From Rhizodiscina lignyota (taxonomy: Eukaryota): a stretch of DNA of 64,000 bases. Below, one piece after another: positions 1-64,000 of the stretch. Where the stretch lies: NCBI GenBank assembly GCA_010015805.1, contig ML978127.1:372001-436000 (forward strand), in the 5' to 3' direction. The notes below the pieces were generated by a model. That model ran no database searches. It saw nothing but the letters and a program-made list of their open reading frames with translations, and was not told the DNA's origin. The translations under genes were made by a program, and so were the position numbers. Numbering within the stretch: the stretch's first letter is position 1; each line of letters opens with the position of its first letter.

Positions 1-770
1 TTGGAGGAGACGCCATGATGAAGATGCTAAATTTTTGCTCTTTTTAAGGCAATATCACGGAGGCCCAACTCAGACAAGGACAGTTTCCTGATACCTGCGA
101 ATTTCAAAAGGCAAGGAGATACACAGCTGCAAGATTGCAAGAAATGAACGAAGGCAGCAAAAAGAAAAAAGAAGGCAGGAATATCCCACGAATTCAACTT
201 CGTCCAATACGATTTGAATAATTGAGCTCGAGCATATTCCGTTCTCGGCCATGCCTTTACCCCGGACTCAACGCGCACGGATACGATATGTCGTACGCTC
301 CAAACCTAGCTCAGCTTCCGTCATACTCTTCCCGGTAGAGCGAAGATATGTCGCTACAGAGTACATGGAAATGGACTCCGTCCGCATTGTTTGGAAGAAG
401 CGAAGTCAACGAGCGAATCAGACGCTGACGGGAAATGATTCCGCCTCTAACGAGATAGGGTTAAGCGGGTTCGCAGGGATTGAAGCCCATGGGCATATTG
501 TGGAGTCTGGGGTTCATCGTCACCAACTTTACCACCCAGAATTATTCGGAAGATGGCATGAATCCTGACGCTCTCGGATCGATCGCGGCGAAAGACTAGA
601 GACTAAGTGGCAGCCATGTTCATATATACTTCTCCGCATCATGCACTCTTTCCTTCCCCCCTCTCGGTACATATAGACTCGCTAGCATATCCATCGCTCC
701 TCTGTTCTCTGTCCAAATCTTCACTGGATTCAAATCTCTTTGCTGAATTCTTTATTGTTTCGTAGTAGCG

Positions 771-2758
771 ATGGGAAAGAGTCTGCGTATCACTATATTG
801 GACAGGTGGCTGAAGGGCCGTGTCCAATATAGACTTATGTCCTTGTGCTGCTCCTTGGTTAGACGCACCTTCGCTTTCCGGACAAGAGGTAGCTAACTGC
901 TGTGCAGGCCTTTGCACTATACGGCTACGATGCAGGGGTCTTGGGCGGTGTTCAAAACACACAGCCCTTCTTGAGGGCTATCGGTGTACGACTGAATGAA
1001 TGGTTCTTGGAGCAATGACTAACGTGCGTAGAATCCAACGAATACTTACGCAGTCCCTATGGTTGCATCTTCATATGTTTTGGCGGCAACTGTTGTATCG
1101 ATGTGCGTTGTATTCATCGGTATGCCACTTGGTCGACGGGGCTGCATTCTTATGGGGGACTTGTGCGTTATCGTCGGTTCTGCGATTCAAGCGTCCGCCT
1201 GGTCTCTGCCTCATATTATTGTTGGACGTATTATTTGCGTATGATATCATCCCAACGTAATCCCACAGGGCATCAACTGACTTCCGCAGGGTTTCGGGAT
1301 CGGGGTATGAGTCTCTGCACACTGCCATTTGACCTGGAAATTCTAAACTCACTTTAGTTCATTTCGAGTACTGTGCCAACATACATGGTAAGGCTTTACG
1401 GATTTCAGCACCTGGGAGACAAATCCTGACGATTATTCAGGCCGAGATGAGTATTAAATCCAAAGAGCGCGGTCCCGAGGTTGCTGTTCAATGCGCCTGG
1501 CTTATCTCGGGTATTGCTGTTGCATACTGGATCGACTTCGGGTTCACAAGAATGGACAACCAAGTGTCTTGGGTATGTTCCCTTTCCCTGTGCGTGTTCT
1601 TAAATAACGGCAAATCAGCGCTTTCCAATCGCTGCGCAAGCCTTCTTCGCGATCACGTCCGGAGCGGGAATGCTGTGCTTGCCCGATACGCCAAGATGGT
1701 ATTACGCACGTAATCGCCTGTCAGAGGGTGACCAGGTCCTGTCTTCATTGTGGGGCCTGGAGGCGGAGCACCCGAACGTCCAGCATATGAAGAACGAAAT
1801 CTTGGCGAGTATCCAGGTCGAAGAGGAAGAGCAGAATAAGCTCAGCATCGTGAGCTTGTTCTGGGATAACACAGACCTGCGAGTTGGTCGCCGTATTCGA
1901 ATCTCTTTCCTGATTCTAAGTATTCAATAAATGATGGGTAAGATTTAAAAGGCCAACAGTAGCATGAGTTCCAGTGCTGACCACGGAAGGCATCAATATG
2001 CTGGTGTACTACAGCACGCGCATCTTTGCAAATATCGGCCTTTCCGACTTCCTCTCTCAGCTCCTTGCTGCGGTCATGAATACTGGCTTCGCCATTGGGA
2101 CCTGGCCTCTTCCTTGGCTCATTGAAAGATGGGGAAGACGGCCGATCATGCTGTGGACAGCACTTGTCTGCTTTATCTCAATTCTGATTTTCACGATTAT
2201 GATCGCCCTACCGCATCCTACATTCGCCACACAGTGGACCGCGGTGGCTTTCGTCATTCTGTACAACTTCGCTTTTGGATTCGGCTGGGTTGGGTGAGTA
2301 GTTTATCTTGCCGGGGACTAGCATATGTCGCTAAGTTCGTTCAGATGCCCCTGGTTGTATGGACCAGAAATTGCGCCATTGAAGTATCGTCACATCGGTG
2401 GTGCTGCTGGATCTTTCGGCGAATGGCTGTTCTCCTTCCTCACTGTCTTCGCAGGTGGCATTGCTGTCGAGCGTGTCGGTTGGAAGATCTGGATCTGGCA
2501 AGTGGTTGCATGCGCGGGCATCATACCTTTCGTTTATTTCATGTGCCCAGAGGTAAGCTGCATGATTAACGCGCAATCATAATTCTATGAACTAATGCGG
2601 TACAGACGAGCGGCAAGACCCTTGAGGAGATCGACGTCCTCTTTGTAGCTCCGGGTTACAAGATGCCAGATGCGCTTAACGGTGACATGACGCAGAAGTT
2701 GAATGGCAAGTCGGAAGACGAAATTGTCTACACAGAGAAGGCAACCGAAAAGGTTTAA
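771..2758 (+). pseudogene. MFS sugar porter-family transporter, multi-exon, with an in-frame TAA at 1928-1930
   Basis: Spliced reading gives YGYDAGVLGG, GRR, VGRII, PTYMAE, PDTPRW, IERWGRR, PWLYGPEI and PETSGKTLEEID. The conserved QQxxGIN motif reads IQ*MMGIN. ATG at 771, final TAA at 2756-2758. Confidence 0.85.
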
Positions 2759-2939
2759 ACTGAAGTAGACGTAGGAAAATGAGCGGGACGTGAGAATATT
2801 AATGCGACAGGATGCCCTTCGGGATGCTCTGTTTCGTTTGATGGAGAAGATTATATAACCTGAATGAGGCATGGAATTATCGTCGGGGAAACTCATTTGA
2901 GATCGGTATTGCTCTTTTCGTCGCAACCTTTGATTGAGT

Positions 2940-4867
2940 TCAACTGATGAATCTTGGAGGAGGGCCGTGACGCCATTTGTCCTTTGCCATAGCTTCTAGC
3001 ACTCCATCGTCTGTAACTCGACTTATATCCATGAGGCGAGCTCTCATATAGTGCCTTTGTTTTTCAGATATGACAGATACCAGAGTCGAGAGGCTCATTG
3101 ACCATGTGAGGAAACGAACAGTACTAGCTCTCACCCTAACGCCTGGCTGGATTGTCATTGCTTCTTCGAAAGTTCTGGAATTATTAGTCTGTGGCCGGAT
3201 GGATCCAACAAAGCCAAAGTGATAAGGTACGGTCGAACATATGTCGTCTACAAGGCTCCGAATTAGCGTGCTAGCTTCCTGCTTAGTCGTTGCCGGAATC
3301 TGAGATTCGGAATAGGAAATTCCGAATTCATTAAGCAGGTCGAAAGCCTGAGCTATAACGTTGTTCATAAGCAGTCGCAACCCCGATATCGATTCCAGAT
3401 TGCTGCGTGTCCTATAGACACGTAGGCGTGCGCACATGTGCCGTACCAAACGTCATCCTGCTTGAACACGAGCTCTGCGAACCGTACTTTGCTCGTTCGT
3501 GTGACACAATCAGATTTTGAAATTGTGGAGTAGGACCACTCAGGCGGGAGTATGGACGGCCAGGCTGCGAGTGAGCGGTCAATGTCCTGGGCGTCCCGAA
3601 TCAATTGTTCCACGTCTGTTGCACAATGCAGATCTGCATTGCCATGACATGGAAAGTCTACTGAACTTGATCGCAGTATCCTTAGGCTCTGGAAATATTT
3701 TAGAGCTCGGTGCCACAGAGCTGCGACTTTCACAGCGCAAGTATCGAGGTGAAGTGACTCCCCCTCCTCGCCAAAACGGGCTCCATCCTCAAGCCATGAT
3801 GGAACTGTTGATCCACGCATGATACAAGTCCTGATCTATTTCGAACTTAGTGATCCGCCAAGTCACGCGCAAAAAGCATACATGGATGGTATCCACTCAC
3901 CAGTCCTCGGCGAACCACCTTGCTAACGACTAGACTCTCTTTGCTCATCTCTTGTTCTACTCTTAACTTGAGCAGTGCCGCCGCACCTTCATGGTGATAG
4001 AAGCTTCTTGAAAACCTCGATCGCGAATCTGGCGTTCCTATTGGCATATTTTCCGAGTCTTTAGGGCTGAATACGGTGTTCTATATCACATGATCAGGAT
4101 AAATCATAAATGGATATCGAATGGCCTTTATATTCCCTTGGACTGACCTCATATGTGCACATAACCATGACTGTAAGCAGAAGCTCATCACTCATAACTT
4201 GTAGTGCATCGTTAAGGGCCCGCTTGGTATAACTTAATGCCTGTTGATATATCTTGTGGCCCTCGGCCACTGCAGCTGCGCTGTGCTTTGCACGTCCAAA
4301 CGTCGCATGAGAAATAGCTGTCATGACGAGATGGAATGCGGATTCAGGATTTGAACGGATCCACCTCGAAGGGATGTACTTCGCATGGCCATTTGATATT
4401 TCTGGTAAGTTGTCCCGGTAATCCGTATGATTCGAGACGTAATAGTACGTTGCATATACCGAGAGCGGTAGATTTAGCGGTTTAACAATGCTGAAGTTGT
4501 TCTGGTCGATCGGAGTGCCAGATATGAAGACTGACTCGGGTGGCGTGCCGAATGGTTCTTCTCCATGTTTTCTTTCCTCATGTGAGGAGTCCACCGCGAA
4601 TAGCTGATCATTCATTAGACGGCCTCGGGGTCGTCTGCGCCGCCCGCCAGCATAAACATTTTCACTCAAAAATTTGAGATCTCCCTTGTAGCCACTATAT
4701 CCCCAGCAATGGCGATTCCTTTTCTTGCACTGACCACAAATTGGGCGAGTTTCATCGCACTACAAAGCCCCGTTAGATGGTTTACGCAGCATGAGAAGTA
4801 TGATGGACACGCTTACTTTCACGCGCCTTCTTTTGCATGTCGAGCAACCATGACTTGGGAATGGCAT
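2940..4867 (-). pseudogene. Zn(II)2Cys6 transcription factor with fungal TF middle region and a 1-nt frameshift near 3381-3384
   Basis: Exons 1 and 2 give MPFPSHGCSTCKRRRVK|CDETRPICGQCKKRNRHCWGY (six-Cys binuclear cluster). Later exons give HHEGAAALLKLR and AIWNRYR. ORFs 3365..3820 and 2940..3449 join only after a frameshift. Confidence 0.8.
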
Positions 4868-5370
4868 TGCTGCAATACATCGTTGAAAGCATATGCAGGT
4901 GATTTAAGACCAACCGTGACCACATTGAAGGATGGAGCGTTGTCCCGCTTCTATCGGACTTTAGAGTACTCTACGTTGAGCCAACCTTATGTCCGAGCCC
5001 CTTTAGAAATTATTGACTAAGTCATGTGCTGTTCATCTAAATAGGAGTGCAAAGGCCTAGAGATTGATGGGACCTCATACTAAACTTTTAACGATTACTC
5101 GCATTACACTTGTCTGTGCCGAGAGCTTTTGGTGGAAAGGGGCAGAGCTGAAGACTGCACTGAGATTCTTCATAGCTATCGCGTTACAGCTGCGTGTGAA
5201 GGACGCTCGCAGGATCTGGTTCGATCAGACTTAAATAGTATGAAACGTTAGTATTAAAACGTTAGCTACTCCGTATGGAGGCAAAGACATTCTTCGAGGT
5301 TAGACCCGGATGCACTCATCCAGGTTTTGGCCTGATGGACGTTATGGCTACCTTGAACCCCACAGCGCAG

Positions 5371-5406
5371 CGCGTCGCGTTGCGGCTTAATTGAGAACGC
5401 GTCGCG
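5371..5406. promoter_or_regulatory. Paired MCB-like (MBF) elements upstream of RIF1
   Basis: CGCGTCGCG at 5371 and 5398, with ACGCGT at 5397-5402, about 150-185 bp upstream of the RIF1 ATG. Confidence 0.55.
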
Positions 5407-5555
5407 CTAACTTTCACTGGCATTCACCAACCTCTCCCTCCCACAGAGACCCGCGAGCTATCAACAGCCTCATGCATACTTCGGCGTTTGAGTTCCTTTA
5501 AAGTGTTTCCTTCTAACTTTCATGTTTTGCTTTCAAGCGAATTGTCCCACCAGCC

Positions 5556-8500
5556 ATGGTTCCCACCCGCTTGCTGGATTCTCTCCAACCACGACCTCCA
5601 ACACCGCCTCGGAATCAAGATGAGGGAGGCATTGACGCTGCTCTGAGCTACCTTGATGACAGCAATGAGATTGAAAGGGCTTTAAAGGGCTTTGCACCTT
5701 CCCAACCACTCGATACGCCTCAGCAGACACCTCAATCCTCCGCCAAACCATCGACAACGTCTAAAAGCAAGGCAAAGAAAGTTGACTGGTCACCGCATAC
5801 CAAATACATTCCACCAGCAGAGCAATCTCGAAAATCTGCTGAGAAAAGATCGAGATTGAAGACCCTTCTACCGTCCAGAGAACTGAAGCCAAGTAAATCC
5901 ATCCTGAAGCCACGTCAACTATCCGCATCGCCCTCGTCATACCTTCCAGACGTGTCTGGCTCACCACAAAAACCGCTGTCGACAAGGAAATTCGAATCGT
6001 TCGCAGAGATGCTGGAAGCAGTGATACAAGCGTTAGCGTCGGACCTGAGAGACTACAAGCAGGATGCGTACATAACCTTGTCTGGCGCGTTGAAGACATT
6101 CAAAGATGTTCCAGACATGGATGCACTTCGGCCGAAGCTTGGACTGCTTTGTCGATTCATCATACGAGACATGTCTGCAGCAGATTCACTGACGAACACA
6201 CCGGACACAATTGTAACCACCCAAGCTTGCAAACTGCTACTATCTCTGATGCGAATGCCGGCCATTGACAGCTCTCTTGACGACGATTTCTGTAGCGCGG
6301 TTCTTCGGAAGTCCATCAGCATCGCGGAGGATGAATCAGTGCCCAAGGCTGTCACCTCTGCATTTCTCTCTCTGCTGGTGGAGGGGAAATTTTCTACCCG
6401 TACACTTACCATTGAACGAGCCTCTCGCCTGCTGGACGCAATCCAAGGAATTGAGCGACGTGTCAAAGGCAATAGTGTCATTGCAGCACGCATTCTCATT
6501 TACAAGCGACTCGTAGATCAAGTTCCAGACTTGATGGTCCTGCGAATGCAAGAGTGGCTGGAGCACCTCCTTCACGGCATGCTGAGCAGCGTTGCAGATA
6601 TACGATCTCGAGCTATTGACGTCGCAACCCATGTCGGAATTTCGCTGGGAGGGAAACCTGATGCGTCGAGAGCAATGGTCAATATCTTCAATCAAGAAGG
6701 AGATGATGCGCAGAGTTACGGAGACTATTTCTGCAACAGACTATTTGCGATCATGGGCGGAGGGACCCAGTCAGAAGCAATAAGCGAACCTGATCGATCC
6801 CTAGAAAGAGATGTGCCAAAAATCTGGGCTGCAGTCGTTCTGTTCCTGCACTCTCAGCAGCCAGGTCTTGACCGTTGGAGGTACCTGAAGCCCTGGGTAG
6901 GGATTGCACAGAAGTGCTTCAACTCCAGCGACCTAGAAACGAAGCATCAAATGAGCATTGCCTGGAACCGCCTGGTCTACACTGTCATGCCCACGGCCGA
7001 AACGAGTCGCAGCATTGCCAACACTTTGAAACTACCGCTACTTCCCGAGATGAGCGTCAAAGGGCGTAGCAAAGCCCAGAAGACTCGGAGGGCAAATGCC
7101 TTCAGCAGCTACTTCAATCTATTGTACTATTCTCTCCGCCCAACGGCTTCTCCTGCAGACTGGACATTCTACTGGACACAATATGTTGCTACTATTACCG
7201 GCCATCCTGTCACTCTGAATACGACAGAGGGAGACATTGCCTCCAAGACTCTCTTTGCGCTGTTTGGAGGCTTTGAACCTCGAATCTGGAATGAGAATCG
7301 GGCACATGAAATGCCATATCTAGTCAAAGTAGAAGAGTTGCCAGGCCTGGATCCCAAATGGATCCGGCAGCAAATTAGCGAGATCTTGCAACTCGTGAGA
7401 CTGTTATTGAGTCATGCTCCATGGCCTGAATCAACGCTTGAGAGTACACCGGTATGCGAGATGTGGACGGCGCTCATGACTGCTGTAGCCGAGGCAGGTT
7501 CAAAAGAGATTAAGGCGACTAAAGAGTTGAAGAGCGCAATTGCAAATCTCATGACTTTCATCCACGACATCTGGGCAGACCGAAAGGATTCTTTGGGCTC
7601 TGAGCAGTTCATTGATCGTTTCAATTTCTTGGTCCGCGTCTCTGTTCAGAAACTTGGGCCAATGCATTTCTCCGATCTTATTCTGAACAAGGATAAAAAA
7701 TCACGCTTTGAAGTTGCTCCTACGCCGTCACAATCACACAAGATTTCCGGTTCCTCAGAGTCACCTCTTGGCCATATACTTATGCTTCTCCTCACTGTTC
7801 CAGACACTGAGGATAGTACAAAGGTCAATGCTTTGGCAAAGGCGCTAATAGAGACTTGCCTAGAAAGCAAGAATACCAAGCACGCCCAGCGAGACTTCCT
7901 TGGTGGCTGCGCTTCGACGCTGGTGAGAAATCATGAAGAAACTAATCACTCCTTGGTTTGCGGGATTTGGGCAGATCTAGCTGAAATGGCAACGAAAAGC
8001 CTCGAGGAATCGAACAACTCCCCTTCCGTAGGAGGTACGCAACAGCTTGAGAGTAGCTATCAGATGCTCTTCCGTGTCGTTCGAGCAGGATTTCAGCTTT
8101 GCACTGAAGCAAGTTACGATACCGCGAGGAATCTGATCATAGCCTTCAAAGCTGCGATCAATCATGAGCTCGGAACTGGCGGCACTACATTGATTCTGGC
8201 AGACCAGCTACATAAGGACATCCAAGCTAGTATGGAGCGTGCCCCGAAAGCAAATCTTGCGACTCTCGCACTCTTTGCCGCAGCGTCACTCGAATCCCCA
8301 TACTTGCACATCTCTCTTCGAGATGTGAGGGTAGCATGGAAAAAATTGCATGGCGACACATCAAGAAAACGCTGGGCAAGTGATTTCAACCCATACGAAC
8401 AGACCTCGATCACCCTAGGCCTGTTATGCAAGCTCTTATACAACAGCTTCCATGAAATCAATACAACGTCGACGGTTCTCCTCCTTTCGAATCTCAAGGG

Positions 8501-11500
8501 TTTTCTGCAAAACATGCCCAAGCAATTCCAGGTCGCCGTTTCAAAACCACTTCAATCCGGCATCTCTCAGTGGATCGAAGATTTAGGACAGAAACTGGAA
8601 GGATCTGACGAGTCGACACGGCGTCTGCGGCAGATTACCTCATCCCTGCACGCACAATTGCTTGATATCGTTCAGTCACTTCCAAGCCACAACTCTGCGA
8701 CTTTGGCTTCGTACAAGGATCTCTTCGTTGCTGGTTTTATGAGCCATCGCGCGAGCATTGTGAAAAAGACGGCAAGCGCTTGGAATCTCAGCTTTGGTCA
8801 AGCAGACAGCCTCGAGTATCCGGATACGTTGGTACGCGCGATAGGAAAGAGCCAACGGATGCAAGGAGGGCACGTAGTTGAGGCTTTACGTCTTGCAACT
8901 TTTCCTGAAATACCTGCAGATAAATACGAGGACGTAAGTGCACTGGATACGTTGTCTTCGGAACCAGAACTTGAGGACGATGAGCCATTCACGATCCCCG
9001 GCCCGCCAACATTACTGGCAACAAAGCAAATCCACAGTCTGTCACCAGTACCTACCACTCACAATACTGCTCTGAGGGCTTATCGTCCAGTTTCACGTTC
9101 GTCCAATGCAACACCGAGGTCGAAGCTCCGCCATGAAGACAGCCAGATACAATTTGAACCAATTCATTCTTCCCCACCACCTGCAGCAGGCGATGCAGAA
9201 GAGTCTCAACATCTGACGGAGCATCAGAAGGAGGTCTCTGAGCGTCAACACATAGAAGCAACGACATTATTCTCCGACTTGAATACCTCGTCACCGGCTT
9301 CCATCCTTCGCAGCCCTTCGACAAGAGCCAACATACTGCCGACTGGGGGTACTCCTACATCATCATCCAGTCGCATGAATGCCAAATTAAGGTCTGCATC
9401 TGATGATGAAAATGCGGGAGAGCCAGAGCGGCCTTCAACACCACCATTGCTTCCAGACGCTGGCATGAGCGATGATCTCCCTGGTTCATCGCCAACTCCA
9501 TCTGTGCCGAGTGGTATCGGTAGGAGGGGATCAAGTAGCACTCATATCGGAACTCCTGCGACGGTACGGAGTCTGGTGTTGAATGAAAGCTTCTTTGATC
9601 TGACTTCCTCGCCACCAAAATCAAGTGGAGAAACAGATGTGGTGCCAGAGGTGGAGGAAGAGGCCGATCCAATGATTGGAGCTTCTGAAAACCAGGATGA
9701 TGGCGATGAGACTGCAGTGGACATTCCGGATTCTGGAGCAATGCAAGAGTCAACTGAGGATGGAGCCACACAATCCAGCGCTGAACACAATGGTGATCAG
9801 CTGGTCGACGAAACCGACATCTTCAACGGAAGCACACAGGTCGAAAACACAACCCTTGAAGCGGAGGCGGGGCTTGACGCAGTACCAGTCATCTCACCAC
9901 CCCCACATATAATTCAACAAGATCAGGAGACTGGATGCAGTAAATATGGGTACAAAGATGTGGCTCCTACCGAGCTAGAGACGACCGGACGCGTGACCGA
10001 AATCAAAGCTACAGCAGAGGCACCAAATGACGACAATATCAGAGATGATTGCAGCGATTCTCCAAGTTCAATGGATCCTGAACTACCAGCGGCTCAACTC
10101 GCAGCCGAATATCAAGATTACATGGAACGTCGAAGAAGTCAAACTGAGCCGGGAAACGAAGAGGATTCAACACAAGAGGATATTTCCCATTCGCTCCCAG
10201 ACGTGGATGGACTGTCAGCTGATGGGGACCAGCTCCGGAAGAACCCTGACACAGTTGAGCAAGATCAAGTTGAAAGGCGAAATAAACCAATGTCTCCTCG
10301 GTCTGGCACTCACATTGATGTCCCTGGCACAGCGGAAGAGAATGAAATAGAAGTAGAAAAGGAGATGTCAGTTGAAGAGGCTCTCACGGTTCTAGACTCC
10401 TTTTTCGGCCCCGATCCCACAGATAATAACCCGCAGAATGATGAAACACAGAGTGAAGAGGGACTACCTATCATTTCACATGTCTCCAACACCCAATATG
10501 CAGGCACCAAGCGCAGAAGGGCGCCTGGTGAACATGATGAGCCTAGGAAGACAGCAAAGGCTCACAGGCAAGAATCTCCGGGGCTACGAGAAGAAGCTGA
10601 ACTCCCCGCAAAGAGTACCTCTGCTCCTGCAATCTATCACAGTCCATGGGGCGACTTCAAGTTCTTCAATCCAAACGACGAGGGAGTCCTGGATTGCATT
10701 ACGGTTTCTCCAAGAAGTCGTGGAAAGCGAAAGGCAGGGAGACCAAAGAAGCCCAAAAGCATAGCATCTTCATCCCCGCGTGCTCTGACCCTGAAGGTCA
10801 AGTCAACATTTACACCAGAGAGCATGCGAAAGCGATTTTCGAGTAGGCTGTCGCAAGTTTCGTCCAGTCCTGGACCAGTCCCGGCAGAACAGCCTACTGC
10901 TGTGCCCGCAACTCTTCGAAGATCCATGAGTGGGTTGTCAGTCATATCCAGTCAGCAAGATGTGGAAGAGCAAGACGAGGAAACTCCAGTTGAGAATGAA
11001 ATGCATCGTGCTGAAACGACGGTTCTGGTGAAAGATACGCCGGGCCAGCCACTGCTAAAAAAACGCAAGATCAATGGAGCAGGCAAAGCCTCTCCAGAGC
11101 ATGGTTCACAACATGAGAACGGTCAAGCGGCAACTCGGCGGATATTCAGTCACGTTGAGGTTGAGAGTACACACACTGGTGGCGTCGAGCAGCATGAGAA
11201 TGCCCTAGAAACTCAGAATAGCAATGGACCGGTGGATGGGAACCCTGCTATTCCGGGCACAAACGAGGTCGGCGCAGAGGACGGAACACAGGGAGAGTGG
11301 GCGAGCCAACCGACAACACCTCGTAAGCGCAAGCGAGACAGCTCAACCGCTGGGCCTCATACTGCGGAAGCTTCGTTAGACGCTCATGCCGATGGTGCTG
11401 GCAATGCCAGCGATACGCAGACACCGGTTCAATCTCCGAGGAAGACACCAGCACGGACTCCGATTCGAGAGATCCTAAGCCCTGTTGGAATCCTAAAGGG

Positions 11501-11639
11501 CCTGAGGAAAATTCTGTCGGATTGTAAAGGCGCTATGTTCGGGACTCAGGAAGAGAAAGAAATCGACGAGGTTCTCTTCCATATACGCAGGGAGGCCTAC
11601 GAGGCGGGAAGACGAGGCAGGTTAGCGTATGGCGAGTAG
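5556..11639 (+). CDS. RIF1: Rif1 telomere-length/replication-timing regulator (2027 aa, single exon)
   Basis: N-terminal PRPPTPP, RVxF-type KKVDW followed by SILK (PP1 docking), long helical Rif1_N-like region, acidic S/TP-rich disordered region and a short helical C-terminal domain. Confidence 0.88.
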   Translation: MVPTRLLDSLQPRPPTPPRNQDEGGIDAALSYLDDSNEIERALKGFAPSQPLDTPQQTPQSSAKPSTTSKSKAKKVDWSPHTKYIPPAEQSRKSAEKRSRLKTLLPSRELKPSKSILKPRQLSASPSSYLPDVSGSPQKPLSTRKFESFAEMLEAVIQALASDLRDYKQDAYITLSGALKTFKDVPDMDALRPKLGLLCRFIIRDMSAADSLTNTPDTIVTTQACKLLLSLMRMPAIDSSLDDDFCSAVLRKSISIAEDESVPKAVTSAFLSLLVEGKFSTRTLTIERASRLLDAIQGIERRVKGNSVIAARILIYKRLVDQVPDLMVLRMQEWLEHLLHGMLSSVADIRSRAIDVATHVGISLGGKPDASRAMVNIFNQEGDDAQSYGDYFCNRLFAIMGGGTQSEAISEPDRSLERDVPKIWAAVVLFLHSQQPGLDRWRYLKPWVGIAQKCFNSSDLETKHQMSIAWNRLVYTVMPTAETSRSIANTLKLPLLPEMSVKGRSKAQKTRRANAFSSYFNLLYYSLRPTASPADWTFYWTQYVATITGHPVTLNTTEGDIASKTLFALFGGFEPRIWNENRAHEMPYLVKVEELPGLDPKWIRQQISEILQLVRLLLSHAPWPESTLESTPVCEMWTALMTAVAEAGSKEIKATKELKSAIANLMTFIHDIWADRKDSLGSEQFIDRFNFLVRVSVQKLGPMHFSDLILNKDKKSRFEVAPTPSQSHKISGSSESPLGHILMLLLTVPDTEDSTKVNALAKALIETCLESKNTKHAQRDFLGGCASTLVRNHEETNHSLVCGIWADLAEMATKSLEESNNSPSVGGTQQLESSYQMLFRVVRAGFQLCTEASYDTARNLIIAFKAAINHELGTGGTTLILADQLHKDIQASMERAPKANLATLALFAAASLESPYLHISLRDVRVAWKKLHGDTSRKRWASDFNPYEQTSITLGLLCKLLYNSFHEINTTSTVLLLSNLKGFLQNMPKQFQVAVSKPLQSGISQWIEDLGQKLEGSDESTRRLRQITSSLHAQLLDIVQSLPSHNSATLASYKDLFVAGFMSHRASIVKKTASAWNLSFGQADSLEYPDTLVRAIGKSQRMQGGHVVEALRLATFPEIPADKYEDVSALDTLSSEPELEDDEPFTIPGPPTLLATKQIHSLSPVPTTHNTALRAYRPVSRSSNATPRSKLRHEDSQIQFEPIHSSPPPAAGDAEESQHLTEHQKEVSERQHIEATTLFSDLNTSSPASILRSPSTRANILPTGGTPTSSSSRMNAKLRSASDDENAGEPERPSTPPLLPDAGMSDDLPGSSPTPSVPSGIGRRGSSSTHIGTPATVRSLVLNESFFDLTSSPPKSSGETDVVPEVEEEADPMIGASENQDDGDETAVDIPDSGAMQESTEDGATQSSAEHNGDQLVDETDIFNGSTQVENTTLEAEAGLDAVPVISPPPHIIQQDQETGCSKYGYKDVAPTELETTGRVTEIKATAEAPNDDNIRDDCSDSPSSMDPELPAAQLAAEYQDYMERRRSQTEPGNEEDSTQEDISHSLPDVDGLSADGDQLRKNPDTVEQDQVERRNKPMSPRSGTHIDVPGTAEENEIEVEKEMSVEEALTVLDSFFGPDPTDNNPQNDETQSEEGLPIISHVSNTQYAGTKRRRAPGEHDEPRKTAKAHRQESPGLREEAELPAKSTSAPAIYHSPWGDFKFFNPNDEGVLDCITVSPRSRGKRKAGRPKKPKSIASSSPRALTLKVKSTFTPESMRKRFSSRLSQVSSSPGPVPAEQPTAVPATLRRSMSGLSVISSQQDVEEQDEETPVENEMHRAETTVLVKDTPGQPLLKKRKINGAGKASPEHGSQHENGQAATRRIFSHVEVESTHTGGVEQHENALETQNSNGPVDGNPAIPGTNEVGAEDGTQGEWASQPTTPRKRKRDSSTAGPHTAEASLDAHADGAGNASDTQTPVQSPRKTPARTPIREILSPVGILKGLRKILSDCKGAMFGTQEEKEIDEVLFHIRREAYEAGRRGRLAYGE

Positions 11640-12214
11640 GACATTCTCATTCTCAAAGGCAAATACATAATGCCAGAGCAAACTCGATCATGTGGCACTC
11701 AGAGGGAGCATCAGGAAAGGAGGTAGAGCGCAGTTTGCAGTGCCATGTATCGACAGTCCCGATGTACTGGATAGCTTCAAGCGGCTGCAGAAATTCATGC
11801 AAGATGCGATGACTCGCATACTTGACGTTGACAGCGCGCGCGTGAATGCCAGAGAATTTATGCATTAAAGATCGCCGCCAGTTGGTAGTTCTAGTTGCGT
11901 ATCACGCTCCACTTGTGCCACCGCCTCGAACAGCACTGCACCGCTCTCTGCTCAACCGCAACACCGCAAACTCGGCGCTCACATGACTGGCGCGTGCAGA
12001 TGCTGAAACACACCGGGGCGTCGTGCTGCATGTTTCAGGCAGGCCTGCGCGCTTGCTAAGCACAAAAGAAGAGCGACTAAGAGCAGGCGACGCTTGATGC
12101 TCGCGGGGCCGTCCCAAGCTCTGCTGCCCCTCCATCGTCACCTTTTTTTCCTCTGGCGCCCTTAAGCAAGCTCTTCCCAAACCTTTTCCAACACTCCGGA
12201 TAGCCGCGTCCTAG

Positions 12215-13501
<1,287 letters not shown>

Positions 13502-13779
13502 GCGGAGAAGAACAGACTGCTAAATGCCTCAAGGCAATCTCCCATCGGGACTCAGGTCCCTCTCTGGAAGCGATCCCAGGAAATACGACTCTGATGATTT
13601 TACGAGCTTCATTGGCGCTTGATCAGTTTCACAAAGGGCTAAAAGTGACATAGACTAAATGAAATACCTCCCATCAAAATGCCTTCAATTTCTGATGCTA
13701 GTTCGTGACTGGAATAAGTCGTTACTGATCGTGAAAAATAGAGCGTAACATGTCCAGTTTGCTAACAACGTTGAGGCAA

Positions 13780-15071
13780 TCACATTGAGATAGTAGCTTT
13801 TCCACTCCTCTTCCTCAAGTTCCGGCCTAATCCTCTCTTCGTCACAGGATTATCACTAACCGTATACGGCCCGAAGTCTGGGCTCCCTCCCAACGTGCCA
13901 AAGATGTCGCCAATATAATTATCCGCCTTCACGCCCTTCGCAAACGTGGAGTCCCACCCATCCAGAATACCCATGACAACCTTGATCCCGGCAAGATAGA
14001 TATTCTGCAGCGCCGGCTCAAACGCACCCTGATCGATATACCATAGATTCTGGCCCGGCGACTCTCCGGGGTACGGCCTGTCAAAGTCGCTCGCGGTGCG
14101 CATGACAATGATCCTGCTGAAGTCCACGAGGCCCGCCTTCGCGGCGCGAGTCATAGCTTCGAGGCTGGCATTGTCCTCCTGCGCCGTCGAACAGTATACG
14201 CCCGTGCCATTGGTGATCAGTGTGGTGAAGTTGGCGAAGGCCTCAGAGAGCAGCGCGCCGCTGTAGTACACGTCGCTCGTGGCAACATCGCATGCTATGA
14301 CGCTCGGAGGCATGGCTGCTGCAGCGTACAATGGCGCAGTCTTGTATTTCGCACGGTATCCGATCGCAGTCTCAGAGTCATTCAGCGCTGCTGTCGACGC
14401 GAAACCAATGGCAATGTCGCGCAGTTTCTCATTAACCTCGAAGACTTCCGTGCCATAGATGACAGGCGGATATTCAGTGGGAGAGTGCGCGCCCTGTGGG
14501 ACGTAGCCGGTCGTAAAATTGCTCGGCATTTCCCTAGCATCGAACTCGTACTGAAGCGCAACTTGAATGGCATAGCGAGCAAAAGTGACAGAGCAGATGG
14601 TTGCAATCTCGGGGTTGATGCCCGCAATGCCGGCGATGAGGAAGTATGTGCTTGTGAGGTCGAAGGCTGGTGAGAGCATGAGAGCCGTGATAGTCGTCGC
14701 AGCATTGATCTCTGTAAGGCGTTAATTGCTGGCTTGCGAGTGTGCTACGTATACTGACCGCTCTCTCCAGTCACCACTTGACAAACTTCTCCATTCGCCG
14801 TGCAATGTGCATCAGGAAAGAGGGGCGAGAAGCCTGTTACGGTGATGTTTTTCGCGAGGATGTTGAATTCCGGTATTCCGTACCAGACATCTCCTTCCGG
14901 ATCGAACATGTCGATTATGAAGACCTTGGGCTTGATCTTTTCCTTGTGCCCGCCATAATTCCAGCCTGGCCATCCACGGCCCTCCAAGGGGCCTGCCGCT
15001 GCGACGGAGAGGAAGAAGGAGAGGAAGAAAGAGAGGCTGAGAAGGTGAACGAAAGACGATATAGCTCTCAT
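13780..15071 (-). CDS. Purine nucleoside permease (NUP) family protein with signal peptide, 2 exons
   Basis: KPKVFIIDMFDPE, VTGESEINAA, YFLIAGIAGINP, TAQEDNA and RTASDFDRP motifs; hydrophobic N-terminal signal. Confidence 0.9.
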
Positions 15072-16548
15072 AGTGCTCTTTGCTATTTTGATTACTTTTG
15101 CGCAATGTTTCTGCGTTAATCTCACACGAGCGTGCAGGGGAGCTTAGAGAGAACCAAAAATTAACAGAAGATTTTTTGTGTGACATGGACGGGAAAGCTC
15201 TATTTTAAGTCGGCGAATTCATGAAGCTCTCCCCGGACTATGACGGCAGGTCGCGTCTCACACGATCTGGTGCTGCAACTCGCTTCCAGGTACACCAATC
15301 CGAAGCTCTTTCAAGTCACCACTGCCGAAGTAGAGTCATTCGCCTGCTGCTCGGACCGCATTAGATGGGGAAGCTGCAGTAGTTGGAGGCGGAAAGAACG
15401 AACGGATATGCCTCATTGGGCATCTCTTGACGAGCGACTGGCCGAGCTTTGATAGACGGCAGCGACACAAAAGCAGGCAAGCAAAAGGAACCACTGTCTT
15501 GGAGATATGGGAAACTTGAAGACCCACGGCAATTGCATAACGAGATCTTTACTGCAGCAGATCACCAAGACTCGAGGCTCCGGTCCACCTTCTTACCCGC
15601 CCTCCGTTCCTCAAGGAAGTTGCGAGCAGCCCCGTTGGTCGAAGACATCAGAAAGATCACAGCGTCACCCTCGCAACTGTTTGCCACGCAAGGCGGGCGC
15701 TTGCCATGGTGCTGGCGGCCGCAACTGCCGTGCAACATCGAATCCGCAGAGCTGCAAGACGCTCCAAGAGCTTCGATGGCGCCTCGTAAAGCGAGGGACT
15801 ACACCGAGACAGGCATCTGGAATCTGTCACAGATATGCCTCGCAGGAGGCCAAGCACAGCTGGAGCGTGGAAACGAGTCAAGCCTCAATCGTCAGGCGGT
15901 AGATCGGAGTTCACGCAGCGATAGTGATGCATGGAAGGATTCCCACTACCAGACTAACGGCTTCTCGTACATACCTAGGGCGGGTAGGAGTGCAACTCGA
16001 GAAGAGACGTCATGAGGTTGCACAGTGAGGACGGCAGACGTTCTTATCAGGCGTTGTCGTCGCTCTATCAGTACTTTCCTGTTACGAGGCTAGCGTCGAT
16101 TGCCGATAATGCTTGGACTTGCTTCTTTTCGCCTTTGCATTGCGTGCCTGGTTGCGGAGGCTGCCGATGCTTCGATGCAAAGTGGAACAGCCTAATATGG
16201 GAAATGCTGCGAACGCTCGTTTGAAATTTGAATAGATAGAGACATGGTTGAGGTAATGTCGTGGAGTTCAAGTAGTTTCTTGGCCATGGACCGCCAAAAA
16301 TTTATGAAAAACGTTGTATGGAGAGAAAGGGCGCGGGGAGGTCGGGAGGATTTGTAGTTCCGGCCACCCGGACGGGGGTTAAAAACCTGGTCGAGATTCG
16401 ATACCGAACTTCGTCAAATCCGGCCAGGCCTTTGGAATTATACCAAAACATCGTTTGGATTCGTATTTCGTCTTGAACTTTGGATGATACTATGGTATAG
16501 GGTATCAAATCATATATAGAAGCAGCCGTGCAAATGAAAGGCTGCATA

Positions 16549-19500
16549 TCAAGGCGTGCCAAATCCGCGACCACACTCCAGCGCAAAACTGAGCCTCTTT
16601 TCCAGCTGCTCCTTGCTCTCATACTCTGGAATCAGCAAGTATCCGTAGCAAGTATGGCTTGATGGCAGCCTGTCGCTGTCACTGCCATCCTTCTGTATGA
16701 TGAACTTAATGCTGCCAATGCCTGAGATTGGCACTCGATCGCTCGCTGTCACAAATTCCAGCAGGCTCCGCTGCTTGTCCGGAGACCAGGCCTTGACAAT
16801 CTCCCAGAACCACTCCACAATCCTATGTGTAGGGGAATATCCACCTTCATACATAGTAATCTCTTCGAGGCCTTCAATGTCGAGGTCCTGGCGGCCTTGG
16901 AGGATCAGCTGCAGGTATTTCGGCGTGAGAATTGAGAGCGCAACAGTGTCGAGGCAGGTGTAAAAGCCTCGCGCAAATGCCTCATATTGCGACTCGATGG
17001 AGGTGACCGTCAGAAACCGAATATACTCCTTTATGAAAATGTGCCGATTTTCGTTCGTTACCATGCCGCCGGAAGAATATGTTCTCCGCCAGGCATCCTT
17101 GCTTTCGGTCTCGTTTAAGCCTCCCTTCCCGTTGGGCATGTCATAGTGAACCGTGTACCCATCAGTCCCTGGCGCTGATACTTCGACGGGCGTTCTTCCA
17201 CCACAGTATAACCAAGCATGATCGAAGCCTGTGGGAGAGTTGATCGTGAACTTGAACTCACGCGCAAACACCTCGGCGACGTCGCCGTCCTTAGGGTCCC
17301 AGTCCCGCAACTGTCGAAGGCCCTTTGCGAGATCCGGCCAGCCATCTTCTATCTCTTCAATAGTCGTCGCCTCTTTCCCAGTGAGTAATCGTTGATATAG
17401 GCATAGCGGGAAATTGACAGGTACAATAGCGCCATTGTAAACTGCAAGCGACAGCAGAACCCCAACGAGTTCCCACTGGTAGAGAGCTACTGGTGAGAGA
17501 GGACGAAACCAACTCATGTGCGTAGCAGGGTCGGTCGTGAACATTCCTTCTGTGTGTTAATAAGACATATTTCAAGGCTTACTCCATGGTAGCATACCGT
17601 AATCTGGTTCAAACACTTTCTGAAAAACGATGTGAAAGAACTCCTGGGTCACGCCGCCTTGATCGATACCTTGTTCTCCTTCATCTTCCCCGACTTTGAC
17701 CTTGAGTGGCTTTATTAGTTCCCGCTTCTCCCGCCCTCGGAGTTGGTTGAAGGCGTCCTCGAGGGCATGTTCTCGGCGCACATCCAGAAGCAATGTTTTG
17801 GAATTGGCGATCGCAAGCCGGCTTCTAAGGTAAGACACTCTTTCAAGAGGCACATTGCCATAATCAAAGATGCGAGCCACCTTAAGGGGTGTACCACTTG
17901 TTCGATATGCCTCGAGCATCTTGGCATAGTTGATGGCACGGAAAGGTCTAACAATGGATTTGAGGAAGAGGACTGGAAATGAGAGTATATGCATCGTGTT
18001 CGGACTCTGTTGATACTTCATGAACGAAGTGGCGAGTGCCTGATCGTCTAGGGTGTCAGGCAAGAAGGAAATGTCGATTGGATCATTTTCAAATTGAAGT
18101 CCGAGTAATTCCTCTGCCACGTCTAGAGATTCATCAGCGAAAGTCCATGTTGGAATCAAAATGTCGTCCTTACACATCTCATTCAACAATTCCATAGCTG
18201 CGCCAACAGCGCTCCAGCGGTTTACGATGGTTTCACCGTTCCATTGCTGTAGGATCAGAGTTCTCAGCCAATCTACAATCGCCCCTGGCAATGACCATTC
18301 CGGGTTTTGATTGTTCTTGACAAGGGAGTGTTGGTATAAGTGTTGGTGAGAAGCGAATTCTTTAAGCAAATGTTTGATGAATGAGACACTATGCCCTTGA
18401 CTGTCGCTTATTTTGGTCGAGTTCTGTCCCATAATTGTTGCATTCAATATCTCAAGATGGCATCTGCGGGCAGCAACCCCCCGAACCAGACGGTAAACAA
18501 ATCGCAGAGCAGGTTCATTAGCTAAGGGTTCGTTGGTGAACCACCCTCCACTCCATTTCGTGTATCGTTGGGGGTATGGCTTGACATCGACGCCAAATGC
18601 TAGCGAAAGCAGTAGAAAAGAACTTGAAACGATACGGACAACCACTTCGTCAGGTATATACTCCGTGTCATGTAAAGGGATGCCCTGCTCGATGATCTGC
18701 TTGAAAGGAGGTGGAGTGAACAAACGGCCGATTGTGAACGAGAGATATTCGAGCAAGCGAAAGCCACCAGAAGGGAAAATGGCAGCTGAAGGTAGAATAA
18801 ACCTGGCAGTTGCAATTTCCAAGTTTGCCCAGATTTCATCTGCCAGTCCACGCGCTTCAAGCAGACTTTGTTGGTGATTTGGGTTTGGCCAACGATAGAA
18901 TGTGATGTTCTTTCGAGGAGTGTTCTTGTTCATGCCAAAGGCTCCTAGCCTGGGCGCATTGCTCTTCTCGAACGTCAGCAGTGCCACTGTGTCAAACACG
19001 CACTGTGTGAGTGATTTGAAGTCTTTCTTGCTCTGTAAGGCGACGTGAAATGCAAGCCAAATCGAATTCTTGGGCCCGTTCGGCTGACTCTTCTGTTGCA
19101 CGACTGATTCGTCGTCGCATGCCCGGTCTGCTTCCGGGACAGAGTAGGAGGTGACAAGCTTGGAAAGGCGATTCTCGTCGAGCTCATGGTACTCTGTCCG
19201 GCCAAAGATTGTGCCGCTTGGTTCATACGTGGCTATTTCCCAAGGTTTCCCAGGACCCATATTATCTCCGCCACTCTCAGCACCAACATAGAATATCACA
19301 GGATCCATGTCCTCTAAGAGACGGTATTCCTTTGCCTGCACGCTAGGAGGATTGTGACATAGTGCTTCGTAAGGCCGGGGTCGGGTCGCCAAAGCATATG
19401 CTTGCATCCGCGCAGTGTAGGCATTCGGCCGTCGAGGAGGTGTTCGTGGTAGACGTTTCTTACAACTCCAGCAGTGTAGAGTAGTGCAATCAGACGAGGT

Positions 19501-19788
19501 GCAGCCATAGCGCAATTGAAGTATGTACCTGCAATAGTTAATGCTGGAGCAGCAAAACCAGAAGATCCGGTGTCAACAATACCTTCTCACAAGCCACTTA
19601 AACTCGACAACTCTTCGATCGTACGCATCGTCGAGATCAATCTCGTCTAGCTTTGAGTTATTAGAGGGGCTTGGATCTGGCTCCAATGTTTCCAGGTTGA
19701 CGTCGTCAGAGACATTGCCATTCGGCCGCAACTCTTCGGGTGTCCGACAATGAGCGGAATCGAACGTATCGGGAGTTTGCCGCGCCAT
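16549..19788 (-). CDS. HECT E3 ubiquitin ligase with N-terminal AZUL-like zinc motif, multi-exon
   Basis: PLKVK..GEQGIDQGGVTQEFF, LLEFVTASDRVP and LPSSHTC (catalytic Cys); C-terminal GFG. N-terminal RRYILQLRYGCTSSDCTTLHCWSC. Start codon uncertain. Confidence 0.88.
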
Positions 19789-20320
19789 GTCTCGTGCAAG
19801 ATGATCTGGCACACATGTGTAACAATTCTCGTCCGCCAGGAATTGGTTGAATAGAGAGATTTATCCGACCAAGTGTTGTGTCCGGATGCTGTGGGGACAT
19901 GGTGGCCCGGCTTGAATCATATAGCTAAAATGAAGCCTGGGCCGCTCCTTCCTTCGATGGTAACCTTGATGGGTGTTCACTACAGGTGCACGGCAGCGTG
20001 TTTAGGAAACTGGCGCGTGAAGAGCGTGTTGCGCGCGTTAAGATTTCGGTGAAAAGTCGGCAGCCAAAAATTTCCAGAGCCACCATGGAAAATGCCGGAG
20101 CTGACGAATACGTCACCTAGCACTTGCACACATGAACCCACAAACGCCGCAACGCATTTGAATTTGAAAACCCACCCAGTCCTTTCTGATATGAGTTGCT
20201 TTTCCCTTTGCGTACACTGTACTTCTCCGCAGCATCTTCCCTCCCACAGCACACCACTCTCAGAGCCCTGAGAATTCGACCACACAAGTACTCTTTCAAT
20301 ATCACGCCCAAACAGCCATC

Positions 20321-22067
20321 ATGGCTTCCACAGCTCCTGGTGGCGTTCAACAGACGCATCCATTTACATGCAATACCTGCCAAGTTGCATTCCGTTCGAG
20401 TGAGCTTCAGCGTGGGCACATGCAGAGTGATTGGCAGTAAGTCTCTCGCTTAATTCATCTGTATATTTGACTAAGACTCGTTCGATAGTCGCTACAATCT
20501 CAAGCGTCGTGTAGCCTCACTTCCTCCCCTATCATCCGAGATCTTCGCCGAAAAGGTCCTCGCGAACAAAGCATCCGCTGCCGCCACTGCCGCACGCGCT
20601 TCATACGAGAGACTATGTCCTGCGTGTCAAAAGACGTACTACAGCGAGAATGCTTTCATCAATCACCTCGCAAGTCAAAAGCACAAGGCCAATGTGGCGA
20701 GAGATCAGAAAGCTACGACGAAGACGGGCGATGATTCCGCATCAATGATGAGCTCGACGTTTTCCTTGGGAGATCCGATAGACACCGCGTCGAATAGTGT
20801 GGTCGATGAGGCTGCAGAGGAGGAGTTTTCCGAAGTTATCAATGGCATGAATGAAACAACATTGGAAGATGCAGCATTTGATTCGTTGGCAAGACGGCCG
20901 TCGAGACCACATCATTCCAGAACAGAAGAAGATAACCGCACTCCACACCCGATTTCCGAGACCGCTACAGAATCTGAATCTGGTGAGACGGAAGGCGCAG
21001 CGCTCCCTCCTTCGGAACCGATCAAGACCTGCCTTTTCTGCAATTTTGCATCGCCTTCTTTCGCTCTCAACATTCACCACATGACCCGTTATCACGATCT
21101 CTTCATTCCAGAGCGGGAATTCCTTGTGGATATGGAGGGATTGATTGGGTATTTGTACGCCAAGGTCACACAAGGCCATGAATGTTTGTATTGCGGAAAA
21201 GCCAAGCACACTGCATCTGGAATCATGACGCACATGAGGGACCGTGGCCATTGCAAGATCGCCTTTGATTCTGAAGAGGAGCAACTTGAGATTGGCCAAT
21301 TCTACGACTTCCGAGCTACATATTCTGACCCCGAAGCCTCCGACGATTCTGATTACAGCACTGAGGAAGATGAGCGTCCATTGAAACGCGGCGGCGCCAA
21401 GCTGGGAGCCAAGCGCAACATTGAGACAACAGTTGATGGCGAGAATGATGAAGACACTGCAATGGACGACGAAGCAGGATGGGAAACTGACTCAACACTA
21501 TCATCTGTTCCCACTGATGAGATCACGGCGGTACCGATAGATGATCACTCCCACCGCTACGCCGAGCTGCACAAAAGCCGGCACCACTCACACTCTGACC
21601 GTCGACCTCACAAGTCATCCGATGGATGGCACAGTCACGCACATTCAACTCCGCACGCCGTGTATTATGATGATTTCGAACTTCACCTACCAAGTGGACG
21701 CACAGCAGGTCATAGAAGCATGAACAGATATTGGAGGCAGAACTTGCGGAGTTATCCATCAGCATCCGAACGTGCAGAACGCCTCGTAATCACTGAGGGA
21801 GATGCTGATGGCGATATCGACATGGATTCACCGTCAGATTCACGTGCTTTGCAGCGTGGTCACGATCGGGGACGACAGTTAGCGACGGTTTCACGAGCAA
21901 ATGGCGGGCTTGGTATGGTTGGGGTAACAGACGCGAAGAAGAAGGAAGTCAGCAAGACGGAAAAGAGGGAGCGGGCGAAGGAGAGGAGACAAGTAGAGAG
22001 GTGGAAAGCTGGAAACGAACGGAGGAACAACTTCCAAAAGCACTACCGAGACCCGTTACTACAGTGA
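20321..22067 (+). CDS. REI1: Pre-60S maturation factor Rei1/Reh1 (ZNF622 family), 2 exons
   Basis: FTCNTCQVAF...HMQSDWH|RYNLKRRVASLPP, second finger CPACQKTY, CLFC and CLYC fingers, HMRDRGHCKI and C-terminal NFQKHYRDPLLQ. Confidence 0.93.
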
Positions 22068-22442
22068 GCGGTTCGAGAGTCAATAGGAGAGAATATTTGC
22101 CCCGCGGAGACGGAGTGGTTGCCATTCCGCGGCTGCCGGTGAAGATATATAGGAGATAGACACGTGAGTATGCAAATTCATGCATTGCTATCCACGTCAA
22201 GTCATTGAGCCTGAGCCCATGTCACTGTTCGCTTAGAGCCAGACTCGCACCCGGCACGTCAGTCCATTCCTTTTCTCGCTTTGAACACGTAACACCCTTT
22301 GTACCACGCCTTTGTTAGCCTAAGAATTTCAGCGTATCTGTTATCTCTCCGGCGCTGCTCCTAGAGCTATACATCTCGTCCTTATTTTCTTCTTTTACTA
22401 CGTTCCACTCCTCACACTAGACCCAAATTCTTCTTGATCACG

Positions 22443-23318
22443 ATGTTTTCTACCACAATTTATCTCCTGGCAACACTCCTCTTCGCAATCATTGCGCCTT
22501 CAATGGCTGGGCTCGCGGGAGTCGACCAGGCGAAGGGAGCCTCCGTGTCAATGCCATCTACACCGACGACGAAATACCCAACGATGTCTGTCCCGGACCT
22601 CTTCAACCTCGCCAAATTGTCAATCACACCTGGTGTCTCCATTATTCACGCCAATGATTCTGCCACAACTTTCACCATGGGGTGCCAAGTACAGGCATGG
22701 CTCACCCAAAGCTACTGCAGTGGTCAGATATACGACCTCGTCACTTTCACGCAGCATGCCACCCGCTGGCAGTTCCAGTGCCCGGTGGCTATGCATCCGA
22801 ATGGTAGTGTTTTCATGCCAACTCCACCAGGCGAGGCTCCGCTCATGGCGGTTTGGACGGGCGACTGTCACTATCCTGATAAGACGACTACGTGTTATGG
22901 GCACGTCACTTCACTCTCGTTCTCTGTCACCTCAGTAGACTCTTACAAGATCCATTCCACTGCTGCTTTTGGTGCGCCTATTCTGGCTGTGGTCACTGCC
23001 GGCGCGGGCAACCTACCACGCTCAACGTCAGCCACGATGACCACCACGTCTACCCCCAAACATGGCGCTATTGTTACAACTACTATCACGAGTACCATGA
23101 CCTCTTCCAGTTTGGCGACAACTCCTCATCCTACTTACTCCACGTCTTCGGAAACGAGTAGTACCGCATCAACGAGTTCTACATCCCGCACCGATCGCCC
23201 CTACACAAATCGTGTCCCGTCGTTGCGTAGATCTCTAGGCAAGTTGGACTTGAGCATGCAACTTGGCGGTTATTTGACGGGAATGGTCATACTGGCGGTG
23301 GCACTCTTCGCTTTGTAA
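22443..23318 (+). CDS. Secreted, probably GPI-anchored Ser/Thr-rich cell-wall protein
   Basis: Signal peptide, Cys-containing domain ending VVTAGAGNL, S/T-rich stalk and hydrophobic C-terminus. Confidence 0.75.
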   Translation: MFSTTIYLLATLLFAIIAPSMAGLAGVDQAKGASVSMPSTPTTKYPTMSVPDLFNLAKLSITPGVSIIHANDSATTFTMGCQVQAWLTQSYCSGQIYDLVTFTQHATRWQFQCPVAMHPNGSVFMPTPPGEAPLMAVWTGDCHYPDKTTTCYGHVTSLSFSVTSVDSYKIHSTAAFGAPILAVVTAGAGNLPRSTSATMTTTSTPKHGAIVTTTITSTMTSSSLATTPHPTYSTSSETSSTASTSSTSRTDRPYTNRVPSLRRSLGKLDLSMQLGGYLTGMVILAVALFAL

Positions 23319-23802
23319 GGGACTGCACCCTTGGGGCGCTTGTAAACGGGCAATGGGGCATGCGAAAGGACTATGTTATTGCAGAATTGCTTTGGGGATG
23401 ATTATTGGCTGTAGAGGCTGATGTTACCGTGAGCCTAGAAAAGATGTTACATGCGAATACCCAATAAAGATTATGTCGTCCTTCATTTCCGTGACTTCCC
23501 TCTTAATTCGCACGCCGAGTGGCAGTTTTTGGTCTTGGCATTCCACAGGTACCGTTTTGCAGCGTGTTACAAGTGATTATTTCACACTTCGTGCCTACTT
23601 TGGATCTCTGCCTTCAACTTCCTTCACACTCTGCGGCTTTCCCAGAACAACCCACAAACTTGATTCAAAATTCCACGATCTCGGTCTGTTCCCTCTCCAA
23701 CCCCCATATTTGTTTAGATACTCTACTTCTTAAAGATGGCAAGTAGAGTTAAATTACGCAACTGCGAAGCGAGGTTTTGGCTTGGATGCCTCACGCCTCA
23801 GA

Positions 23803-24717
23803 ATGCGCCTTTCCACTCTCTTTACGGCCTTCGCACTCAGTGCCACTGGCTATGCCACCATCGCAACGAGCACTCCGGCTCCGACAACTTCAAAACCGCT
23901 GGCGGTTAGGAGCGAACCCACTTGCGGTCCCTCTGCTGGGAACGTGCTGCAGATCTTCGACTACCTCAACTTCAATGTCTCTGGTATCTCTGCCGGAGCG
24001 TCGATCATCAAAGTTGGCAGCTCCGTGGTTAATGCCTCCTATACCATGCCGCAGCTCACACTCACAATGGCTTGCCTGACTCCAACACCAACCGCCGCCT
24101 CTGACTTGTGCAGCTCAGCATCGCTGTACACCTGGACGTACGGACCTAGACTCATGAAATATCAGTTCCCAGAGGAATGGTTTCTCAATGGCCAGCAGCG
24201 CAGCGATTCACAGATCACACCGAGCTTGACGGCGTGGTGGACGGAGAGTTGCGTGTTCTTCGGCGATCCAGTCTCGTCGATGAAGTGCCATGAGCACTGG
24301 ACGTCGTTCACCTTCGATGCTCAGAGGGGCAAGGGGGAGCAGCTTACGTACAGCACCTTTTCTGAGATCACGACTATAGATGTCACGGTGACGGCGGGTT
24401 TGGACAAAATCCCTACTACGATGAATTCGTTGATCGCTGATATGGCTGATCCGCCATTGCCATGTGGGCGTAAGTCTTTGCAATACTCTGCCTTCTCGTG
24501 CTCTGAAGCTCATTTATCTTTAGTTCCAACTCTTTCAGCGAACCCAGGCTCCTCGAACTCTGGAAAGCTGTCCACGGCGACAACAACTTCGGTCTCTCCA
24601 ACCGCTGCTACATCCGCCGACTCTTCTGAGCAGTCCAAATCGAATGCAAACAAGTACATCGCAGCGTTCGCAGCTGTAGCACTCGCAAATCTGGTCGCGT
24701 TTTTGCTTATAACTTGA
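23803..24717 (+). CDS. Secreted, probably GPI-anchored Ser/Thr-rich protein, probable paralogue of 22443..23318
   Basis: Signal peptide MRLSTLFTAFALSATGYA, ASII..C..C..WTESC..C..VTVTAGLDKI, S/T stalk and hydrophobic tail. Probable 54-nt intron at 24470-24523. Confidence 0.75.
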   Translation: MRLSTLFTAFALSATGYATIATSTPAPTTSKPLAVRSEPTCGPSAGNVLQIFDYLNFNVSGISAGASIIKVGSSVVNASYTMPQLTLTMACLTPTPTAASDLCSSASLYTWTYGPRLMKYQFPEEWFLNGQQRSDSQITPSLTAWWTESCVFFGDPVSSMKCHEHWTSFTFDAQRGKGEQLTYSTFSEITTIDVTVTAGLDKIPTTMNSLIADMADPPLPCGRKSLQYSAFSCSEAHLSLVPTLSANPGSSNSGKLSTATTTSVSPTAATSADSSEQSKSNANKYIAAFAAVALANLVAFLLIT

Positions 24718-25138
24718 GGCTCGTCAATGACAGGCGGCGGTATGGAGTTGGGGAAGGGTATGGCAGGTTCACAAAGGATAAACAGTGCCTTCAATCAAGG
24801 CAAATTTAAGTTCATCAAAACTGTGCAATCATAATAAACACTGGCGGAAGTGCATGAATTGAGCTTTGAGCATTGTTCTTCATCGGTTCGAAGAGCAAAA
24901 GTTATTTATAATACACCTTTTCAAACCCTTCGAAAGGCTGTGGTTTCGTCACTCTCGAAAGTGCTCATGGTAGCATAGAAGGATAGGCCTGATAGGTGGT
25001 GTGAAATGACCCCTGTCATGCGCTCCTTGGCACTGGTACGACTTCAACATGCTCTCCCTTGAACGGACAGCTATTGGATATCTGTGTTTTTGATCCAATG
25101 CTGGACAGATAGCAACAGAAGGTGGCTTTGGTGCCGCA

Positions 25139-27124
25139 ATGTTCTTCTCTTTCCTTTTGTGCCTGTTCTTCACTTCGTTGGCATACGGTTCTGACTATCG
25201 CGAACGCCTACTCCTCCGACCTCTCCCTCACGGAGCTTTGCTGGCCTCTTTCAACTTTCAAAGCAATGCCTCGTCGACTTCTTTCGAGCAGCAGAACTTC
25301 CGATACTTCCCACGATCGCTCGGCCAAATACTGCAACATACACATACCAAAGAGTTACACTTGAGGTTCAGCTTGGGAAGATGGGATGCAGAAGCTTGGG
25401 GAGCGAGACCATGGAACGGCGCTAGAGAAGGAGGAACGGGCGTAGAGCTTTGGGCTTGGGTAGAGGCTGCTTCGGATAAAGAGTGAGATCTACTGGGTGC
25501 CATGATGCTACCAGGACGCCGCTGAGATATACATAGGGCAAATGCGCGATGGCTAACACTAACCAATGCGCTGTCTGGCCTCTTTTGCGCCTCTCTGAAC
25601 TTCATCGACTCCACAAGGACGATACGCCCCGTAATGACATTCGAACCTGAGGGCAGTCACCCGCCAAATGCATTGGGAAATTTACATCTTCTCCATGGAA
25701 ACTTACCGCATGAGGTTGTATGCACTGAAAACCTCACTCCCTTTCTAAAGCTCTTGCCCTGCAAGGGCAAAGCCGGTATATCAAGTTTGTTTGACGGACA
25801 CAAACTGTTTGATGCCTCCTGGCAGACGATGGCAATTGACGTGCGGCCCGTGTGCACTGGTGATGGCAGCGAGTGTGTATTGGAGATGGAGCAGACTGTG
25901 GATATGGTTCTGGATATTGAGAGGTCGAAGCGGCCACGTGGTAGGCTCCATCTTCCTGGAAACGCTATTCAAGACCTAGATCTAACGTGCTTCAGATAAT
26001 CCTATCCCTCGCCCCGCACCGATCGAAGATATTCGATGCGACGAATCCAAGTTTTACAACTCACATGACTCGTGCATGCCTCTGGCGAAATCAACTGAGC
26101 CGGCTTGGAGTTTGCAGGACGTTTTTGGACGGCAGATATCAGGTGCATGCCCACTCTCCGACGCTAACGATGCGGAGAGGGTCATCTGCGTTAATGCTGT
26201 TCCTGAGCGGACCTTTGAAATTCGATCTGGCGCAGCACAGAGAGTGGCCGAGCAAGTAGCGCCTGACATGCGCTGCACTGCCTTACCCTGTATGTCCCGG
26301 CTATCTACATAACTTTTCACGCGATCTTGCAACTAACCTGCAGCGCAGCTGGACCTGAAGAAGGCTTAGACTTTGATCTATTGTTTTCCGACCAACCTCT
26401 GACACCTCCGGTCAATCTGACCAGACCTCGCCTTCATGCTTTCCGAAGTATGACAGGCCACGGTCAAGAGCGTGGAGGCATCGAGGCAGTCCTCCGAAAT
26501 CCGCTGTCTCAGCCTGTCTCCTTGGTATACATGGAGTCACTACCTTGGTTCATGAAGCCTTACCTACACACTCTCAATGTCGCCGTGTCCGGAAATGGAA
26601 ACAGAGACTTTCAGGCACTAAAGGAGACCTACTACCGCCCAGCAGTTGATCGAGAGCGTGGCACTCACATTGAGCTATTACTTGAGATACCCGCCTCCAG
26701 TACATTGACACTCTCTTATGACTTTGACAAAGCCATCTTGCGATACACGGAATATCCGCCCGACGCCAACCGTGGCTTTGATGTCGCGCCTGCTGTCATC
26801 CGACTCCTACCTAATGCTGCCGACATTGCGAGCACCAGTGCAGACGAGAGGCAAAAGGGCGTCTACCTTCGAACGACAGACCTACTCTTACCTCTTCCAA
26901 CTCCTGATTTCAGCATGCCATACAACGTCATCATCCTCACGAGCACGGTCATGGCACTTGGATTTGGCAGTATCTTCAATCTGCTTGTGAGAAGGTTTGT
27001 CGCCGCAGACGAGGTGGAAGGTGCGACGTTACGAGCTCGGATTGCAGGTTTGAAAGAGAGATTCAGAAGCAAGCTACAGAGTATCTGGGCTAGGCACTCT
27101 GGAAAAGGTGAAAAGGATCAGTAA
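25139..27124 (+). CDS. GPI16: GPI transamidase component Gpi16/PIG-T, 4 exons
   Basis: FPRSLGQIL, GGTGVELWAW, LSGLFCASLNF, EVVCTENLTPFLKLLPC, YTEYPPDANRGF and LPTPDFSMPYNVII motifs. Confidence 0.95.
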
Positions 27125-27204
27125 GATCCTAGGTGGCTTTAGTGTTCTAGCCTGGCGTTCCTTATGCTTGCATAGCGAAGTGGCGTTCAACTAGCTCTGC
27201 CAAA

Positions 27205-28006
27205 TCACTTCCTCACCACCGGGTTTCTGATCTCCACAATGTCCTCCATCAAGCATTCGATCTTCCGCTTCAGTGTCCGGTCGTGTCCCTGAGGAAGATG
27301 CACCCATGCATCCAAGATCTCTTGAATGCCTCTGTCGCTTCGTTCAAGCCACTTCCATGCTCTCATCGCGTTGTCGTGCTTGTTCTTGAGATCCCACTTT
27401 TCTTCCTCTGTCATCGTGCGCAGATGATTACCAGCATCCGTGAAAGGGTCGTTGCCGGAGTCCGAGAGCCTGATCCTGTGGAGATCGAGCGCCTCCTCTC
27501 GTCGCTCGCGGAGGTACTTCAAGCCCAGTCGAAGATATGCATGAGGATAGGACGAAAGGTGGGAGGCGATCCTCTCCGCGCGGTAGAGGTGCGAAACGCA
27601 TAGGCCGTCGCTGAGCAGCCTCTTCAGCGCTAGCCACTTGTGCAGCGGTGGCCCGGGTCGTTGGCGGACTATGGCGACAGTCACGGGGGAGAAAGGATGA
27701 AATTGAACTTCTTCGTAGTGCGACGGCGTGTGTGGTGGCAGCTGATCATCTAAGAGGTCCAGGGCTACGCGAATCTCGCCCTGGTGAATACGTGAGGCAT
27801 GCTGTTGTTCATTTGGAATGAGTAGTGAAAGCAATATAATGGAAACACAGTCCTACCAATTCCAGAGACTCCTCATCTGACATCGCTACGTCAACTTGCT
27901 CATTTGCCGCGTTTGCTTCTTCGGATGCATGCTCCAAGAGTGGAGAATAGGTCGGTGATGGAGCACTGAGAATGGGCACTGACTCAGGAGAATCGCTGGG
28001 ATCCAT
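27205..28006 (-). CDS. Hypothetical protein (about 250 aa, 2 exons)
   Basis: ATG at 28006, a GTAGG...CAG intron near 27806-27856, then a 200-codon ORF with protein-like composition. No family recognised. Confidence 0.55.
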
Positions 28007-28807
28007 CCTGAGTGACCAAATTGGAGAGCGTAATTCGGGTGTGTGGAATGAGTGAGGTGAGCTGTAGAAAAGTTAAAGGTTTTGTTTTAGGCACACGAGT
28101 GTTGGTGCACGTTCCTCCTTCATGATGTGTGGTGAATGACTTTTCATCTGAGCACGGGGCTGTGTCAAACACAATCCGCGTCGCCAAAGACTGACGGTGA
28201 TTTTTGTGTTGCTTGACTAGCTTTTCGCGACGTGGTGCGCGCAGGAGCAGCAACGAGTTCCGCACGAGCAAACAGAGGCTTTGCAACTCCGAGCGACTTG
28301 ATGTTTGAGCGGGGCCTAAGAGGCAGAAGGAAGATACTCCCTTCGACACACTATGTCTCTCGACCAAGGTTTGGAAGCCGATTCGGGTCTCACTGCGCCC
28401 CTCGATGCAATGCTACAGCGGATGCCCGATTACTGCCTATTGCTCTTTCCCTCGCGGTATTGGAGGAGTTTGTAAGACACTCTATACGTAGCAGACAGCT
28501 CGCTCGAATGTTTCCGTGCAACGCGGTCATGTTGTTTGCCTTTCCCAAAGTCGATGGCAATTGAGACCAGCAGAGAATCGCCCCCCATCGTAGTGAATAT
28601 AAGATGAATGAAATCTGAATTAACCCTTCGGGAGATTACTGTATGAGACACATTCGTGCGGTGATTGTAAGATTCCTTGGGCTCACGGGAATCAGATGCT
28701 GATTCAGTAGGCTTGGGACGTGAAATATATGTGCTCATTCAAAAGACGAGAGCATCTTAAAAAGGGTTCAAACAAGAGAACTTTAAGTAGCAGAAAAGTG
28801 ATTGAAA

Positions 28808-29490
28808 AGATAACGAATCGGAGATACGCACATGACCAAATGCCCTCATACTTAGATCTACCGAAGCTATCTCCATAAGACCCTGCATCTTTTCTTCCCC
28901 AGAAAGGCTTATCAGACACACTTTGGCAAAATCCAGGGAGAAATTCCGTGTGAATCATGCAAGTCATTCCATTCCCTGCAAGCATCCCACAGAAAAACGC
29001 CATACCCGTTAACCTTATCGTTCTTTTCCACGAGACTCAGCCAGCTGCTCGGGGCCCAGGAGCATCTCCTTCCGCAAACATCCATCAACGACTCCGAGAT
29101 AGGGAACCCGTCAAGCGTGCAGGCTCCCTATCTAATACCGCCTCGTAGGGCATCCGCTTACCGCCTCACTCACTAGCAAAGGGTTCTAGAAGAATGCCCA
29201 GAAGGGCAGCTCTGTGACCACATTGGGCGAGAGGGCTCGATTGATATGGGGTTTATCTTGGGGAAAGGGACAGGGAACGTCACGCAATCCATGCAATTTA
29301 CATAATCGGAGTCGCTGCGATTGGCCATGAGGCACTTGCGCACTGTGCGCAACGAGCATGCAGATTGCGAATTTTTGGGAATCTCTGATGGTAGGTTGGA
29401 GATACGAGGGCTTTGGGTGAGATAGGGAAGACATGGAGGCTTATCGTATCGGAGGCGTGACTTTTTATCTCTCGCTCGGTGCTTTGATAA
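28808..29490. promoter_or_regulatory. Cluster of 11 HGATAR (GATA-factor) sites
   Basis: Hand-counted matches on either strand starting at 28808, 28867, 28909, 29015, 29097, 29128, 29253, 29420, 29441, 29465 and 29485. Confidence 0.5.
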
Positions 29491-32400
29491 GTTCGAGGTG
29501 ATTGTGCGTGATTCAGGTATATATGATCGAAGGGGAGCTGCTGGAAATTTTCTGAGAGAATGAGGTCCGCATTGACACGTCGACTCCAGGAAGCCGAGAG
29601 AGCTCCGCAAGCTATGGCACTCCACCATGTGAGGACGGACGGATCTAACCACGCTGGACCCACAGTGGAATACAGATTGTTGGAAGCATCCTTTCGAACC
29701 TCACCGTCGTCAACCGTCTAAGATCACGTGCATCAATTCCCCTTACGGTCCAGCGATCGGAAATGCCGGCGGAGAATCCATACATATCTGTTATGGCAAA
29801 GCATTATGAGTGTGCTTTGTATGCATCGCCATCATCCCACTGCCAGCGGGACCGGCCGCCTCCGCAACGCGCAGGACAGTTCAAAAATGCCTCGTCTCCT
29901 CTAATTTCGAGGCAATACGGCGTTTGCTCAAGGATTCGATGAAAATATTCCTGCCAGGCGCACTGTGCGCGTCGAAAATGGAGCGCGAGGTTGAGGGAGG
30001 GCTGGACCCCCACGCAATCCAGACGAGGCTGCCTCGCTGAGTCGCTCACGCGATCCCGCCCAGTTTCGTCGATGGCCCTCCTGCGGTCCTTGCAGCAACG
30101 ACCCCAGGCCTCTCTAATCAAGGGCTCGCCGTTCGCCAACGCAACCTGGATCATACAATGCCCTTTACGCCATGCAAGCAGGGCCAAAGGCCAGTAAAGG
30201 CTGCAGTGCCAAAAAGTTGTCGCGCAGGACCAATCCGCCTTCAACGGGAGCTGGCGGCGCGATTGCCGCCGCTGTGAGATGCATGGGAGTTGCAAGCTTG
30301 TCGGCGCATGTGTGCCTCTGCCGCCTTCCGCAGCGTCTGGATGATGAGTCCTCTCCTATGCCTCTGGTGGCGGGAGAGGTTGGCCAGTGAATGGCGAAGC
30401 AGTCGAACTTGGTCCCGCTTGTGCTCGCGGTGGTGCTGAGCAACTTCGGCGCTATTATTGAACGCCAGCCCGAAGGCCGGAACAAGCCGAGGCGCGGTGG
30501 ATCTCGGATAAAGCACTCCAGCAGCAGCCGTCAAGTCGGGCCGACAGCATCGAACGCAGGAACGGGCTTCCCGTCGTTCCGCCTGGAGCTAGATGCACAG
30601 CACAACGCCCACGCACGCTTCGTGGCAGAAGGAGTGTGTAGGAGAATAATGATTCAACGGGGGAGCCGCTTGTCGTCGGCTTTACTTGCGTCGAAATCTC
30701 ACGTCTAGGACCCTGGCTGCGAGATCTGCACCTAATCATGCATATCGCCGGTTAGAGCAGTCGCACGTGGGGGCTGGCGGACTGTTCCCTGCTCACTGGG
30801 TCCGTGAGCATCGGCGGAGCGGAGACCCTTCAGAATCCAGACATCGCGCGCACCAGCCCACAGAGCGACTTGCGGTGGTGGCGGCGAGGTCATTTCTTTT
30901 GTTATTACTCCGTGTGGAGAAAGAACACGATCGTGGAGGCCGCGTTTTGCGCGACTCAGTAGCTTCCATCCCTGCTACATGTGGGAAGTGCTCGCGCGAG
31001 CGACATCATACGTCGTAGGTGAAAGCGCAGTCATCCGTGAGGCATGAAACGCGCCGCCATTAGCTGGTCGTCAGAGACTTCGGCTTGCCTCTCACACTTC
31101 ATATGCCTCTCGGAAAGGCGAACTTCGCTGAGGGAGTGCTGCATACCTGCATTCGGTGCGGGCCTGCCGATGCGGTGGATCGACGCTACGGACATCGAGC
31201 GCGTGGTCGTGGCGAGCCAGGTTCGAGAAATCTTCCTCTCGCAAGGAAAACGGACGATACGAGCAAATCTTCATGCAAGGTAAGGAAATACGAAAGACGA
31301 CTACATAGTTCCGTGGAGGGACAGAGATGCAATAAGCAAGCTCGTTGCTCGATGGCATTTGGTAAGTCATATGAAAATGAGACGCGGGCCTGGAACGAAG
31401 TAACTGCATATGCAATGCACTGTGAGGAGTACTTGAGGCTCCGCATTTGCCATGCGGCATGGGGCAAGTGCTAGAAAGACACAAGCGTTTAGATGTGGCG
31501 CACGCCTTGTGCTATTAGGCAAAATAGAAACACTTCAAGTTTGAAGTTGGAAGCCGAACACTTTAGATCATGAGGTTGTGGAGCAGTGTGGAGCCATTCT
31601 TCGATCTCCGCAAATATCCGCGCGTTCTGGATCGCAGGTTCTCACACATTGCGTGCCTTGCGATGACTCCCGTCTGCCAGGAAATGGCGAATTATTGCAC
31701 TTCCCACAGCACCGACCCAAGTCCAAGGGACGGGCGTAGGGTACCTCCCTACCTCGACTTTTTCGCTCGACAGTTCGGGCATGGTTCGGCTTTTTTCGGT
31801 CCAAGCCATCCTCAAGGCAGCACGCTGCACGGGAGACATAGATGTGGATTTTCCAGAGTGCCACGTGAATCAGGCTATTCTTGAGAAAGCGGGCCCTATA
31901 GAGAGAATAGAATAGAATCAATGAATCAGTGAAGGGCGGGCCTTCGTCAGACCCCTCTGGACGCTTACAGTGTAGGTGAATTGTTTCAAGCTGTCTCCAG
32001 CCTTGATCTCCTCAGACGGCGCAGCTCGAGGATGATGCTTGATGCTGTCTGCACTAGGGTCGTCTGCAGCGGGTCCGATGGGGCGGAACTGGAAGGGTCC
32101 CCTTGAGAGAAGCTTCAAGGAAGACGGTTGGATGGGCCTACTCCGTAATGACAGTGCAGCCACGCGTTGACGATGGCGAGCATTCAACGATCGACGTTAA
32201 GGGTTTCGCTTGCGGAGCTCTATGTCTTCATGACTCGTGCGACGGATTTGTTGAGACAGAAACAGCTGAGTAGAAGAGAGAGCGCACGAGGGTTTACAGC
32301 GTGACGATGCTAAACTAGGAAATGGTGGGCCGTTCTTGGGAGGCTATAGCTGTACGACCCATCAAATAGAGGCCGGATTTAAGAAGGGCGTAAAGAAATA

Positions 32401-33922
32401 GCAGCACACGATCGGGAGATGTAGGAAGTCTTGCGGTGCAGGGAGAGGCTGCCGTCAATATAGCCGGGGACAAGGGTACTTGCCGCGCGAGAGAGACGGA
32501 GCGCTGGTATTGGAGAGCAGGATGACGCTGTGAGTGGAGCGAACGGGACAACTGGAATTGAGGAGCTGGTAATTGGCCAATTGCCCTCCGCTCACGAATA
32601 AGGCGAGGTGGAGGCGGCTGGGGAAGGTTCGCGGCAGGGTGCGCCACGAGGAGGTGACAAGGTGAGCTCGAGATCGTCACATGTCAGGCCGTGTGTGGGT
32701 GAACTCTCGTGCTGAAGCTGCCCGTATTATTGTATTGCATTTCGCTCTCGCGCTCTTGAAGAAGCAAACGCGAAGCAAACGCAAAGTACAGCTGCATCTG
32801 TGACGAGCATCGGGAACGCCTGCGGTCTTCACACCGGACGACAGGCGTACAGAGTTGTCGTGGTCCATCTGCAGAGCGAACCATTCCAAAGCGATCGACA
32901 GAGAAGATCGAAGATTTGCAAAGACCTCACACGACTCACCTACTGGCTGCTGAGGGTGACGTTCGTCGTCATCGCCAGTCCGCGATATTGTTCAATTCGC
33001 TTTCATCCCTTCCACTTCTCCAGTGACTACAGGACAAGAGGCGACGGAGCCCGCGTCGAGTGTCGAGCACACCACCAAGTCACGGCTGGCCGCATACATA
33101 CAAGCAGACCAAGTTCCGCTCCACAGCAGGCGACGAATGACGGCGAGGCTGGTCTTACCAATCCGTTCGCCTTTGTGTATCCCACTTCTCCACACGACGC
33201 CGACGTAATCACGAGCGGACATCCAGCAGCATCGTCGCGCTGCGCTCCTCCTCCTCCACCTCCCCTCTACCCGTCTGCGACGACGACAGTGCGCACAATT
33301 GGGCGTATAGATATACAGAAGCGCCCCGTCGCGACGGCGCCGCGGCCGAGAATTCCAATTTAACGAGTGCAAGACCGCCGCACTTGGGCGCCACCAATTG
33401 CCCCCCACTAATCGCATCCCGCGGCAGTTGGCTAGTGCTCACCACTCACGCTTCACGGCCAAGCACCTCCAACCTGGTACCGGCATGCAGTCCGGCATGC
33501 TAGCCAGCTAGCCCGGCGCAAATAATCCTCTGCTGCGAGAGAACGAGCTGCGCTAGGCCAAACTCGAGCCCCTCCAGCGACCCGGAGGCGTGCCAGCGAC
33601 ATTTCATTTCGTCGCCAACCTCATCACCCCATTCAATATCCTCCCACGCAGCACCGCACCGCACCGCACAGCCCTTCCTGCTGCTGCATCGCTCAGCTCA
33701 CTCAATTCGGCGGGTGAGAGCCGCAGAAGCAATTCGAGGCCACCTCTCCGCACCCCGCTGTGCGACCGACCAAACCTGTCTCAGTGGTGCGGGGACTTCT
33801 TACCGGTACGTCTCCAACCCATACATACCTCTGCTCTCTGCAACCACATGCACTTGGCGCAACAGCTCCCTAATGACATTGGACAAGCAGTGTTTCTGGA
33901 GACCGCTGGCCATGCTGACGAC

Positions 33923-36900
33923 ATGAATGTCGCAGCAGCCTCCGCTCCATCATCGCACGCCGTCTTCGACGAAGCCGCTGCGTCTGAGTCTCCCGACTCG
34001 CAGGCCTTTTCGACCGCCGCGACCTCTTCGCCGCGACAAGTTCGCTTCCCACCAGGACATCATCTCGCCGACCACTATTCCTCTGCCTCCTCCTCGACAA
34101 TCCCTTCCCTCACATCGGCGAGCACATTCGAGAGCAAGCTGGAGATCTCACCATCAGAAGCGGCTGCTCGAAAGGGCATGCTGCAAGACTCTCTGTTTCC
34201 TGCATTCAGAGATGACGCTGCCAGCGACGGCATGGCAAGCCCGGAGGAGTTGCAGAAACGCGATCCGCTGGGTACGCAAATATGGAAGCTGTACAGCAAG
34301 GCCAAGACACAATTACCAAACTCCGAGCGCATGGAAAACCTGACGTGGCGAATGATGTCGATGAATTTGCGTCGGTTAGAGCAGCAACGTAAAAAGTGCG
34401 TGCCTCCTCCATTGATTTCGTTGACGATGCAGTCCATTAACAGGATGCGATTTAGCCAAGCGCGAACAGCCAGTAATACCAAGTCCACGACGAATGCACC
34501 GAGCGGCATTGCGCAACTTCGAAAATCAATTGATGCGAACTCGGAAAACAAGACGCAGCAAACATCGGAGGCAATGAATCTCGACGACTTCATTTTCCCA
34601 TCATCTGTGGCATCCCCAGCAGGCATCTCGCCGTCACCATCGGCGGGAAAGTTGGCAAGTGATCATGCGACAGCGCCGGCCATTGAGATCAAGCGCGATG
34701 AAAAAAGCAACGATGATGATGACCTCCAAGTTTCACGTGCTTCGGCCCCGTCCGAAGTGCCTGTGCTTACTTTGCATCACGAGTTCGATTACGTTCAGAG
34801 ACGCGTTCGGAAAACCAGCATTGACGAGCGAAGAGTGAGTTGTACCATCGCGCTGACATTTGCCGTTCTGTTTTACTAAAACAGTCTCAGCCCCCAAAAC
34901 GACGTGCAGAGGCTTCACCTCAGGTTCCTGCTGTTAACAACGTGTCAATGCCAAATGAGCCAGATGCTGAAGCTGCATTGCACAATTACTCTCTCGACCC
35001 CTCTCAAGGCAGCTCCATCTTCCAACAACAGCACGGCTCAAGTCAGGCACACGTCCCGTTCAGTCTCGATACTTTCAACCTCGAGAATGACCCTATCATT
35101 TCTTCTGCAGGTCCTTTCCAGCAGAACTTTGGATTCTCTCCTGTTGGCTCTCCGGCCAATCATAGCGGACAGTTCTCATCGATGTACAACCCCACTCCAA
35201 TGGGCTCGTCACTTCAATCTAGTGACCTTCACTCACCTATTGGCAGCACCTACCACTCGAACGTAAACACGCCGCAACCTCTCACGGAAGGAGAGGGCAT
35301 GTACTTCGATCGCAATCCTGTCGACATCCAGCGCCAACGAATGCACGGCTACGGTACTCAGACTTCGAACCTCTCCAACTCCATGCAGCCTCAATATATC
35401 TTCCATCCGAATGGCGACTCGATGTTTGCGCCAGTCACGTCATCAAACCAAATGCCCGCATTCTCCGCCCCTCAGTATAGCATGCAAGGCCATGTTGACC
35501 CGACCCAGGTCCTGCATGCCGACTTTCCCACATCATCAAGATCACCGGGCATGCAACTACCACAAAGAAACGAGATGTTCACGTTCGGTGGTGATTCGGA
35601 TGACAATGAAGATGACGAAAATACTAATTTCGCCGATCGTTCTATGCTCATTGCCTCAGAATTCTCTCCGATGGAAGATCCATCCCTTGAGCTGAACAAC
35701 GGATTCCAGTGGGAACCGAACTTGTCGAACCAGTTCAACCCTACCCCTGCAAGATATCCTGCCGGCCCGCCGCGGAAAACTGTTACAATTGGACCAACGG
35801 AGCTCGTACCATCTCCACAAGACTGGACATCGAGCGGTCTGCCTTCTCGTACGCATGGTTCGGCAGCGTCAGTCAGCGAGATCCGGAATCGAGTCAACGA
35901 CCCGAGACGTCAAAACAAGATTCCAAGAACTGCGTCCACACCCAATACTGCTGGCATGGTCGTTCCTAACCAATACATGCATCATCCATCTCAGTCTTCA
36001 CCAAACTCCCCTGGCGAGTCTGGCTTCACATCTGCAGCGCCATCACGTCCAGATTCTCCAAGCAATGCTGGAGGCAAGCAAGGCGATGGAAATGGGCAGC
36101 CTACGACTTGCACAAACTGTTTCACTCAGACTACCCCATTGTGGAGGAGAAACCCGGAAGGACATCCTTTGTGCAATGCATGTGGCTTGTTTTTGAAATT
36201 ACACGGTGTCGTGAGACCGCTCAGCTTGAAGACCGATGTCATTAAGAAGCGAAATCGTGGCAGCGGAAACACGGTCGGTGCGAGTGGGTCAGGGGGAGCC
36301 GGAGGCAATTCGAGAGGTACCAAGAAGAGTAGTCGGAAAAACAGCATTGCTCATACACCTGCTACGACGCCAGGAGGCCCGAAATCTGGACAGCAGAGCC
36401 AAAACCAGAGCCGTCAAGAGTTCCAGCCTAGCGAGAGCGAGAGCCCGAAGTCAACAGTGACTCAAGGAAGTACGGGAAGCACCGGTGTCAAGAGTGGTGT
36501 CGTTCCCATTGCTCCTGGTCCGCCCAAAGGTCCAACTCCACAACAGCAACAAGCAGCAAGAAGTAACGTCCAAGCTAGTCAAGGCATGGCTAAACGCACA
36601 CGTCGACAATCACGTGCCGGTGCCCAGGATTTCGAAATGGGCGATGCAGACGACACTTCTGGTAAATCTATGCCCCATGCTCAAACGCATGCTCAGGCAC
36701 CAGCGATGCCACACTCTGGGCCAGCGACGAGGCGGAAAGAGGCTCAAATGCAGCAGATGCAGTCGCAGTCAGCCCAGCAGCAGATGGCACAAGTCCACCC
36801 GATGGGTGTCCAACACAACATGGCACAGATGAACATGATACAGAACATGGCACCTGGACAGCCCATGGTCGGTGGTGCAGGAGGCACACCAGGACAAGGT

Positions 36901-36942
36901 GGTGGACCGCAGGAGTGGGAATGGCTGACGATGAGTCTCTGA
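33923..36942 (+). CDS. areA: Nitrogen regulatory GATA factor AreA/NIT-2
   Basis: [13 protein letters not shown]...[23 protein letters not shown] finger [50 protein letters not shown] and C-terminal EWEWLTMSL. Introns at 34396-34443 and about 34835-34884. An alternative in-frame ATG lies at 33848. Confidence 0.96.
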
Positions 36943-37174
36943 TTCTATCGATCAGCTCAGTACACGATTCCATTCTGCCTTACGGTTCTCTTTCAACTCA
37001 TGAACATGATCTATCCTGCTCTCTCAGATACCCCAATGGATTTCCTATGTTCGAGCGATCACGAACGATCAGCAACAAGCAACAACTTTCTTGTTTTGTC
37101 CGTCATGCACTCGCCTGCAGCGCGACAGCAGCACTCGTCTTTCGTAATGGCGCTCCGTGGCGATTAGCACCTTC

Positions 37175-37375
37175 GAGGCCGGAGGAGGCAGGCGCTCAGG
37201 CCTCTTCACCCCACTCGTTTCCTTCCTGTAATATATGCACACTTCTCCATACCGATGCTGCCGCCGTCGCTGTTCCTGACGGGCGTGCTTTCTGACTCTC
37301 CTGCGGAGGAGGCAGGCGCTCCGCGACGTGAGATGTCGGGTGTAGAAAGACGGAGGAGGCAGGCGCTCCGTCTTT
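37175..37375 (+). repeat. Three copies of CGGAGGAGGCAGGCGCTC, each at the top of a stem-loop, in the presumed areA 3' UTR
   Basis: Exact 18-mer at 37180, 37304 and 37351. The flanks of each copy are self-complementary. Confidence 0.9.
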
Positions 37376-38310
37376 GTTGTCTCTTTCAGATGACATTGAG
37401 TTGCGATACCCATAGACTAGGGCGTGATGTTACTTTTACGGGTCTATTGGGTTGGCAGATCCATTGATGATTATCTTTTATTCACATGTCGTGTGGTTAC
37501 CCTCTACTATTTCCCCTTTCCTTTTGACTGCGCTGTTTCCGAGTTGTTCTGGCGATTCCCGTAGACTGCTGTGGCTTGAGTCTTGCTTTATCGCCGCTCT
37601 TGTTTGGCGGCCGGTTGTTAATGGCTTCACTGTTGACGTTGTCGCATGCGGATGGGCTAGACCTTATGATGGATTTGACTTTGGTCCGTTACTTTTACGT
37701 CACGTAGACCTCGGGGCGTTGTGCAAATACAGATACGGAGGCGATGGATCGGCTCCGACACGCTTGCAAGCGTCAGCTGCTGGTGCTGCCGGGCTCTTGG
37801 TCCACAATTAATGAGTGAATTGAATTAAATTGAGATTGCGAAGGAGCAATTGAACGAGGAATCTTGATCGACCGTGTCCTTAGTATTGTGACTGATATTC
37901 CTCTTGCCCACACATAATGAATAACTCAGGAGCTAATGTACTAACGATGGTCTCTAAGAGACAAGTAGTAACTAGAACCTAGAACGGATCTTTACCGCTT
38001 AATAGCTCAGATTGAACCGAGCTATTCGCCATTTTCGTGGAGAGGCGAGTATCGCATGATTGTAAACTTAACATGGAAAAGGGAGACAATTCTGACAATG
38101 AAGGAGACATTGTACAGGTGCAATATTTCATGTGAGTCGAGACTACGTCCAGATCATACAAAGATCTCGCGACAGCCCATCTAGGTCTAAGTAGTGAAAA
38201 CCTCCAGCTCAGGTGGGTCTATGGTATACATGGCGTTTATAGTGACCCAATTATGACCAAATACGCCGGCGCTATGCAAATGAATATCTCCCTTTTACCA
38301 AGAACACATC

Positions 38311-40166
38311 TCAACAATAACCACCTTCCGGCGTATTGCCTCCCTTCCCATCACGGCCCTGCTTCTCCACTGGCTTGTCCCACTTCTCTCTCTGCTTCGC
38401 CAGCCTCTCCTCATGCTTCACCATCCTTTCCTCGGCATGCTCCCTCCTCCTTCGGATCCAATAGTCATTCCTCCTTGCCCTCGCATCCACGGCACCCAGT
38501 CCCGCTGTGCCCGCGTTTCTACCCAAAGCGCCTACACTCCCCAGCCCACCTGCTCCCACGGGCAACGGACCGCCAGGCATTGGCAACGCCTTCCGGTCCC
38601 AGAATCCAAGGCCAGATCTGCTCTCACGGCCGCCGCCCCACATACTAACACGCTGAACCTTGCGCAGCTTCTTGATGCCGACGGCGATGGCGCATGCAGA
38701 GGCGACGGCGCAGACCGCCGAGACTCCCCAGAAGCCGAGGTCAGACTCCTCGATGAAGTTCTTGAGATTCATGCCATACAAGGCTGCGAGAAAGGTCCCT
38801 GCAGTGAGGCCAAGCGTCCAGATAGAGAAGCGCAGGTCGAGCAGCATGAGGGAGTTGCGATTTGCGTCGAGGATTGCTTTGACTCTGAGGAAGGATATGT
38901 TGTTAGCACACGTCTATTTCAAGCAGGGTCGGCACGCGAGACGTACATTTCTTCGGTATTGCGAATGTTGGAGACCAAATTCTCCGAGGCCTGCACAATC
39001 TCATCGGTGACCTTGTGGTAACTCTCGAGCAACAGTTCTACTTCGTCGTGGTCGTTCTCACTGCGCCCCTTACCGGCCGCTTTCTCTGTCAGATACATGG
39101 CGGCAAGGTCATCGTCAGCGTCCAACAGCTCATCCAGCGCATCCCGCACTAATCGTGCCTTCTGCTCGAATGTACCAAGCTTTTTCGAATATATGAGCAA
39201 ATACCGCAGCTTGTCCCTGTCAATGTCCTCCTCCAGCTCCCGCAGCACGCGCACAACCGGTTCTCGCACGCCCTCAAACTCACTTTCCAAGCTTGTCGTT
39301 ACGCTGATAAGCACCGCTTCAAGTGCGCGGAACTCGTATGGCAAGTCACCCGGCTTCCCTCCTTGCTTTGGGGGCTCGACTTGGCTGAGCTTGCCCTCAA
39401 GGTCGTACATGAAGACAGATTGTGTATATGAATCAGTGCTCCCGTAGGCATCAAATACTAGGACTCGATTGTGCTTGATGAGGACGCGCAGGTGTAGTAG
39501 GTTTATCAGGATCGCGCTCGGCCGGATGAGTATGGACGGTAAGAGCGAGGAATCGATTTTGCGCAAGTCTCGCGGGAGAAGGCCATACTGTTATCGTCAG
39601 AGTGCCATTATTTCGAATGCCAGTAGTAGCCAGATGCACACCTTGGCGATCAATTCGCTCTTTTTGAATTCCCCATTCACAAGTGTGACATCGCCTTTCT
39701 CATCGAACTCGGTACACCGCAGTCTCAGCTCGTTCGCTGGCTTTAGTGCTCTTCCAGTGAAGCTGTTATCATCCAGAAAGCTCGCAAGCGGGGGTAGGTC
39801 TTGTGTGCGAAAGGTCTCTGCTGTTTGCTGCTGCTTCTTCATCCACCAGAGGTGGCTCCATACGCTCGAAGCACGCGAAGTCGTGGAGAATAGACGAGTC
39901 GAGGACGACCCGCAACTCTTGGGTTGGACTGATAGCTGAGGTGGCCAAGCGGCATTTTTTAGTGAAAGAGGTTTCAAGTCTCTTGGTGAGGTTGCGGTGG
40001 TTGATCGGTTTCGGACGTCATTGCACTGAGAGTTTCTCGGCGCTGCGCGACAGCTTATCGTCCTCGACTGCAGAACTCCGTCGGTCGCACAATTGAGGCT
40101 CTTTTTCAGAAACTTCAACAGGGCCGTCGACGGGGCGCCAGCATTGCAAGGAGGTCGTGTGGGCAT
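38311..40166 (-). CDS. MRS2: Mitochondrial Mg2+ transporter of the Mrs2/Lpe10 (CorA) family, 3 exons
   Basis: LRCTEFD, YGLLPRDLRKID, LPYEFRALE, ELLLESY and YGMN signature; two TM helices; basic N-terminal presequence. Confidence 0.92.
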
Positions 40167-40655
40167 CGCGCGCCATGAGTGATGATGAAGGGAAACTTTC
40201 TTCTGCGATCCGGAGACGAAAATCGGAGGTTCTCGCAAACCACCCTGACTTGCACGTGATGCGCGATATATCAACGGCGCAAAATGTAGACATTGGAGAT
40301 TTGCGACATCGCTCCTTGAGAATCAGGTCAAGGCAGAACTGGTATTGCGGATTCAAAGTAAGTCCTATCTACACTCTTTGAACTCCAGACGAATTGAGGA
40401 TCAAGGAATGCAATCTGGCTCGTCAGTTGCAAAAATCCCGAAGACCACCGAGGACGCCTTGCTATGCCACATATTCGGCAGCAACTCAATTTGAACCAGT
40501 CATGATATCATCAAATGCGCCCGCAACGCCTAGGTGCCAATAACAGTTGGGCCAGATTGGCATAGTCGTCGATACCAAAACGGCGCAAGAACAGCAATGG
40601 GTAGGGAGCGGTTAGGATGAACAGCAGACAGCGCGACGCCGATGGCATCACCTGA

Positions 40656-42190
40656 TTATACCGTCTCCACGTAGTTGCTGCGTCATGGTTAATATCATGT
40701 TTCTGATCAAGATTAGAGTACTCTTTAGCATACCTGGGAAAAACCCCCTCCCTATCGCCGATTCTCCCCGTCCACCAGTCGGTCTCGTTCTGCGTCTTCT
40801 TTACGATCGTAATGATCTCACCCTTCTTGAAGCCAAGATCACCTGGCTGATCAGCATCAAACGTAAACTTTGCAATCGCTTGGTCGGGCCCCATGCTCGC
40901 CTTCCTCGCTGCGCCAAACACAGGCTTGGGCGCAGTCGGCCGCGAGGGCTTCGGCTTCTCGCCGAATGAACTGAAGCGGTCATTGGTGGGCGATCCAATA
41001 CCAGAGCCGTAGGTATTGGAGCGACTTCGCGATTCTAGAGAATCAAAAGTCTCATTAGGATTTGCTCGCGATGAGAGTGAGCGGTTAATACCTTGGTTTG
41101 GAGCGCGATCGTAGTAGTCGTCCTGCCAAGTCGAAGCCCGATTCGGCTTGTCACGGTACTCGTATTCATCGTTGTCGCCGTTCCTATTGAAGCTGTTCGT
41201 GGTGTTACCGGTGCGATCTGACTTGACGCCTTCGCCGTACGCTGAGCCTCGTCTTCCCTGCCAAACAACGTCTTCGTGCTCGTCTGCGTAGACTGGGATG
41301 TCGTTGTACATTGCATCAGCGCCCGTACTCGCACCATTGCCCGAGAAGACTCTTGAATTCAGTACTCTGACGAGCGGATCAGCCGCTGGCGGAACCGGCA
41401 CGTTACCCTCAAGCAGCGATCTTGCAGTCACTCTCCTGTTGTATAGCTTCTCGTTCGCATCTCTCCTCTCGATGAGGACACTGCCTTCCAAACTGACGCC
41501 CGCAAACAATCCCTTGGTCTTGCTATAACTGAATATGCCTGCCACGCCCTTCAAACTCGCTGCACCAGCCGCCTCCGCGTTCCGCCCTACGGGACCCGCT
41601 GCAATCGAGACGTTACCGCCAAGTGTGATACTACCAGCTTGCGCGAATGACCGAACCGCGCTGGCATCGTTCAAGATGAATACGAAATCGGTAAGCTCGA
41701 ACCCAATTTGGCCACCGAATCCACCACCAACCGTACCGATGGCGGATGGAGCGCTCCAGCTGCCGTCTGCAAGGCGAGCGACCACGACGCCAGACCCAAA
41801 ACGACCGCTGCCGAGGAAGCCAGCCTTGAAGACTGTCATAATAGCGAGACCCTAAACAGCAAAGAAGACACATGTTAGCTTGCGCCCAATTGCAATTGAT
41901 GGTTCGGCGACGAGGCAAGGTCACGATGCTGCCTAAGCCCGACCAGAGCCTTCTACATGTCCGAGTGTGAAATTGTGCGCACCTTTGCATTTGCGAGGAT
42001 GGAAGGCGGAATGACTTTGTCAGGACCGAAGGCTTGTCGAGGATCAACGAAGGACGCGAGAATCTTGCCCGTCTTCCTGCACTCGGCTGTCGAGAGAAAA
42101 ATGTCAGCCACAGGCCAATCTCTTGTCGGAAGCGGACACAAACTTACATCTCATAGACGAGGGGAGCGGATTGTTGATTCCGAACGGCAT
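40656..42190 (-). CDS. YSC84: Ysc84/Lsb4 actin-binding protein (SYLF domain plus SH3), 4 exons
   Basis: MPFGINNPLPSSM, KAGFLGSGRFGSG, GGQIGFELTDFVFILN, GLFAGVSLEG and C-terminal SH3 ending FPSNYVETV. Confidence 0.93.
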
Positions 42191-42543
42191 CTTGAATGAT
42201 TATCTCGACGCGGATAGGGAATAGGCGAGGGAGAAGAGGTGAGGTGTGGAGGTTGAGGGCGCAGAGTGCGACAGCAGTGGGTGATAGTGGATGAAGCCGG
42301 AGATGACTTTGACTGGCAGCTCATGCGGATACGGATATCGCGGGGCACCAGTTGTGGCTGAGCGACTCTGCGCCAGCAAAGACACAAGGCGATGACGAAG
42401 CGCCCAAGGTTCTTGTTAATCTTCGGGCATTCGCTTTCGTCTTATTGCCTTAATTATGTTCATTTCACGTCATGACGGTAATTGTGCGCTCTAAGATTAC
42501 TATGGTCCGACGGTCTCTGAGCAGCAGCCAAGCGCCGCCCACG

Positions 42544-44490
42544 TCAGTCCAAAAATTGGCCTTGCCCTATGTATCTCCATTTCGAAAAATACGCATCTGC
42601 AGTGCTGTTGCCACCATTGCTCGTCGCGTAAACTCCGACAAGAGTACCTGTAAATCCATAGCTGACCAGTGATGCTGCGCCGTATCCAATGGTCTGCATC
42701 ATCGACATTGCATCCGCTGGCCCAGCAGAAAAGGAATAGTGTGTCAGATTGAACGCTTTGATCTCCATCACCAACGGCTTTCCTGTCCAGTTCGCAGACA
42801 CCGGGGTTGTAATCGGATCTGGCGTGGGGATTTGAGAGACCGCACGCCAGGTGAAATGGGGCGCAAGCGTTCCATTGGAGGTTCTGAGGGTTGTGACACC
42901 GAGGTCTATATGGTGGTTCTGAAACAAACAGATTAGCGAATTGTTTCGACACAAAGACAAGCCATCTCCTTGGTGTGCTTACTTGAGTAAGAAATACAGT
43001 CACGCCAGCTTCCATTTGTTCGACCTCTGATGCGAAATCCATTACAACGCTATAGGTGAAAAGCGTATCAACCTGTCGGCGACCCACGAAAGTCTGGCCT
43101 TCCGGGCCCGCATAGTTACCATCCAGCGCTGTCAAGTTCAGCTTCGACGATGTCAAACGCAGGGTGTTCGGATGACCAGGTGGACTAATAACATAGTTCG
43201 CATCTATTGGATTCCTCCAGTGCACGAAATGTGCCGGTAGTTTGGACCCAGGCGCGAAATCGATGTTGTCAGGATCCTTTATAAAGGGCCTATCTCCATG
43301 AGTACAAAGCACAGAAAATACCACGTGATGGACTTACCCGCTCCCTCCAAGGTCCTTGTTTACAGGAGGCAGTGGCCAGCTGTTCATGACGCCTCTCACT
43401 GCCGAATCAACAGGCCAGTCTCCTGTCTTCCACGTCACAGGATACAATACAGTCTCTCTTCCCATCGGATACGTAATGAACTCTGGACCTGATCTGGTCG
43501 ATAGTGCCACACCCCACCAGTAACCCCTTGAATCTTCAAATAGATCCGCGTGTCCGACCGTTTGGAAATACTGCGTGGTATTTGCATTCGTCAGGAGGGG
43601 GTTACGTGGGTATGGATCGTATGGCCCTTCAATGTCCTTAGCCCGGGCAATTGTCTCCATGTGGTTGAGGCCAGTGCCGCCCTCTGCAATCATCAAGTAA
43701 TACCAGCCGTCCTTGAAGTAATGATGAGGTCCCTCGGGAGCCAGGCCTCCGGTACCATTCCAAATGTTGATGAGATCATCCCCAACGGCGCCGGTCTCTA
43801 TATCAACCGTGACCATGTTGATTCCTGGTTGTAGCTCCCACGGATGAGATCCAGTCACGTAGACTTTGCCGTTCTCGTGCCAGAATGGAGAAGTGTCATA
43901 GCCGCTGAAGTTGAAGTGCACAGCATTTGTCCACGATGAAGCATCGAAGGGGTTCTTAGACTTGAGAATGATCTTCGAGCTGCTTAGCCTTACTCCCCAC
44001 AAGGTGAACTCTCAAGCTTACATTGTCCCATCGTGACAGATTTGTCTGTAGTTCTTTATCAAAAACCAAAGTCGTCAAGATGTAGAACGTCCCCTCATGA
44101 TAACGGATGGCCGGCGCCCATATTCCACTCGTGGACCCATTGGTGATAGCCAACGTAGGCAATTGTTCACGACGATTCAATGCATTACCTAGAGGAAATG
44201 TCAAACTCATGAACAGCTTCGTTGAATGACTGGACAAGATTGGCCATACTGATTAGCTTCCAGTTCTGAAGGTCTTTGCTGGCATGAACAGGGACGCCTG
44301 GAAAGACGCTGAAGCTCGAGGAGGCACAGAAGAATGTTTCATCCCATTCTTTGACAAATATACAGCTGGGATCGGGATGAAAACCTGGCAGGATTGGATT
44401 GTCATAGGTCGAATTTCTGGATGGTGTACCATACGAGAAGCACACATGTGCGAAAGATGCAATTGACAAGATGAGATACTTCAGAGACAT
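42544..44490 (-). CDS. Secreted GH43 beta-xylosidase/arabinofuranosidase with C-terminal beta-sandwich, multi-exon
   Basis: Signal peptide, NPILPGFHPDPSC, GIWAPAIRY, APEGPHHY, YYLMIAEGGT, QTVGHADL and GFTGTLVGVYA motifs. Confidence 0.93.
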
Positions 44491-44662
44491 GATTGTGAAA
44501 ACAATGTGAGGAAACAGAACAATGGCGACCACCGGAGCTCAGATAGTCCCCAGCATCGGCCATCGCTGTGATGCTTCCCGAGCTTTATATACTTTCACCT
44601 TTTGCTTCAATTGACCTGTTCCTGAAAAATCAGTGGAGAATGATCTACCGAAATGTATTGCA

Positions 44663-44850
44663 ATTATCCGTACGAATCGCCAGTCCCCCTTTCCGGTGAT
44701 GCGGAGTTGCTGTTCTCACCGTTCGCGTGGCTTTTAGCCGGCAACTTCGAGGCTCTAGTATCAACGGTACATACGGAGTGCTGGTTGACGGAGATATTCC
44801 CGTTGTCCAAGTTTGCGGATAATCTTATTTAGGGCTGGGGAGATTAGCCG
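44663..44850. promoter_or_regulatory. Four CGGNTAAW XlnR/AraR-type sites plus SYGGRG CreA-type sites upstream of the GH43
   Basis: ATTATCCG at 44663, TTTAGCCG at 44733, CGGATAAT at 44816 and ATTAGCCG at 44843; GCGGAG at 44701 and CTGGGG at 44835. Confidence 0.65.
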
Positions 44851-45089
44851 CGCGGTTGGCGCTTAGTCAATCATAGGGAACCAACATGTCCATCAAAGCC
44901 ACAATTCTGGGGAAGATCGGATCAACCTTCAATCTCCTTCCTCATGTCCTGCACAAGCTTGCTGAGCTCCCTGACAACATCTCTCTCCCACCTCGCGGCC
45001 AAAATCTCGAACGCCTTCGGTCAGCCCCGTAATATAGACGTAACAGGCGCCGCTCAAACGAAGAATCCGTACCTGGGATAACTACGAAC

Positions 45090-45438
45090 ATGTCAGAGTC
45101 CTACGAGCGCGAACAGTACGTCATTTGCCTTGCTTGCTGATTCCTGCGCCGTGACTGACCAACAGCATAGGCAAAATAACTCACGCCTCGATGAGCTTGC
45201 AAACAAAGTGTCCGCCTTGCGCGGCGTGACTGTAGACATTTACGACAACGCACGCGACCAAGGCATAATCGACTCCTCAAATGAAGTCTTTTCGAACTTC
45301 GGGACATTTTTGAAGGGCAGTGCGGTCAGGTTGGGGAGGATGGCACAGTCGGGGAACAAGGTTGCGGTGCTAAAGCTGGCGGGCATCTTGGTCGGGGCGA
45401 TCATACTACTCTGGTGGATAGCCAGCTGGTTCTTCTGA
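45090..45438 (+). CDS. SFT1: Golgi Qc-SNARE Sft1 (Bet1-like), 2 exons
   Basis: MSESYEREQ|QNNSRLDELANKVSALRGVTVDIYD followed by a C-terminal TM anchor. Confidence 0.85.
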
Positions 45439-45800
45439 GGTCAAAAAGAGGCGCAGCTGGAAGCCGCATGCTAGGAGTCTAGACATGTTTCATATTCATT
45501 TTAAAGTGCAGGCTGTTCCTATGGGTGCGTATATCCATTTGTGCATACTAGGATAGCGGGCGTACTGTGTGGCTCTCCTTTGATCAAACCTGGATATTGT
45601 CCATAAAGTCGCTTTTCGTTCATACTGAAACACTATTACAATTATGATTTGTGATTAATTATCCTTCTCCACCTCTCCCAAGAGATCCGCTTGTTTCCCG
45701 AACAATAGTACCCTTTGCATTCTTTCCGGGCATTGTCCCACCGCTGTTTCGTTACATAGGCGACCATCAATTTCGGGAAGAACTTGCATGCTTTGCCCTC

Positions 45801-46313
45801 TCAACAAAGGCTCAGAGTAATATCTGCATCAGAGCTGGGTTCCCAGTCAGCACTGGACATCTCAAAGATATCCATGTCTTCTCACCTGCACTCGTGCACT
45901 TGGCTTCCACCAGGGTTCACTCCATTACTCCATTCAATATGTGGGCACTTCGGATTCGTAGCCGTCACCATCATCCTCTTTCCTTTGAACGGGTCCCCAT
46001 AGACATCACTCATGTCATACCACACTGTGTCTCCCTGCAGCGTGTACGAGAAATCCGTTTGCGGAGCTCCTGTCCAGAGACACCCATCGCTAAGGCATAT
46101 CTTGATCGCAATTCCGCCACACGTCGGGTCATTGTGGTACTGCTCCGTATAGCAGTTGCCGGTCGTGATGGTCTGCTGAGTACCCGCGCTCGAACCAACT
46201 GAGTAAACGTAGATAGTCTCGGGGCAGTTGTTTTGGACGTTGGCCCAGCCGAGGGCGGTGGCAAAGGGGAGAATTGCGGAGACGAGAGCAAGCTCTGAAC
46301 GGAAGACCTTCAT
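45801..46313 (-). CDS. Bys1-family secreted protein, 2 exons
   Basis: Signal peptide, ANVQNNC, GGIAIKI, YTL...VWYDMSDVYGDPF and spliced end ECSSDADITLSLC. Confidence 0.85.
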
Positions 46314-47512
46314 GATGAGAAACGAGAGTATAGTAAAAAACTGAAAAGCGATTAAACGATACCGTTGTCAGCGCACTTGAGCTACCTTATACCTGAGTTT
46401 AGCGGAATGTGTTTCATCGTATGAAGGTCCTTCAGTAATATAATCCAACAATCTGGGACTCTCATTATTGGTACGTTGTCATTGGTCCTCCCGGTAATGT
46501 CGAGCACGGAGAGAAAGAAATCACATGGAGGATGTATATTGGCGTCAGAAGGCTATGGGCATGATATCCTGAGACAAGGAATGGCTTGGCGAGCGTGATT
46601 GTTTTACAGAAGGCCTTGTTGTTTTGCTGATCTGAACAGGAAAGGGACCACGAAAGAATGTGCGTAGGGAGAAGGAACAATAGGAGAGCATAATTATCAA
46701 ACATGAACTGATATCGTCAGACATCCGGCTTCTTCGAGGAACCAAGTCGCAGAAAATATTTGAAGATTTGGGCCAAGGATGTTTTGGAGAGTCTGTATGG
46801 TCTTTGTCAATGGAAGTGCGGCAGACTTGAGCATTTCGTTCTGATGCTCGAACTGTCCTGCAGCTGCAGGTGTGCGCAGAACTGAAGGCTCAACATGCCT
46901 CTCGACAACATGAACAAAGAATTGAACGCGATCAGCCCAGCTGCAACACTCACTTTTGTCAGTTTGCAAAGACAGATGGCATTCTTTCAAGAAGCTTATC
47001 TATCAAGGAGAAGGGTGGAGGACTGCCGTCCTGTGGGATACTCGTCTAAGGAGTCCAAGCTCGAGTCTGCTCGGCTCCAAGAAATTGCGTTCAGCGACGC
47101 CACAACCCCCTTTCGACTTACGCGAACCACAACCGTACAAATGCGTCGCGCGTACCGCACATGAGGCGCTGCAAGGATTCACAGTTAGGATTGAAGCTAT
47201 TGGAGCTTGAGCCACTGGCTTCAGGTGGCTAGCTAGTACACGTACCTTTGGTGAAGATGTTTAATTGTAGGCTTGTCTCCTAGAGTGTCATTTCACTGCT
47301 TCAATTCTGTTCAGTTCAGTCTACTACTCGTTACCATAACAGTTAATTCTTCTTGTCTTCACTCCTTATGAGACAATTTTTGTTTATCTGAACATCTTCT
47401 GGATCCACATTCGTCAAACAAGCCGAGTTCGAGGAGCGTCGAGTCCAGCCTTCATCTTGTTTACTCGCATCTCCATTACGCTCTCTCCACCCGAACATAT
47501 CCCACCGTAATC

Positions 47513-48031
47513 ATGAAGCTTCAATCCACGCTCTTTACCATACTCTCTCTTCTCTCCTTCGCTGCTGCATTCACATGCTCCTCTTCGACTGCCCACGATC
47601 CAACCGACTCCAACAGCAACTGCAATGCTACCTGTCAAAACTACGTCTACAACGCCGCGGGGTCTGCGTCCTCTATCCCCGCGCTCTCAAGTTCTCCATC
47701 ATCCTCCGAATCTCCTGTCAGTAACTGTGCCGATGGCAGCGCATGCGTCATGCTCTCGGCCATCTATTTCATATGCCTCGACACGAAGACGTGGGATTGG
47801 ACAGACGGATACGGTGGTACAGGCAACATTAAGAGCGGGAAGTACGCGTTTAAGGATGGGAAAGCGACGAGTGTGGCGATTGCTACCGACACGCAGGCTG
47901 TGATGACGCTAGCTGCCGCGACGAACACTGCAACGAGTTCAGGTGCTGCGGTGGTGGGAGCGGCTATGCCTTCGGGGCTGACTATGGAAGTGGCTGGGTT
48001 GTTGTTCGCTATTCTGGGGTGGTTCGTATAA
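47513..48031 (+). CDS. Small secreted Cys-containing, probably GPI-anchored protein (172 aa)
   Basis: Signal peptide, six Cys, DGYGGTGNI motif, S/T/A-rich linker and hydrophobic C-terminus. Confidence 0.75.
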   Translation: MKLQSTLFTILSLLSFAAAFTCSSSTAHDPTDSNSNCNATCQNYVYNAAGSASSIPALSSSPSSSESPVSNCADGSACVMLSAIYFICLDTKTWDWTDGYGGTGNIKSGKYAFKDGKATSVAIATDTQAVMTLAAATNTATSSGAAVVGAAMPSGLTMEVAGLLFAILGWFV

Positions 48032-48352
48032 GGTTCAGGCATTGTGTATACTGAATGGCGCCATCGTATTTTGGGATATAGGATTTGGGCGAAGAGGCGG
48101 AGCACCAAGACGCATACAGCCACGGCGCATAAGGAAAATGGTCTTTGAACAGTAGTGTATATACTTCATAATGCTTAATTCGAAGCGTATCAATCGACGG
48201 CCAGCGCGTACGAAGCCGGATATCAGTACGAAAACTTGCTCATTACACAAAATCGGTATCAAAGCCGCTAATATGCTTCGATACTCCAAATGTCACAAAT
48301 GTCGACAACATTAGACTCTGAAATCGTAGTAGCTCGCGGTAGATCAGATCGC

Positions 48353-49339
48353 TTATGAACCATTCACCCTTACAGTCTCAAAACCCCTCTCCCCTCTGTG
48401 GCTACCCATCCCTCCGCCTCCTTGATATCCAGTATCGTAATTGAACTGCTCTTCAGGCACTTCATAACCGGCACGCACAGTCGAAACGTTCTTCGCTGGA
48501 TCGCTGAACGGCCTCGGTTGCTCAATATTCTCCGATCCAGGTGCCCACACATCAGTGCTGCCTCTGCCGAGATCCCAAGCATCGTCCTCCAAGTTGCGAG
48601 GAGCAGGATATGGGCTCTTCCGGTCGATGTCGTTCATTTGATTGTATTTCCCAAGACGAGTAGCACGGCGGAGGACGTAAATATCCAGGAAAAGGGCGGC
48701 GAGGGTAGATACACTATACGACGACCACGGTCAGTTTTTCTGTGTCACGTTCTAGCGACATAAAAAGCAAGAATTACTCACAATCCAAGCATCGCGAAGG
48801 CAAAAAGCGATTTATATATTCGGCACACCATGATGCCAGCATCCTCTCTCCAAACATCTAAGCTACACGTATGTGTCAATGTGCCGGAGCTCCACCAGCT
48901 CAGCAGCGCAAAGCCAACGGCCCATAGAGTGCAGAGCGCGCTATTCAGGACGATATTGAAGCGCGGATTGAGGCCGCAGCAGCAGTGGAGGACGATTGTA
49001 GTTGTGAGGGCTAGGATCGTAGCCATGGAGACTCCGCAAAGCTGTTCGGTCATACAATTAGCCAAGAGCTCGGACAGATAATGCAATCTAGATGACTGGA
49101 GAGTGCGAGCATCCAGCTTTCGAGCCTGGGACACGTACCAGGAGGAATGTCCATGGTGTCGGCCAGTGGTCATGGGTAAGGTGCCATATGAAGTAAAACA
49201 TGATCGCGGCCACGATTATCGAGGATGTGAGTTGCGCGCATCGCAGGCCATGGAAGAGCAGAAATGGATAGTTCGTCGGCTTCGTACGTGACTTGTTGTC
49301 CCTCCTCAGGAGGGACCTTGCATTTGTGAGAGGGCTCAT
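48353..49339 (-). CDS. Four-TM MARVEL-like membrane protein, 3 exons
   Basis: LRCAQLTSSIIV, four hydrophobic segments, Cys pair TC...VCRIYKSLFAF and a hydrophilic tail; GT-AG introns. Confidence 0.75.
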
Positions 49340-49999
49340 GGTGGGCGAGATAAGGGGTAAACCAGCGGCGGCGTGTATGGGAGAGCCTCAACGGCAGGTT
49401 GGTCTCGAGGAGACGGAATCAAAAGAGTGACATTTGGAAGTGTAACATACGAATGAAAGAAAGGGATAACAGTTCATCGGAAGGAGGATTAAGCCCTGCG
49501 AGGGGTGGAGGTTCAGCTGAATCGCGGATTCGACGCGAGGCGTCTGGGCCAGAAGTCCTTGCTCCAATCACGGCTCTCCGCCCTCTGCGACCTGTCTAGA
49601 TTGGGCGCTCTGCTCAAACCGAGACTGAAACGGAGGCTGGTTGGGAAGACGCAGACAAGAATAACTATTCGCATCAAAGCAGGCTTAATATTACTATTCG
49701 ATTGAATGGTTATTTGATATCTCCGGTTTAAACATGCAACCCGCACTGATCGTGATATATAACACAAGCGTCAGATGCAGCGATCTGAGCACCCAAGAAA
49801 GACGCCAGGAAACTCCCTCCAAATGCTGTCGCTATGACACATGTCGCTTGTCTGCGCTCCGCACAGAACGCGTGAAAAAGACCGATGGACGACCAATGTA
49901 TGCGTCTTTGGATTTTGCGACCCCAAAATGCCTTTCTAATGTTTCGAACCAACGCCGCCCTTTACATGGGCCGTAAACGGAATCAGTGATGAGTATTGC

Positions 50000-51526
50000 T
50001 CAAGCGGATGCCATCCAAAGTGCACCACCCAGAATTCCGATGAGTACAAGCGTCGTGATAATGCCTGCTCCTGCTCTGTCTGAGGTGCTGATGGTGCTGT
50101 ACACAATCGGTGAAGTGCCAGAGTTACTTCCGGCGTTTGGATTTCCTTTACTCGTACCACCAGTCTTGTTCGTCACCGGGCCCTGCACTTTGGTGACCAA
50201 ATTCGATTGGAAAATCTCCATGGCCGCCATTTGTTCTCCAGGGCCAAAACTACCATCGTACTGCTGTTTCTGCGTCCATCTCAGGCCACATACGTTACCG
50301 AAGGACCCGTACGGGCCCGCAGTCCCAGAACACTGTTGAGCGGCCGCTTGGGCGGAAGACTGCAGTAGTGGCATGATTAGGTCAAACGTGAAAGGGGCGA
50401 CTTTTGCTGTTGCAGCCATCGCGCGGGAGAGGTATGCTTTGAAGGAGCGTTGATCGTTGTCGCATTTGCCATTCGGCTCGCATGCAACTTCGTACATGAC
50501 CCCGTCTTGGAAGAACACGGACGTGCCATTAATAATACCGAGGACGCGTTGTTTCCATGTGTCAGATTGGGTCTGTGCAAAACCGTTAGTGAAAGGTTCA
50601 CGTGAGCATATCTCTCGACAGCTAGAAGGGTGGGAAGCGGTTCGCAATATAAACGAATTGGATACTCACCAAATTCCACATGGCGGCTGCTCCCTGCATG
50701 TACACGCCGGCATTGTAAGTCCATTGAATATGGTTGACTTGCGTGCAATTGATTGTGTCGTCTGAGCCGTCGTAGAAGTGATAATTTTCGTCCATCAGCT
50801 GAAGAGCACTGACCCAATCGAATATCTTTTCCGCCCAGTCAGCATAAGTTTGATTGCCCGTGTACCTGGCTAGCCGTGCAGCAACGTTGAAGAAGCAGCC
50901 GTTGCTGATGGTGTTCTTATAGTTGTATCCGTTGTTGAAGGTAAAGATCTGCCATCGCAGCCCTCCGCCACATGTCGTGTCGTCCCATCGCGTCGCCTGA
51001 GTGTTGAAAACCGCCTGGGCCAGTGCAAGCCATTGCGGTTTGTCAGATGGCGGGTTTGGATAGTTGTCTTCAGCAGCAGTCATGGCAGCCATTGCCCAAA
51101 ACCCTTGATCGTCGTTACCTTCCGTCTTGGTCTGATTGGGCGGCATGTAATCATCATTAGGTCCCGTTTGAAAAAGCAGGGCTTGTGTTGTGATTTCGTT
51201 GTACGAGTCGTCCCCGGTGTAGTACCAGTAATCCACCAAGGAACCGAACATGGCACCAGCCTCCCACCAAAAGTACGGCGCAGGTAAGTTACCAGGCACG
51301 TCGCCAGTGTTGTTGCCCGTATACCATTTCACCAAGCCATATGCTGCAGTTGAAGCTGCTTGCTTGATCGAATCTAGGAATTCGTTAGTAGTGCACGGAA
51401 TTGATCAGCGACTGTTGCTATCCAGTACGTACCTGTTGAATTCAAATCAAGATCTATGGCGCTCACGGCTTGCCCTCCTATCAATACAGAGGCTACAAGC
51501 CCTGGTACTCTCCAGGAGAACTTCAT
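50000..51526 (-). CDS. DCW1: GH76 mannan endo-1,6-alpha-mannosidase (Dcw1/Dfg5 family), GPI-anchored, 3 exons
   Basis: [42 protein letters not shown] and DQRSFKAYL motifs; C-terminal DRAGAGIIT and hydrophobic tail. Confidence 0.93.
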
Positions 51527-52498
51527 GATAAAGAGTGTGACGAAACAAAGGAATATCCAGGACCTCCGAGGCTTCACAGCCTCTTATGCTCTGATTTACA
51601 ATAACTCTTTAAAGCTTCAATTCCACCTCTCCGATAGTTGTGCTCCTGTGTTGGCCAGTGTTTATTCAGTCGCCGTTGTACTCTTGTACCCTGCGGCGAT
51701 CGACTCGGGGGTTTCGGCGGGTAAGGGGCGTCGTATGAAAGAAACGATCGTGGTGCGCTCCGGTGCAGGTCGGAAGGCGAAGTTAGGTTGAAGGTAGGAG
51801 AGAAGTGGTGTACATACGAGAAGTGAAGTTGAGAATGGAGTGTTGAAGGGGCGAAGCAGGTGGCATGTCAGGAGGTGGTACGCCTACGCCGCGCGGCGCG
51901 GTGAAAGCGTGCAATCCGATCTTTGGATTGGCTCGTAGGATGAAACAAACATCTCGACATCACAGGAGCGTTACTTCAGACACGCATCGCTTCACCTCTC
52001 GTCCAAACCTGCTTCCGTGAGAACTGTACGGTCCTGACAACCTGCGTGTTTTGCTACGTATTGCGAGCTCATTCCCAAATTGTATCTTGTTCAGGGCAGT
52101 TGCCACGGTGGCTTGGGTGCACGTGATTCTCATTGCCTCCCGACCCGCCGCTCCATTGCAACCACACTTTCGATCATTCTACTCCCTCACCTAACCACCC
52201 ACTCCAGCTTTACCAACCTCCAATCTTCACAAATCGCTCGATCTGTCATTCTGCGACTAGCCACGACAGATAGCAGCCTCGTTCGTGCAAAATTCGGCAG
52301 AGGCAGTCTTGTAACTCCAGCTGCGACACATCGTGTCAGCGGAACGCACGAGGACCGCAACCAAACGCCTTTCAACAGCTTCTATCCACATTCGACAAAT
52401 CGACCTTCTCTAAAGCTTGCACGCGACCTCTCGTCTACTTCTTGATCTCTCTCCGACCCTTTTGCGCATCCTCAGCACACATATCAGTCATAGAAACA

Positions 52499-53424
52499 AT
52501 GGCGGACCGTGATCAGCCATACGACCCCTACATCCCAACTGGCGGCAATGGCGGCGCCAGTGGTGGACAAGGAGGAAATAACCGTACTGCTGCACTTCAA
52601 GCGGTAAGTCAATCATTATGCGCTTGATCTGAGATGTTTGTCTGCGAGTCTTCAAAGCTGGAGACCGATGCGGAGCTGCTGGGAGGCCGAAACTATATTT
52701 GGACGCAAGCTCGAGCACGCGGACCCAACTTTCAAAATGGATTTTACGATTACATTTTGCTCTTCGACAAAGTTGAGCGCCGACCGACCTGCAGATCAGC
52801 CCTTCGCACAACCGCAGAGCCGCTGCTGCCTGGCGTGTTCGCGAAGAATGCCAGCGACAGCGCGTCATTTCTGGATGGCCCGGAAAACTTGGATGATGAA
52901 GTTATAATACAGAATGACCTCTATCTCCGCGGTCACATCGATTATTCGACAAAAGAACATTGCCCAGCAGCTCCGATACATCCATATCCAGATTTGATAC
53001 GGGACGGTGGTGATATTACTGAAAGAGGATATAGCTAACGAAAGACCTTAGGAAATCGACTCAACAGTCGGCATCATGCGCGACAACATCAACAAGGTCT
53101 CCGAACGTGGCGAGCGTCTCGACAGCCTCCAGGATAAGACCGACAACCTGGCAGTGAGCGCCCAGGGATTCCGACGTGGTGCAAACAAGGTCAGGAAGCA
53201 GATGTGGTGGAAGGACATGAAGATGCGCATGTGCATCATTATCGGCATCATCGTCTTACTGATTGTCATCATCGTGCCGTCTGGTAAGCGTTCTTCCTTT
53301 TCCTCTAGTCAAGCGGTCTTGGCAGTCAAGGGTGGAGCGGATGAGGAGCTCATGAGAGCATCTTCTTGCGTTAGTTGTAGCAACGCGCTAACTTAGGCCT
53401 ACAGTTGTTGCAACTCGCCATTAG
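52499..53424 (+). CDS. SNC1: Synaptobrevin/VAMP R-SNARE Snc1 (SynA), 3 exons
   Basis: [13 protein letters not shown]...[37 protein letters not shown]...MWWKDMKM plus TM segment. Intron 1 spans 52604-53051. Confidence 0.95.
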
Positions 53425-54160
53425 TGGCCTTCGAAGCAGTTGGCGATGAGGTAGAGTGTAGCAATAGGAAAAAGGTGTGTGTGTGGAGGATCCTTCGGAG
53501 CGAGAAGTTGGAAAGAGGCGAAGCACACGATCTCATGAGGAGGCACGAAGCTCATTCAAACTTCTCTTGCATGGATGACCACTACCCTTGGTCGCTCTTC
53601 GTCGATTCGAAGCAGTGATTGTAACTCTATCTTTCCTCGAGGCGCATGGGAGCGAGTCATGGATTTGGGGTCACCTGTCAACTTTTGACGTTTGATGCAT
53701 TTTCGGATAGCAGGTAGCTTTCTACCATAATGATTTGTCCAGTCTGCTCAATGGCGTAAAATGATGCTCGATGTAGAGGTGCAGGCCTGGCGATCAGAGG
53801 CTTTGCAGAAATTTTCTTTGCTCCCATCCCCGCAAGGGCGCGTCATGCTTGGCGAAAACTCTCTTGCTCCTCCGGCCGGCTCGTCTCGCCTGCGTGACTG
53901 GACTGCGAGCTCGTGAACAAAAATTGTTCCCGCCGCGAACTTTTTCTCATCATCAGCCCACAAACTTCTCCCTCGCCTTGGGCAGTGCTATTCGACCTCT
54001 TTTCTTAGCTCTCTTCTGTCCACAATCTCCACTCCTCGTTTCTCGAACTGCGTGCGATGAATTGAGCGGTCAACACCGCCGATAGAGCTCCCCGCATTCT
54101 GATTGCTTGCGGTGCTCAACTGATGCAGGAAACTCCTGCGTGCTGAACTGCCAATTTTGA

Positions 54161-57022
<2,862 letters not shown>

Positions 57023-58124
57023 AGCGAGCATTTATTGAAATGATACTTATCATTCAGCGTTGATATTAGACGGAAGCTTCACTGCAGCGGATACGAGCGA
57101 AGCTCAGCCCGGATACCTTGCACGGATTTTGTCCACTTTATCGACACTGCACGGCGTTCTAGAGATATTGTGGGCAATGATACTGGTGTATGTATACAGA
57201 CTAGAGACGGTGTCTCAAGTGCTAAAAGCTATTTGCAATTGATTGACAGTGTGTCGAAGCCATATCATCACTGGTGGTCAGAGGTATACTCTGAGTGATA
57301 GTTTGTGCCTGCTACGGAACTGAATTTGTCACGCGCGGTCGAAGACTACCTACTTTGTACCGACGCCCTCAGAAGTTCCAAGAATGATGCTTGCGTGTTT
57401 AATTGACTCCGTGCTCTGAGCCATGTGAGCTTTGGAGTCTCATGGCACGCTTACATTTCGTTGCAGGTCTTTTCTGAAGTAGACAGGCAAGGACTGGCTG
57501 TTTGAGTGTGATTGTCTTGCCACAGATCGATTGCGGATATTGTTTGCGATGTAGGCATGAAAGCAGACACCTGGCATGACAACCAGTGTTATTGATGAAT
57601 GGAGTATTGACTTAACATTATTACTGACCATGATTCCAGAACAAAGGTTGCTCGAATTGAGATTGGACAAACGACAAATGCAAATAGTCAATGGCATTCT
57701 TTATCACATATCATTTAAGGGTTCCCCAGAGGACCCATATGCAAGAAGTGCGTGACATCCGTCGAGGTGACGATCGAGAAACTTTCCCTGGAAATCGTGG
57801 ATATGATCCTGGTGCGGCTCCGATTTCGAGAGATAGCCAGGGAGGACCAGGAGGGTCTGCAAGCGGTGGAATGATACAGCCAGCCGACGTAGCTCCATCT
57901 TTCCACTCCTGAATCCGTTTCCGCCAGCAAATTCACGACGGCTCCTGGTGGGACAACTGGAATGTACTCATTGCTCATCTTGCCTCGAATATATAGCAAT
58001 GATTTTGGGTCGTCTCCTGATAGTTCAGACCCAAGTATGTATGTGTCTCAAGCGCCTCGCGGTGAACATAATAATCTCGGGGATTTTGAAAGTTAATGAC
58101 AGTATACGATCACGTGTTAGCGTG

Positions 58125-58143
58125 TTTCGCGAAGCCGACGCGT
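58125..58143. promoter_or_regulatory. SCB/MCB-like elements upstream of the 58223 gene
   Basis: TTTCGCG at 58125-58131 and ACGCGT at 58138-58143, about 80-100 bp upstream of the ATG. Confidence 0.4.
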
Positions 58144-58222
58144 TAGTCGTGAGCTGGATCGGTACTTCATCCAATGTGCGACATCCGGAGTGACCAAACA
58201 TATTAATATCCAGACAATTGCA

Positions 58223-60419
58223 ATGCCGCCAAAGAACAATCGTAGAATCACTGACTTTTGGAGGCGTTCTGGTTGGCTTAAATCGTCACCAGATGAAGAA
58301 GAAGAAGATCAGGACACCATTGTCGTCGGCGCGATGAGCGGTACCTACTTCAAAGCTGCCTTCACCAGCCATCAAGCTCACACGCATTAGGCAAACCTTC
58401 ACAGCCTGCCCCGAAAGCCTCGCGTCTACCTCGTAGACGAAAGATGTTTGACGATGAAGTGGAGGGTGACATGCCACCCTCTCCACCCCGCCAACAACCT
58501 CCTCCAAACCTCCCGCCAGAACCTCAATCTCTACCTCGAACTTCAACCCACGAAAGCACACCGAACAATGTAGCTCTAGCAACCGTCTCTGCTGACGCGA
58601 CAATGGCAGCTGCGATGCAGCCACCGCCGCCCAGTGCTTCGTTCACCTCATCTCTCACCACCCTTCCGGGAAGCTTAGTTTCAATTTCAAGCACATCAAC
58701 AAAGCGCATATCAAGAGATGGAATTGAGGCTGTGCGCAACTCCGATACCGATAGTGACGACTCGGACTCATCACTCGAGGATATTGGGACCGTATTGGCC
58801 AAGGCCAGTGGACGACCACGTCCTGTAGCCCAACCAACACCACGGGCCACAAATGCGACAAGCGTGAAATCAACATACAGATTCAATTTAGCAGCGCTGG
58901 TTGCCAGTCGTGATCATGAGCGAGCGGCAGCGGAGGAAATCGCACTGGTTGACTCGAAACTAAAGGAGCGGTCTCCCTCTCCCTCACATGGTGTCTCTGG
59001 TGGAGATAGGGACGGCATCAATGAAGAAGCTCTAGCGGAAGTCATAGACGATGATGAAGAAGCCGGCAAGGCGCGCAGAGTTCTCCAGGCGATGCAAAGG
59101 ACTGAGGCATTTGCGGAAGAGCTTGGTTTTAGTTTTTTCGATCCTTCCAGACCCATCAAGTCAGACATTCCTCGATTCCCCGCATCATCTCTACCGTCTC
59201 GAGGCTGGGCATCTCTGTTGCGCCAACCTGGGCAACGAAAACGAACTCTTACCTCAGGGTCTGCTCTCGCAATGTGCAGACGGCATCCTCTACCGGATGA
59301 AATATTGGCGTGGATGATTGACGCAGCATGTACCGGCTCGGACGAGCTATTCAGCTACCGACTCGTGGAAATCTTAGGGCAGGCACAGTCTCAAATCATC
59401 TCGTTTCTGGATGTCGATTTTATTCACCAGCGACTGAAAGGCATGGGAGCACAACCAGAGGTCCTGGACCCAGGTATAAGCCTACAATTAAGTAAAGTCA
59501 GGGCTAGTACGGCTGAGCCACCTCCGGGTTTGCGCTGGTTACTGGAACTCATTCGCATTCTTGCGCCACACTTACCCCCGGCATCCACTGATGGCGGCAT
59601 CATTCTTCTCACCCGATTATCTCTCGATGATAAAGTCCGCAGCGATGGATTGCTAAGCTCTATGGTCCATGACACTATTGGGACGTTAATTGAAGAGGCT
59701 CCTGGGGCCGATGCACCGAACAGAGTAAGAAATTTGCCCAGTACGTCCAGCGGACTGAAGCTAATATATACTTGTAGTTCCTCGTTCTCGCGAAGGTCAT
59801 CTTCCGCACAACTCAAAGCCCAGTACTTCAGCTGGGTTTGATCCAAAACTTTCCCGCGGCATTGCGGCTGTGTCATCGCCTCAGACGGCAACTTGCTCTG
59901 GCCTTTGCCATGTCGGACAAGAAACTTCTAGAAGTTGATTTCGAGGATGGTCAGCTCTTTGACCAAGTCATCCAACATCTGCAGCATTTGTCCACAACGA
60001 CACACAAGGTAGATTACACCTCACTAGGTGCGAGTATCGCAATGCTTGATATTGCGATAGACAGTGGCTTCTCGAACCGCAACTTCGAACATGACAAGGA
60101 TGCCGAGAGATCCTTCAACAACAGCATTTCAGCTGTTGCAAAGGCAGTGAGAGAGCTAGAATCACGTCTCATAGGAGGGGGGATGAACAATTTAAGCAAG
60201 ACTGCCGCAAAGGCCGCACTGGATAGATTGTGGTACCGCCTGCAATACGCAGTCCGAACAAAGCCACCTGTGCAGTCTGGTTGGTTGGATAGTGGCGTAG
60301 AGGAGCAAGAGCGACGGGTTCAGTTGATGAACAACTGGGTAAAGAAGGCAAAGGAGGGACCTCCGAAGAAGGTGCAATTCATGGGGCCTGCGAAGAAGAA
60401 AGCAATGGGGGAGGACTAA
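58223..60419 (+). CDS. Uncharacterised protein (possible Nse6/SLF2-like), 3 exons
   Basis: ATG at 58223 and two GT-AG introns linking the 58444..59841 and 59838..60419 ORFs. Disordered N-terminus and helical C-terminal half. The family assignment is tentative. Confidence 0.75.
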
Positions 60420-62928
60420 TATTCGGCAACTAGTGTTTATTTCAAAGATTTCTTTAAGATACCCCTTACGTTTTGTACATTCAATAGCCGCTCAGATTTA
60501 AGCCGACTTGGGTTGAGCAGAGTCGGAAAGATGCGAAACAACCTCTACGATAGATAGCTGATTGAAGAAGCACCTGTAGCCAGCTTAGCATCAGTCCAGG
60601 AAAATCTATTGTCCCTCTCCAAGTAATCATTACTTTAAATGTTATACTCTTCGTCGCATTTAGTTCTATTCATCAATGGAGATAGCCAAACCTGTCTGCC
60701 GGCTTTCCCTGAGTGATATCCAGCTTCCGAGTCTCGTCCACGTTAAGGAATGTCTCTCGATTTTGAGAATAAATTAAGCTTCCTTGCACATAGCTGGTGC
60801 AGACCGTGATCGCCTAGCAGCGAAGCGCAAATATGGGGAAGTCTAATCACAGATCACTCGCTGGACCAAAAAATCAAAACCACGAGCCGACTCTGCGGTA
60901 TTCATTAACTCTATGGGCTATCCCTTGGCCATGAATTTTCGGGTAGCGCCAGAAATGGAAGCGTCACTATCGGACCGTATACAATGGCGTGAATCCATCC
61001 CAGGGGGAGAAGACACGAGATTGGCGAGCACGAATGTATGCGGCATTCCGACCCAGCCACATGCATATTCTACTCCTGCTGGAATGGAACTCTTTATTTC
61101 GGCAATTCGAGTGCCACCGGACAGGCTACCCTTAGAATTGCTGCTCGACGGGAATGGAGGCTTAAGTTTTGGAGCAGAGCATTGTAGTCAAGTGGATGGA
61201 CTACACAGGCAATGGTATACAGGTAGACTCATTGTAATATTAGCAGTGAAGGAGAGGGTGATAGAGATTCCAAGTCGAACAGATGAGAGCAGAGGCACAG
61301 AAGCAAATATAATTTCAGGATACGTGTAACACTCCCACTTACAACATTAGGGAGGTGAATTGCCAAGATAACGGTTTGAGAGAGCAGGAAACCGAGGAGT
61401 ACATAGTGACAATTTCCCAGGGTATATATCCAGCCAGCTCTTCTAATTCGTCCAAGGACGTAAAAGATCCTAAAAATATATGAGGCCAGAGCGAGGAAAG
61501 CTCTCTTATGTGAATATTTGAACCACGTGGGTGAATCATTTTCCAAAGGTTATGAATTTGTGCCAAGGGACAGCGCGCCGTCGCGGACAAGTGTGGGATG
61601 AGTGGGGCAAGGGGGGAACTAAGGAGACTTTTGGAGCCCTGAATTTGCTTGAGTCAGTTCTCTGGTCGTCCGCGTCGTCTCGACATTTTGATGCACAGTG
61701 CTCGAGCCTCGAGAAAATTCGTCCGATATTACCACGTATTCCAACAGCCGCTTCCTAATAATCCATGTATTTAAATAATTGGCGCGTATACCATTGTGCA
61801 CATTCTGTAGAGTTTGCGAGTGAGTACAAACGGGGCTGAGCTCTCCTCACGGCGCCCAGGAAACTGCCATTGATCGTGTGCTTATTCACGCACACCTCCG
61901 CACGTCATCCGAGGGCGAGCTGCATATTGCTGATGTCGAGGCTGACGATAGCCATTGCATAGGGCCAAGTATGTGGAATCGAGAGTGCGGCCGAGAAAAG
62001 GCCAGTCCAAGTGGATGTCATGTCGTGGAGCGTACACAAAGGTATCGTTTTGTCGGCGTTTCGTCACCGGGTGCGAAAGCGGCGTGGGACGCGAGATGAC
62101 AACTTGTTGCAGAACTCCAGCTCGGACGATCTGGCCGGAGGATGGTGGAAGCGAGAACGAGCGCGTGTCACTGGATGTCTGCGAGTTCTCAAATACCTAG
62201 CTATCGCTGAGAATTGAGTGCTGGCCGGATGAAGGCGGGCAAGTGGTGCAAATAGCTCAGGAGCTACGCGGGTATCGGCGTGTGCAATGTAGATGGTTTC
62301 TAATAGTAGCAGCAGAGGGCGTCGATGACCCTGGTGTGGCTTGGGCTTGGAAGTGTATGGGGAGTCTGGCAGTTTGGTGTGATTGCTAGGCATGCCTGCC
62401 AAGGGTCCGCAGACCTGCCGCATAGAGGAGCAGCAGGGCAAGCGCGACTTGAACCGCCTGAACGTGCTGACCAAAGCAAATCATCCATCCTTCCAAGCTG
62501 CCGTCCCCTTGCGATGAAATTACACCTCGCCTCTGCCATTTCACGCTCCGCAACACCTCCAATCGCTGCATTCCACCAATTCGCATCCACCTAACGAGTC
62601 TGCCGACTTCTCAGCGCGCTGTCTGTCCTTCTTTGAAACGCCGACAGGGGTTGACATGCCGCGCCGTTGCGAGATCATATCTTTCTGCTCCGCTGCCCCC
62701 ATCTTTTGAACGCCAACCTCTCCATCCACGAGAACCCTCCGCCAACACCGCACGAAGCACCAATCTTCCACGCCGAATCCCAAGCTTGCAGCCGCTTGTA
62801 GGAGTAGAGAGTAGCGACGATTCTGGTGGCCAGAAAAAGCTGACCGGCTCGCGCCGGGCACAGCTTCGCCGCGCTGGACAATTCTCCCTCGAGACTCTGG
62901 ACATCGACTCCTCTCCAGCTTCCTCGAC

Positions 62929-64000
62929 ATGGCGGTCGAATTCCCAGAGGAGCTGCCCAGCGGCACTCAGGCCAAGGACACGTCTGTTCCGGTCAAGAGG
63001 TTACGATGGGCGACACGACGCACCCCTGGTAAGAAGGGTGACACCAAACGACAGTCCATCCTCGCGAAACTCGGCCACAAGAGAGCATCTTCGCGAGCAT
63101 CGTCAACTGGGTCGACGCTGAAAGGCAAGCTTCCCGAAGATCCAGAGGCGGGAACTGGCGGAGATAGTGACATTCAGGAGCCATCCGAGGACACGGGTGG
63201 TAGGACGGTGTACTTCAACATCCCACTACCTCCGGAGGCACGAGATGAGGATGGACATCCTACAGCGCATTATGCGCGGAACAAGATACGAACAGCGAAA
63301 TATACCCCATTGAGGTAAGTTGCCATGTCCGACTCTGAACTCCCCGTGTCTCGCACGCGACATGGGCAGTTCGCAGTACCATCCAGCCCCAATGGAGCAA
63401 CAACTGACAGTCATACTTCCTAGCTTCATACCCAAGAATTTGTACTTCCAGTTTCACAACATCGCGAACGTGTACTTCTTTTTCATCATCATTCTGAGTA
63501 TCTTCTCCATATTCGGCGCGTCGAATCCGGGTCTCAACGCCGTGCCACTTATTGTCATCTTGACTGTAACCGCCATCAAAGATGCCATCGAGGACTGGAG
63601 ACGGACGGTCCTCGATAACGAACTCAATAATGCGCCGGTACATCGGCTCGTCGACTTTGTCAACGTCAACACCGCCGAGGACAAGATCTCCTTGTGGAGG
63701 AAGTTTAAGAAGGCAAATACAAGAGCAGTACTTTGGATATGGAGGAGTATGCGAAAGAACAAGAAGGACGAGAATGGCAAGACTTCTAAGGAAAGAGCTT
63801 TGAATGAGACACGGCCTTCATTTGATCCCCGTCGAGCATCAACATTCTCCCAGGGCTCGAACTTTAGCCGACTTGGTGAAGAGGGTGCCATCCAGATGAC
63901 ACCTGTCCCATCACCACTGCCTGGACAGGGTCCACATGGAGACGATCGGCTTTCAATGGATGGTGAGCCGATGGCTCTCACTACGGACGACAAGATCCAT
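62929..64000 (+). CDS. DNF1: P4-ATPase phospholipid flippase, Dnf1/Dnf2 (DnfA)-type, 5' part only
   Basis: RTVYFN, RNKIRTAKYTPL|SFIPKNLYFQFHNIANVYF, FGA and TAIKDAIEDWRR motifs. Runs off the window end. Confidence 0.9.

Follow-up and report, generated by a model that had tools for sequence, protein, structure and literature searches.

A conserved hairpin with an invariant 10-nucleotide loop in the areA 3' region of Rhizodiscina lignyota and related Dothideomycetes

Results

The window, i.e., the whole 64-kb stretch of DNA from Rhizodiscina lignyota that was analyzed, carries on its plus strand the gene for an areA/nit-2-type GATA factor. In filamentous fungi, GATA factors of this type are master regulators that switch the use of nitrogen and, with it, much of secondary metabolism. 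R. lignyota is a Dothideomycete and belongs to a fungal class other than that of Aspergillus. The last large exon of the gene extends from position 34890 to position 36942 (the start is approximate), encodes a protein ending in EWEWLTMSL, and terminates with a TGA stop codon at positions 36940 to 36942. The corresponding open reading frame (positions 34840 to 36942, plus strand) accounts for the C-terminal two-thirds of an AreA/NIT2-type GATA protein; from residue 18 on, its product is identical to a public R. lignyota protein, save for a 40-residue stretch. In the public gene model of this protein, the stretch (QVHPMG...GGGP) is treated as an in-frame GT..AG intron, at approximately positions 36796 to 36915, and excised. 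Since the unspliced reading gives back the ending common to all aligned orthologs, the intron of the public model is probably an annotation artifact. The region downstream of areA, in which the areA 3' untranslated region (UTR) begins, spans 1368 nt (positions 36943 to 38310, plus strand, according to the list of open reading frames), up to a convergent gene located on the minus strand (positions 38311 to 39566), the 3' end of which is directed toward the areA 3' UTR. The product of the convergent gene contains the sequence YGMNLKNF, including a GMN motif typical of CorA/Mrs2-type magnesium transporters.

Three hairpins, all on the plus strand, are located 233 to 433 nt past the areA stop codon. 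HP1 (positions 37175 to 37204) is formed by the arms GAGGCCGGAG (positions 37175 to 37184) and CTCAGGCCTC (positions 37195 to 37204), which form 9 of 10 possible base pairs with one G·A mismatch, and displays the loop GAGGCAGGCG at positions 37185 to 37194; it is the weakest of the three copies. HP2 (positions 37302 to 37325) has a 7-bp stem composed of six Watson-Crick pairs between GCGGAG (positions 37303 to 37308) and CTCCGC (positions 37319 to 37324) plus a U·G pair (positions 37302 and 37325), with the loop at positions 37309 to 37318. HP3 (positions 37346 to 37375) is fully paired (10 of 10 bp) between AAAGACGGAG (positions 37346 to 37355) and CTCCGTCTTT (positions 37366 to 37375), with the loop at positions 37356 to 37365. 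A half copy of the 3' part of the repeat, GGCGCTCCG, lies in direct orientation upstream of HP1 (positions 37149 to 37157, plus strand) and might pair with the 5' arm of HP1 in competition with the 3' arm. The coordinates and letters that the original prediction had assigned to the three hairpins all match the sequence, and the folding that it had proposed as a check returned each hairpin as the minimum-energy fold of its own 32 to 40 nt.

A repeat search identified a 20-nt family of three copies (95, 100, and 100% identity) spaced by 124 and 47 nt and also returned the inverted repeat of HP3. The 20-nt unit consists of CGGAG, the loop, and CTCCG, the latter being replaced by CTCAG in HP1. Outside this common unit, the sequence of the arms differs and pairing is kept. 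The 16-mer GAGGAGGCAGGCGCTC occurs exactly three times within the 64-kb window, and a search of both strands allowing for up to two mismatches also returned three matches, in comparison to an expectation of 0.04; none of 100 shuffled sequences reached this number. The 10-mer loop similarly gave three exact matches in 64 kb versus 0.20 expected (0 of 100 shuffles).

Comparison with shuffled sequences revealed that only HP3 folds better than expected (z-score of −2.58, versus −0.69 for HP1 and +0.10 for HP2), and the 231-nt region folded as a whole was worse than its shuffles (z-score of +1.97). When the UTR was folded locally, the pair probability was 0.72 to 0.98 for HP3, 0.36 to 0.61 for HP2, and 0.04 for HP1. 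Thermodynamics alone is thus weak, and the evidential weight rests on the comparison between species.

For this comparison, areA loci were retrieved from metagenomes with protein patterns alone, which were derived from an alignment of the AreA C terminus. Patterns matched 376 stretches, 289 of which were confirmed as relatives, and the best 80 were kept (designated by L followed by a number). Because retrieval relied on the protein only, this ortholog sample is blind to the RNA motif. The exact 10-mer was found on the sense strand downstream of areA in 27 of these 80 loci (the best 80 of 289), in a total of 29 copies. Clustering at 90% protein identity grouped the 80 loci and the window into 39 clusters, 17 of which contained the motif, namely, 16 of the 38 metagenome clusters and the window. 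Wherever the stop codon could be read directly, the loop started 206 to 625 nt past it. The conservation in orthologs that the original prediction had named as a check was therefore found, the exact loop being kept downstream of areA in 17 clusters, including the window. The fixed orientation of the motif relative to areA follows from synteny and adds no support. In three loci, the 10-mer was present on the other strand, upstream of the protein match; these occurrences are taken as chance.

Alignment of the 32 copies, corresponding to 28 distinct 34-nt contexts, revealed 13 invariant columns comprising the ten letters of the loop, the A and G that precede it, and the C that follows it. The loop thus did not vary among the 28 distinct hairpins, which came from 17 AreA protein clusters and have the consensus AGCnAGATGGAG-GAGGCAGGCG-CTCCATCAnGCT. 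RNAalifold predicted a 7-bp stem around the 10-nt loop, with pairing kept through double changes at five of the seven pairs. Compensated changes included UA to CG (five rows), AU to GC or CG (five rows), and two cases of GC to AU, in which GGAG/CTCC was replaced by AGAG/CTCT (one row) or by GAAG/CTTC (one row). For the 7-bp stem together with an outer 3-bp helix, 84.6% of 280 cells were paired, versus 77.7 ± 1.4% in shuffles (0 of 500 as high), and double changes were present at 8 of 10 pairs, versus 4.7 ± 0.9 in shuffles (0 of 500), counts that refer to cells in rows many of which are related and that therefore overstate the number of independent events. Sliding the partners by 1 to 3 columns as a control left 25 to 59% of the cells paired.

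Most motif-bearing loci contained one copy of the hairpin, L017 contained two, and L006 and the window contained three. Alignment of the UTRs of the window, L006, and L017 placed the copies in register, HP1 matching copy 1 and HP2 matching copy 2 of both L006 and L017. The stems of copy 1 are GCCGGAG/CTCAGGC in the window and GCCGAAG/CTTCGGC in L006, those of copy 2 are TGCGGAG/CTCCGCG and TGTGGAG/CTCCGCA, respectively, and that of copy 3 (AGACGGAG/CTCCGTCT) is identical in the window (HP3) and in L006. The AreA protein of L006 is distant from that of the window, yet its three ordered copies are colinear with HP1 to HP3, indicating that the triplication is old and maintained rather than a recent local duplication.

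According to the best named-protein match, the motif-bearing loci are near Parastagonospora, Alternaria, Lindgomyces, Zopfia, Lepidopterella, and Coniosporium. A gene tree was built from one representative per cluster (39 rows, without the other 41 loci) and 23 named references. In this tree, the motif was limited to one Dothideomycete subclade (support of 97/84), in which 17 of 21 clusters carried it, and the distribution of the motif required 3 changes of label on the tree versus a mean of 13.1 for shuffled labels (0 of 500). Seven clusters grouping with Aureobasidium, Capnodiales, Dothideales, and Patellaria references were devoid of the motif, some of them with flanks of only 590 to 800 nt. 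Four clusters inside the motif-bearing subclade lacked the exact motif. Among the motif-lacking loci, L015 was the only one with a diverged hairpin, which combines the loop GAAGCAGGCA with another 7-bp stem, GCTAGGG/CCCTAGT (13.4 bits with the covariance model described below); the hairpin was lost in L016, and a degenerate trace was present in L080.

Additional conserved blocks were observed in these UTRs. L015, L016, and L019 (Trichodelitschia-like) have in common the block TGATGATTCCCTTAGAGC, located about 700 to 800 nt past the stop codon, and the 11-mer ATGATTCCCTT was present in 6 of the 22 motif-lacking clusters. In areA UTRs of the Pleosporales type (L001, L008, L012, L029, L038, L045, L059, and others), conservation extends block-wise over about 350 nt around a single hairpin, with the blocks TTTGATACCTC, GATAGAC, and ACATACCC upstream and the blocks ACACCRCTCTAATA, CTGCATGAGCTTATGAGAGATATCC, and TGCATAGAAGG downstream of it. 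Several of these blocks contain GATA or GATATC; exact copies of TGATAC and GATATC are absent from the window. A remoter possibility is that the block-wise conserved Pleosporales region of about 350 nt directly senses a metabolite.

Pleosporales-like areA genes contain an intron of 46 to 52 nt within their last codons (EW|EWLTMSL), e.g., at positions 3680 to 3725 of L008 and 3674 to 3725 of L039, and removal of this intron was directly visible in L007 and L030. Except for the absence of the 46-nt GT..AG intron (GTACGT...CTAG) from L007, this contig and the genomic contig L008 are 100% identical, which identifies L007 as derived from spliced mRNA. The L007 contig has the hairpin 226 nt past the stop codon and extends 634 nt past that codon. 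Comparison of L030 with L039 revealed the same pattern, with removal of a 52-nt intron, the hairpin 333 nt past the stop codon, and a contig reaching 787 nt past it. No poly(A) tail was visible at the ends of the L007 and L030 contigs. As regards transcription, which the original prediction had listed for verification, the hairpin is thus part of spliced areA mRNA contigs in two relatives. For R. lignyota itself, a search for sequencing runs containing the stretch listed no RNA run and a single other run, in which the stretch matched one 73-kb genomic contig that is identical to the window and possibly its source.

A covariance model built from the alignment of the 28 contexts was searched over 452,001 bases. 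It recovered the 32 copies, as expected by construction, at 33.7 to 53.5 bits, with scores of 33.7, 39.0, and 43.4 bits for HP1, HP2, and HP3, respectively. One degenerate copy was added, at positions 3686 to 3720 of L006 (22.8 bits); in this copy 1 of L006, the stem is AGCCGAAG/CTTCGGCT and the loop is a variant of 11 nt, GAGGCAGTGCG. The remaining matches, considered up to an E value of 10, all had E values above 0.001 and were mostly reverse-strand images of the same sites; seven were weak plus-strand matches with E values of at least 0.046. The search performed with filters off detected no copy in the 64-kb window beyond the three hairpins, and no copy was found outside the areA 3' region in the window or the 80 loci (452,001 bases).

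Searching Rfam 15 with positions 36900 to 38350, on both strands and up to an E value of 10, did not identify any family reaching its gathering threshold; the five subthreshold matches had E values of 5 to 10, and the best of them scored 19.6 bits versus a threshold of 56. In the article texts searched, the matches listed for the 10-mer were all unrelated to fungi, the 14-mer GGAGGAGGCAGGCG appeared in human and sheep contexts only, and no description of an areA stem-loop motif was found. The searched text of a paper on secondary structures in Aspergillus (PMC2467506) does not mention areA, AN8667, nitrogen, GATA, or deadenylation.

Pairing between the loop and a distant UTR segment was also considered and rejected, since the complement of the loop is not conserved: no 8-mer of it was shared between the UTRs, and each 7-mer was present in only 1 or 2 of the 17 clusters. 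The 7-mer CGCCTGC, located downstream in the window, is accordingly taken as a chance occurrence.

A second element was detected in 10 of the 22 motif-lacking clusters. It consists of a variable stem-loop of 14 to 45 nt flanked by the invariant blocks TGATATCAYCGCGTCT and AGAAGTGCGCA and is located 157 to 443 nt past the end of the protein match, a point that precedes the end of the stop codon by 3 nt. RNAalifold predicted that the invariant blocks pair into a basal helix containing an AG bulge and that the variable tip covaries. The loci concerned (L009, L020, L035, L040, L043, L047, L049, L057, L058, L060, and L074; e.g., positions 3927 to 3986 of L040) are Lecanoromycete-like or Chaetothyriales-like. 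For L040, the best named match was Lithohypha guttulata (73%), ahead of Cladophialophora, Fonsecaea, and Exophiala. The Eurotiomycete-like loci that were found all carry this second element, not the hairpin with the 10-nt loop (decaloop hairpin).

Discussion

The original prediction had read the fixed loop on variable but paired stems as an RNA element under selection. This reading is upheld by the invariance of the loop in 28 hairpins, by the covariation of the stem, and by the presence of the hairpin in the spliced mRNA of relatives. We hold with high confidence the structural part of the interpretation, namely, that the hairpin is a conserved RNA element specified by its loop. The RNA motif is real and under strong selection and has apparently not been described before. 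The association of an invariant, asymmetric loop with a paired stem of free sequence, in one to three copies per 3' UTR, is characteristic of a docking site for a trans-acting factor that is specified by the loop. Since the same hairpin is kept in many related fungi, it is probably a docking site that controls the amount of the regulator.

On balance, we consider it somewhat probable that the hairpins are structured protein-docking cis-elements of the areA 3' UTR and that a nitrogen-linked factor sets the fate of the mRNA through them. The loop GAGGCAGGCG, displayed on a stem of at least 7 bp, would be the docking site for a sequence-specific trans-acting factor. This factor, most probably an RNA-binding protein, would decide what becomes of the areA mRNA. 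If it acts as in A. nidulans, an ample supply of nitrogen (glutamine) would lead it to recruit the machinery for deadenylation and decay, and the presence of three sites may lead to stronger occupancy or to cooperative binding. We infer that the loop is read by a protein, that the outcome is mRNA turnover, and that the signal is nitrogen. The functional part taken by itself, i.e., control of areA mRNA stability by nitrogen status, is transposed from A. nidulans and is proposed tentatively, as a reading that is plausible but falls a little short of probable.

The alternative that survives best, which we nonetheless regard as rather unlikely, accepts that the hairpin is real and read by a trans-acting factor but assigns to it a job other than nitrogen-signaled decay, such as translational control, mRNA localization, 3'-end formation or termination before the convergent gene, or the response to another signal. 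The structural and conservation evidence fits such a job equally well, the element characterized in Aspergillus is probably a different motif, and the clusters near the Capnodiales and Dothideales references are devoid of the hairpin. However, the element occupies the same relative place as the functional UTR region of A. nidulans, no data point to another function, and the areA message is the one known for control through its 3' UTR, a control that has been known in A. nidulans since 1996.

Recognition of the loop by Vts1 appears improbable. The Smaug recognition element (SRE) is a CNGG(N0-3) loop carried by a stem, and Vts1 recruits the Ccr4-Pop2-Not deadenylase in yeast. In this scenario, the SAM domain of Vts1 would read the CAGG of the loop and recruit Ccr4-Caf1-Not. 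The original prediction had noted, as a speculative link, the resemblance of this CAGG to the CNGG loops read by Vts1 and Smaug. The areA hairpin resembles an SRE in being a short 3' UTR hairpin with its information in the loop, in containing CAGG, and in its possible link to deadenylase recruitment, Caf1 being the deadenylase named for the glutamine effect in A. nidulans in the available text of PMC4282371. It differs from an SRE, defined by a loop of 4 to 7 nt beginning with CNGG, since the loop supported by covariation has 10 nt, starts with G, and contains CAGG internally, at positions 5 to 8. The register that would expose CAGG as a tetraloop is 5.8 to 6.5 kcal/mol worse and has a pair probability of at most 0.01, and the replacements of GGAG/CTCC by AGAG/CTCT and by GAAG/CTTC fit the register with the 10-nt loop. 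Moreover, all ten letters of the loop are invariant, which is far beyond the requirement for CNGG. The link to Vts1 and Smaug was consequently abandoned.

A site acting at the DNA level, i.e., a conserved sequence of 18 to 20 bp that binds a DNA-binding protein or forms a cruciform, is still less probable. The invariant core of 13 to 18 bp has the size of a protein-binding DNA site, the fold of HP3 on the opposite strand has a z-score of −4.01, and the wobble cells of the 7-bp stem (6 G·U versus 5 A·C) do not discriminate between the strands. Yet the loop is not palindromic, and the flanks past the core change in sequence and keep a complementarity that a duplex site does not need. This covariation, combined with the location of the hairpin inside the mature spliced mRNA of relatives, makes a DNA-level site unlikely.

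We give even less credence to the possibility that the G-rich 5' arm and loop (GGAGGAGGCAGG), with its four GG runs, forms a two-layer G-quadruplex alternating with the hairpin. GGA repeats form quadruplexes, and four GG doublets can indeed be read in the sequence. However, the first GG is broken in three distinct copies, as AGAG in L005 and as GAAG in L017b and copy 1 of L006, so that four G runs are not conserved, and this candidate was rejected. Since the 3' arm compensates for these breaks, what is maintained is the hairpin rather than the G run. Finally, a neutral local repeat or a mobile-element remnant, which could be suggested by the presence of three copies of a 20-nt unit within 200 nt, can practically be dismissed, since it is already contradicted by conservation of the exact loop in 17 divergent clusters, only downstream of areA in the 452 kb searched, and by copies that are orthologous and ordered in a distant relative.

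It is possible, if doubtful, that two unrelated structured modules occupy the same position of the areA 3' UTR in different fungal classes, the hairpin being a lineage-specific replacement of the nitrogen module with a copy number that tunes the response. If true, the decaloop hairpin, present in one to three copies in one large Dothideomycete branch, would define the recognition code of a candidate RNA-binding factor, and the module of the Eurotiomycete-like and Lecanoromycete-like loci would be a helix whose base is invariant and whose tip varies. The 34-nt hairpin with its invariant 10-nt loop provides a minimal and mutable handle in a branch that includes, by AreA similarity, relatives of Parastagonospora and Alternaria. 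This handle could be used to search for the reader protein, to test nitrogen-signaled mRNA decay outside Aspergillus, and to investigate how a regulatory module gets replaced in evolution while its position is kept.

The closest known system is the areA message of A. nidulans, in which a conserved 218-nt region of the 3' UTR was reportedly described by Platt et al. in 1996 and by Morozov et al. in 2000. According to the available text of two articles, this conserved part is required and sufficient for glutamine-signaled deadenylation, Caf1 is the deadenylase responsible for the glutamine effect, and this effect requires RrmA, which was pulled down on the 218-nt areA RNA (Krol et al. 2013, PMC4282371; PMC9460803). 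In the same portions of these articles, the 218-nt element is described as a conserved region, not as a repeat or a hairpin (PMC4282371, PMC9460803). Both the A. nidulans region and the hairpins reported here belong to areA orthologs, lie a few hundred nucleotides past the stop codon, and are strongly conserved noncoding sequences within a fungal class; by analogy, the expected mode of action would also be the same, i.e., an mRNA cis-element through which a trans-acting factor sets deadenylation and decay. They differ in that they originate from different fungal classes and in that the A. nidulans element, in the text available, is presented as a region with no defined hairpin or repeat. Since another structure occupies the same place in Chaetothyriales-like and Lecanoromycete-like loci, the Aspergillus element is probably not homologous to the hairpin, and the tie between them is probably one of analogy rather than homology. 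The second element may be the counterpart of the published Aspergillus region, which, by parsimony, would be more likely related to it than to the decaloop hairpin. RrmA has three RRMs, and proteins of this type usually prefer U-rich single strands, not a G-rich hairpin loop.

In its architecture, the areA hairpin can also be compared to the iron-responsive element and the histone 3' stem-loop, which are loop-specified protein-binding hairpins located in the UTRs of eukaryotic mRNAs. These elements have no sequence or structural similarity to the areA hairpin but, like it, combine an invariant loop with a covarying stem, occur in one or several copies per UTR, and differ in copy number between messages or lineages.
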